Below are positions 1 to 64,000 of a stretch of 64,000 nt of DNA, piece by piece. The notes under the pieces are model-generated. The model was not told where the DNA came from. It did no database searches and was given only the letters and a program-made list of their open reading frames with translations. The stretch comes from Eledone cirrhosa (lineage: Eukaryota). Within the stretch, counting starts at the first letter, position 1. Every line of letters starts with the position of its first letter. The translations under genes were made by a program, and so were the position numbers. The stretch is from NCBI GenBank assembly GCA_964016885.1, contig OZ024754.1, positions 18,352,001 to 18,416,000 of the forward strand, written 5' to 3'.

Positions 1-303
1 ATATATATATATATATATATATATATCATCATCATCATCATCATCATCACTGTTTTATATATATATATATGTATATATATGTATCATCATCATCATCATC
101 ATCATCAACGTTATGTATATATATATATGTATATATATATATATGTGTATATATATATATATATGTGTATATATATATATATATGTATATATATATCTAC
201 ATATCTATGTATATATATGTATATATATCTATATGTATGTATATCTATGTATATATATCTCTATGTATATATATCTATATATCTATATATATATGTATAT
301 ATA

Positions 304-385
<82 letters not shown>
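1..385. repeat. Compound microsatellite (TA)n/(CAT)n/(CT)n/(GA)n
   Basis: Directly visible simple repeats; the ORFs here are artefacts. Confidence 0.95.
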
Positions 386-502
386 ATGTAGTGTTTTGGA
401 TGAAGCAGTTTATTACAGAAGAGTAAGGGAAAAGGATAAAAGGTTGAAATAAGAGGAAGAGTATCAAGTTCACAAAGAAAAAAAAACCAAATATGTGCAT
501 AT

Positions 503-562
<60 letters not shown>

Positions 563-1854
563 GAGAGAGCTGGACAGACAGGTAGGGAGAGAGGGGGAAG
601 AGAGTGTGAGCAGATATAAGTCAGTCAATTTTATCCCTTTCAGCTTTATTGTTATGAGAAAAACAGACTGATGAAGACAAAGGAGAAGAGCCAGTTTGTA
701 AATGTCTCCCAATTTATATTTACATTTATTCACACTAAAACAACAACAACAACAACAAAAGAAAGGAGGAGGAGGAGTTAAATAAGATAAATGAAATGAT
801 TCTTCCATTAACTGCATGTGACATTAGTAGTGACCAGTGCTGATGTTGAATGAGATGGAGTACATTATTAGTGCTTACCTGTATATTACTAGATAGGTCT
901 GCTAGTAGGATTATTGGACTTTGTACTCCTCCTACACAGTAAGAGCCAGCATCAGTTAAGGCTGGAGAGCAAAGTAGATAGCTATTTGATGTAGCCTGGA
1001 ATGGTATTTCCCGTATTGTGTCTCCACATGTATGAAGAGGGGTAATGGATTCCCTTTAGGTACTCCAATCCTTGCAATGCCTACCATCATATATAAAAAC
1101 ACATGCAAAAACCGGTTGTCTTTATAGATGATCTACTATACATGACACTGAACAACATCAATGTAACATCAATGCAGAAGAAGAGGAGGAGGAAAAGGAA
1201 GAGGAGGAGAGAGAAAAGCAGTAGCAGCAACAGTGGTAACAGCAGCAGCACCCATGATTGAAAAATTTCTAAAAAAAAAAGAATATATACTGTATTCAGT
1301 TATTTCTCAATGTAACACTTCCAAACCAAATTCATAGAAAATAAATGAGCTTTGATGTACATGAAAATTTTCTTTGAAACAACTCCGATTTAAGCATTTC
1401 AATTAAGTTAAACAGCAATTAGTTTTATCTCAGTCAATATCATCCAAGAGCACGTGATATTTCATTTAAAAGGCTGGCCAGGTGTAAATCTACTGTTGCA
1501 TTCTGATTTTCCTGAATCTATTCTCTTCTCTTCTAACAGGCAGCTGTAACACAGCAGCTACAGTCAGTCATCATGATAAACTGTCCTTGCTATTTCACTG
1601 CTTTTTTCTTCACTAAAGTGTTCAACATACATCAGTAGATGTTGTCGTAGCAGCAGTACTAGTAGTAGTTCTATATACACACAACACATACAACATTACT
1701 TATAGCAGTCTCAGGAAATGACTGCAGCTTTAGGCATTCCCAATATTCTGCAGCCATTAAGACCAATAAGGCATGGAAGAATCCTGATTTTTGGTAAATC
1801 CATCTTCTCAGATTCTTTCTATTTATTATACATTTTATATATACATATATATAA

Positions 1855-1924
<70 letters not shown>

Positions 1925-2795
1925 TATTCTTGTTCACCTCTCTCTCGCTCTCTCTAAATGATCAACTAATGATCAAATGCAGACATTTAATATGTCTGCA
2001 GGACTGCTGGGTTTTCTAAGTTGTCAGAAAAGCTAGCTAGTATGTACGTCTGTTGTACATGATGATAAGCAAGTTAGCAAGCCAGCAAGCAAGCCCAGAA
2101 AAACCTATGGAAGAAGGAGGAAGAGGAAGAAGTGGAGAAAGATGGATTGGAGGAGGAGGCAACAAGAAAGAGAGGAAGCTCAGCATTAGACATCAAGGAT
2201 GAGAGGGGGGGGGGGTAAATCTAAACATTAAACACCATGTGTAAACATGGTATCTGAATACATAAGTGAATAAAGTAGTGAAAAGACAAGATATATAAAA
2301 GAAAGAAGAACTAAACTATGGAATCCATAAAAAGATATTAAAAACATTCAACAGATGAAGACAGACAGACAGACTTTATGATAGTTCCATGTTTTGAGAT
2401 GGAAGGGAATGGAAAGAAAACATTATGATATATATTTTTTAATAGAAATATACAGATGGTAAAAATGGTTATTTCAATAATTAGGAGTATGAGAAGGAAG
2501 TTAAAATATATATAGCAGAAGTAAATATTACCTGTTAGAGATAATTTGAAGAAATCACCTATATGTCTTTATATACATATACATATATATGTGTGTGTTT
2601 ATATATATACATATACACATACATATACCAATATATATATACATATACCTATAAATATACATACATATACACATTTATATACACATACATACATATACAT
2701 ACTTATATATATTTGTTTGTATACATATTCTATATATCATCATCAAAACCATCATCATTTAACGTCCATCTTCCACACTATCATAGGTTAGACGG

Positions 2796-2853
<58 letters not shown>

Positions 2854-3189
2854 ATCAACATCATCATCATTTTTACAATGACTTTTTCATGCTGGCATGG
2901 GAATTTTTTAGTGCTAGTGTCACAAGAAAACGCACTCAGTAGAGTGCAGGATTGTATAGAGGCGGGATGCAGGCTTGAAGCTCATCAGAGGGGTCAGCAG
3001 ACCTGACTAATCCTTGCTAGCAGGGAAAACATGTTCCATGATGATGAAAACATGTTCCATGATGATGATTATACACACACCTATATATACAGACAAGTGC
3101 ATACATATACACATATAATTATATATATATACACATATATCTATATACATATACACATATATTTATATATATACACATATATCTATATA

Positions 3190-3536
3190 CATCATCATCA
3201 TCATCATCATCATTTTACGTCCGCTTTTCCCTGCTTGCAAGGGTGGGACGGGAACTGATTCTGGCTTAATTTCTACAGCTGGATGTCCTTCCTAACACCA
3301 ACCTCATTTACAGTGAGTGCTGGGTGCTTTTTTGCCGTGGCACCTCCACGACCACTTTGCAGTGGAATGATAGGGACCCCAGTCCCTATCATCTCATTTC
3401 TACAGCTGAGTAAACTGGAGCAATGTGAAATAAAGTGTCTTGCTCAAGGAAACAACACATCACCCGGTCTGAGAATTTGAACTCACAACCTTTCGATTGC
3501 AAGGCCAATGCTCTAACCACTAAGCCATGTGCCTCC
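3190..3536 (-). mobile_element. tRNA-derived CORE-type SINE, family A (RTE-type tail), full length
   Basis: Reverse complement of 41520-41860. Head GGAGGCACATGGCTTAGTGGTTAGAGC with B-box GAGTTCAAATTC, CORE-like GCAAGACACTTTATTTCACATTGCTCCAGTTTACTCAGCTGTAGAAATGAG, (ATG)n tail. Confidence 0.9.
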
Positions 3537-4990
3537 ATATACACATATATCTATATACATATACACATATATTTATATACATATACACATATTTATATAC
3601 ATATACACACATATATATATACACATATATCTATATACATATACACATATATCTATATACATATACACATATATCTATATACACATATATTTATATACAT
3701 ATACACATATATCTATATACATATACACATATATCTATATACATATACACATATTTATATACATATACACATATTTATATACATATACACATATATCTAT
3801 ATACATATACAGATATACACATATATCTATATACATATACAAATATATTTATATACATATACACATATCTATATACATAAACACATATATCTATATACAT
3901 ATACACATATATCTATATACATATACACATATATCTATATACACATATATTTATATACATATACACATATATTTATATACATATACACATATATTTATAT
4001 AATATACACATATATCTATATACATATACACATATATCTATATACATATACACATATATCTATATACATATACACATATATCTATATACATATACACATA
4101 TCTATATACATATACACATATATTTATATAATATACACATATATCTATATACATATACACATATATCTATATACATATACACATATACCTATATACATAT
4201 ACATATATATCTATATACATATATACATATTTATATACATATACACATATATCTATATACATATACACATATATCTATATACATATATACATATTTATAT
4301 ACATATACACATATATCTATATACATATACACATATATCTATATACATATTTATATACATATACACATATATCTATATACATATACACATATATCTATAT
4401 ACATATACACATATACCTATATACATATACATATATATCTATATACATATATACATATTTATATACATATACACATATATCTATATACATATACACATAT
4501 ATCTATATACATATACACATATATCTATATACATATACACATATATCTATATACATATATACATATTTATATACATATACACATATATCTATATACATAT
4601 ACACATATATTTATATACATATACACATATATCTATATACATATATACATATATCTATATACATATACACATATATCTATATACATATACACATATATCT
4701 ATATACATATACACATATATCTATATACATATACACACATATCTATATACATATACACATATATCTATATACATATATACATATTTATATACATATACAC
4801 ATATATCTATATACATATACACATATATTTATATACATATACACATATATCTATATACATATATACATATATCTATATACATATACACATATATCTATAT
4901 ACATATACACATATATCTATATACATATACACATATATCTATATACATATACACATATATCTATATACATATACACATATATCTATATAC

Positions 4991-5021
<31 letters not shown>

Positions 5022-5605
5022 CATATATATCTATATACATATACACATATATCTATATACATATACACATATATCTATATACATATACACACATATCTAT
5101 ATATATATACACATATATCTATATATATATACACATATATCTATATACATATATGCATATATCTATATACATATATACATATTTATATAATATACACATA
5201 TATCTATATACATATACACATATATCTATATACATATACACATATATTTATATACATATACACATATATTTATATACATATACACATATATTTATATAAT
5301 ATACACACATATCTATATACATATACACACATATCTATATATATATACACATATATCTATATACATATACACATATATCTATATACATATACACATATAT
5401 CTATATACATATACACATATATCTATATACATATACACACATATCTATATATATATACACATATATCTATATACATATACACATATATCTATATACATAT
5501 ACACACATATCTATATACATATACACATATATCTATATATATATACACACATATCTATATATATATACACATATATCTATATACATATATGCATATATAC
5601 ATATG
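3537..5605. repeat. ~2 kb TA/CA-derived minisatellite, ~22-bp unit ATATACACATATATCTATATAC
   Basis: Visible periodicity; the 744-aa Y/I/H/T ORF is a by-product. Confidence 0.9.
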
Positions 5606-5709
5606 TCACTATATAATTTTTCCATGTAGCATGGCGTTAGTATCCTCCAAAATACTGAATGAAAACTAAACAACAAAGGAGTAAGGAGAAGGAATTCAGT
5701 TCCATAGAT

Positions 5710-5975
5710 ACCCACCACCACCACCTCTACTTCTACTACCACCACCACTACTACTACTGCTACTACCACCACCACCACCACCACTGCTACTACTACCACC
5801 TCTACTTCTACTACTTCTGCTACTGCCACCTCTACCACCACCACTACTACCACCACCACCAACACTACTAGCGCCACCACCACCACTGCTACTACTACTA
5901 CTAGTAAGTTACTACTATAACATGACCAAAGCAACAACTAAACTAATGTTCCTACTATAACGCAGCAACTATATT
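5710..5975. repeat. (CAC)/(TAC) trinucleotide low-complexity tract, resuming after the Helitron at ~7590-7700
   Basis: Visible accaccactactac repeats on both sides of the Helitron. Confidence 0.85.
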
Positions 5976-5980
5976 TAATA

Positions 5981-7588
5981 CTAGCAGTGGTACCCGGCGT
6001 TGCACGGGATAAGGTATTTTGAAACGCAGGCCGCCAACAGACCTATTCGTGGAAAAACTTCATGATTGGACAATATGCAAAGAAAATAAACTGAATACTC
6101 TGATGGCTGGATAATATTTAAGATTTTCCTCGATGAAGCAGGAAAAATGCAGGTTTTCACCTAATGAGAGCCCTGGGGGATCAAGAAAATGAATTTTTTT
6201 ATGTGCATAATATGCCTTGAAATTTCTGGAAAATCGGCTAGACGTAACGCCTCATAAAAGCCTAAAAAGCTGAAAAAATGAAGTTTTTCACCTAATGCCG
6301 GCCCTAGGCCATAAGAAAGTTGGATTTTCTTTGCTCACGGTATGAAGAGACTGACTAATACATAGTTACAATTTCAATTTCAAGGAAATCGGTCTGAGGT
6401 AACACAAAAAAAACCCTAAAAATCTGGAAAAAACGTAGTTTTTCAGCTAATGCGGGATAAAAAAGGAGATAAAAAAGTTGAATTTTTGTATGTGCATAAC
6501 ACTCCCTGAAACATTAGTAATACACATGTAAAATTAAAAAAAAATCGGTTGTGTACTTCTCTAGTTTTAGGGATTCAAACTCAGACACATACACACACAC
6601 ACAGACAGACAGACATCCTCAGGGAAGTGACGTAATGCAGACAGCCAGACAGATATTATAAGGGCGCGACGTTATATGTATCTATCTATCTAAAAAGAGA
6701 AAGACTAAGAATTATAGAGCGAGATCGCTAAATCGCCTAATGCAGTCCCTAGGGCATTGAAAATTTGAAATTGTTTTTGCTCACAACACTCCCTGAAACA
6801 TAAGTATTATAGGTGTAAAGTTTGAAAACAGTCTGTTTGGTGATTCTCTACAATACTAAGCGGTAAAATAGTAACTTTTGTTCTCGTAAAGGCACGTAAG
6901 TAAGCAAACTGAAGCTATAACAGCGATGTTTTTCTTTACCGGCTTTAATGTTTAGTGTTGTGTGAAATATATAACCTGCAAACCTGATTTTTGAATTGCA
7001 GCAGGGTCGACTTTATTTCACTAGCTCCACTAAAAGTTGGATTTTCTTTCCTCACGGTATGAAGAAGAGACTGACTAATACATAGTTATCGGCTTTCATT
7101 TTTAGTGTTGTGTGAAATATATAACCGCCTTAGCTAAGCTTAGTATTGCCACAACCACGGCTGGCAAAGAAGTAAGGGTCAGGTGGTATGTAACTAAGCA
7201 ACACTGTGGCTTGAAACGTGAGGAAGAAGCTGTGTGCACTTACCAACTGTTTGGGGAATGAGTGTGAGATTTGTCTTGAGCAAGGGTGGCGGAATAACCG
7301 GAGGCAGCAGACAGTCAGACATACAGACAGATATTATAAGGGCGCGACGTTATATGTATGTATCTATCTAAAAAGAGAAAGACTAAGAATTATGAGATAG
7401 ATCGCTAAATCGCCTAATGCAGTCCCTAGGGCATTGAAAATTTGAAAATTTTTTTTGCTCAGAACACTCCCTGAAACATAAGTATTACATGTATAAAGTT
7501 TGAAAACAGTCGGTTAGGTGGTTCTCGACTTTTAGGGATTCGAACTCACACACACACAGACAGACATCCTCAGTTTTATATATATAGA
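5981..7588 (-). mobile_element. Non-autonomous Helitron with internal duplications
   Basis: Minus strand begins TCTATATATATAAAACTGAGGATG and ends with GC-rich hairpin CCCGTGCAACGCCGGG followed by TACCACTGCTAG. Inserted at A|T with no TSD. 6640-6850 is repeated at ~7308-7530. Confidence 0.85.
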
Positions 7589-7765
7589 TGACAACTATAT
7601 CTACTGCGACTACTGTAACTAACAATACTACTACTACTACTACAATAGTACTACTACTGTACTAATACTACAGCTGTAACTAACAATACTATTACTACTG
7701 GACATAACACATTGGTAATAGTGTAAAGATTATTATATAAGTATATATAAAAGATAATTGTGTGT

Positions 7766-8140
7766 GAAGGTGTGTGGTTGAGTGGTTAGAGCGCCGGGCT
7801 TACAATCATGAAGTTATGAGTTTGATTCCCGGACTAGGCTGTGTTGTGCTCTTGAGTAAGACACTTTATTTCACATTGCTCCAGTTCACTCAGCTGTAGA
7901 AATGGGTTGACATTACTGGTGCCAAGCTGTATCAGCCTTAGCCTTTCCTTTGGGCAATAGCGGTGGCATGGAGATGGGAGACTGGTATACATGGGTCACT
8001 GCTGGTCTTCCACAAACAAACTTGCTCGGACTTGTGTCTCAGAGGGCAACTGTCTAGGTGCAAATCCCTTGAAGGGCGTCCTTACCTGTTATATATAAAT
8101 GCAAGCATGGAAAAGCAGTCGTAAAAATGATGATGATGAT
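7766..8140 (+). mobile_element. CORE-type SINE with the family A head but a different 3' body
   Basis: TGGTTGAGTGGTTAGAGC and GAGTTTGATTCCC boxes, shared CORE-like block at ~7855-7905, then unrelated sequence and an (ATG)n tail. Confidence 0.75.
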
Positions 8141-8179
8141 TTTTTTTTTATATATATATAAAATACTAGCTCTTTCAAT

Positions 8180-9180
8180 TGCGCAGAGGGTTCTATAGAA
8201 ATAGTGGACAGCTTCCGTTACCTGGCGATAAAATCAGCAGTGGGGGAGGGTGCTCTGAAAGTACAGTAGCTAGAGTCAGAACTGGTTGGAAAAAGTTCAG
8301 AGAGCTTATACCACTATTAGCTGCTAAAGGGTTCTCCCTAAAAATGAAAGGCAGGTTGTACGATGCCTGCATACGAACAGCAATGCTGCATGGCAGTGAG
8401 ACCTGGGCATTGTGTGCAGAGGATATACGCAGACTAGAGAGAAACGAAGCTTGCATGCTCCGCTGGATGTGTAACAGTAATATACGTGAACGGCAAAGCA
8501 TAAACGAACTAAGGAAAAAATTAGAGATAAGAGAGATCAGATGTTGTTTACTCGAGAGAAGGCTACGTTGGTATGGACACGTGATGCACATGAAAGTCGA
8601 TAGCTGTATAACAAAGTGCAGGGCAATAAAGATAGACGGTAGTCACGGAATAGGCAGACCTAGAAAACATGGGATGAGCTGATAAACTCCGACCTCACAC
8701 ACTTACACCTCTCCAAGACAATGTCACTGGACCGAGACCTTTGGCGGTACTCAGTAACAGAGAAGACCCGCCTTACCTAAACATATAGTAAAACCTACTC
8801 CAGCCAGTAGGCATCTCTAACAAAATACACCCCGTCCCACCACCCCCACCCCCACCCCATCCACACCACCCCGTTCTATGTAAAGTTATGTTGGTGCCGC
8901 GCCATCCAGGCCGAAACAAATGAGATCGTGTAGGTGTCACGACAAAAAAACACACAGTCCACGCTGTAATGTGGCCGTGTAGGCAACACGGTAAAAACCT
9001 CCCAGACCCACACTGTAAATGTGGTTGGTGTTAGGAAGGGCATCCAACTGTAGAAAACCTGCCAGACAGTCCTATGCGAGCAAGACAATCACTCTTGCCT
9101 CAAGTGGGACTACCCCCGTCCAAACCCATGCAAGCGTGGAACACGGACGTTAAACGTTGATGATGATGATGATGATGATG
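8180..9180 (+). mobile_element. 5'-truncated RTE-clade LINE (RT C-terminus plus 3' UTR)
   Basis: GGGCSESTVARVRTGWKKFRELIPLL..KGRLYDACIRTAMLHGSETW..RRLRWYGHVMHM..GRPRK are typical RTE ORF2 C-terminal motifs; (GAT)n tail. Confidence 0.9.
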
Positions 9181-9184
9181 ATAT

Positions 9185-9522
9185 AGGCACATGGCTTAGT
9201 GGTTAGAGCATTGGCCTTGCAATCGAAAGATTGTGAGTTCAATTCTCAGACCGGGTGATGTGTTGTTTCCTTGAGCAAGACACTTTATTTCACATTGCTC
9301 CAGTTTACTCAGCTGTAGAAATGAGATGATAGGGACTGGGGTCCATATCATTCCACTGTAGAGTGGTCGTAGAGGTGCCATGGCAAAAAAGCACCCAGCA
9401 CTCACTGTAAATGAGGTTGGTGTTAGGAAGGGCATCCAGCTGTAGAAATCAAGCCAGAATCAGTTCCCGTCCCACCCTTGCAAGCAGGGAAAAGCGGACG
9501 TAAAATGAAATGATGATGATGA
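9185..9522 (+). mobile_element. SINE family A copy
   Basis: Near-identical to 41520-41860. Confidence 0.9.
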
Positions 9523-9769
9523 TATATATATATATACACACACACACTCACTTGCATGCAATATATACAAACATTAGTATTTCCCAAACTTCTATTCACA
9601 CACACAATGACTACTAAATAGTCTCACTATTTTAACACAAGGAGCATTTAATAGAGAACTCCCCCAAAATATCATCCCAATTCCCACGTGAAAGAGAATC
9701 AGTCTTTTTTTCTTGTCTATTTGAATGGAGAGAACAGTATTGATAACTTTCTTTGAATTCTAGCAATGT

Positions 9770-10290
9770 ATAGAAAAGAATAGATACTATGGTGTAACTT
9801 TAGGACAGACCTATAGCTCTTAGCTGTCAGTAATATGTATAAGATATATATTATTTGACAAGCCCATAGGTCTTAACTCTCAGTAATGGCATACTATATG
9901 ACAGACCTAAAGGTGTGGATTGGCAGTATCGGTAGAGGGTCGGATGCCATGCTTTGCAGCAAAGAGTTACGGCCCTTTACGAGCTGAGTTCAAATCCCGC
10001 CGAGGTTACCTTTGCCTTTCATCCTTACAGGGTCGATAAAATAAAGTACCAGTAATTTCACTGGGATAATTGCTGGCCTTGTGCCAAAAGTAGAAACAAT
10101 ATATATAAGATATGACATAGTATATGACAGACCTATAGGTCTTAGTTGTCAGGAATTTATATAAGATATGGCATACTATAAGACAGGCCTATACATTTAA
10201 GCTCTCAGTCATTTATATAAGAAATGATACTCAGTGTAATATATGATAAACTTAAAGGGTTTAGCTGTCAGTGATGTATATAAGAAAAGA
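9770..10290. repeat. Degenerate ~60-bp tandem repeat (GATACTAT..GACAGACCTATAG..TTAGCTGTCAG..TATAAGA)
   Basis: Recurring motifs; the same unit reappears at ~12025-13000; interrupted by a SINE. Confidence 0.7.
9911..10100 (+). mobile_element. tRNA-derived Deu/Nin-domain-like SINE, family B
   Basis: A-box TGGCAGTATCGG, B-box GAGTTCAAATCCC, block TTGCCTTTCATCCTTACAGGGTCGATAAAATAAAGTACCAG resembling the Deu/Nin domain; multiple copies in the window. Confidence 0.85.
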
Positions 10291-11048
10291 TAATTAGTTA
10301 AGCCTTTCACAGCCTTATTTCCAATAAAATAATATCTCACTCTAATCCTTGTTAACAGGGAAAGTAGATTTTAAATGTTCATGATGATGATGATGCCTAG
10401 GATTTTCACATAATTGTGGAAATAATTTGTATGGATTTAGTAATATAACTAAACCTTCCATTGTTGAGCTGGTGTTTGAAACACAAAGGTTTTTACATAA
10501 AATTCCGATGGAGGGTATTTAGTAAATCTGATATAAACACTTAAAAACAAAATCTTGTATCACAGAACGAGGAGCAGTTTCAGATAGATTCATTTTAAAA
10601 ACAGTAGTGGTCGAGATGGTGATGATGATGGTGATGGTGATGGTGGTGATGATGGAGATAGTGATGATGATGGTTATGATGGTGGTGGTGGCGGTGATGG
10701 TGATGGTTGTGATGATAAATTATGAAAATTGTATTTTAAAAAAATGAAGACAAAATGGATTAATTTTATATGTAGAATTTAATGGATAAATCCTCAAAAG
10801 AAGGTTTCCAAGTGAAAGAAAATCATATTTTGAAATATTTAAAAATATTTCTTTATTATTGTTAACAGAAAATTTATTCCAGTGAAGATTTTTGTCTTAT
10901 TTTAATCAGTATGTCATGAAAAAAAATATTTAGTGCAAATATAATTTGTGTAGAGTTATAAATGAAATTACTTTATTAACCCCATTAACATTTATACACA
11001 CTAGCTGTGTATATAAATATACATGCATACATACATATGCATATATTT

Positions 11049-11080
<32 letters not shown>

Positions 11081-11102
11081 GTAATCACACACAGACATAA
11101 AC

Positions 11103-11158
<56 letters not shown>

Positions 11159-11712
11159 TCACATACAGAGAGAGAGAGGGGGAGGTAAATCTGATTAAAC
11201 AGTTCTGACCAAAAGGTCACACACATACGCTGCTTACATTCAACAACAAAAATAAATAAATAAATAAATAAATAATAATAATAATGATAATAATAATAAT
11301 AAAGTACAGGAAACGTTGAAAATCCCCAAATCAATATGGATTTATTTTTCGATTCATTGAGTTAAAGTTAATATCTGAAAACAATAAGTTGTCAGATATG
11401 TGGAGAGAAAAAAAGAAGAAAACAGAAACAAGCTAAAAACTACTTCAGCAAGAAGTAGTGATGTGGGTGGTAAAGATATTGATCTGACGCACCAATTGGA
11501 GAAATGAGCTTTTAGTCTAACAGTTTATTATAATAGGATAGTAGAAATCCAATGGAGTAAGTAGGCCAAAACGGAGAAAATGTTATATATAACTGATGGC
11601 TTTCTACGAATTCTAGTAATGTATATATAGGGTGTATACAAAATGTATATATATACATATATATATATATGGTGAATCTACAGTAACTTGACGTTACAAT
11701 CTCGCTCTCTCT

Positions 11713-13000
<1,288 letters not shown>

Positions 13001-13503
13001 AGCCATCTATAGAAATTTAAAATGATTCAGTTAACAAGATGATCATGATCAGACACAAACTCTGAAATAGAAAAATAAGGAGCAAAATTAATGTGAGAGT
13101 AAATCTGAAAATATTGAGGAACTGGCTGAAAATTAAGGACTTGTACATACTGATGTAATTATCCTTGCATACATTTTACCCATCTCAAGAGAATATCTTC
13201 ATGTACTGCTGTTATATCTTCCTGTTTTTTACAGGCAACATTTTTGAAATATTAACTTTTGTGTCTACAAATTAGTTTTTCTCAGTTTCAGAAGATCCCA
13301 CATGGGGGAAAGCAGTAGTTTATTGCTTAAACTGTTAAACTGTACTTATATATAACAGTAAACAGACCACATGAAAGAAACCAGATTTATATTGGACTGA
13401 CCAATTCAATTCCACAAACTTACTATATTTCCAATGATACGTATATATATATATATATGTGTGTGTGTGTGCATATATATATGTACGTGTATATGTATGT
13501 ATG

Positions 13504-13604
<101 letters not shown>

Positions 13605-13654
13605 ATGTATATATATATCTATATATATATATATAGAATTAGAATTTTATTTTT

Positions 13655-13925
13655 AATATTCAGCAAGGCCAGCCATAACTCGCCTGGTATGCAAATGAGG
13701 CTACTCAGCAGATGTGTACTTAAGAAAATACAATATATTTTCAATCGTTCAACAGACTGGCATAGGTATACACTCCTGATGAAGGGTAATGACCCAGAAA
13801 TATGTTGATTGTTCCGCAAACTCAGTGTTGAGCAAACAGGTGACGATCGATCACCGGCACAGCTTCAAATCGGGCCGTTTATTTACAAACGAATCGAACA
13901 TTATTATTAATGTTCAGTATAACAT
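13655..13925 (+). mobile_element. Small non-coding hammerhead-bearing repeat, family H copy 1
   Basis: Colinear with 38640-38900: TATGCAAAT.AGGCT.CTCAGC, CGTTCAA, GGTATA, hammerhead, CAGTGTTGA.CAAA..GGTGACGAT, terminal GAACATT..AATGTTC hairpin. Confidence 0.7.
13771..13811 (+). ncRNA. Minimal type-I hammerhead ribozyme motif (degenerate)
   Basis: CACTC-CTGATGA-a-GGGT-AATG-ACCC-a-GAAA-TAT-GTT-GATTG: core intact, 4-bp stem II, stem I with one mismatch. Confidence 0.6.
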
Positions 13926-14207
13926 ATGTATGTGTGTGTGTGTGTGTGCACGCGTGCACATTTACATTTATATATATTCATTAAAACAACAACAGAGGCC
14001 AAACAGGAAAATTTCGTTCAGAATTTTAATTCTGCGAAAGCGCTATATATATTGTTTGATGTCCCAGCATCCGATCACGGTGCAAGACTTAGACGTATCT
14101 TTTGCGGAATTAGACAACAGGATTACGTTGAACACAGAGAATAGAAAATAGAGGGTTGATTCAATAGAGGGCAGCCTGCTAATTCATTGTTATAGCCATG
14201 CCAGATG

Positions 14208-14255
<48 letters not shown>

Positions 14256-14747
14256 AAATGAAAAAGTTTTTAATGGCCAAAGAATTACAATTAAAATATA
14301 CAATGGATAAGGAATTGGAATGCCATCTTTTAGAATAAGTTATTATAGAAGTTGCAGTCTAGAGTGGTACATTGGCAGGATTGTTAGCATGCCAGATGCA
14401 ATGCTATGGAATGGCATCTGTTCCAGTTGTGTACATTTACATATGTGTTTTTAATGTGGATTTAAATCTCATCCCTCTTCCACTAACAAAATGGTGACAT
14501 GAACAAACATACTTTGTATGACATGAAACAGCATAGAGGGCCAGATAAATTTATGAAGGCATGGACCATAACAAAAATATACTGGATGCAGGTAAACTAA
14601 TTCACTTACCTCTCAGGATAGGCACTAATTATACATATTATTATTATTATTATTAATTATTAGCCTTGATAAAGTGGATCTCATGTATCATTCCTTTAAT
14701 ATTACAGAATATTCAGCAGTTATTTTATGAAAAAAGCTTTGACTTAA

Positions 14748-14952
14748 CTCTTTAGCATTTAAACCGCCCATATCGGGCCAGGATTTTCTCACCTTTTTCT
14801 GTTCAAACTGGCTGTAACTGGCTGCTCATACTGATGTTAAGGTATTGTTCTCAAAATAAATATCAAAATCTTATAGCTTCAATATTATGTGAGGTAAAGC
14901 CTTTACCACAAAAATACAATAGTATATATAGAGTAATGTAAATACTAAAGGA
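14748..14952 (+). mobile_element. piggyBac-type MITE
   Basis: TTAA on both sides; termini CTCTTTAGCATTTA / TAAATACTAAAGGA; homologous copies at 32718, 36515, 56031 and 61989. Confidence 0.75.
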
Positions 14953-15985
14953 TTAAGATATATTAAGATATAAAGATGCAACATTTGAATTAGAAACAAA
15001 AGACAAAGGAAATGTGTATAAAGCAACTTACCAAACAACCAGTTCTAGAGATATATTTAACAAGTTGCTCTCCACACTGATGGAATGGTAGATAGCGACT
15101 GAATAAGTCTGGGATTCTAGAAGTGGACACTTTTGTACCTTGCTACAACAGGAATAGATGACAACAACAGCACACACATTCACACATACAGAAACACATA
15201 TACACACACTTTTGTACCTTGCTATATCAATAAGTATAGATTGCAACCATGCAATCGCACACATTTGACCTTAACTGTTATTGAAACAGTGTCTTCTATT
15301 TAATTAATAATAAAATGTTAATTGTTGGTAACAGATTGATTCTATAGTAAAACCCAATATACATTGATGCTATAGTAAAATCAAATATGCATTCATAAAT
15401 AATAGAAGAAAATCATTTCTAAAGTCAATATGAGCAACCCATTTAGCATGTCATAAAATTTGTTTAGAAAGTGAGTCATATTGTTTCTATATAAATCAAG
15501 GTCTTTCTAAATAATGGACCATCTGGTCAGAATCTCAGGTCATAGAAAACCAGTAATGGCTTTAGTTTAGATTAGATACACTGAATTATATTCTAAAGAA
15601 TTTACATTCAACTTTATGCAACACAGAATATTAAATATTATTTTTGGTTTCTAAACCAAGTTTTATCAATAAATCTCTCCTGACACCCTACAGTTTTTCG
15701 GGTGTTTTTCAGAAAGGACAAATTGAATAAGGAGGCCATATAATTGATTCTCTCTTTATGGAAACAACTTTGTCTTCAACAGAAATTAATGCTGTGTTGT
15801 GGAATTCTTTACTGTCATCTATTTTCCTACCAGGACACTGCAACAGAATCTGGTATTTGTAGTCTACTGTGAGGTAATTTCTGTATTTCACACATATTGA
15901 GACTGGATCTCCTAAATCACAGCTTTCAAGTGGAATAGGAAACAATGTACTCAAATTTCTTCCTGTGTATGACACAAAGGCATCT

Positions 15986-18900
15986 ATCATGGCTGCCATC
16001 CAGTGACAACCATTAGGGCTGCCATCCAGTGACCACCATTAGGGCTGCCATCCAGTGGCAACCATTAGGGCTGCCATCTAGTGACCACCATTAGGGCTGC
16101 CATCCAGTGACCAGCATCATGGCTGCCATCCAGTGACCACCATCATGGCTGCCATCCAGTGACCACCATTAGAGCTGCCATCCAATGACCACCATTAGGG
16201 CTGCCATCCAATGACCACCATTAGAGCTGCCATCCAATGACCACCATTAGGGCTGCCATCCAGTGACCAGCATTAGGGCTGCCATCCAATGACTACCATT
16301 AGGGCTGCCATCCAGTGACCACCATCATGGCTGCCATCCAGTGACCACCATCATGGCTGCCATCTAGTGACCACCATTAGGGCTGCCATCCAGTGACCAC
16401 CATTAGGGCTGCCATCCAGTGACCACCATTAGGGCTGCCATCCAGTGACCAGCATTAGGGCTGCCATCTAGTGACCACCATTAGGGCTGCCATCTAGTGA
16501 CCACCATTAGGGCTGCCATCCAATGACCACCATTAGGGCTGCCATCCAGTGACCAGCATCATGGCTGCCATCCAGTGACCACCATCATGGCTGCCATCTA
16601 GTGACCACCATTAGGGCTGCCATCCAGTGACCAACATCATGGCTGACATCCAGTGACCAGCATCATGGCTGCCATCCAGTGACCACCATCATGGCTGCCA
16701 TCCAGTGACCACCATTAGGGCTGCCATCCAGTGGCCAGCATCATGGCTGACATCCAGTGACCAGCATCATGGCTGCCATCCAGTGACCACCATCATGGCT
16801 GCCATCCAGTGACCACCATTAGGGCTGCCATCCAGTGACCAGCATCATGGCTGACATCCAGTGACCAGCATCATGGCTGCCATCCAGTGACCACCATCAT
16901 GGCTGCCATCCAGTGACCACCATTAGGGCTGCCATCCAGTGACCAGCATCATGGCTGCCATCCAGTGACCACCATCATGGCTGCCATCCAGTGACCACCA
17001 TCATGGCTGCCATCTAGTTACCACCATTAGGGCTGCCATCCAGTGACCACCATCATGACTGCCATCTAGTGACCAGCATCATGGCTGCCATCCAGTGACC
17101 ACCATTAGGGCTGCCATCCAGTGACCACCATTAGGGCTGCCATCCAGTGACCACCATCATGACTGCCATCTAGTGACCAGCATCATGGCTGCCATCCAGT
17201 GACCACCATTAGGGCTGCCATCCAGTGACCACCATCATGACTGCCATCTAGTGACCAGCATCATGGCTGCCATCCAGTGACCACCATTAGGGCTGCCATC
17301 CAGTGACCACCATTAGGGCTGCCATCTAGTGACCAGCATCATGGCTGCCATCTAGTGACCACCATCATGGCTGCAATCTAGTTACCACCATTAGGGCTGC
17401 CATCTAGTGACCAGCATCATGGCTGCCATCTAGTGACCACCATCATGGCTGCAATCTAGTTACCACCATTAGGGCTGCCATCCAGTGACCACCATCATGG
17501 CTGCCATCCAGTGACCACCATCATGGCTGCCATCCAGTGACCACCATTAGGGCTGCCATCCAGTGACCACCATTAGGGCTGCCATCTAGTGACCAGCATC
17601 ATGGCTGCCATCCAGTGACCACCATTAGGGCTGCCATCCAGTGACCACCATTAGGGCTGCCATCCAGTGACCAGCATCATGGCTGCCATCCAGTGACCAC
17701 CATTAGGGCTGCCATCCAGTGACCACCATTAGGGCTGCCATCTAGTGACCAGCATCATGGCTGCCATCTAGTTACCACCATCATGGCTGCCATCTAGTGA
17801 CCACCATCATGGCTGCCATCTAGTGACCACCATCATGGCTGCCATCTAGTGACCACCATTAGGGCTGCCATCTAGTGACCAGCATCATGGCTGCCATCTA
17901 GTGACCAGCATCATGGCTGCCATCTAGTGACCACCATCATGGCTGCCATCTAGTTACCACCATCATGGCTGCCATCTAGTGACCACCATTAGGGCTGCCA
18001 TCTAGTGACCAGCATCATGGCTGCCATCTAGTGACCACCATCATGGCTGCCATCTAGTTACCACCATCATGGCTGCCATCTAGTGACCACCATTAGGGCT
18101 GCCATCTAGTGACCAGCATTAGGGCTGCCATCTAGTGACCACCATCATGGCTGCCATCCAATGACCACCATTAGGGCTGCCATCTAGTGACCACCATCAT
18201 GGCTGCCATCTAGTGACCACCATTAGGGCTGCCATCTAGTGACCACCATTAGGGCTGCCATCTAGTGACCAGCATCATGGCTGCCATCTAGTTACCACCA
18301 TCATGGCTGCCATCTAGTGACCACCATTAGGGCTGCCATCTAGTGACCAGCATCATGGCTGCCATCTAGTGACCACCATCATGGCTGCCATCCAGTGACC
18401 ACCATTAGGGCTGCCATCCAGTGACCACCATTAGGGCTGCCATCCAGTTACCACCATCATGGCTGCCATCTAGTGACCACCATTAGGGCTGCCATCCAGT
18501 GACCACCATCATGGCTGCCATCTAGTGACCACCATCATGGCTGCCATCCAGTGACCACCATTAGGGCTGCCATCCAGTTACCACCATTAGGGCTGCCATC
18601 CAGTTACCACCATCATGGCTGCCATCTAGTGACCACCATCATGGCTGCCATCTAGTGACCACCATCATGGCTGCCATCCAGTTACCACCATCATGGCTGC
18701 CATCCAGTGACCACCATTAGGGCTGCCATCCAGTGACCAGCATCATGGCTGCCATCCAGTGACCACCATTAGGGCTGCCATCCAGTGACCAGCATCATGG
18801 CTGCCATCCAGTGACCACCATTAGGGCTGCCATCCAGTGACCACCATCATGGCTGCCATCCAGTGACCACCATCATGGCTGCCATCCAGTGACCACCATT

Positions 18901-20771
18901 AGGGCTGCCATCTAGTGACCAGCATTAGGGCTGCCATCTAGTGACCACCATTAGGGCTGCCATCTAGTGACCACCATCATGGCTGCCATCCAGTTACCAC
19001 CATTAGGGCTGCCATCCAGTGACCACCATTAGGGCTGCCATCCAGTGACCAGCATCATGGCTGCCATCCAGTGACCACCATCATGGCTGCCATCCAGTGA
19101 CCACCATCATGGCTGCCATCCAGTGACCACCATCATGGCTGCCATCCAGTGACCACCATTAGGGCTGCCATCCAGTGACCAGCATCATGGCTGCCATCCA
19201 GTGACCAGCATCATGGCTGCCATCTAGTGACCACCATCATGGCTGCCATCTAGTGACCACCATTAGGGCTGCCATCTAGTGACCACCATTAGGGCTGCCA
19301 TCCAGTGACCACCATCATGGCTGCCATCCAGTGACCAGCATCATGGCTGCCATCTAGTGACCACCATCATGGCTGCCATCTAGTGACCACCATTAGGGCT
19401 GCCATCTAGTGACCAGCATCATGGCTGCCATCTAGTGACCACCATCATGGCTGCCATCCAGTGACCACCATTAGGGCTGCCATCCAGTGACCACCATTAG
19501 GGCTGCCATCCAGTGACCAGCATCATGGCTGCCATCCAGTGACCACCATTAGGGCTGCCATCTAGTGACCAGCATCATAGCTGACATACAGTGACCAGCA
19601 TCATGGCTGACATCCAGTGACCACCATTAGGGCTGCCATCCAGTGACCACCATTAGGGCTGCCATCTAGTTACCACCATCATGGCTGCCATCTAGTGACC
19701 ACCATTAGGGCTGCCATCCAGTGACCACCATCATGGCTGCCATCCAGTGACCAGCATCATGGCTGCCATCTAGTGACCACCATCATGGCTGCCATCCAGT
19801 GACCACCATCATGGCTGCCATCTAGTGACCAGCATCATGGCTGCCATCTAGTGACCACCATCATGGCTGCCATCTAGTGACCACCATTAGGGCTGCCATC
19901 CAGTGACCAGCATTAGGGCTGCCATCTAGTGACCACCATCATGGCTGCCATCTAGTGACCACCATTAGGGCTGCCATCCAATGACCACCATTAGGGCTGC
20001 CATCTAGTGACCACCATCATGGCTGCCATCCAGTGACCACCATTAGGGCTGCCATCCAGTGACCAGCATCATGGCTGCCATCCAGTGACCAGCATCATGG
20101 CTGCCATCCAGTGACCACCATTAGGGCTGCCATCCAGTGACCACCATTAGGGCTGCCATCTAGTGACCACCATTAGGGCTGCCATCCAGTGACCACCATT
20201 AGGGCTGCCATCCAGTGACCAGCATCATGGCTGCCATCCAGTGACCACCATTAGGGCTGCCATCTAGTTACCACCATCATGGCTGCCATCTAGTTACCAC
20301 CATCATGGCTGCCATCCAGTGACCACCATTAGGGCTGCCATCCAGTGACCACCATTAGGGCTGCCATCCAGTGACCACCATTAGGGCTGCCATCTAGTGA
20401 CCACCATTAGGGCTGCCATCCAGTGACCAGCATCATGGCTGCCATCCAGTGACCACCATCATGGCTGCCATCCAGTGACCACCATCATGGCTGCCATCCA
20501 GTGACCAGCATCATAGCTGACATACAGTGACCAGCATCATGGCTGCCATCCAGTGACCAGCATCATGGCTGACATCCAGTGACCAGCATCATGGCTGCCA
20601 TCCAGTGACCAGCATCATGGCTGCCATCCAGTGACCACCATCATGGCTGCCATCCAGTGACCAGCATCATAGCTGACATACAGTGACCAGCATCATGGCT
20701 GACATCCAGTGACCAGCATCATGGCTGACATCCAGTGACCAGCATCATGGCTGACATCCAGTGACCAGCAT
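15986..20771. repeat. 4.8-kb minisatellite, 26-bp unit GCTGCCATC(C/T)AGT(G/T)ACCA(C/G)CAT(TAGG/CATG), about 184 units
   Basis: Directly visible tandem array with interspersed variant units. Confidence 0.97.
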
Positions 20772-20989
20772 ACTACCACAACCCTAACCTAAAAGAAGCT
20801 GCTTCGTAAGGAATGCAGACATGACCAGCAACAGTTCAACAAGAGAGACTGTGTAGAAAACAAAATGTTTTCCTCCACAGAAAGTTATCTGTTCAATTGG
20901 AAAGGCTGGATGTTTCCAGATAGATTTGACATGGAGAAATTAACATAACTTCGTGTGAGATATAGGGAGCAATGGTAGGGACTGATACA

Positions 20990-21210
20990 GTAAGAGATAA
21001 GGGAGAAATAAGGAGAGAGAAAGGGAGAGAGATGAGGGGAAATATTAAGAGAAACAGAAAAATAGAGGAAGACAGAGAGGGAAAGGAAGAGTTGAAGAGA
21101 GAGAAAAAGGAAGAGTCGAAGAGAGAGAGAGAAAGGAAGAGTCGAAGAGAGAGAGAGAGAGGGAAAGGAAGAGTTGAAGAAAGAAGGGGAAAAAAAGGAC
21201 AATGAAGGTA
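20990..21210. repeat. GA-rich polypurine tract
   Basis: Directly visible. Confidence 0.8.
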
Positions 21211-21410
21211 AAAAAATAAGTTTGACCTCAAACTTAATCACATCTGCTATTTCTAGCAGGTCAAGTGATAGAATATTTTAGAATCTTTCTTTATCTCCTA
21301 CTAACATTCCTTTTCAATTTTCTGCCCTCATCTCCTTTCTTGACTTCAACACTAACTCCACCTCCTACTCCCTCTTTCTAGCTCCATTTTATATATATAT
21401 ATATATATGT

Positions 21411-21686
21411 GTGTGAGTTCAATTCTCAGACCAGGTGATGTGTTGTTTCCTTGAGCAAGACACTTTATTTCACATTGCTCCAGTTTACTCAGCTGTAGAA
21501 ATGAGATGATAGGGACTGGGGTCCCTATCATTCCACTGCAAAAAAGCACCCAGCACTCACTGTAAATGAGGTTGGTGTTGGGAAGGGCATCCAGCTGTAG
21601 AAATCAAGCCAGAATCAGTTCCCGTCCCACCCTTGCAAGCAGGGAAAAAGCGGACGTAAAATGAAATGATGATGAATGATGATGAT
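21411..21686 (+). mobile_element. SINE family A copy, 5'-truncated with an internal deletion
   Basis: Matches 41570-41860 but lacks the GTGGTCGTGGAGGTGCCACGG block. Confidence 0.9.
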
Positions 21687-21694
21687 ATACAAAT

Positions 21695-21892
21695 AAAGAT
21701 TCAGCGAGAATCGCATTTCGGCAGGCAGGAAAGGCGAAGCGAAACGCAAAAATCAGAAATGATACTGGCAAAGTGCTCAATAGTTAAAAACCAGAGCTAA
21801 ACAATGCATCAAGAAAGCATTAACCACCCAAGCCAAAAACCAAATCAAGCTAAACAGGTCAAAACAAAATAAATGATAAAAAATAAATATAT
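21695..21892 (-). repeat. Unclassified interspersed repeat (inverted homolog of 40425-40645)
   Basis: TTCAGCGAGAAT.GC.TTTCGGCAGG and AATCAAGCTAAACAGGTC..ACAAAATAAATGATAAAA match the reverse complement of 40425-40640. Confidence 0.75.
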
Positions 21893-22005
21893 ATATATAT
21901 AAAAGTAGGGTCAAAAAATAAAAAAACATAAAGTGCTTATCTATTGAGTTCTCAGAAAGGTGGGCATGACAAGTAATATTATAAACACTCGACATACACA
22001 CACAC

Positions 22006-22036
<31 letters not shown>

Positions 22037-22344
22037 TGTGATGAGATGATTAAAAACTCAAACATCTATGATTATATGTTTGCTCAATCAGGGGTGACCT
22101 GGGGCTAAACACCAACAGCAGTCTGCACTCTAAGCACAGAGAGGACTCTTCGGTTGGGTCATGAACAGAACAACATTCCTACAATAAAATGAACACCCTG
22201 AAGAGTGTGGGAACACATGTAATGAAGATGTGACCCTAACCCATCTAAGAGTTCAGTGGCTCTGATTAAGTACTAACTTGGATTTTAATAACCTATTCAA
22301 CCCTTCATAGCTGGAAAATCAATATTGAATAATATTAGTTTCTG

Positions 22345-22590
22345 ATTTAGGCACAAAGCTAGCTTTTTTCTTTGTGGAGGGGGGGGGGGGGGTGATTAAA
22401 TCAACCCCAGCGCGTGACTGGTACTTTATTTTATCGGCAGGTTTTGAGCTCAGAACGTAAAGGGCTGCAACTCTATGCTACAAAGCATGGTGTCTGACAT
22501 TCAACCTATACATTTGGCACAAGGCCAGCAATTATCGCAGTGCATTACTGGTACTTTTATTTTATTGACCCCATAAGGACGAAAGGCAAA
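22345..22590 (-). mobile_element. Degenerate SINE family B-related fragments
   Basis: GGCACAAGGCCAGCAATT, CTGGTACTTTATTTTATCG and GACCCCATAAGGACGAAAGGCAAA are reverse complements of the family B body. Confidence 0.65.
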
Positions 22591-23164
22591 TCCAGTAATA
22601 ATATCTTAAATTATATATAATGAAATAGAGTATTTTACTTATTAGCAAATATTTTGCTGTGTCTATCCACATTAGACACACCATATCCCTGAGTTCAAAG
22701 AAGTAACTAAAGGGGATGGCACTAAAAAGGGCATCCAGCCATAAAAAAACCCCATGGTGAGTATGTGACCAGTTATTGGGCCCCACAAGACCAAGCCCTG
22801 CTTTAGCAGAGAGAGTTCCTCAAAACACTTGTACTTAATAGAAAGAAAAAAAAAGTCAATTTAAATTATTCCGATTTATTGAAGATATTACCAAAAATAA
22901 AAGCCATTATTTTTCTTGGAAATCTCCCAAATGAAAATAAACTGTGATTAAAGAACCATTCCCACTCTTTAGTTTGTTTCCAAACAATGTTTAAACTTCT
23001 TTGCCTGAGGCATTTTAATTCTGTAACAGAGAAAAGCATGAAATCTGAAAGAATAACATGAAACTAAACAATACCACTTCTCAGTTTATGATAGGAAATA
23101 TTTAACATTGGTAACATAAGGAGTTAACACTTTCATGGCTGCACTTTTAATGAAATATGCTCTA

Positions 23165-23553
23165 TTTTAATTAATTAATGAAGAATTCTGAGGGATTTAC
23201 TAAAATTATTAATTATTTCATTACTAAGATAGTAACTTAACGTGAGGTTCTTATATAAAATTATGTTGGAAGATTTAAATATAAAGTGGAAACCTTTAAA
23301 ATGGGTGGTTTCATTTCATAGAACCAGAGCTGGTTTTGACCAGGTTGGTAATTAAAGGGTTAATTAATTAAGAATTTTGAGGGATTTATTTAAATCCTTA
23401 ATTATTTCATCACTAAGATAGTAACTTAATGTAAGGCTCTTATATGAAATTATGTTGGAATATTTTAATTTAAACTGGTAACCTTTAAAATGGGTGATTT
23501 TATTTCATAGAACCAGAGCCAGTTTTGGTCAGGTTGGTAATTAAAGGGTTAAA
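23165..23553. repeat. Tandem duplication of a ~190-bp MITE end (..GGTAATTAAAGGGTTAA)
   Basis: Two diverged colinear copies (~23165-23363 and ~23364-23553), both ending AGGG-TTAA. Confidence 0.75.
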
Positions 23554-24397
23554 CAATACAGTTTGGCTTCTAGAGTAACATATTTGGGGTTTTGTTTTGT
23601 TGTTTTGTTTACAATTTACAGTTATATTTTTTTAATGAAATATCTGCTGGTTTTATAAAAAGAATCATGAAGATATTTATATAATTGCTAACAGAATACA
23701 AATTAGACAACAAATTTATTTGCTTCTCTCTAATAAGATTACAATGACAAGTCATCAAAATGTCAAACAGAATGTCCCCACCCCCTATTCATCCCTGCTC
23801 TCTGCACTCTGAGTTCCAATCCCACTGAGGTCAACTCTGCCTTTCATTCTTTCGGGATTGATTTTAAAAAAAATACCCATCCAGTACTGGGATTGATTCT
23901 TCTTGGATTCTTTTTCTATATCGTATTCTCACTTCTTCTCTATTCTATAGATATTCTATATCTTATTCTCACTTCAGTCTCTCTTTCCTTTTCTGAAAGA
24001 GATCAGCTGTGTTCAGGTCTGGAGAGGAGATGGACTCTGCCAGGTATAAGATAACCAAGACATACTCTTTGTCACTACAAAGCCCCTATGATTCCATCTG
24101 GAGTTAGGGATCCATTTATTACATTATTAAGATTAAATCTTACTCTTTTGCCATCATAATATTTTGCAAACTATTATCAATAACTCATTACAAAAATATG
24201 AAGTCTAAACCATTGATACCAAACCACCAGAAGTTGTCCTCAGTTCTACAATACAAAATACTGTTTGGTCATTTTTATCTAAAAAGCTTCCATCATAATT
24301 TTGTGTAAAAATGTTTAAGTTGCTCTAAACACTAGTTTAATAATAAGTTAATTAGTAGTATTATTAAATCCGTCCAAAATCATTATTTATAAAAATA

Positions 24398-24583
24398 GGG
24401 CGGCGGATTGGCAGTATCAGTAGAGGGTCGGATGCCATGCTTTCCAGCATAGTTACGTCCCTTTACGATCTGAGTTCAAATCCCGCCGAGGTTGACTTTG
24501 CCTTTCATCCTTACGGGGTCGATAAAATAAAGTACTAGTAATGCACTGGGTAATTGCTGGCCTTGTGCCTAAAGTAGAAACAA
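24398..24583 (+). mobile_element. SINE family B copy
   Basis: Full head and body; ATTATTTATAAAA repeated on both flanks (TSD). Confidence 0.9.
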
Positions 24584-26242
24584 TTATTTATAAAATGATT
24601 TGTAAATGGTATGCAGTAATGAAAGGGTTAATAGAAGGTTGTCTCTTATTGGCTGTTTCTTCTGAATTGTTCACATTCAAATATTAGCAGATCAATAAAG
24701 AGAAATATATTTATTACTGGCGACATTTTAATTACTTCAGTCAGCCTAGATGTAAAACAAAGAACTAGTATATCTTGAGGGCAAACATAGAAGATTCCAT
24801 CTAAATGAGAGAGAGAGAGCAGAACTATTGACTGTCATTGAAACCAGAGAAGCATGGTCTTTGAACCATTTACTTTCCAACAGTCAATCTAGCAAAAGGA
24901 AATGGCTCTAAGATTTATGGTAAACCTCTGTATTGGAAGTGTGAGATTGTTAAGTGAAGTGAGAAGCTAATCCATATTTTATTATGTGTAAAACTTTAAA
25001 CACAAAATTCCAAACAAGGACTGAACATAATAGAATCAAATTCCCATTATCACTGCCTCCATCTCTCTCGCTCTCCCCATCTCTCATAGTTATAAGCAAA
25101 TGGGAGCTCACGGGCTGGTCGCTCCATGGCCCCAGCGGACAGAATAGAGAAGGCATTTCTCCGGAGGATGGTGAGGGAGACACGTTGGAAGTGCCATTCT
25201 AGCTGACGAGGGTAACACTTGCAGGTAGCCAACTCCATGCCAATGGTGATCCTAGGGCCAAGGCCACCAGAAGTCTCTAAACCAAGGAAACTATGTTTCT
25301 ACTGGTCTTTCCATTGCTGATATTATCTGTTGGTTACAACTCTTGGCAAAAACATCACCACGTACCCAGTGACAGGAAGCAGGGTATCAACTCCTACAAT
25401 GCAGTATCTATCAGAAAAGATATGGTAAAGCATCCTATCCAATAATTTAATAATTCTGCCAATCCACTGTTCTTGAACTGCTATTTTATTGACCTCAGCC
25501 AGATTAAAGAAAAAGTTGACCATGGTAGGATTTGAACTCAAGACAGCCAAAACAAATACCAAGGCCTCTTGATACATCTCACTTATATATTCTCATACTC
25601 TACAGCGTGTACTGAGTGTATATTATCATGACACCAGCACTGAGGGGAAAGAAGACAGTGCCATGTCTTTTTATATAACTCAAGATCACTCTTGATCTTT
25701 TGTTTAGCAGGTTATCTATGGTTGAATGCCTTTCCAATCACCAAATATTTTACAGAATGTACTAGGTGCATTTCATCATGGCACCAACACTAGAGAGGTT
25801 GTCATGCCCTTGACATAGCTAAAGAGTGCCCTCAATTCATTTTTGCATGGTTTCTATAGATAGATGAATGTGCTCTCTACGACCAACTATTGGGTGCATC
25901 CTGAAAAATTAAATATTTGTATGAATTGTTACAACAAATATTTTTATGCCAAAGGAGGAAAATATACATGATACTGATTACATTCCTCAACTGTAGGGAG
26001 AAAACCTCTTCCACCAAAATAACTGGTACTAATTCTGTCACAACAAATTGTAACAGTAATTCAAGTTCTGCAGAAGTAACACATTTTTGATGACTATAAA
26101 TAATGTCAAAGATAATTGATTTTAGTTTAATATGTAGACAAATCGACAGTAGCTGCTTTGTTTTCTTTATATAATGAAAAAAAGTATTTAAAAAATATCA
26201 ATATTTAAAACAGGCTTCACGTGATAAATAAAGAGTTAATGT

Positions 26243-26512
26243 CTGCCTGAAACCCTGGGGTTCATCAGACCAGATCTTATTCTGTTTAATTGGGGTTATT
26301 TGACAGAGTTTGTCTCAAACCCAGGGCCTTATCAGGCAAGATCTTATTCTGTTTTAATTGGGGTTATGTGACAAAGTTTGTCTCAAACCCAGGGCCTTAT
26401 CAGTCAAGATCTTATTCTGTTTTAATTGGGGTTATGTGACAGAGTTTGTCTGAAACCCAGGGCCTTATCAGACAAGATCTTATTCTGGTTTCATTAGGGC
26501 TAAGTGACAAAG
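26243..26512. repeat. 68-bp tandem repeat, about 4 copies
   Basis: TGTCTCAAACCCAGGGCCTTATCAG recurs at 26311, 26379 and ~26448. Confidence 0.9.
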
Positions 26513-26979
26513 TTCAAGACAAGATACCAGACGATCAAAAGGTTTAACCCCCAGCTGCTGCTGGTACTCATGGTTTTCTATTATTCTTTTCAATTGAACT
26601 GGAGCAAGGTGAAACTAAATATGTTGCTCAAGGTTATATAACACATCATCCACTCCAGAAATCAAAGCCACAAACATAGGGTGCTTGTGTGGCTTCACAT
26701 CACTTTAAGTGGTGTGCAATCAATCATATGTCTGTACGTTCAGAAGAAAAACCATTAATTAAATGGAATGATGGAAACGTTATATGCTTGTTAAAGAAAC
26801 TATCTGAAGTATCATTGTTTTATGAGCATTTACTATGTTGGCATGTGTTGGATGGCCTCGTCCAAGGATAAATGATCAATATTTTCAACATACAGCTGAT
26901 CATAGTTAGGGTCAATCATAACAAAACTCCTCCATTTTCTGATGCTAAATGAATTTAGAGATGGAATTAACTATGTTGG

Positions 26980-27150
26980 ACAGATTTTTCAAACAAATCC
27001 AACCAGTAAGAGACCCAGGAGTTGACCCCGAGCAAGATGGTTGGATAAAATCCATGATTCAACTGGATCAATTGGAGATGGTTGCTTCTGACAGTACTTG
27101 CTGGAAGGAATGTTTGAGGACTCTCTCTCCACAATCCTCCCAGGAATAAG
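26980..27150 (+). mobile_element. RTE-clade LINE 3' fragment
   Basis: DQLEMVASDSTCWKECLRTL matches the minus-strand fragment at 61450-61790 (DQLEMVASERTCWRECWRTL). Confidence 0.65.
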
Positions 27151-27464
27151 TGAGTGAAGAAGAAAAAGAATTGACAATGCAGCTATATTGGTAAGGAATA
27201 ATGCTTTGTATGTGTCCGTGAATCAGATATGAGAGATATTTTAGAATGATATTGTGTTAGTGTTCTGTAATGGATACACATAGGCATTTGTAGATTAAAA
27301 TTAGTGCTTGCAGGTATTGGTTTAGTTGCAGCATATTTGATTGCAGGCAGTGACGCAGTTGTGGCGTATAATGGCCAGCAACATAACACATGAAAAAATA
27401 GAAAAGTCCAATCTATATTTGCAGTACAAAACAGCATTAAATAAACAATTTTTTTAAATCTTCA

Positions 27465-27616
27465 GCTTCCATGGAAGTTACCTCAGTTTCCAGGGAAGTT
27501 TATCCGTTTCCAGAGAAGTTTATCCCAGTTTCCAGAGAAGTTTACCCCAGTTTCCAGGGAAATGTATCCCAGTTTCTAGGGAAGTTGTCCCAGTTTACAG
27601 TAAAGTTTATCCCAGT
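27465..27616. repeat. ~22-bp tandem repeat AGTTTATCCCAGTTTCCAG.GA
   Basis: About 7 degenerate copies visible. Confidence 0.8.
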
Positions 27617-29525
27617 GGCAACTTGTGGATTTAAAATGATTCAATCTACATATAAAACAGTATTGTGAATGTATGGCAGATATAAAATGAACAATTGAGG
27701 GAGACAACTGTCTCACTGCCGAAAAATATAAAATACTCCAGTAATTGTGTTAGTGCTTGATTGAAATGGTTATAAACCACTTATATGGAAAAAGAAGAAA
27801 AGAAAAAGAAAAAAGAACAAAGAACAAAGGAAAAAAAACAAAACAATAGTTTGAAGAAAAGCTTTCTCTTTCGTAATTGTATTTGTTTGGCAAGTGACTT
27901 GATCAGACAGTGTTTGTTGAAACTAGCAACTACATCATGGAAGAGTATTTTAAGCATTCAAAAACACACAAAAACTGTTTAACTTCATTTTACATTTATT
28001 TCATGTAAAGATTTTCATTGCACTACTTACGGCCTGATATTGGTGGAACTGTGTCAATGACAGTGCAACGAAAATTTTGACACTAAGAAATAAATGATAA
28101 ATGAAAGTAAAGTTAAAGGTTTTTGTATGTCTAGATTGACTTTCTCATGATATACTTTATATACTCGAATATATTCTGACCCCATATTTTATGTCTGAGA
28201 AATGGGAAAAATTCCAAACCCCGCTTATAAGCCGAGGCAGCTAATCAACATATGTTTAGATGGTTTGGTTTTGAAATTCTCATGAGTATCAAATACATTT
28301 ATGAAGTTTTAAAATTTTGATGTTTAAAATGTGTTAACTCCATTGCATAATGAGTTTCGATTATGTTAAGTTTCAGCAAGTTTCTTGAATTTTTGTTTAC
28401 TTCTGGCCACTCACAGGCTAGGTGAGCTTTGAACGCAAGAGATCGAATAAGAAAGAGGGAGCAACAGCAAGTGAGAGATAGGAGAATTAGAGAGAGTGAG
28501 AGCAATAAACACAAGTCAAAAGATATCAATCTTACATAAACAACACCAATGACAATGTTGTAAATGTAGAAAAACAGTGTTTCATTGTAAAATAATCACT
28601 CCAGATATTTGAGCACCATTTTTATGTAGAATTTGAAGTTTTATTTTGGGTCAAGTGCTTCTACCGAGAATGTGGCAGGGAGATGAAGTTTGTGGGGCCT
28701 GTAGTAATGTCAATTCATTAATAAAATGTTTCAAAAATTCATACATTTGTATGAATTGTTGTTGAAACATACAGATACATGTATATACTAACCATTCAAT
28801 TGAGTCATTGTATATTTATATATATTTTTAGTGTGAAGCAATATCGTTGTCAATCATAATAGGAAGCAACTAAAAAGGTTGGAACCAGGAAGTGCATCTT
28901 GTTGTAAAACATTACCTTTAAAAAAAAAGACCTCATTAAGTGTGATTAAGCACATCATAAGGGCCTGCAAGGTTAACATGTGCTATAGCAAGGAAAATGG
29001 TCTTAATGGTCTTGTATTCAACATCAGTGATATCCAATGATGAGTATTTCAGCTGATACACTCAACTAACCAGCCTGCTCATGAAAGTGGCTGAGCATTG
29101 CACAGACATGTGTACCCTAAACATAATTCTCAAGGAGATTCAGCATGACACGGTATGTAACAAAGCTGGACTTTTGAATTACAGGTACAACTCAATTTTT
29201 CCAGCTTGATTGATTAAAGCAAAGTAAAATAACACAAGGACACAATGCATTCAAACTCACAAACTTATGATTGAAGTCATGTGGCTTCACAATGCTCCAG
29301 TACTTTTATTTGACCTAGCCACCCACACACACATAAATCAATTGCTTCTTTATTGAGAGAAAGTAAATAATATAACAGTCAATATAACTTACCTAAACTA
29401 TCAACTTTTGTTTGCACTCATGAGTCTTTAGCAGAGTTAATACATTGAAATCTGGAAGAAAAAAGAAAAACAAACAAATTTAATAAAATATTTCAAAAAC
29501 AGCAGCACTTGTTTTAATTTACATA

Positions 29526-29681
29526 CAGTGAAATTCCGTTATAACGAAATTCATGGGGTAAAAAAAAATTTGTTGTAACGAAAAATTCTTTATAACGAGA
29601 TTAACCAAAACACATTGAGCATTTGTTTGGATTGAAAAATATTTTGTTATAAAGATATTCGTAATAACAGAATTTTACCTG
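29526..29681. mobile_element. Tc1/mariner-pogo (Tigger-like) MITE
   Basis: TA|CAGTGAAATTCCGTTATAACGAA ... TTCGTAATAACAGAATTTTACCTG|TA: imperfect TIRs with a TA target. Confidence 0.75.
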
Positions 29682-29744
29682 TATTTGTTCTTCTTTAACT
29701 GGTTTCAGTTATAAGATTTATGCAATATTTCAGCACCACATTTA

Positions 29745-29826
29745 ATCATATCAACCCCAGAACTTGATCGTATCAACCCCAGAACTTGATCATATCAACC
29801 CCAGAACTTGATCATATCAACCCCAG
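29745..29826. repeat. 22-bp tandem repeat TCATATCAACCCCAGAACTTGA, about 4 copies
   Basis: Directly visible. Confidence 0.9.
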
Positions 29827-31073
29827 TATTTATTTTACTCCTCTGTATATGTCAACTGCTAAGTTACAGAATATGAACAAACAACAATGTAAACACAGGC
29901 TCAACACATATTCATACTATATATAAAGGGCTTTCTATCTACCAAATTCCACTCCCAAGGCTTTGGTCAACCTTGCCCAAAATGCCGTACAGTTGAACTA
30001 AACTTGAAATCATGTGATTGTGAAACAAATTTCTTAAGCATACAGTCATGCCTGCACCCATCTAACTTTCTTTCAAAACTATTATTAACAGTTGGGGCTT
30101 GATTTAGAGATACTTAAAGTTGAGACTGTTCAGATATGTTAGAAATATTTGGGAAATTTTTTCCCCTCTTCTTTTATCATTGTTTTTCCATTGATTTTCG
30201 ATACTAGCATGGATTGGATAGGATGTTTTGAGACAATGTTTTACAGCTAGATGCCATTCTTCATGTCAACTCTTTTATACGCCTCTTATAACATGCAGGG
30301 ATATGATGTACCTATTCCAAAAACCAGAGTACACATGGCATCAGGGTACATACTAATAAAATATGTATTCTAATCTTAACAATCTTGTTCTGTGGTGGTA
30401 AGCCCCTCATCTGGGATGCAACCTGCATTGATATTTTCTGCAGTAACAACTTGGTGGATTCAGCAACAAACATAGGCTACAGTACTCAAAGTTCTGTCTG
30501 TTAGGGTAAACACATCTGAGACACACATTTACAGTTGTGTCTGTTGGGGTCAGCAAATATGAGAATCACATTTACAGTTTTTTTCAATTAAGGTCGTGAA
30601 GAAACATTCACCTAATGTTTTCAGTTTTCTGTTAAGTTGAATAATTATGTATTGCAGCAGACAAGTTTCTAGGAACTAGATTATAACACTTTACATGTTA
30701 ACTAGAAGAATACATTTATGTAATTTGAAGAAAGAATGAACAAAATAAACAATACATTTAACCTTTTTCTTACCAATCTGTCTGAGACTGCCAATCATTG
30801 TAGAATAATGAAACTTCTGAGACCACCTGCATTTAGCTCTCCATATTTACACCAAAACATTGATGTAAATATCATCACAGCAATAGTAATACCATGTGAT
30901 GTCTACTCTGGTAGATGGTTGGCATTAAGAGCTTGCAGCCATAGAAACTATCTTAAAATGGATCGGTCTAGGACAACCTAACTTATGCCAGCATGAAAAC
31001 CAGACATAATACGATGATGGTGATGAAAGAAAGAGATGTGATTGTTTGATAATCTTCAAAGGTTTTTCACACT

Positions 31074-32476
31074 TGATATTCCCACATAACTACTGTGTAC
31101 AGTATTAACATGGTACACATGACCTGATATTCCCACATGACTACTGTGTACAGTATTAACATGGTACACATGACCTGATATTCCCACATGACTGCTGTGT
31201 ACAGTATTAACATGGTACACATGACCTGATATTCCCACATGACTACTGTGTACAGTATTAACATGGTACACATGACCTGATATTCCTACATGACTGCTGT
31301 GTACAGTATTAACATGGTACACATGACCTGATATTCCTACATGACTACTGTGTACAGTATTAACATGGTACACATGACCTGATATTCCTACATGACTACT
31401 GTGTACAGTATTAACATGGTACACATGACCTGATATTCCCACATGACTACTGTGTACAGTATTAACATGGTACACATGACCTGATATTCCCACATGACTA
31501 CTGTGTACAGTATTAACATGGTACACATGACCTGATATTCCCACATGACTACTGTGTACAGTATTAACATGGTACACATGACCTGATATTCGTACATGAC
31601 TGCTGTGTACAGTATTAACATGGTACACATGACCTGATATTCCTACATGACTGCTGTGTACAGTATTAACATGGTACACATGACCTGATATTCCTACATG
31701 ACTACTGTGTACAGTATTAACATGGTACACATGACCTGATATTCCCACATGACTGCTGTGTACAGTATTAACATGGTACACATGACCTGATATTCCCACA
31801 TGACTGCTGTGTACAGTATTAACATGGTACACATGACCTGATATTCCCACATGACTGCTGTGTACAGTATTAACATGGTACAACATGACATGATATTCCC
31901 ACATGACTGCTGTGTACAGTATTAACATGGTACAACATATGATATTCCCACATGACTGCTGTGTCCAGTATTAACATGGTACAACATGACATGATATTCT
32001 CACATGACTGCTGTGTACAGTATTAACATGGTACATGACATGATATTCCCACATGACTGCTGTGTACAGTATTAACATGGTACAACATGACATGATATTC
32101 TCACATGACTGCTGTGTACAGTATTAACATGGTACACATGACCTGATATTCCCACATGACTGCTGTGTACAGTATTAACATGGTACAACATGACATGATA
32201 TTCCCACATGACTGCTGTGTACAGTATTAACATGGTACAACATATGATATTCCCACATGACTGCTGTGTACAGTATTAACATGGTACAACATGACATGAT
32301 ATTCCCACATGACTGCTGTGTACAGTATTAACATGGTACAACATGACATGATATTCTCACATGACTGCTGTGTACAGTATTAACATGGTACATGACATGA
32401 TATTCCCACATGACTACCGTGTACAGTATTAACATGATACCACATGACCTGATATTCCTACATGACTGCTGTGTAC
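31074..32476. repeat. 51-bp minisatellite, about 27 units, with indel variants in the right third
   Basis: Unit TGATATTCCCACATGACT(A/G)CTGTGTACAGTATTAACATGGTACACATGACC. Confidence 0.97.
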
Positions 32477-32717
32477 GGGTTAGAGCTTCTATTAACATAT
32501 AGGTGGTGTAGTGGGGTACCTCTATCATATGTTGGTACTGTTTGTCAAGGTTGGGGTACTTCTATCATATGCTGGTACTGTTAAGGTAGGGGTGGGGCAG
32601 GGTACCTCTATCATATGTTGGTACTGTTTGTCATGGTAGGGTGTGGGAAGCTTCCATCTTACTACTGAGTGGCCAGTTTTCTACTCTTTAAGAATGTCTT
32701 GTAGCACAGGACATTAA

Positions 32718-32938
32718 CCTTTTAGCATTTACATTACTCTATATATACTATTGTATTTTCGTAGTAAAGGCTTTATCTTACATAATTATCTCACATAATA
32801 TCGAACCTATGAGATTTTGATGTTATTTATTTTGAGAACAATACCTTAATATAGGTATGAGCGGCCAGTTACAGCCGGTTTGAACAGAAAGTGGTGAAGG
32901 AGTTCTGGCCAGATACGGCCAGTTTAAATGCTAAAGGG
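32718..32938 (-). mobile_element. piggyBac-type MITE
   Basis: TTAA-CCTTTTAGCATTTA ... TAAATGCTAAAGGG-TTAA. Confidence 0.8.
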
Positions 32939-33794
32939 TTAATGCAGTACAGGACATTAAGAGTTAAGATAATTTAACAATAGGTTGTTGCTGTTCCAAC
33001 AAAACCCTAGTTTGGACATTCAATTATCTTATAATATTGATAAAATATGTTAATAATGTATAATTACTCAATTGAAAACACTAAACTATGTGTGACGTTA
33101 TATAATCCACTCCTACTTCATATTGGTACATATTTTTAGGTCAGTATTCATAATTAACTATTATTTTAGTTATGCTATATAGTTAATAACACACATTTTC
33201 ATTCATTAAATTATGCAATACAAAGACACCAGTTGCATAAACTTTCCCCAGGAAGCAATCTTATCTCAAAAATCACTTATAGTCACACCCTATATAGGAG
33301 AATTGTTAAAAGAGTTAAAAACCAAGTCATATTTCCTATAACTGACACAGTAATTATTAGGTATTGCCTTTCAAATGAATAGGAATGTAATATATTAAAA
33401 GAAGAATAAAGAAAGCCAATACTGTGAATATTTCATTGCTCAATGCATCAAACAATGTCAACATTTAATATATAATGCAATACACTTTCCTAGCACAAAA
33501 GTTACAGCAAAGTATTTAAAAAAAAAACGCTATTCATTTGTAGAAGATTTCTATCTTAAAATATCAAATTACAGAAGAATAATCAAGTAGATTAAATATT
33601 GATCAGCATATTTTAAATGGATGCGATTGTAAACATTTACATTTGTTATGGGTTGGTTTTTATTTATTTTTTCTTCTCAAGAAGTAATGTTGCATTCATC
33701 ATCATTACAAGAAAATATAAAGAAGCTTTTAAAGAGAATAATTTCAGAATTGTCTGTAATTGTAACTATTACAGTTCTAGACAAAATATAGCTA

Positions 33795-34470
33795 TAGGTT
33801 AGTAACTATATTGTAGTTAGAGATGAAATACAGTTGTAGGTGTTAGTAACTATATTGTAGTTAGAGATGAAATACAGTTGTAGGTGTTAGTAACTATAAT
33901 TATAGCAGTTCAAGACAAAATAGAGCTATAGGTATTAGTAACTACAAAATAGAGCTATAGGTGTTAGTAACTACAAAATAGAGCTATAGGTGTTAGTAAC
34001 TACAAAATAGAGCTATAGGTGTTAGTAACTACAAAATAGAGCTATAGGTATTAGTAACTACAAAATAGAGCTATAGGTGTTAGTAACTACAAAATAGAGC
34101 TATAGGTGTTAGTAACTACAAAATAGAGCTATAGGTGTTAGTAACTACAAAATAGAGCTATAGGTGTTAGTAACTACAAAATAGAGCTATAGGTGTTAGT
34201 AACTACAAAATAGAGCTATAGGTGTTAGTAACTACAAAATAGAGCTATAGGTGTTAGTAACTACAAAATAGAGCTATAGGTGTTAGTAACTACAAAATAG
34301 AGCTATAGGTGTTAGTAACTACAAAATAGAGCTATAGGTGTTAGTAACTACAAAATAGAGCTATAGGTGTTAGTAACTACAAAATAGAGCTATAGGTGTT
34401 AGTAACTACAAAATAGAGCTATAGGTGTTAGTAACTATAAAATAGAGCTATAGGTATTAGTAACTATAAC
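33795..34470. repeat. 29-bp minisatellite GTAACTACAAAATAGAGCTATAGGTGTTA (about 19 units) with longer related units on the flanks
   Basis: Directly visible; the flanking longer units share TAGGTGTTAGTAACTA. Confidence 0.95.
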
Positions 34471-34589
34471 TATTGCAATTACAGACGAAATATAGTGACA
34501 GGTATTACTAACTATAAATATTGAGGCTATAGATGAAATTTACTCTTAACATCCTGTTGCACATGAAACTGCATTATTAAGGCATTCTT

Positions 34590-34764
34590 CTGCAGTATCA
34601 CTAGAGGGTCGGACGCCATGCTTTGCAGCATAGAGTTATGTCACTTTACAGTCTGAGTTCAAATGTCCGAGGTTAACTTTGTCTTTCATCCTTACAGGGT
34701 CAATAAAATAAAGTACCAGTAATGCACTGGGATAATTGCTGGCCTTGTGCCAAAAGTAGAAATA
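34590..34764 (+). mobile_element. SINE family B copy
   Basis: 17-bp TSD ATTATTAAGGCATTCTT; a second, 3'-truncated copy follows at 34822-34920. Confidence 0.88.
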
Positions 34765-35754
34765 ATTATTAAGGCATTCTTTAAAAGTACAAAATAGTAC
34801 TATGACTACATCACATTAAGAATTGGCAGTATCGGTAGAGGGTCGGACGCCATGCTTTCCAGCATAGTTATGTCCCTTTACGATCTGAGTTCAAATCCCG
34901 CCGAGGTTGACTTTGCCTTTATAATATTTTCTGTTGAATCATTACAGGATGTTAAGAGGTAAGTCATGGTTAGTGTGTATGTGTATAATGATGATGATGA
35001 TCATCATCATCGTTTAACGTCCATCTTCCACGCTAGCCGGGTTAGACAATTTTGTTCCATTTGATGCAGGAATGGTCGAGAGACCGTGTCTCGCTCGTTC
35101 GGAAGTGACTCTGGCAGGTTTTTTTACAGCTGGATGCTATAACCACTATACACCCTTCCATACACCCCACACACCCCAACACCTTCCTACTTCAGTCCAC
35201 ACTGCCCATACACTGTAAAGTGTTCCTCCACAGTGTAAAGTGGTCGTGTAGGTGTCACAACAAATAACACCCAGCCCACACTGCAAATTAGTCATGTAGG
35301 TGTCATGACAAAAAGCACACAACACACACATTATGTGAGGTAAAGCCTTTACCGTGAAAATACAATAATAAATATAAAGTAATGAAATGCTAAAGAGTTA
35401 AGTCTTTTGATATCAAACTGGCAGAAACTGCCCAAAGCTGTTTGCTTTAACCCTTTAGTTAACATGTTTCTAATGAAATACATTTTATTTAAACTAATTA
35501 CAAAAGAATATCAAGGGATTTACTACAATTATTAATTATTTCAACTAAATAGTCAATCAATAATGCTAGACAGCAGTTAGTAAATATCTTTGTAGTGGTA
35601 AGACACTCTCAGGAGAGCTGGACAGCAGAAAGTTTTCAAAGAAGAAACCCCCCTTAAGCAAGTGTTTCAACTCAGGTAAGGTTATTGTTGCCTTTGATGA
35701 GTTAAATGTAGTGGAAACAAAATTGACAATATAAAAAAAAAATTTATTTAACAG

Positions 35755-35995
35755 GAAGGAGAATGAGGAAGAGGAGGGGGGAGGGGGGAGATGAAGGGCG
35801 GGAAGAGCAGGAAGAGGAGAGGGAAGAGCAGGAGGAGAGGGGAAGAGGAGGAAGAGCAAGAGGAGGAAGAGCAGGAGGAGAGGGAAAAGGAGGAAGAGCA
35901 GGAGGAGGGGGAAGAGCAGGAAATGCAGGAGGAGGGGGAAGAGCAGGAAGTGCAGGAGGAAGAGGAGCAGGAGGAAGAACAGAAGGAGGAGACTT
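35755..35995. repeat. (GGA/GAA/GCA) purine-rich low-complexity tract
   Basis: Directly visible; the ORFs in several frames are artefacts. Confidence 0.85.
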
Positions 35996-36514
35996 AATTG
36001 AATTTATAATTTGAATTTTAAGAATCCACAAAGCTAGAAATAAAGAAGAGAAAAGAGATAAAAACAAAATATTTTTTAAAAACCAAATCTTTATTTTTGT
36101 AGCAAATAAATTAATTTGATGTTGACAGGATGTAAATTATGGTTGTGTTAGAAGACGCTCATTTCAATTCAGGTTATATTGATAGATTATTATTATTTGA
36201 ATTATTAACAGAAGAAAATAGTGAGATTTTATAATTATATCAACTAAAAAGATAGCTTACACTATAAGACTTCTACATGAATGGTTTGCTCATAGAATCC
36301 TATAACCCAGGCATAAGTGCGTGCATGTTGACAATGTGTAACAACAGTGAAATGTATTCAATGCTCTTATCCTAGTTGTTGGGGTAGCTGTGACATGTTC
36401 ACAGTCAAAATATAGTGAGACTATACAAAACCAAAATGGAATTTACAACTCATAACTATGTAGGTTTTGCTCCTTCCAAGTTGCATTTCATAAGGGTTTT
36501 CTTGGGTGTTTTAA

Positions 36515-36732
36515 TCCTTTAGCATATAAACCGGCCGTATAGGGCCCAAATTCGCTCACCTCTTTCTGTTGAAATTAGTCATAACCAGCTGCTCATACTA
36601 ATGTTAAGATATTGTTCTCAAAATAAATAATATCAAAATCTTGTAGATTCAATATTATGCGGGATAATTATTGAGATAGTGTTTACCATGAAAATACAAT
36701 AGTAAATATAGAGTAATGTAAATGCTAAAGGG
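36515..36732 (+). mobile_element. piggyBac-type MITE
   Basis: TTAA-TCCTTTAGCAT ... ATGCTAAAGGG-TTAA. Confidence 0.8.
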
Positions 36733-37524
36733 TTAATGATAAGGTCCCCAATATTATCAAGAAAAGCTATGTAAAATGAAGCATCTTGGTTGAGAATACA
36801 ATGCACAACCCACCCAATCCAAGAATAGAACCCACAACTTCATGGTTGTTCACCCAACACTCTAACCATTATGATATATGCCTTTACAAATCTATTAATG
36901 AAAAACTGAAGCTTCACCAGAAATATTTTAGAACAAACACTGACCTCATGTCTGGTATACTGCTCTGAAACCTGGCTACAATAACTTAGTCTAAACATAA
37001 TACACACTGTTATTGATCAAGCATTAGTCTCCATAATGGCTCTCTTACTGCTATAACTACAATCAATATTCTTTTTTTATGCAATAATTTAGGTATGCCA
37101 GAGCTATTTTTTACTCATTCTAATTTCTCTATCAGTTATTTTACCTTCATTTCACACAATGATTATCTTTTTATAAGCAGGTTTTCTATTTAAAAAAAAA
37201 TTCTATATTGATATTCAGAATAACAAATTACAAAGAATAAAAGAAAGCTATACTTTTATTATCTAAACATATTCTAGTTACTACAGAAATGGTTTCTCAA
37301 TTTTATTTTGAATAAAAAGGTGTTCCCCCCTGTAGCCTCTATATCAACTTTAATCTGCTCAATATCCATTACTTTTGCAGCAATAAATATATCATTCCTC
37401 CTGTTATACTGCATATATAAAGGAAAGGAACTAGTCACGGGATCAAACCTTACCAACAATAAATATATCATTACCCTTCTCTTTTAATACTGCATATATA
37501 AAGGAAAGGAGCTGGGCATGAGAT

Positions 37525-38510
37525 TAAACCAAGGAAACAATGTTTACACTGATTTTTTCCATTGTTGATAATGTATTTGTTGTAGTGGGTTTGTGTTTGC
37601 AGGTTTGTATTGTAGGGCTTGAAATTTTCCAGCATTAAACTGCATGTTGTTATCTTCAGCCCATTTGTATATGGCATCCAGATCTTGCTGTAAAAGGGCA
37701 GATTCAGGCGTGTTTTTGATTGCCTGTGCTACCTTAGTGTCATCAGCATAAGTAGTGAGGGTTGTTGTATGTACTATAGAGGGCATGTCTGAGAGAGCCA
37801 CCAAAAACAATGGTGGTCCCAAGATTGTGCCCTGGGGCACCCCACTTGTTACTGATGTTTCCTTTGAGAGGGCCCAGTTTGCTGCAACTGTCTGGCTTCT
37901 GTCCTTTAAGAAGTCATGCAGTCACTCACCTACTTTTCCAGTTATGCCGAGTCCGTATAGTTTATGACATATCGTTCCGTGGTGGACCTTGTCAAAGGCC
38001 TTCGCAAAGTCAAGATATATCACGTCCACATGTGAGCTGTCTAGCAGTTGTTTCAGTACCCAGTCGTAGTGTTGTAGCAGCTATGTAAGGCAGCTTCTTC
38101 CTGGGCGGAAGCCATGCTGCGTGCTAGTCAGGCGGTCATTTTTCTCGAGGAACGTGATCAGTTTCTTTCTGACAACTCGCTCCATGACCTTACTGATATG
38201 TGACGTCAGGGAGACTGGCCTATAGTTTTTGGCCTCTGCTCTGCTACCTCCTTTCTTGATAGGGCATATTGTGCCTTCTTTCAGCTCTCTGGGTAGTTTA
38301 CCGCTAGCCAAGGAGCTTCTGAAGAGGGGCATCAGTGGAGTTGCTAAGGCACGCTTACATGTTTTTAGGAGGATTGCTGGGAATCCATCAGGTCCAGCAG
38401 CTGAGTCTGTTCTAATTTCATCTATGGCGTATACGACATCCTCCTCCGTTATGTTTATGTGGTTGATGGTCGCCATTTCTTCATGGAGTGTTGTGGCATC
38501 AAATAAATCC
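37525..38510 (-). mobile_element. CR1-group LINE reverse transcriptase fragment (pseudogenised)
   Basis: SAAGPDGF..NYRPVSLTSHISKVMERVV..QHGFRPGRSCLT*..IYLDFAKAFDKV..PQGTILGP..YADDTK..LQQDLDAIYKWAEDNNMQFN; stops and frameshifts. Confidence 0.92.
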
Positions 38511-38992
38511 TACTACTGTGCGTCTGTACACATATATGTATGTACGTATACACACTTATATTTAGGTATCAGCCGTACTAAGAGTGAGAAATGAAATTTC
38601 GTTTCATTCTTTTCCATTTATCGTTTTCGGTATGCCCGGCCGACTAACACACTCGATATGCAAATTAGGCTGCTCAGCCATTAATATGCATAAGGAAAGT
38701 ATATACTTTCAGACGTTCAATCATCTGACAGAAAGGTATAAGATGCTGACGATAGCTAATAAGCTTGAAAGTAGTACATCGTTCCTGTGTCAGTGTTGAA
38801 CAAAAGGGTGACGATGGTTGCCGAGCACTGTACGGCGTAATTCGGGCTGTTTGTTTACAAACAAACCGAACATTATAATAAATGTTCGGTAAACCCATAC
38901 GTACATATATATATGTGTGCATGTATGTATATATATATACATACTACTGTGCGTCTGTACACATATATGTATGTACATATACATACTTATAT
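38511..38992 (+). mobile_element. Hammerhead-bearing repeat, family H copy 2, with ~50-bp terminal direct repeat
   Basis: TACTACTGTGCGTCTGTACACATATATGTATGTAC at both 38511 and 38942; the interior is homologous to 13655-13925. Confidence 0.7.
38742..38780 (+). ncRNA. Minimal type-I hammerhead ribozyme motif
   Basis: GATG-CTGACGA-t-AGCT-AATA-AGCT-t-GAAA-GTA-GTA-CATC: perfect stems I and II, GUA cleavage triplet, defective stem III. Confidence 0.65.
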
Positions 38993-39007
38993 ATATATAT
39001 ATGTACA

Positions 39008-39136
39008 GATGAGTTGAGAGAGAAACTGCGTATAAGGATAGGTTGTGGTGTGCAGGAGAGGGCTGAGATGGTATGGACATGTGATGTGCATTGAGGATTA
39101 CCGCTGGGTAAAGAAGTGCCAAGAAATCCCAGTAGA
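39008..39136 (+). mobile_element. RTE-clade LINE fragment
   Basis: DELREKL..GCGVQER/LRWYGHVMCIEDYRWVKKCQEIPVE (one frameshift); similar to 58604-58924. Confidence 0.8.
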
Positions 39137-39666
39137 ATCCCAGTGATTAAGCAGAGCAGTTGCCGGTCCAGCAAAAATTAGAAATTAGTATCAGTGCTCT
39201 GAAATAGTGATGTATGTATGACTGTATGTATAGTATATTTGATAATATACTGTATGTTTATTTTAAAACATTTTGAAGACCATTCGCTATGAGTCTTAAA
39301 GTGGTGACTATGTCACTTACTTTGTCTCAGCAAAAACAATTTCAGAGCCCTGATACTAATTTCTAATTTTTGCTGGACCGGCAACTGCTCTGCTTAATCA
39401 GCTCTTAAACATCACTGGAATTCTATAAGGATCCAGCTTCGATAAGTCTCAGCAGAAGCGGAGGGATAAGCAATCTTGATAACCGTTAACAAAAGAGAAA
39501 CAGCTGTCAGTTGATTCCCTTTGTTTTTGCCGAGACAAAGTAAGTGACATAGTCACTACTTGAAAACGCACAGCAAATGGTCTTCAAAATGTTTTTAAAT
39601 AACCATACAGTATATTATCAAATATGCTATACATACAGTCATACATACATTGCTATATCAGGACAC
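39133..39666. repeat. Interleaved inverted repeats A-B-A'-spacer-B'
   Basis: A 39144-39205 vs A' 39339-39400 (61/62 complementary); B 39206-39339 vs B' 39521-39655 (more diverged). Confidence 0.9.
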
Positions 39667-39930
39667 TTTTCCCTGCTTGCAAAGGTGGGACGGGAACTGA
39701 TTCTGGCTTGATTTCTACAGCTGGATGCCCTTCCTAACACCAACCTCATTTACAGTGAATGCTGGGTGCTTTTTTTTTCATGGCGCCTACACGTCCACTT
39801 TACAGTGTGGGCTGGGTGCTTTTTGCCGTGGCACCTCCACGACCACTTTGCAGTGGAATGATAGGGACCCCAGTCCTATCATCTCATTTCTACAGCTGAG
39901 TAAACTGGGGCAATGTGAAATAAAGTGTCT
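39666..39930 (-). mobile_element. SINE family A variant, truncated, with a duplicated internal module
   Basis: Matches 3225-3440 plus an extra TTTACAGTGTGGGCTGGGTGCTTTTT unit. Confidence 0.88.
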
Positions 39931-39972
39931 AATATATATATGTATAATATATATATATATTATATATATATA

Positions 39973-40400
39973 ATGTCACTGGACCGAGATCTTTGGCACT
40001 ACACAGTAATACAGAAGACCTGCCTTGCCTAAGTACAAAGCGAAACCTACAGTCAGTAGGCACCTCTTAACAAAAATACAACCCCGTCCCACTACCCCCA
40101 CCCCTTTCGATGTAAAGTTATGTTGGTACCACAACATCCACTCCGAAATAAATGAGGTCGTGTAGGTGTCATGACAAAAAAAAAAACAGTCCACGCTTTA
40201 ATGTGGCCGTCTAGGTAATATGGTAAAAACCTCTCAGTCCACACTGTAAACGTGGTTGGTGTTAGGAAGGGCATCCAGCCGTAGAAAACCCGCCAGACAG
40301 TCCTATACGAGCAAGACAACCAATCTTGCCTCAAGTGGGAAAATTCCCATCCAAACCCATGCTAGCGTGGAAGATGGACGTTAAACGATGATGATGATGA
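39973..40400 (+). mobile_element. 3' end of the RTE LINE family seen at 8180-9180
   Basis: Colinear with 8721-9180 (ATGTCACTGGACCGAGA ... GGACGTTAAACGATGATG). Confidence 0.88.
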
Positions 40401-40424
40401 TATATATTATATATATATATGTAT

Positions 40425-40645
40425 GATTTTATCATTTATTTTGTCTGACCTGTTTAGCTTGACTTGTTTTTTGGCTTAGGTGGTTAATGCCTTCTTGACC
40501 GCCTCCTCAGTTTGTATGGCGTTTATAACTTATGTTTATTGCTCTGCTTTTTTAAACTGTGGAGCGCTTGCCAGCTTGACTCTGAATTTGCATTACGTTT
40601 CGCTTTTTCTACCTGCCGAAAAGCAATTCTCGCTGAATTTATATT
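40425..40645 (+). repeat. Unclassified interspersed repeat
   Basis: Inverted homolog of 21695-21892. Confidence 0.75.
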
Positions 40646-40699
40646 TATATATGTATATATATATATGTGTGTCTATATATATATATATATATTATTATG

Positions 40700-41000
40700 T
40701 CAGGTCACCAGTTGGTGCTACTTGTAACATGTATCCCAGTACAACCTGTCTCATGGTCGGGTCGTTGGCGACTAAACTGGCAACCCCACCAAGGTTTCTT
40801 GGTGAGGAGGGTGACTTTGGACATCCAGCAGAACTAAAAACAAAATCTGTCAAAGGGAAAAGGAGCTCTTAAGAGTTAATGGCCATCCAAAATCACCGGG
40901 AGAGATGACCCCTTAGCCTTTGTCAAGGCAGAATTCTAGGAGAAGGAAAACTCTTATATAACACCTGCAACTCTGATGATATCCAATGATGTTGACTTTT
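40700..41000 (+). mobile_element. Possible RTE-type LINE 5'-UTR fragment
   Basis: GC-richer island between (TA)n tracts; CTAGGAGAAGGAAAACTCT is a motif I associate with RTE 5' UTRs (recall only). Confidence 0.3.
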
Positions 41001-41519
41001 TCTTCTTTTTGGTAAATATCATCTTGGTTAAGAGAGTGGGACTGGCTTTGTGCAGTGCCTTTGTTCACTATAAAAGCTTCACGGCACAGGCATTGCTTTA
41101 TATCTGGAGATCTCTCTACACTTGTCGTCATATGGTAACATATGGTAACACTTGTCGTCATATGGCGGGTTTGTGGTTTTTATATATATATATATAATAT
41201 ATATGCATATATAGATACATGTATATATATGTGTCATCATCATCACCGTTTTACGTCCGTTCTTCCACGCTAGCATCGGTTAGACGGAAATATTTTGTAT
41301 ATATATATATATATATGTATTTGTATATATATATATATGTATCTGTATATATATATATATATGTATCTGTATATATATATATATATATGTATCTGTATAT
41401 ATATATATATATATATATGTATCTGTATATATGTATATATATATATATATATATATAGTTATGTACTAAACAACATAAGGCAATTATTCCACTTTTACTT
41501 CATTTATATATATGTATAT

Positions 41520-41860
41520 GGAGGCACATGGCTTAGTGGTTAGAGCATTGGCCTTGCAATCGAAAGGTTGTGAGTTCAATTCTCAGACCGGGTGATGTGT
41601 TGTTTCCTTGAGCAAGACACTTTATTTCACATTGCTCCAGTTTACTCAGCTGTAGAAATGAGATGATAGGGACTGGGGTCCCTATCATTCCACTGCAAAG
41701 TGGTCGTGGAGGTGCCACGGCAAAAAAGCACCCAGCACTCACTGTAAATGAGGTTGGTGTTAGGAAGGGCATCCAGCTGTAGAAATCAAGCCAGAATCAG
41801 TTCCCGTCCCACCCTTGCAAGCAGGGAAAAGCGGACGTAAAATGATGATGATGATGATGA
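41520..41860 (+). mobile_element. SINE family A, full-length copy
   Basis: tRNA-like A and B boxes, CORE-like block, GGTTGGTGTTAGGAAGGGCATCCAGC module, RTE-like tail, (ATG)n. Confidence 0.92.
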
Positions 41861-41889
41861 TATATATGTGTGTATATATATATATTTAT

Positions 41890-42915
41890 TCGTCCTCTCC
41901 CACAACTCCACCCAGCTCTCATCCTTGTTCCCTTTCCCGCTGCAACACTTGTCCCTTCATTTCTGCCCTGACCACTCTTACAGGCCCTAACGAGTCTTTC
42001 TGTATCCCCCATTCCTTCACCTGCAAATCCACCCACAGTCTATGCCCTCCGGTGTTCCCTTTGCGGGTCTTTATATATTGGACAAACCGGGCGCCGTATG
42101 GCGGACCGTTTTGCCGAACATTTGAGGGACATACGACTTGGTTTCAATACTCCTGCCACCTATCATTTCTGTCCTCCTGAGTGTACTATTACATCATGGA
42201 TCACAGGCCTCGCGCACCAAGACTGAACAGTCTGATTCACCACCTTGGGTCCTATTCCCCTCTTGGACTCAACTCACCTCCCCAATTTCTTTAATACCCT
42301 GTCCAATATCACACACGCTTGTACATTCACTCCAAGATTCCGGTCGCTCTCTCATGATCATTAACATCTCTTACAACTAATACATGCCGATTATATATGC
42401 CCACTCCCCATTTCCCTTCACTGCTCTGTATACACTCATACACACCCTTCTATTAACATACTTTTGCTCATAGCTTCGTACTTACATGCACACACACTCT
42501 TTTACTCACATATACACACACATTTCTTCTTGGCTTCGTACAGACGTATAATAACACACATGCTTACGCATGTACACAAGTATAGCTCTTTCTACGAAAC
42601 CGTTTTTTTTTTCCATTTCAGATAGACGCACTCCATCATCCACTTTTCTAAAAAGTAAATCATACACAAAATGCCAGCCCCAACAGTTTTGCAAGAGATG
42701 TCAACATGAATGGACCTACATTTTTATCTAAAGACATTTTTTCCAATTCCAACCCGCCCGTTCCCTCAATCTATCTTATTTCTCATTCTTTCTTCTGATG
42801 AAGGACTAGCGTCCGAAACGTTATGACCTTCTTCCTGTTATATCAAGTGTTAACCTAATATATCCCTTCCATATACTGTACCGATTGTGTTGCTATTTCT
42901 GTTTACCTTTTACAT
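41890..42915 (+). mobile_element. Penelope-like element 3' remnant (Neptune-type Cys linker + GIY-YIG, 3' region with hammerhead)
   Basis: HPCSLSRCNTCPFI..TGPNESFCIPHSFTCKSTH/VYALRCSLCGSLYIGQTGRRMADRFAEHLRDIR (frameshift near 42037); hammerhead at 42791. Confidence 0.85.
42791..42826 (+). ncRNA. Minimal hammerhead ribozyme motif of PLE pLTR type
   Basis: TCTT-CTGATGA-a-GGAC-TAGC-GTCC-GAAAC-GTT-ATGA; palindromic AACGTT in place of stem III; stem I with one mismatch. Confidence 0.7.
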
Positions 42916-42978
42916 ATATATATATATATCTATCACATAAGAAACGGAGAATCAGTGTTGCGACGAATAAAATTTATT

Positions 42979-43075
42979 AGACATATTACAATCGTTTCTC
43001 TGGCGACCAGCTCGAGGCACGATCAATGTAATGATCGAACCTGACTCTGAAATCGCAAGGTCGTCAGATACGTCT
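42979..43075 (-). ncRNA. Type-I hammerhead ribozyme with extended stem II
   Basis: Minus strand: AGACGTAT-CTGACGA-[62-nt hairpin]-GAAAC-GATT-GTA-ATATGTCT; 8-bp stem I (one G.U); AATAAA immediately downstream. Confidence 0.75.
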
Positions 43076-44189
43076 CGATTCTACGAAGCAGAGTTTCCAA
43101 ATGTCCAGTTTCACCCGCGGCCCTCACTCGGCAGCTTAGATCCTGTTGTTGTCATTCTATGAGTGCTCAAGAATCGTACACGTCATCGGTATTTTTGGCC
43201 ACTCATGGCCGTCCTATATTTGGTTCCTTTCATTTGCCACCTGTCAATCAAAGTTGTTTCTTAAATCGGAATTACTACTGTAGGAGGTAAAGGGTTCTTT
43301 GTGATTGAACCGTTGGTACCCTGTCGCCGCCTTCTCAACCTATAGGCGCCCCACCCATGTCCATGTTTCGCGCAGGTGTGATACATACGGGGACTTATAC
43401 ACCCACAGCGATCACATACACACCCGCAACTGTATTATATACGACAATCACAGTAGATATTGAATGTGCAGTGAATACTTAGGAAGATTTTTTTTAAAAA
43501 TGGAAAAACATTTAACAATGTTTCAGAAAAACACATCCTCAAAATACCTTAAAAACACACATTTCAAAAAGAAAAACCCTGTAAAAAGAACGTTTTTAAA
43601 AGAATGCTTGAATAGCCTTTCAAAAAAGTTAATTCAAAGGTATTTTTGATAAATATACACATATCTACACATACATACTGTACTCAGGAAAGCATATATA
43701 GTTAAGACGCTGCACATATATACAGATGAAAAAAATGGAAGATCTACACATACATATTCATACTAATACATCCACCCAGACATGTATACACATGCATGTA
43801 TGCATATGTGCGTGGACACGCATACATACATGTACCCGTGCATGGGCATGCTTATACACATCGAGTGCTCAAACGGCCTACCGCTTACGGACGCTTTAAG
43901 CATCCCTCACCAATTATATATATATATATATATCCAGTTCAAGAGTAACCAATCTTAAAGAGAGAGATGGAGATAAGAGAGGAGAGATTGGTGAATTAGT
44001 TAGAAGCCAAAGCGTAAAGGCATGTGCTCAATGTGCAATATGCAGTAGAAAGCATTATTATTATTATTATTATTCTCTACATTCCTTACATCAAACTAAA
44101 ATATGTTGACAATCTTTTAATAATGTCTTCCTTGTGAAATTTGTGGTCTTGTTTTGCTTAACTAATGTATATATATATATATATCTATG

Positions 44190-46850
44190 TTTAGATATTA
44201 TTTTAATTTCTTATGTTGTCTGTATTACCGTCATGTCTTTGTTTGGCGTGTTCATATAGTGCCGAACCGTCTTTTTGCCCTTTTAGTTCCCCCCAGTGTT
44301 GGTCTATTCTTTCTATGCTTTGAGCTGTCTCGCCTATGTATGTTGTCATATTTCTGCAAGTACCCTCTGTACATCTTATGCTATAGACTACATTTCTAGT
44401 TTTACAGTTTATCTGGGGGTTTATTTTACATATAACACATTTCTTATTCGTACTATGGGTTTTCTTAAAGGGGTATATTTATCTGATCAGGGATTTTATG
44501 GTAGCTCTTGGTTTTTCTACCACTTTAATCTTTAGATGGGTTTTTCTTAGGGCCTTTCTACATTGCTAAGCTAATTTCCCTCCAGGGGTAGCATACACTC
44601 TGGTATCTGTGATTGTCGTACCATGAAGTGGTTTTCCCTATCTTATGTTTAGTCCTATCTAAGCTATTCCATGATTTGCTCCTGTATAATGGGCAAATTC
44701 CTTTCATGTCCAGTTCTATGAGTGTCTTATACTTCTCCATGGTTCCTTTGTATACTCTGATTCTGTCTCTTTGGTTGTAGCCAGAGAACTGCATGCGGTT
44801 GATGAAGTGTTGGCTGTGTCTTTCCATTTCTGTTGGGTCGCACATGCGGGACACATTCTTCATCACTCGTACCAAGTCTGTGATCAGAATATTAAACTTA
44901 GCACTATTGGACATTGTTGAGTTTTTGAGTATCAGGTATTGGAGGCCATGGGTTTAGCATAGTGTGAGTGGAGGATTTCGGCTCTCTCGTTTATAGTGTT
45001 TATCCAGAGTTCTGTGTCTAATACTGGTAGTCTATTGTTAGGGTGTTTGGAAGGGTAGTCAATGGTTACAGTAATACTCTGGTGTATGGAGTTAGTCTGC
45101 TGGATGCTCTCCATTGTGCTATCTTCTAATTCATGTTTATTAGTACTCTCTTGTGGAGGTGTTCTTATTACTATATAAATATCGTCTACGTAACGAGAGT
45201 ACACGAAGAGGGCTATGGAGTTCTCTGAGTCTCCTTTCCCACCATACCATAAATAGATTGGCAACATCACCAGCTATGCTGACACCAATAGCTGCTCCCT
45301 CATTCTGTGTGTAGACCTTTTTATTAAATTTAAACATATAGCCCTTTATGGTAGGTTTAATACTAGCCCCTATTGCATTTTTCTCACCTGATCGTTGTTT
45401 TGGGGTGTTTGTATGGCTTTGGTCCATCCATTCCATCTTCCTATGGGAGTCTTTTTAGTCATTGAGGTTATGGAGGTGGGGGTCTACCTCTTATAGGTCT
45501 ACTGGGGCAGAAACCAATATGGTCATTGTTATCTAGGTATTCGGTGACATAAGTAAGTCTAAGTAGGAGGCCCAGTTCATCTGTATCGACATCGCAGAAC
45601 TCCACTTCACTCTCACTGATTATTTCCACACATTTTTCCACAGCAAAATCAATGTCAATGGATGGGTATAGTGATACCACATCCATACTGCCTATTATGC
45701 AGTTTGTTAAGTTTTTGTTGCATTCATTGATTCTACTGAGGTCCTCTGTGCTGTCACATATATCTGGGGACATCTTAATTATGGGGCATATAACCATAGA
45801 GAGGAAGTAGGAGATCCTGTAGTTACTAGCAATATTGGCTCCACATACAGGTCTTGTTGTTGGTCCTGTCATCGGGTTGTTGGTTGTTTTATGGTCTTTG
45901 CGGAGCCCATACAAGGGTGGTATGTCATTGTTAGACATTTGGAAGTTGTTGGCTGTGCGTTTACTTGGCTTTAGGATGTTAGGTCCACATCATCATGTGA
46001 GTATTGGGGATCTTTTCTCTCTCCTCATGTGTTTGTTGTGTTGTTTCGCTCGTGTTGATGATGTGGGGTTGCATAGCCTTGATATAGTTCGGCATGCTGT
46101 CTATTGACATCTTACCAGATTTATCTGTGGGTAGACACACTACTTCACCATTTCTTGTGCGCTGCTTGAGGCTAAGTTGGCTTTCTACAGGTTTTCTTCC
46201 AAGTTGTTGAATTTCTGGTCTGTTTTGTCTCCTAGTATATTGGTCTACTACCTGTCTAAATTTATTTATAGCTATGGTAAACTGTGCCTCTGTTTGGTCA
46301 TCTATTTGTTGTGGTATACAAACTCTTTTATTAAAAGGTAATTTAGTGGGATAAATTTTCTTCATCTTGTATGTTTTGTCAGCTGGGTTCTTATTAAATC
46401 TACCGTTATAGTTGTGTGTACTATTATTATTATGGCTGTTGTTGTTCCTACTGTTAACATTATTATTATTGTTATGATGGTTAAATGTATTGTTGTTGTT
46501 CTCTCCATTGTTGTTGTTACTGCTATTTCTACCAGTGTGGTTGTTACCTGTATTGTTACGTTTTTTGTTTTTTGTTTTTGTTGTTGTTGTTGTTATTCTG
46601 CCTGTCGTTAACGTTACTGCTCCTGCTGTTTCCATTATTATTATTATTTTCCTCTCTCCTGCTATTGTTATAGTTATGACTATTATTATCATAGCTGTTA
46701 TTTCTATAGTCAAAGTTATTGTTTATATTACTACTTTCGTTATTATTATTATTGTTCGTATTGTTATTTATGTTCACGTTCCAATGTATTTTAGTGAAGG
46801 ACTTTTCAATCTCCGACAGGCATTGTACTGGGTTTACCTTGTTATATAGT
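44190..46850 (-). mobile_element. Penelope-like retroelement, near full-length and decayed (RT + Cys linker + C-terminal GIY-YIG)
   Basis: EIEKSFTKIHW, PTKLPFNKRVCIP, VVCLPTDKSGKM, PPLYGLRKDHK, TRPVCGA, GSMDVVSLYPSID, YTQNEGAAIG, YSRYVDDIY, LPVLDTELW, HYAKPMAS, FSGY, ATPGGKLA, KCVICK..NCKTRNVVYSIRC..YIGETAQS (44317-44395); many stops and frameshifts. Confidence 0.92.
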
Positions 46851-47864
46851 GAACTTTGGTGGTAGTTGTAGAATTTACCTCACCTGTCCTGTTATTTCAT
46901 CAATCCTTTATGCCACATCCTCTGAGACAATGCTGCTGCTACCCAATGAAAACATCCTAGGCAGCCATTTTGGCTGAATTAGCAAAGTCACATTCACTGA
47001 ACCTTCTAGAACCACTCTCTCTCAAATGTGCTGTTACTTTGCCTGAGTAGTTTACCATTCTTGTAACAGGCTTTGATTCATTGAACTCCCATCTGTTTTA
47101 GCTCACTGGATGCACTCCCTTCATCACCTACAATGTCCCCGCTTCCAAGACTCCACCTAATCACTGCTCTGTGAACATGCAGCCCTCTAGAACCCCATTT
47201 CCCTATAGCAATTGACCTATAAAAGATCTAAGTGTGCTCTTTAGACTGTTACAAAACTCATTGCTTTCTTGGCCTTATTTATTAGGTATCAGCTTTCTGA
47301 TTGAAGTAGCAACAAACCATTTGATCAACCGCATTAGTAATTTATTTTTGGCAGGGACACTTATCTCTCAGCAGTTTAGTCTACCTAGCTCTAAATAGAT
47401 ACCTTGAAGAAAGAATATTTCACTTCAGCATATCAATATTAATGGAACTCTATATGTCTGGTCTTAAAATTCTTTCACAGGAAGACTAACTATGTTTCTG
47501 AAATATATAAATTTGGTGCTGTGAGTTAGAGTGAAGCTTTATAAGAAATCTCACATGAAGGACATGATTTTACACTAAATTACGCATTTGGCTATACTAG
47601 AGTTGATAAAATCTTGATGGGATTTCAAATTGTGATCCTACAAGTGTTTTAAGGCATTTTCCCATCTAAAGCACAGCCAGTTTTGTGTGTCTCATGACAA
47701 GCTTCATAAACCTCATGGGTTTCTTTTTTAGCAAAGTTTTACAGCCAGATGTCCTTCCTGGTATAAACCTTTTTAGTCACCTCTAATGACATGTAGGTGT
47801 CGTGGTTGCATCCAAGACACCATAGTGAAAAACCAATATATGGAACATTATATTATGTAACATT

Positions 47865-48053
47865 GGCGGTGGATTGGCAGTATTGGTAGAGGGTCAGACG
47901 CCATGCTTTGACATATAGAGTTACGGCCCTTGCCATTCTGAGTTCAAACCCCGCCAAGGTTAACTTTGCCTTTCATCCTTACGGGGTCGATAAAATAAAG
48001 TACCAGTAATGCACTGGGTGATTGCTGGCCTTGTGCCTAATGTAGAAACAATG
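47865..48053 (+). mobile_element. SINE family B copy
   Basis: 15-bp TSD ATATTATGTAACATT (47850-47864 / 48054-48068). Confidence 0.92.
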
Positions 48054-48287
48054 ATATTATGTAACATTTTCTCATTATTTTAATTTATATTCCTTTGAAG
48101 TTCCGATGAGCCGCTCTGTTCTTTAAATATGTTAATTATTTTCAACTGAACCAGATCAATTATGATATATAGTCATCTGATCCAGAAATATGATATGGAG
48201 TAGCTAAACAATTGTAAACGGTCATTATTATTATTATTCTCTATATCAAACTTATTATTCTCTACATCAAACTTATGCAGTAGAAAG

Positions 48288-48325
<38 letters not shown>

Positions 48326-50824
48326 TCTACATTCCTTACATCAAACTAAAATATGTTGACAATCTTTTAATAATGTCTTCCTTGTGAAATTTGTGGTCTT
48401 GTTTTGCTTAACTAATGAATATTTCCAGCTCTGCGCACCTAACTTCTGCATGAACCCAGCCACCTAGCTGCTTTCTACTGCATATTGCACATAGAAGCCA
48501 AAGCGTAAAGGCATGTGCTCAAACTAATTCACCAATCTCTCCTCTCATATCTCTCTTTAAGATTGGTTACTCTTGAACTGTGTATATATATATATATTTA
48601 TGAATGAATTGGCTGGAATTTAAACCATAATTTTAAACAAGAAAATGGAAAGAAGCATTAAAACATCTATTACAAATAACTGTCTGTATTTAGAAAATAC
48701 TGCATAAAATTGTATAATTCCTCTAGTTGAACCGGGCCAATGACAACATAGAGAAATGGTTAATCTTATGGTATATCTTGAAACAAACAGCTGAACTACA
48801 ATCCTGCATTCTATTGTAAAGAAATTTGCTGCAAACAGAAAGTAGAATTGGTCTTTATGCTTCATGAAATCAGATCTATTTCAGCTAAATTGAGAAATAC
48901 TCATTTAGGTACAACGGATGACTAATATTCTTGTAACATCAGAAGGGAAATTGGTTTTCTAAATAGGCTTAACCATAAATGACTGCTCAGAGTGTATAAG
49001 TAATGTGTTGTGTGTGTGTTGGTGTGTTATGGTGTGTGTGTGTGTGGTATGTGTGTATCACATATGTATACAGATGCAGATATACACATTACATACCACA
49101 CACACACACCTTTGTCCTTTATGTATCAAAGACAAACAACTTATGTAACAACCCCTCTTTTTTTTTCTTAGTCTCATATATAGCTGGAAAAAAGAACCCC
49201 ACCAAAAAACATTAAATAAATCTTCCAATTCTAAGAACTGTTGTTACATTAAAGTCTGCACATTCCTAACCAACAATTTTTCAGATTGGTACTTATTTTC
49301 TACTAAAACAGACCTCTTCCTGTCAAAGACATTTTATAGTAACAATAAATGAAATGGATTATTTTTACCTTTTGTATTAGCATCTACTCATCTTTAGTTA
49401 CCCCCACCCCATTGTTAAACTTCAGTTTCTATAGCAGTCTCAAGTTCACCCACCCACCCCACTAAGTGGCACCATGGACAAGTGCATTCCATTTTAGCCT
49501 CAAGTCGACTAATGTCGTGTAAGTGAAATTGGTAAATGTAAACTGTAAGAAGTAGAGACAGAGAGAGAGAGATCATTGTTTAACATCCGTCTGCCCTGCT
49601 AGCAAAGGTTGGACATATCACCACAAACCAGCCAGTCCTCAACAGAGGGGCCAGGAGCCTGAAATACAATCCCATGCTCTCCTGTATGAATTTATTTTTC
49701 TGGCTCTCTGAGTTCTGAGTTCAAATCTCACAGAGGTCAACTTTGCCTTTTATCCTTCAGATGTCAATAAAACAAGCTACCAGTTAAGTTCTGGAGTCAG
49801 ACAGGCACACACACGCATTACAAAACAACCAGCTTAATAATGATTTCTAATATAGGCACAAGGCTAACAATTTTGGGGGAGGGGAAAGTCGATTAAATCA
49901 ACCCCAGTGTATTACTGTAATTTATTTTATTGACCCCATAAGGATGAAAGGCAAAGCTAAAATGTTGTGAAAGGGTTAAAATCACTTAAACCATTTTTCT
50001 ATATTTTTTTTGTTTCTTTTGTTAGTAAAATGATCTCCATTGAAAGTGAATTGCTGACACAATTGTTAACAATACCTAAAGCTGTAGCTTCTCAACTTAC
50101 TATTTACACAGCTACTACAATAGTTATTCAATTGAAGAAGTCATTTATCTTTCACTAGAAACCAAAGTATTTTGCACAAAATGTGCATTAATGTAATTAG
50201 CAATGTACCAAAGTGTACAGAAGAGGAACTGCGCCATTTACCAATGTTTTGTTTGTTTTATTTTTTATTGAAACATACATTTTTTCAGAAACAGTTTTAT
50301 TGACATGTATTCCCTCAAAATAATATCTAGTCAGTTTTCATTTAAAAAAAATAAAGATAAAGAAATTCTCTTTGTTTTCTTTCATTCTCAACCTTGTTTT
50401 GTATCACTTTTATATTCCTTGGCATGTTCTCAAAACCATTTTCTTCAGGCAAGAAAGATGTCTACTTCAAACAATGCATTTAAAGCAGTGTTGTTTATTC
50501 ATTATTATTATTATTATCATCATCATCATCATCATCATCATCAATTGCAAATATAAACCATTCTAACCTTTGCCAGGCCACTCTTCACATGTAGGTTGTG
50601 TGTTCCTTTTAACTCTCTACAGAAAAGAACTTCAAAAGATGGAGCCATTACAAGGGATTCGACAGGATACTGGCAAATTGGTTTAAACTATACATATATA
50701 TGATCATCATTATCACCGTTTAACATATATATATGTATATATATCATCATCATCGTTTAGCATATATATATATAAATATATATATATATATCAGCATGGA
50801 AAAATGGACGTAAAACGATGATGA

Positions 50825-51092
50825 TGATACACCTTAACCATGCTGCTATATCACAAGAGTTTAAATATACTTTAACCTTGCTCATATACAATGAGATTAA
50901 ACCATATGCAACCTTAACCTTACTACTATATAGCAAGAGTTTATATACACACCTTTACATTACTGTTATATAGCAGATGTTTAAACTATATATACACCTT
51001 AACCTTGCTCTTATATCGCAACAGTTCAAACTATATATATTTATACAACTATATACACACCTTAAATTTACTGCTATATAACAAAGGGTTTA

Positions 51093-51143
<51 letters not shown>

Positions 51144-51287
51144 GTAACCTTACTGTTATATAACAAGAGTTTAAGTTTTATATACAACTATATAAACACC
51201 TTAAATTTACTGCTATATAGCAAGGGTTTAAGCTATACATACAACTAAGTATACACCTTAAATTTACTGCTATACAGCCAAGGTTTA

Positions 51288-51361
<74 letters not shown>

Positions 51362-51390
51362 ACCTTACTGTTATATAACATTAGTTTAAA
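50825..51390. repeat. Degenerate ~45-50-bp tandem repeat (ACCTTAA..TTACTGCTATATAGCAAG.GTTTAAACTATA) with embedded microsatellites
   Basis: About 10 recurring units. Confidence 0.75.
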
Positions 51391-52041
51391 AGAATAACCA
51401 ACCAATCAGCTTCCACAACCTTATCACATGAATACATAAAATTAACTGCTGTTTCATCCTTCCCTCAAATAAATAGCTTCTGAAATTGTTTTAGCTCCAG
51501 TTTTATTTCTCGAAATCATAAAATTTATGATAGCTAAAGATCAATAAACTAAACTTCCATATCAGCAGCTCCATCTTTTCAGGTTAATGGCTACATGCTT
51601 CAGCTATTCAGATTGGGAAAAGCATAAGGCAGAGAAATGTCTGATGATTTCATCCGATTTTAATATTTCTTTCTGTAGGATCAGACTCAACTGGTAGGCT
51701 CCATAAAAATAATATCTGTTTATTGGTTTGACAGAAAAGGTGCAGAGATATGAGTGACTATCAAGAATACAAGTGATTAAGAGAAAAGGGTTTATAGCTT
51801 ATAGGCTGCTTTCTTAATATGATGCACACGATGTACAAATTAAAAGATGGTTAATGATAAAGATACATAAATACTAACTGTTAAGAGGTGCAATGCTATG
51901 GAGAGAGATCAAATGTTAAAATAAATGGATAAATATGACAATGTTTGAAAAGGCAATAACATAAATCATCACTTTGATCCTTTTAAAATCCTCAAATTTT
52001 ACATAAATATATATTACTTATATATATACACATCAGATATG

Positions 52042-52111
<70 letters not shown>

Positions 52112-52119
52112 CATATACA

Positions 52120-52630
52120 TAGAAGGGTGGGTTGGAAAGTTAATAGGCTACCTATGAAGGAATGATGCTAAAGCTGTGAAATCTTGTATGTATTAATTTC
52201 AACTCTTCCTTATAATAACTACATTTATTATTATTTTTTCCAGCTAAACTGACATCTGACTGTTCAAAAAAAACTTTAAAAGTAACTGGTGGTGACTTAT
52301 CTTGAAAATGAACAAAATTTGGCATCATTTGTTACCAGGGCAGTGGATTGGCAGTATTGGTAGAGGGCCGGACGCCATACTTTGCAGCATTGAGTTACGC
52401 CCCTTTACGGTCTGAGTTCAAATCTCGCCGAGGTTAACTTAGCCTTTCATCCTTACTGGGTCGATAAAATAAAGTACCAGTAATACACTGGGATAATTGC
52501 TGGCCTTATGCCAAAAGTAGAAACAATTATGTTATCAGGTACCTGCAGAAAAGGGGTTTAGCTTGCAGGACATACATGCTGACATGGTTACTACATTATG
52601 GGGATAACTTTCCAGCTTTATCAACAGTGT
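52120..52630 (+). mobile_element. Mariner transposon 5' remnant interrupted by a SINE
   Basis: TIR-like GAAGGGTGGGTTGGAAAGTTAATAGGCT. With the SINE removed it reads MNKIWHH/VIRYLQKRGL/..IHADMVTTLWDNFPALSTV, like a mariner transposase N-terminal HTH. Confidence 0.65.
52339..52527 (+). mobile_element. SINE family B copy nested in the mariner remnant
   Basis: Full head and body; TGTTACCAGG / TGTTATCAGG flanking duplication. Confidence 0.88.
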
Positions 52631-52769
52631 CTATAATGGGACCACCCATCTAACCCATGTTAGCATAGAAAATGGACGTTAAACAATGATGATAATGTAT
52701 ATAAAAATATGTAGAAAAGAAGACAGGACTCCATATGTAGAAAAGGAATATGCCAATAATGATCAATCT

Positions 52770-53003
52770 TAATGATCGTGTAGGTGTCACGGCAAAAAGT
52801 ACCCAGTCCACACTGTAAAGTGGATGTGTAAAAAACACTGCAAAAAGCACCCAGCACACACAATGTGGTTGTCGTTAGGAAGGGCATCCAGCCAGAAACA
52901 CGCCTATATGAGCAAGACACGGTCACCTGACCCAACTTGCCTCTAAATGGGACAAACTCGTCTAACCCATGCTAGCATGGAAGATAGACGTTAATCGATG
53001 ATG
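52770..53003 (+). mobile_element. RTE-tail/SINE 3' fragment
   Basis: GTTAGGAAGGGCATCCAGCC ... GTCTAACCCATGCTAGCATGGAAGATAGACGTTAATCGATGATG. Confidence 0.75.
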
Positions 53004-54162
53004 AGAGCTACATAACAACAGCATTTCAAATGTTACTTAACTCTTAACACCCTCTACCACAACCAAGAGTGAGACATTCTTCACTGTAACCAGATCACAT
53101 TGTGGATTGTCATCACAATCTGTCCACTAATAAACTTTTGAATTAACAAATCCATTTTTAGAGATTCTCATTTTCTGCTAAATCATTAATAGTTGAGCTT
53201 CATATTAGCTAATGTGAAATATTGAACAACACAGACAAAAATGTCCCCACTATCACCAACATATCAGAGGCCCTAGAAAGACTGATGGGCAGTCCTTCCC
53301 TCCCTCATTAAACAGTAAAAAAAAAATAAAGAACAAAAATCTATCTTTTGAAAGATAAATTGCCTCCATAAAAATAAACAAGTTACAATTTCTAATATAT
53401 ACTGAGGCAAGATATCCATTGAAGTTCATTAGATAGATAGGTAAAGGCACGATAGAGAGAGAGAGAGAGAAACAGACAGAAAGAGTCAGAGGATTGATAC
53501 TTCATGCCTATGTGATTAAAATGTAAAAATAGATAAGTTGACAAATCTCATAACTCACCAAAGCAATTTTAATGGAGCCTTATCTGGAAAAAAAATAAAA
53601 ACTATGACAGAGAGTTAGAGATAGAGGGAAGAGAAATGTATGAGAGAATGTGATGATAGATAGATAGAGAGGAGGGGGGGGGGGTATCCAGTTGGAACAC
53701 TAGTCAAATATATAAAATATAAATAATAAACATGTTTCAAATCCCAGTTTGTAGGCAAAATACATCTTTCTAATATTTCATTTACTCTATACTAACCCAC
53801 CTAAGACTGCCCTCTGGCTCTTATACAAAAACCTCTCATTTTAAAATGTTTATAACCCTTTTGGCATTAAACTATCTATGGTTCTTATACAAAAATGTCC
53901 CCACTATCAGAGGCCCTAGAAAGACTGATGGGCAGTCCTTCCCTCCCTCATTAAAAAAAGTGTTCATTTTAAAGTGTTCATAACCCTTTATCAAACTATC
54001 TGAAACCCTACCTATTTATGACACAAAACTCTTTTAATCCTTTCATTACCATATTTCTAATAAAACAGGCTGCCTACGATTTTCAAATAATTTTGAAAAT
54101 AATATTTAGTAATAAAACTTTCTCATTATTAAGTTGGTGATTGGAGCACAGTTTAACAACAA

Positions 54163-55052
54163 TCTATATATATATAAAATTAAGTATGTGCCTGTGTGTC
54201 TGTGTATTACCTATAGGGGCCTACATCTTATGACCGATTTTCATGAAACTTTACAGGCTCATAGACTAGTCATCGGAGAGTGTTTTCTATACATCAGCGT
54301 ATCCGTTTTTTTTATTCTGGGGTCATTCTGCAGATAAAAATCGAGGGGGGGGGGTCACCTTTTTTTAGGTATCGAAAAATACATTTTGCCACCGATTTCA
54401 TTCAAATTTTAAAGCAAAATAAAATTTATCATTGCACATCCTGTAATGGCTTTATATTTTGCATTTGTTGTTCAGGGACGGCGTGGCAGCCGCTTAAATA
54501 TTCAAAAATACCACTTTTAGACTCAAATTTTCACTTTTTCGGCTCTAGCTCCCACATTAATCAACCTACTTTGTTCAAATTTTACACTACACTAGATCTG
54601 ATTATTCCACGTCTTAAAGTGGCTTTACATTTTGGAATTTTTGTTCAGGAACGGCGTGGAAGCCGCTTAAATATTCGAAAATACCACCTTTTCGACTCTA
54701 GCTCCCACAATTTTCAACCGATTTCGTTCAAATTCGAAACTTCGGCTCCACCTCACACATAAATCAATTTATTTGATTCAACTTTTATACTACGATAGAA
54801 CCTATCATTGCACATCTTATAGTAGCTTTACACTTTGCATTTTTTGTTCAGGGACGGCTTGGCAGCCGTTTAATTCTTCAAAATAAGATTTTTTCCACCT
54901 CCCACATATTCCATACGATTTCTCTCAACATTTTGCCATTTGCTACACCTTACGACCGATTTTCAAGAAACTCGCAGTCGCTAAGATCAACACCTTTTCA
55001 TCAAAGCAGATATTATTTTACCTACCCAGGCAACGCTGGGTACTGCTGCTAG
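54163..55052 (+). mobile_element. Non-autonomous Helitron, apparently nested in a TTAA-type MITE (~54035-55158)
   Basis: A|TCTATATATATATAAAAT ... CCCAGGCAACGCTGGG-TACTGCTGCTAG|T; three internal TTGTTCAGG.ACGGC.TGG.AGCCG.TTAA repeats. Confidence 0.88.
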
Positions 55053-55704
55053 TTCTTTAATAAAGTTATTTATTATGAAAGGTTTTTAGATAAATATAAG
55101 GACTTTAAAATAAACAACTCAGTATCGTAGAACCAGGGATGGTACCAGAAAGGTTAAAGTGTTTACATTCATCTAAAACCTTTCCATCATAATTTTATGA
55201 AAGAACATGTTAGATTCTAGAGCTGTTTTCACAGTTTTATAAAAAAAATACTGACATAACACTAACACTGCCAATTTCCAGTAGATTGGTATAAGGTCAA
55301 GCAACTAGTTTTGACACTGCTATCATGCATGAAAGACTTCAGTTTGTAAGATATGAAGGAGATTCCTTGAATTAAGTGGACATACTGAAAATAAATCCAA
55401 GGAATGAGTTGAAGCAGAAATTTTGCAATAGAAACAGGAATATTCATAGACAACAATATTTATTACTTGACAACAAAAGTAAAGGACTCTTAAAATCAAT
55501 ACATATACTGTCAATCGATGGTCTTATCCCAAATCAAATCAATGCATATAACTAAACATGGAATGTATAGATTTGATGAGCTGATATAGTTCTGGGTGAT
55601 ATTATTGTGTGTTGAAACATTGATAAATATGGCATTGAGTAACAAGTTTAATATGTGTTTTAGTAGAAAGCTACAGCAACGAAAATGTTAAAAATAATGG
55701 TTCC

Positions 55705-55900
55705 TGATTTAGACACAAGGCCAGCAATTTTAGGGAGGAGAAAGTCAATTAAATCGACCCCCCAGTATATGACTGGTACTTTATTTTATCGACCCCATAA
55801 AGAAGAAAGACAAAGCTAACTTTGACCAGATTCAAACTTAGAATGTAACTCTGCCACAAAGCAGGGTGTCTGACGCTCTACCGATACTGCCAATCCACCG
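55705..55900 (-). mobile_element. SINE family B-related copy
   Basis: CTACCGATACTGCCAATCCACCG is the reverse complement of the family B head; Deu-like body. Confidence 0.8.
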
Positions 55901-56030
55901 ATAAAGATGTTGGAATGTTACATTGGAGGTGTTTAATATTCTTTGATATTTCAGGATAAAATCAAAAGAGTTGAGGAAACTAATTCAGAGGAAGATATCC
56001 TGTGTCATTCTTATACAACACCCTCTTTAA

Positions 56031-56232
56031 CCCTTTAGTATTTACATTACTCTATATTTTCTATATTTTCATGGCAAAGAAAGGTTTTATCTCACATAAT
56101 ATCGAATCTATGAGATTTTGATATTTATTTTGAGAACAATACCTTAACATTAGTATGAGTAGCCAGTTACGGTTTGAACAGAAAGAGGTGAGAGAATTCT
56201 GGCCAGATATGGCTCGTTTAAATGGTAAAGGG
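56031..56232 (-). mobile_element. piggyBac-type MITE
   Basis: TTAA-CCCTTTAGTATTTA ... TAAATGGTAAAGGG-TTAA. Confidence 0.8.
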
Positions 56233-58589
56233 TTAAGTTTAATGTTATCCACTGAATATACAACATTTCAGACCCAAACAAATGTGACGACCCTGTAATA
56301 CTAGGATCAGGGAGAAATGTGTGGCTAAGAAGATTCTCTGCAAAGTAATATCACAACTTTCATACAATGGTGCATCTAAGGTTGTTACTAAACAATTCAG
56401 GATCATGTAAGATTTCGTAAATGATAGGCATGAATTCCAATTGCCAATGTAGTATTTTATATTTTTCATCTTACTTTTTGTGTTTTACAGTTTTATATCA
56501 ATTAAATCAATTAAAGGGAAATCTTCTGCCTAAGATAAAGTGGCCCCTACTTTTTGACAGTCTCCAACAACCACATAAACCTCATTCTGTATGGAGCAAG
56601 GATTTTTTCCTCAGTTACAATATCTGTATATGACAATATCTGTATATGACAATATCTGTTTAAACACATTTTCAGATAAGAAATTTTTGCAAAAGAAATA
56701 TAAAAAAATATATAATTTTTGTGATAATGAATAAGGTTCTGGAATAAATTAGGTTTGTTACCCAAGAGACCAGAGTATTATTACTTGATATTTTTAACTG
56801 GGTGACTTTGCAGTTCCGATGAAGTTATATTTTGTTAAGTATGGAAATATAGAAAGACGGCCATTGAAATCAAAATTATGCCACAGAGAAATAGCCACGA
56901 GACTCAGAGCCCATCACTCTCTCTCTCCTACTTTCCTTCTAGCCCAAGAGTCCCTGCTTTTTCCCCTCCTTTTCCTCTCATTTATGGCACTTATAGTCCT
57001 TTCTTTTATTTTCCCATACAGCCAGATTTGCCCTTCTTTACTCCTGCCCCGTTTTCTCATTACTTAATTTTGTTTTTATCTTTCTTTTTCATATTTATGT
57101 AATTATCAATGGTTTTTAAACCAGCTTTCTAAGTGAAACATGTATTAAGAATAAACATTTCTTGAATTAAAAATTTAAAAAGAAAATGAAAGTAAAATAA
57201 GAAAAAAATCTTAAGATTGAACCCTATAGTGGCCATATTTTTAACAAATACATTGTCTAAAGGTTTCAATTATTATTATTATTATTGCTTTTTAAATAAA
57301 CAAGAATTTCTCCATTATTAAGCTGCAGTTTGGAATATAACATACCAGAAGATTCTTAAGTAAAAAAAATTTAAGAGGTTTGAATTTCAATAAAATACTT
57401 TAAAATCGACAATTTTATATGTTAGAAATATGTGAGGGGGGAGAGGGAGGTCTCCGGGAGGTTATGGACTGATAATATTCTATGGTGGATTTATAAAAGA
57501 AATATGTGTAAAAGTGTTCATGAGTCAGCTGAATGTGAAAGAGATATTGAAATGTAGAATTTTCCTGATTATTCATTGTTGAGAGGTTTATTTAATGTTA
57601 TATAAAACAATAGCAATTTGACAGAGTTACACATTTTCTGATATTACACTACACAACATTCATTTTGATATACACAATAAGTTAGTGTGTTCAATTATAA
57701 ATGAAATAGCTGCAATCAGAGTAGAAGCATTGTGATATGAGAAACACCTATTATTGGATCTATGAGGTTCTCGGAACCAATCTTTTATTTAGGCAGTGCC
57801 TTCATTACCAAAACTGTACATTATCAATAATGATATTTTTACTTCAGCTTATAAATAATACATGCTATTGTCTATTAGTGAAACTTGCCAAATTAACAGG
57901 AAAAAACAAAGTTATTTAGAATTCATCATCATCATCATCATCATCACCACCAGCCTTTTAATGGATGATTTTTTACCTAGCATGACCTGACTGGATTTTC
58001 ATTGATGTTTCCTTCTAATAATTATCTTTTTGCAAATTCCTCATGATCAACTTCCTTTCCCCTATTACCTCCCCTTTCACCACCCCTTTCACCTATCTTA
58101 CAATCAGTGGTAGATTTCCATACAACGGGAACAGCAGTGTGAAGAGCTTACTTCATAATCACTATCAGTTCAGTCCCTCTGCATAATACTTGCTACTATT
58201 GCCTGAGGCTAACCAAATCTTTGTGAGTGAAATCTGGTGGATGGAAACTGTATGGAAGCCTATTTATAATTTTATATATATATATATAAAATCGGTTACG
58301 AGTGTTTCACAGATGGGTGGCTCAGGATCATTGATATTATCATATAATATGGGTCCTGAGTCATCCATCTGTGAAACGTTCAGCCTAATCAATAAAAACT
58401 TCAATCTGAAACCTTGTTTTCTTCTTAATATATACACTCTGCCACAGCATAGAGTACTAATATTGGTACCTCCCTCAGTAAACCACAAATCTACTAAATC
58501 ACCTAATTATACATATATGTGTGTGTGTGTGTGTGTGTGTGTTCGTTTTATTAAGGTTAGGTAGTGAGTCATGTTTTGGAGTTTCGTCT

Positions 58590-59392
58590 GTTTCATCATC
58601 ATTTTACGTCCGCTTTTCCCTGCTTGCAAGGGTGGGACGGATCTTATTCAGCACAGCATATCTCCACTTGTCACGGTCCTTCGTCATCTCCACCGTGAGC
58701 TTCAGCGATCTGTGGTCTGCTCTCACCACCTCCACCCATGTTTTTCGTGGTCTACCTCTACCACGTCTTCCTTCAACTGGCAATTCCTGGCACTTCTTCA
58801 TCCATTGGTCATCCTCCATGCGCATCACATGTCCATACCACCTCAGTCTCCTCTCCCGTACACTACATTCTATCTCTCTCAACACATTCATGCTGAGTCG
58901 TTCACGCACATTGACATTGCACATCTAACGGAGCATGCTTGCCTCATTTCTCTCAAGCCATCGCATATCCTCTGCAGTTGCTGCTCATGTCTCACTACCA
59001 TGCAGGATCGCGCTCCTCACACAGGCATCATATAACCGCCCTTTCGTATGCAAGGAGAAACCCTTCTTCGTCAGCAGAGGAAGCAGCTCCCTAAACTTCT
59101 TCCAACCCGTCCTTATTCTAGATACTATGGCCTCGGAACACCCCCCTCCCATGCTAATCTGAGCTCCTAGGTACCAGAAGCTATCCACCACTTCTATAGC
59201 ACCCGCCTGCATTTGGAAAATGTGTCTATCAATGTGACTTCTGTCTAATTTCCCTGTACATCTACTGCATATGTATTTCTCCCTACCTGTTAGTTTGCCT
59301 GCTATCCCACTACATCTCTTGTGTACCCAGGATCTGCATTGTGTGCATTTTATAGAATTTATGCCAGTTCTTTTTCTGCATAAAATTCCAAC
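58590..59392 (-). mobile_element. 5'-truncated RTE-clade LINE with a PHD-like Cys/His insert
   Basis: CRKRTGINSIKCTQCRSWVHKRC..YICSRC, VDSFWYLG, RIRTGWKKFRELLPLL, KGRLYDACVRSAILHGSET, RRLRWYGHVMRM, GRRGRGRPRKTW; (ATG)n tail. Confidence 0.92.
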
Positions 59393-59744
59393 CAATGTCA
59401 GTATGGAAAAATGGACATTAAATAATGATGATGTATGTGTTTATCCATGTCTCTGTCCAGGTGTATATACAACCAATTCTCTGTGTGCATGTTTATGTTG
59501 TTTGTTTCTATCTCATAATTTAGCTGTTTGGCAAATAGCAATCACTAAAATAGGAACCACACTTGAAGAAATATGTACAGAGTGATCAATATGATCGACT
59601 AAAATTCCATAAAGGAGGCACCCCAGCATGGCCGCAGTCTAATGACCAAAAATAGTAAAAGAATAAAAAGGTAGCGTCAATTTTATCCCCATCAAATAAC
59701 TAATACATTAGCTTGCTTACATCAACAACAAATGTTTCACTTGC

Positions 59745-61355
59745 ACTCCCAGTCCCCAACAGACATGTCTAGTCCCTCGCACTCACCAACAGACGTGTCT
59801 AGTCCCTCGCACTCACCAACAGACGTGTCTAGTCCCTCGCACTCCCCAACAGACGTGTCTAGTCCCTCGCACTCCCCAACAGACGTGTCTAGTCCCTCGC
59901 ACTCCCCAACAGACGTGTCTAGTCCCTCGCACTCACCAACAGACGTGTCTGGTCCCTCGCACTCCCCAACAGACGTGTCTGGTCCCTCGCACTCACCAAC
60001 AGACGTGTCTAGTCCCTCGCACTCACCAACAGACGTGTCTGGTCCCTCGCACTCCCCAACAGACGTGTCTGGTCCCTCGCACTCACCAACAGACGTGTCT
60101 AGTCCCTCGCACTCCTCAACAGACGTGTCTAGTCCCTCGCACTCACCAACAGACGTGTCTGGTCCCTCGCACTCACCAACAGACGTGTCTAGTCCCTCGC
60201 ACTCACCAACAGACGTGTCTAGTCCCTCGCACTCACCAACAGACGTGTCTGGTCCCTCGCACTCACCAACAGACGTGTCTGGTCCCTCGCACTCCCCAAC
60301 AGACGTGTCTGGTCCCTCGCACTCACCAACAGACGTGTCTAGTCCCTCGCACTCACCAACAGACGTGTCTGGTCCCTCGCACTCCCCAACAGACGTGTCT
60401 GGTCCCTCGCACTCACCAACAGACGTGTCTAGTCCCTCGCACTCCTCAACAGACGTGTCTAGTCCCTCGCACTCACCAACAGACGTGTCTGGTCCCTCGC
60501 ACTCCCCAACAGACGTGTCTGGTCCCTCGCACTCCCCAACAGACGTGTCTGGTCCCTCGCACTCACCAACAGACGTGTCTAGTCCCTCGCACTCCCCAAC
60601 AGACGTGTCTGGTCCCTCGCACTCACCAACAGACGTGTCTAGTCCCTCGCACTCACCAACAGACGTGTCTGGTCCCTCGCACTCCCCAACAGACGTGTCT
60701 GGTCCCTCGCACTCACCAACAGACGTGTCTAGTCCCTCGCACTCCTCAACAGACGTGTCTAGTCCCTCGCACTCACCAACAGACGTGTCTGGTCCCTCGC
60801 ACTCACCAACAGACGTGTCTAGTCCCTCGCACTCACCAACAGACGTGTCTAGTCCCTCGCACTCACCAACAGACGTGTCTGGTCCCTCGCACTCACCAAC
60901 AGACGTGTCTGGTCCCTCGCACTCCCCAACAGACGTGTCTGGTCCCTCGCACTCACCAACAGACGTGTCTAGTCCCTCGCACTCACCAACAGACGTGTCT
61001 GGTCCCTCGCACTCCCCAACAGACGTGTCTGGTCCCTCGCACTCACCAACAGACGTGTCTAGTCCCTCGCACTCCTCAACAGACGTGTCTAGTCCCTCGC
61101 ACTCACCAACAGACGTGTCTGGTCCCTCGCACTCCCCAACAAACGTGTCTGGTCCCTCGCACTCCCCAACAGACGTGTCTGGTCCCTCGCACTCACCAAC
61201 AGACGTGTCTAGTCCCTCGCACTCCCCAACAGACGTGTCTGGTCCCTCGCACTCACCAACAGACGTGTCTAGTCCCTCGCACTCACCAACAGACGTGTCT
61301 GGTCCCTCGCACTCCCCAACAGACGTGTCTGGTCCCTCGCACTCACCAATAGATG
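59745..61355. repeat. 30-bp minisatellite AGACGTGTCT(A/G)GTCCCTCGCACTC(A/C)CCAAC, about 54 units
   Basis: Directly visible and highly homogeneous. Confidence 0.97.
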
Positions 61356-61449
61356 TATCTACTCACGTCCACTCAATTTTCTCAAGATTACTTCATATCA
61401 CTTAAATCATGTCCAAATACTTCACATATTCCATTATAACATTTTATGC

Positions 61450-61790
61450 ACTTATTCATGAGAGGGCAGAGGGGCAAAGTCCTCCAACACTCCCTCCAGC
61501 AGGTCCTCTCAGAAGCAACCATCTCCAACTGATCTGGCTGGATCCCCAATCAAGACCAGCGAAGCTCATGGATGTTATCCAACCATCTTACTCGGAGTCA
61601 CCCCTTGGATCTCCTGCCAGTTGGTTTTGCCCATAAAATCTGTCCAGCGATTCTTTCCTAGGACATTCTAACCACATGCCCATCGTATCGGAGCTGTGAT
61701 CTCTCAATTCGGAGAAGTAGCAGCTCTACCTAGAGTGACTATCTGATCTCCGAGCTACGTACTCTATCAAGTACCGCTACTCCAAAGACC
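61450..61790 (-). mobile_element. Decayed RTE-clade LINE C-terminal fragment
   Basis: LDRVRSSEIR..LLLRIERSQLRYDGHVVRM..PTGRRSKG..RWLDNI with stops. Confidence 0.75.
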
Positions 61791-61988
61791 CTGTCAATAT
61801 GTCATACATCTTATATAACATTTGTAATCACTATATACAACATTCTGTCAATATATCACACTTATATCTTACATAGCATCAGAATTTTAAGTTATATACA
61901 ACATTTTTATGTTAAAAGTGAATCCATTGTTAGTTTTAAAAGGCAGTAGTTTTCTAATCTACTTCAAATCATTTTAAATGTTCTTTAA

Positions 61989-62207
61989 CTCTTTAGTATT
62001 TAAACAAGCCATATCCGGTCAGAATTCTCTCACCTCCTTCCTTTCAAACTGGCTGTAACCAGCCAGTCATACTGATGTTAAGGTATTGTTCTCAAAATAA
62101 ATAACATCAAAATCTCATAGAATCAATATTATGTGAGATAATTATGAGGTAAAACTTTTACCGTGAAAATACAATAGTAAATATAGAGTAATGTAAATGG
62201 TAAAGGG
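61989..62207 (+). mobile_element. piggyBac-type MITE
   Basis: TTAA-CTCTTTAGTATTTA ... TAAATGGTAAAGGG-TTAA. Confidence 0.8.
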
Positions 62208-62614
62208 TTAAACTACTTCAAATCACTTTGAAAGTTCTTTAATCTACTTTTAATCACTTTACACTGCAGTTAGCTATGAATAACTACTACATACTGATTA
62301 CATTGTCAAAATAACAATCAAAATACAGAACTGACTTATTAATAGCAATGTTACCATTCTTATGGGTCTAATGTTTTTAGTAGCAGTGTTACCATTCTTA
62401 TGGATGTAAAGGATTTTTTAAAATACACTACTGAACAGTATGTGCACATTCATTCAATTAGCGTATATGCATATGCACATGCTAATTCAATTAGTTTGTG
62501 TGTGTACATGTACTATCTAAAATAGCATGTATGTACACGGAGATACACACACCACTATTTCAAATAATATAAGTACACACACCCACGCACCACATATTCA
62601 CATACATTACACAC

Positions 62615-62645
<31 letters not shown>

Positions 62646-63394
62646 CATAGCAAACTTCTTAACCACATAGCTATGTATGGATCCCATTGTTTTTAAGTAA
62701 CCATTTTTTTCCATGCAAGACAATAAACACCAGCTTTTCTAAGAGCATATCATTAATGTCTTCAGTTTGTGTGTCATTTCACCTTTGGGATCAAACCTCA
62801 ATGCTTCTGGCTATATCTTCCTTGGAATGCTGAGACAATATTTGCTGGTATTGCTACAGCAAGTAGAAAAGAAATCCAACACCACACAGAGATGCTATGA
62901 ATGATTACAGATCAAGAAAACTAAAGAGCACATATCGTCGTTCTTTTGTTCCTAGAAAGATGGAAGACGGGAAGTAATAGTTGTCTGTCTGAGTCACTAT
63001 AGATATTTGAGTACAGGATATCAAAGACTTCAGTTTTTTACCATTCTAAATCAGTGAAGAATATCTTGTTGCTATGGTAGCTAACAGGTATTCAGGCATA
63101 TTTTTTTTCCAATAGTAGTTATATATCTATTAACAGTCTCGTATAATTATCTTTACCTTCAGATATCTGATAGTACTTGCTATTTTCAATGCCAACTGAC
63201 TATAATTGGTCCAGTGGTACACACACACTTTACACATGGTTTGGGTGGTTAACAGGCCTCATTCAGAACCATATCATTTTCGAGTTCAGTCCCATTGATG
63301 GCACCTTCACTAATTAAGTGTCTTCTGTTAGACCCAGGCTGACCAATGCTTTGTGAGTGAAATTAGGAAGGCATAAATTGCATGGAAGTCTGCA

Positions 63395-63427
<33 letters not shown>

Positions 63428-64000
63428 ATTTTGTATTAATCATTACTAAACATCTAATGAGATATTGAAAATTAGCTTAAATAATTATCGTGTCGTCTTG
63501 AGTTTGTTATGAGTCTCTTTTTAAAAAAGGATGCCACAGAGTGTACGATAGATAATGATTACAATATTTTTGAGCAACAACTCTAGTCCCACACTTTTGA
63601 AGGTTTATAACATTCTGTGGTTCTTTTGAGCTTGCGCATTTATCAGGTCTAGTAACTATTCTGTTCTTGGCACGGGGCAGCGATTGTCCCAGCGCATTGC
63701 TGGTGCCATGTTTTTGGGCCCAAACTGTAAAAGTCAACAGTTGACATGATCTTGTATCAGTACTGACGGTAATATGTGTGTGTGTATGAGTGGCGTGTGT
63801 GTGTTTGTATGCATGAGTGTTGGTGTGTGAGTGACTGTGTGTGTTTGTGCCGTGAGTGTCAATAAGTGGTGTTTTCCTTTTTTTTTTGTTATGACCCTGC
63901 TGTAAAATGGAGGGGTAGAGAGGGCTCATGGGTCCAGTAAGACATCCTCTCTAGTGCTGGTGGCACGAATAAAAGCACCCAGTCCATGCTGTAAAGTGGC

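Follow-up and report, generated by a model that had tools for sequence, protein, structure and literature searches.

The window, the 64-kb stretch of Eledone cirrhosa DNA that was analysed, is rich in (TA)n and in transposon debris. It contains two copies, A and B, of a repeat with a hammerhead ribozyme motif (Table 1). They are 69% identical over 241 nt (E 9e-19) and are members of two subfamilies of one non-coding repeat. Copy A stops at a 3' end position here called site 1, after which (TA)n follows. The 51-bp direct repeat that bounds it reflects the redundancy of tandem units, which rules it out as an LTR or a TSD.

An earlier note on this DNA had described two colinear hammerhead segments of about 270 bp. 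All motifs are found where it placed them, including the stem I and stem II sequences, the U.U and A.A at the base of stem II, and octamers at 38658 and 13689, while the unit is about 430 bp long. Stem III of the two copies (AGTAGT and ATATGT) was said to be one change away from a palindrome, and the family majority indeed has the perfect palindromes ACTAGT and ACATGT. The hairpin at 38865-38890, which had been called terminal, is present but internal. AATAAA is ruled out as a poly(A) signal, since it is missing in copy B and the copies end in (TA)n.

The private changes of both window copies fall in stems I and III. At 38741 and 38771 more than 99% of the read depth from two sequencing runs of one sample is C, unlike copy A of the window, and contigs from these runs represent family variants only. 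Copies A and B are damaged monomers and, judged by their sequence, probably inert. An Rfam scan of the window at E<=5 gave only microsatellite noise, with no hammerhead among the 150 matches listed of 157.

Table 1. Positions of the two repeat copies, their parts, and a decayed Penelope-like element in the window
Feature	Position	Strand	Remarks
Copy B, older subfamily B	13643..13971	+	5'-truncated sub-monomer between microsatellites; 3' end at site 1
Octamer module TATGCAAATGAGG of copy B	13688..13700	+	13 nt identical to an element upstream of one U6 gene and the RNase MRP gene
Hammerhead of copy B	13770..13812	+	core CTGATGA 13776-82; stem II GGGT/ACCC, A.A at base
Private changes in copy B hammerhead	13773 and 13801	+
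Predicted cut of copy B hammerhead	after T13806 (GUU)	+
Copy A, subfamily A1	38511..38992	+	one 431-bp unit 38511-38941 plus 51-bp terminal redundancy 38942-38992
Tail of copy A, between 3' end sites 1 and 2	38560..38621	+	about 59 nt; small hairpin and T-run
Octamer module TATGCAAATTAGG of copy A	38657..38669	+	matches the -77 to -79 element of U6, U6atac and RNase MRP genes
TCAG of copy A, putatively PSE-like	38674..38677	+	position of U1/U2 TCA(G/A)T at -56 to -58
TATA-like box of copy A	38700..38706	+	would place a predicted start at 38730 if TATA = -30
Type I hammerhead of copy A, extended stem I	38725..38793	+	core CTGACGA 38746-52
Stems of copy A hammerhead	outer 38725-29/38789-93; stem I 38740-45/38777-82; stem II 38754-57/38762-65	+	U.U at stem II base; stem III palindromic
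Private changes in copy A hammerhead	38741 and 38771	+
Predicted cut of copy A hammerhead	after A38776 (GUA)	+	
Internal 10-bp hairpin of copy A	38865..38890	+	common to subfamily B
TA/TG-rich microsatellite-like segment inside the repeat unit	38898..38941	+	runs on as 38511-38559 of the next unit
Decayed Penelope-like element	about 44200-46750	-	DKSG, RT and GIY-YIG motifs; frameshifted

Copy A has other elements on both sides. A 5'-truncated LINE-type RT fragment at 37500-38510 on the minus strand abuts its 5' end, and a plus-strand fragment, which we take to be RTE-like, begins at about 39002 after the (TA)n. Both the LINE-type fragment and the decayed Penelope-like element were considered as the source element and rejected, as neither has any sequence in common with copy A.

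The window also holds a third hammerhead, at 42600-42930 on the plus strand (core at 42795, CTGATGA...GAAACGTT). It belongs to an unrelated repeat family with similar sequence at several other loci. Family C (loci L096-L109 and L117-L120 on C1) consists of 310-bp hammerhead arrays with many units, arranged head-to-head. Their stem II frequently has U.U at its base, and the arrays examined are without the octamer motif. Pieces of it, 68-82% identical and in both orientations, lie at 39153-39661, just to the right of copy A. A hammerhead pattern that excludes A and B matches the genome 24,210 times, against 17 times in the control. Among the remaining repeats are a 26-bp unit repeated about 180 times in an array at about 15900-20900, more minisatellites near 31000-32000 and 59700-61400, and three 97-99% identical repeats of about 280 bp (3194-3477, 9241-9508, and 41578-41861) near weak tRNA-like matches, which are a young SINE.

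A Non-Coding Family of Tandem Units

A 35-place hammerhead pattern has 12,971 exact matches in the 3.0-Gb genome and none in the control; the first 100 matches listed are all A-type. A pattern made from the internal hairpin has 12,622 matches, also with none in the control. Searching the whole genome for copies, which the earlier note had proposed, has thus brought out about 13,000 units. The best relatives of copy A are 96-98% identical to it (40 scored of 3,869 first-look genome candidates), and those of copy B 87-90% (2,156 genome candidates).

The units contain no ORF and take in the TA/TG-rich segment. Tandem and inverted arrangements are frequent, and most copies are 1-3-mers scattered over many chromosomes. 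The tandem period is 420-431 bp in subfamilies A1 and A2, where arrays have from two to at least seven units, and the unit is about 380-430 bp long in B. In A3 (L161) the units reach 483-511 bp, with longer microsatellite segments. A3 and the relatives D (L114 and L092; 466-bp unit) and E (L160 and L163) have the same order of promoter-like module and hammerhead. Subfamilies A, B, D, and E have diverged, yet they keep this one non-coding layout. In four young arrays the units differ by 0-3 nt in about 225 within an array and by 2-14 between arrays, and in two other arrays by 6-15 nt within the array. The internal hairpin has an AT-rich loop, and a common tRNA-like repeat, presumably a SINE, recurs inside this loop or next to it (L011, L036, L052, L054, and L056).

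The Hammerhead Fold

The stems of the hammerhead differ in sequence between the subfamilies. In the majority sequences stem I is ACGATG/CATCGT in A1, ACGTTG/CAGCGT in A2, and ACAGTC/GATTGT in B. Stem II is AGCT/AGCT or GGGT/ACCC, closed by U.U or A.A, and stem III is palindromic, with predicted cuts at GUA or GUU. Stem I continues into two more helices. The core is intact in 49 of 62 sampled units.

Covariation was assessed with nine sequences (A1, A2, A3, B, and D). In this set 96.9% of the cells are paired and nine of 18 pairs have changed on both sides, while none of 500 shuffles scored as high and slid controls were 29-43% paired; because these sequences share ancestry and also supplied the structure itself, this is strong support but not a probability. 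The conserved RNA fold with compensatory stem changes that had been proposed from the two window copies is thus borne out across subfamilies. The single-strand fold z-scores are weak for the window copies (-1.29 and +0.31) and lower for majority-type copies of A (-2.21) and B (-4.22), while A2 has only -1.36. It has been reported that a palindromic helix III leads to activity as a dimer (PMC4209133), and U.U at the base of helix II is also found in an active axolotl retrozyme (PMC7229834).

Insertion Ends

The ends of the copies were studied in 64 loci that were picked only by the internal hairpin, from the first 100 matches on C1. Of the 101 3' ends in these loci, site 1 accounts for 40 and site 2, which lies about 59 nt beyond it, for 46, leaving 15 at other positions; the limits of the two sites were drawn after the ends had been inspected. 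Of the 86 ends at the two sites, 74 have (TA)4 or a longer tract after them. Subfamily B has the same two 3' ends, judged by eye. The T-run in the tail between the sites is T4 in copy A and T6 in the majority of copies, and T6 or T7 is found in 62 of 77 tails. The 3' ends of the family are in this way fixed on (TA)n and the 5' ends variable, with TSDs unreadable in the microsatellite.

The 64 loci contain 40 single-armed insertions and 31 two-armed ones, in which the arms are inverted head-to-head. Whenever both ends of a two-armed insertion are at the sites (22 of 22), there is one of each. The others have at least one end elsewhere (eight) or run off their locus (one). Counted as independent cases, that is without two duplicates at L325 and with one array split over L289 and L298 added, 21 of 21 have one arm per site, which has a p of about 5e-7 if pairing were random. 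The 5' ends are scattered. A weak excess, eight of 63, is seen at the 5' strand of stem I, and there is no pile-up near the cut site (two of 63) or the predicted start (one of 63). Cleaved linear RNA has thus left no trace at the cut site, and since arrays cross this site for at least seven units the template would be a circle or an uncut multimer.

In published descriptions, insertions of Penelope-like elements (PLEs) consist of partial tandems, have one arm that is inverted and truncated, and bear a tail at a single end (10.1101/2021.04.23.441226). RT has two internal start sites, and the tail corresponds to the sequence that separates them (PMC11167929). A single tail in each two-armed insertion is the Penelope signature and provides direct genomic evidence for Penelope-type mobilisation, the enzyme itself being deduced from its footprint. 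The earlier proposal of a non-autonomous family mobilised by a PLE RT is therefore supported by the ends of the copies.

The Promoter-Like Module

Most columns in an alignment of subfamilies A, B, D, and E are variable. The block TATGCAAA is invariant, and so is a TATA core that follows about 43-46 nt after it. A related arrangement is found in host small-RNA genes. Three U6 gene types and U6atac have the 12-base motif TATG(C/G)(A/T)AAT(T/G)AG at -77 to -79 and TATA at -30. The genes in question are a pair of single U6 genes, the majority of copies in a U6 cluster, and the top match to U6atac. The motif is missing from 15 other U6 and 11 other U6atac matches, whose flanks were taken to mark them as retrocopies or interrupted copies. 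The single RNase MRP gene served as an independent test of the motif and, as predicted, carries the octamer module of copy B at -78, identical over 13 nt, and TATA at -30. The motif is absent at that position from all 50 U1/U2 loci, and the octamer is therefore ruled out as a U1/U2 promoter element. RNase P, which was considered as another octamer-bearing gene, is without the octamer and has a U1/U2-type TCAGT plus a T-run instead. In 720 kb of background, counting both strands, the 12-base motif has seven matches, all of them inside retrozyme copies.

The nine U1/U2 promoter types all have TCA(G/A)T at -56 to -58. Copies A and B have TCAG 26-27 nt before TATA, at the corresponding place. The two rulers, TATA and TCAG, agree on a predicted start at 38730 in copy A, and the predicted start falls on the same aligned purine in A, in B, and in one of two E copies. 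The outer helix of the hammerhead pairs sequence upstream of this start and would thus form only in read-through or circular RNA.

The small-RNA genes display a promoter grammar of their own (loci L171-L190, L221-L250, L191-L220, L266, L356, and L357): U1 and U2 combine TCA(G/A)T at -57 with a TATA-like box, while U6, U6atac, and MRP combine the 12-mer at -78 with TATA at -30. Many of these genes also have a TTACCTCCCTT-like distal motif around -260. The grammar is useful for guide-RNA promoters in this lineage.

On this sequence evidence the octamer is likely part of the host small-RNA promoter module, and the repeat likely drives its own transcription. The choice of polymerase is less clear-cut. 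The spacing from octamer to TATA is 4-6 nt shorter than the 47-49 nt of host Pol III genes, and arrays must cross a T6-T7 run at which Pol III would stop before a full unit had been made; both points favour Pol II. As RNase P carries TCAGT, the TCAG is not Pol II-specific and the preference is tentative. In insects, small differences in the PSE have been reported to decide the polymerase (PMC1761439).

The repeat might instead be a U6-type, SINE-like Pol III gene whose RNA runs from the predicted start to the T6 run, with promoter-bearing copies arising from rare read-through. Of the host genes examined, U6, U6atac, and MRP are indeed the only ones with the octamer motif, and the T-run lies at the would-be transcript end, just before the next promoter. 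This explanation is nevertheless unlikely, because copies ending at site 2 reach 4-7 nt beyond the T-run, this run is crossed by most copies and arrays, and the 5' ends do not pile up at the predicted start. Site 2 is for the same reason an unlikely Pol III terminus, its ends lying beyond the T-run.

Slightly less probable again is a retrozyme that has no promoter of its own, where octamer and TATA would be structural or due to chance and the RNA would come from host read-through, as a 2020 review proposes. Retrozymes in general seem to be without promoters according to that review (PMC7761336), family C arrays are abundant although they are without the motif, and the spacing in the present family is 4-6 nt off that of host Pol III genes. 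Chance would, however, have to account for 12-13 nt of identity with the U6/MRP element with no background match outside the family in 720 kb, for its conservation in four subfamilies, and for a predicted start on one aligned purine. We therefore prefer a repeat that likely carries its own promoter.

Penelope-Like Elements in the Genome

A search for GIY-YIG PLEs gave 10,595 candidates in the genome, of which 150 were scored and 50 loci read. PLE ORFs of up to 938 and 1096 amino acids with a cysteine linker of the Neptune/Nematis type were found. Many of the Neptune-type PLEs terminate in (TA)n. In one family a hammerhead lies in sense orientation, and its stem II has U.U at the base. The genome thus holds a young family of about 13,000 units beside PLE ORFs of about 900-1100 amino acids, and the family co-occurs with autonomous PLEs, a feature of metazoan non-LTR retrozymes.

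Could an autonomous Penelope-like element outside the sample have this repeat as its pLTR or 3' end, the copies being truncated products of that element? The PLE-type ends and the PLE-like hammerhead would fit, as would the small part of the GIY-YIG candidates that was scored and read. In Xenopus 24 of 57 retrozyme families are reported to match known repeats, nearly all of them PLEs and at PLE termini (bioRxiv 10.64898/2026.07.22.740005). Against this, the 420-431 bp period leaves no ORF between units in arrays of seven or more, and A, B, D, and E have diverged under a single non-coding layout. The earlier note had asked whether copies flank PLE ORFs; among 154 sampled family loci ten have a PLE protein match and none has one in sense directly 5' of a unit. 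Apart from inserted copies and microsatellite, nothing in the 50 PLE loci matches A or B, and the octamer module is missing from the PLE 3' UTRs that were checked. A pLTR origin must be regarded as very improbable. Spread by recombination at the DNA level, as a satellite or minisatellite whose hammerhead is vestigial, can be all but dismissed, for although tandem arrays exist and local tandem amplification has been proposed for Xenopus in the same preprint, the dispersed copies with fixed 3' and variable 5' ends, (TA)n targets, and one tail per insertion already largely refute it, and the stems covary.

Two junctions connect the retrozyme with other repeats. In one of the ten family loci with a PLE protein match (L011/L355) a retrozyme arm lies head-to-head with a tandem PLE, which is of the same family as the decayed element of the window and whose arm does not end on (TA)n. 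The decayed element is 84% identical to the better preserved tandem copy in L355, and the pLTR of that copy has a hammerhead. In L315, one of the 40 single-armed insertions, the retrozyme is head-to-head with a different hammerhead repeat that ends in (TA)n. These junctions may be taken as hints of machinery in common, and not as an identification of the partner.

A Proposed Cycle

We consider it highly probable that the family is a tandem repeat of the metazoan non-LTR retrozyme kind, likely transcribed from its own captured snRNA-type promoter and likely copied into (TA)n by a PLE RT and endonuclease. The cycle could have four steps. The octamer, PSE-like, and TATA module would start an RNA about 16 nt before the hammerhead core, judged by position. 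Transcription would then run through the T-rich tail into the next units, probably by Pol II; Pol III is a good deal less likely, and the lack of a working promoter less likely still. Hammerheads would pair via the palindromic stem III and cut as dimers, as inferred from other retrozymes, to give unit-length RNA that may be ligated into circles. Finally, a Penelope-type protein would cut the (TA)n target and prime reverse transcription. Synthesis of each strand would begin at one or the other of two internal positions separated by about 59 nt, and the RT would continue across the hammerhead cut site, in some cases for several units. Of this last step the genome displays the ends, the arms, and the tandem units, and the enzyme is the part supplied by analogy.

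A more specific version can be put forward tentatively, and we regard it as possible rather than probable. Here a U6/MRP-type promoter of the host would have been captured and its spacing moved by half a turn of the helix, allowing Pol II to pass the T6 tract. Dimers of a Neptune-type PLE would copy a multimeric or circular template from two start sites, sometimes pairing the retrozyme RNA with a different RNA in one insertion. If this is true, the family would be a self-promoting circular-RNA parasite, with its entire cycle legible in genomic sequence.

The family bears on two questions, the transcription of animal retrozymes and the enzyme that mobilises them. It supplies a mechanistic footprint, the single tail in 21 of 21 two-armed insertions, and a promoter candidate with a predicted start, so both questions become testable with short natural sequences.

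Comparison with Known Systems

On the features that can be tested in a genome, the family fits the metazoan non-LTR retrozymes. Those of coral, mussel, and axolotl likewise encode no protein, form tandem units of 150-450 bp, contain a type I hammerhead whose helix III is weak and palindromic, and have low GC and thousands of copies; they are without PBS or PPT (PMC7229834). The axolotl HHR_Amex2 has the same U.U mismatch at the base of helix II. The present family differs in its dispersed 1-3-mers, its PLE-type inverted arms, its two fixed 3' ends on (TA)n, and its promoter-like module. Cleavage and circles have been shown for the known retrozymes (PMC7229834), and in this family both are putative.

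EN+ PLE pLTRs of the Neptune/Nematis type (PMC4209133; 10.1101/2021.04.23.441226; PMC11167929) share with it a hammerhead whose helix III is palindromic, partial tandems, an inverted 5'-truncated arm, a tail at one end only, and microsatellite targets. Here there is no ORF, the tail is about 59 nt against 30-40 nt, and no match to the pLTRs sampled was found. Cleavage by the PLE hammerhead has been reported to be dispensable in vitro (PMC11167929).

Mobilisation of retrozymes by PLEs has been proposed before (PMC7229834; bioRxiv 10.64898/2026.07.22.740005). Papers of 2020 considered PLEs a strong candidate and saw no promoter (PMC7229834; PMC7761336). For the Xenopus retrozymes the same relation to PLEs is proposed; that case rests on co-occurrence and pLTR homology, and one of nine predicted retrozyme dimers was cleaved (bioRxiv 10.64898/2026.07.22.740005). 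The case made here depends on insertion geometry, with no homology found to the pLTRs sampled. The suggestion that such a family was possibly not described in this lineage holds for the family itself, as the literature searched contains no description of it, of a cephalopod retrozyme, or of a U6-type retrozyme promoter (the family may be catalogued in Repbase or Dfam); the class is already known.

Schistosome repeats and newt satellite 2 have been cited with Pol III and snRNA promoters (PMC2220036). Satellite 2 of the newt is a tandem hammerhead repeat with an internal snRNA-type promoter that, according to the account in that source, drives Pol II (Coats, Zhang, Epstein 1994, via PMC2220036). 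It belongs to another lineage, while here the motif is the host U6/MRP element with TATA at a shifted spacing. This promoter-bearing precedent and the known class limit the surprise. The retrozyme class has already been described (PMC7229834; bioRxiv 10.64898/2026.07.22.740005), and the two-site ends and the candidate promoter module go beyond it.
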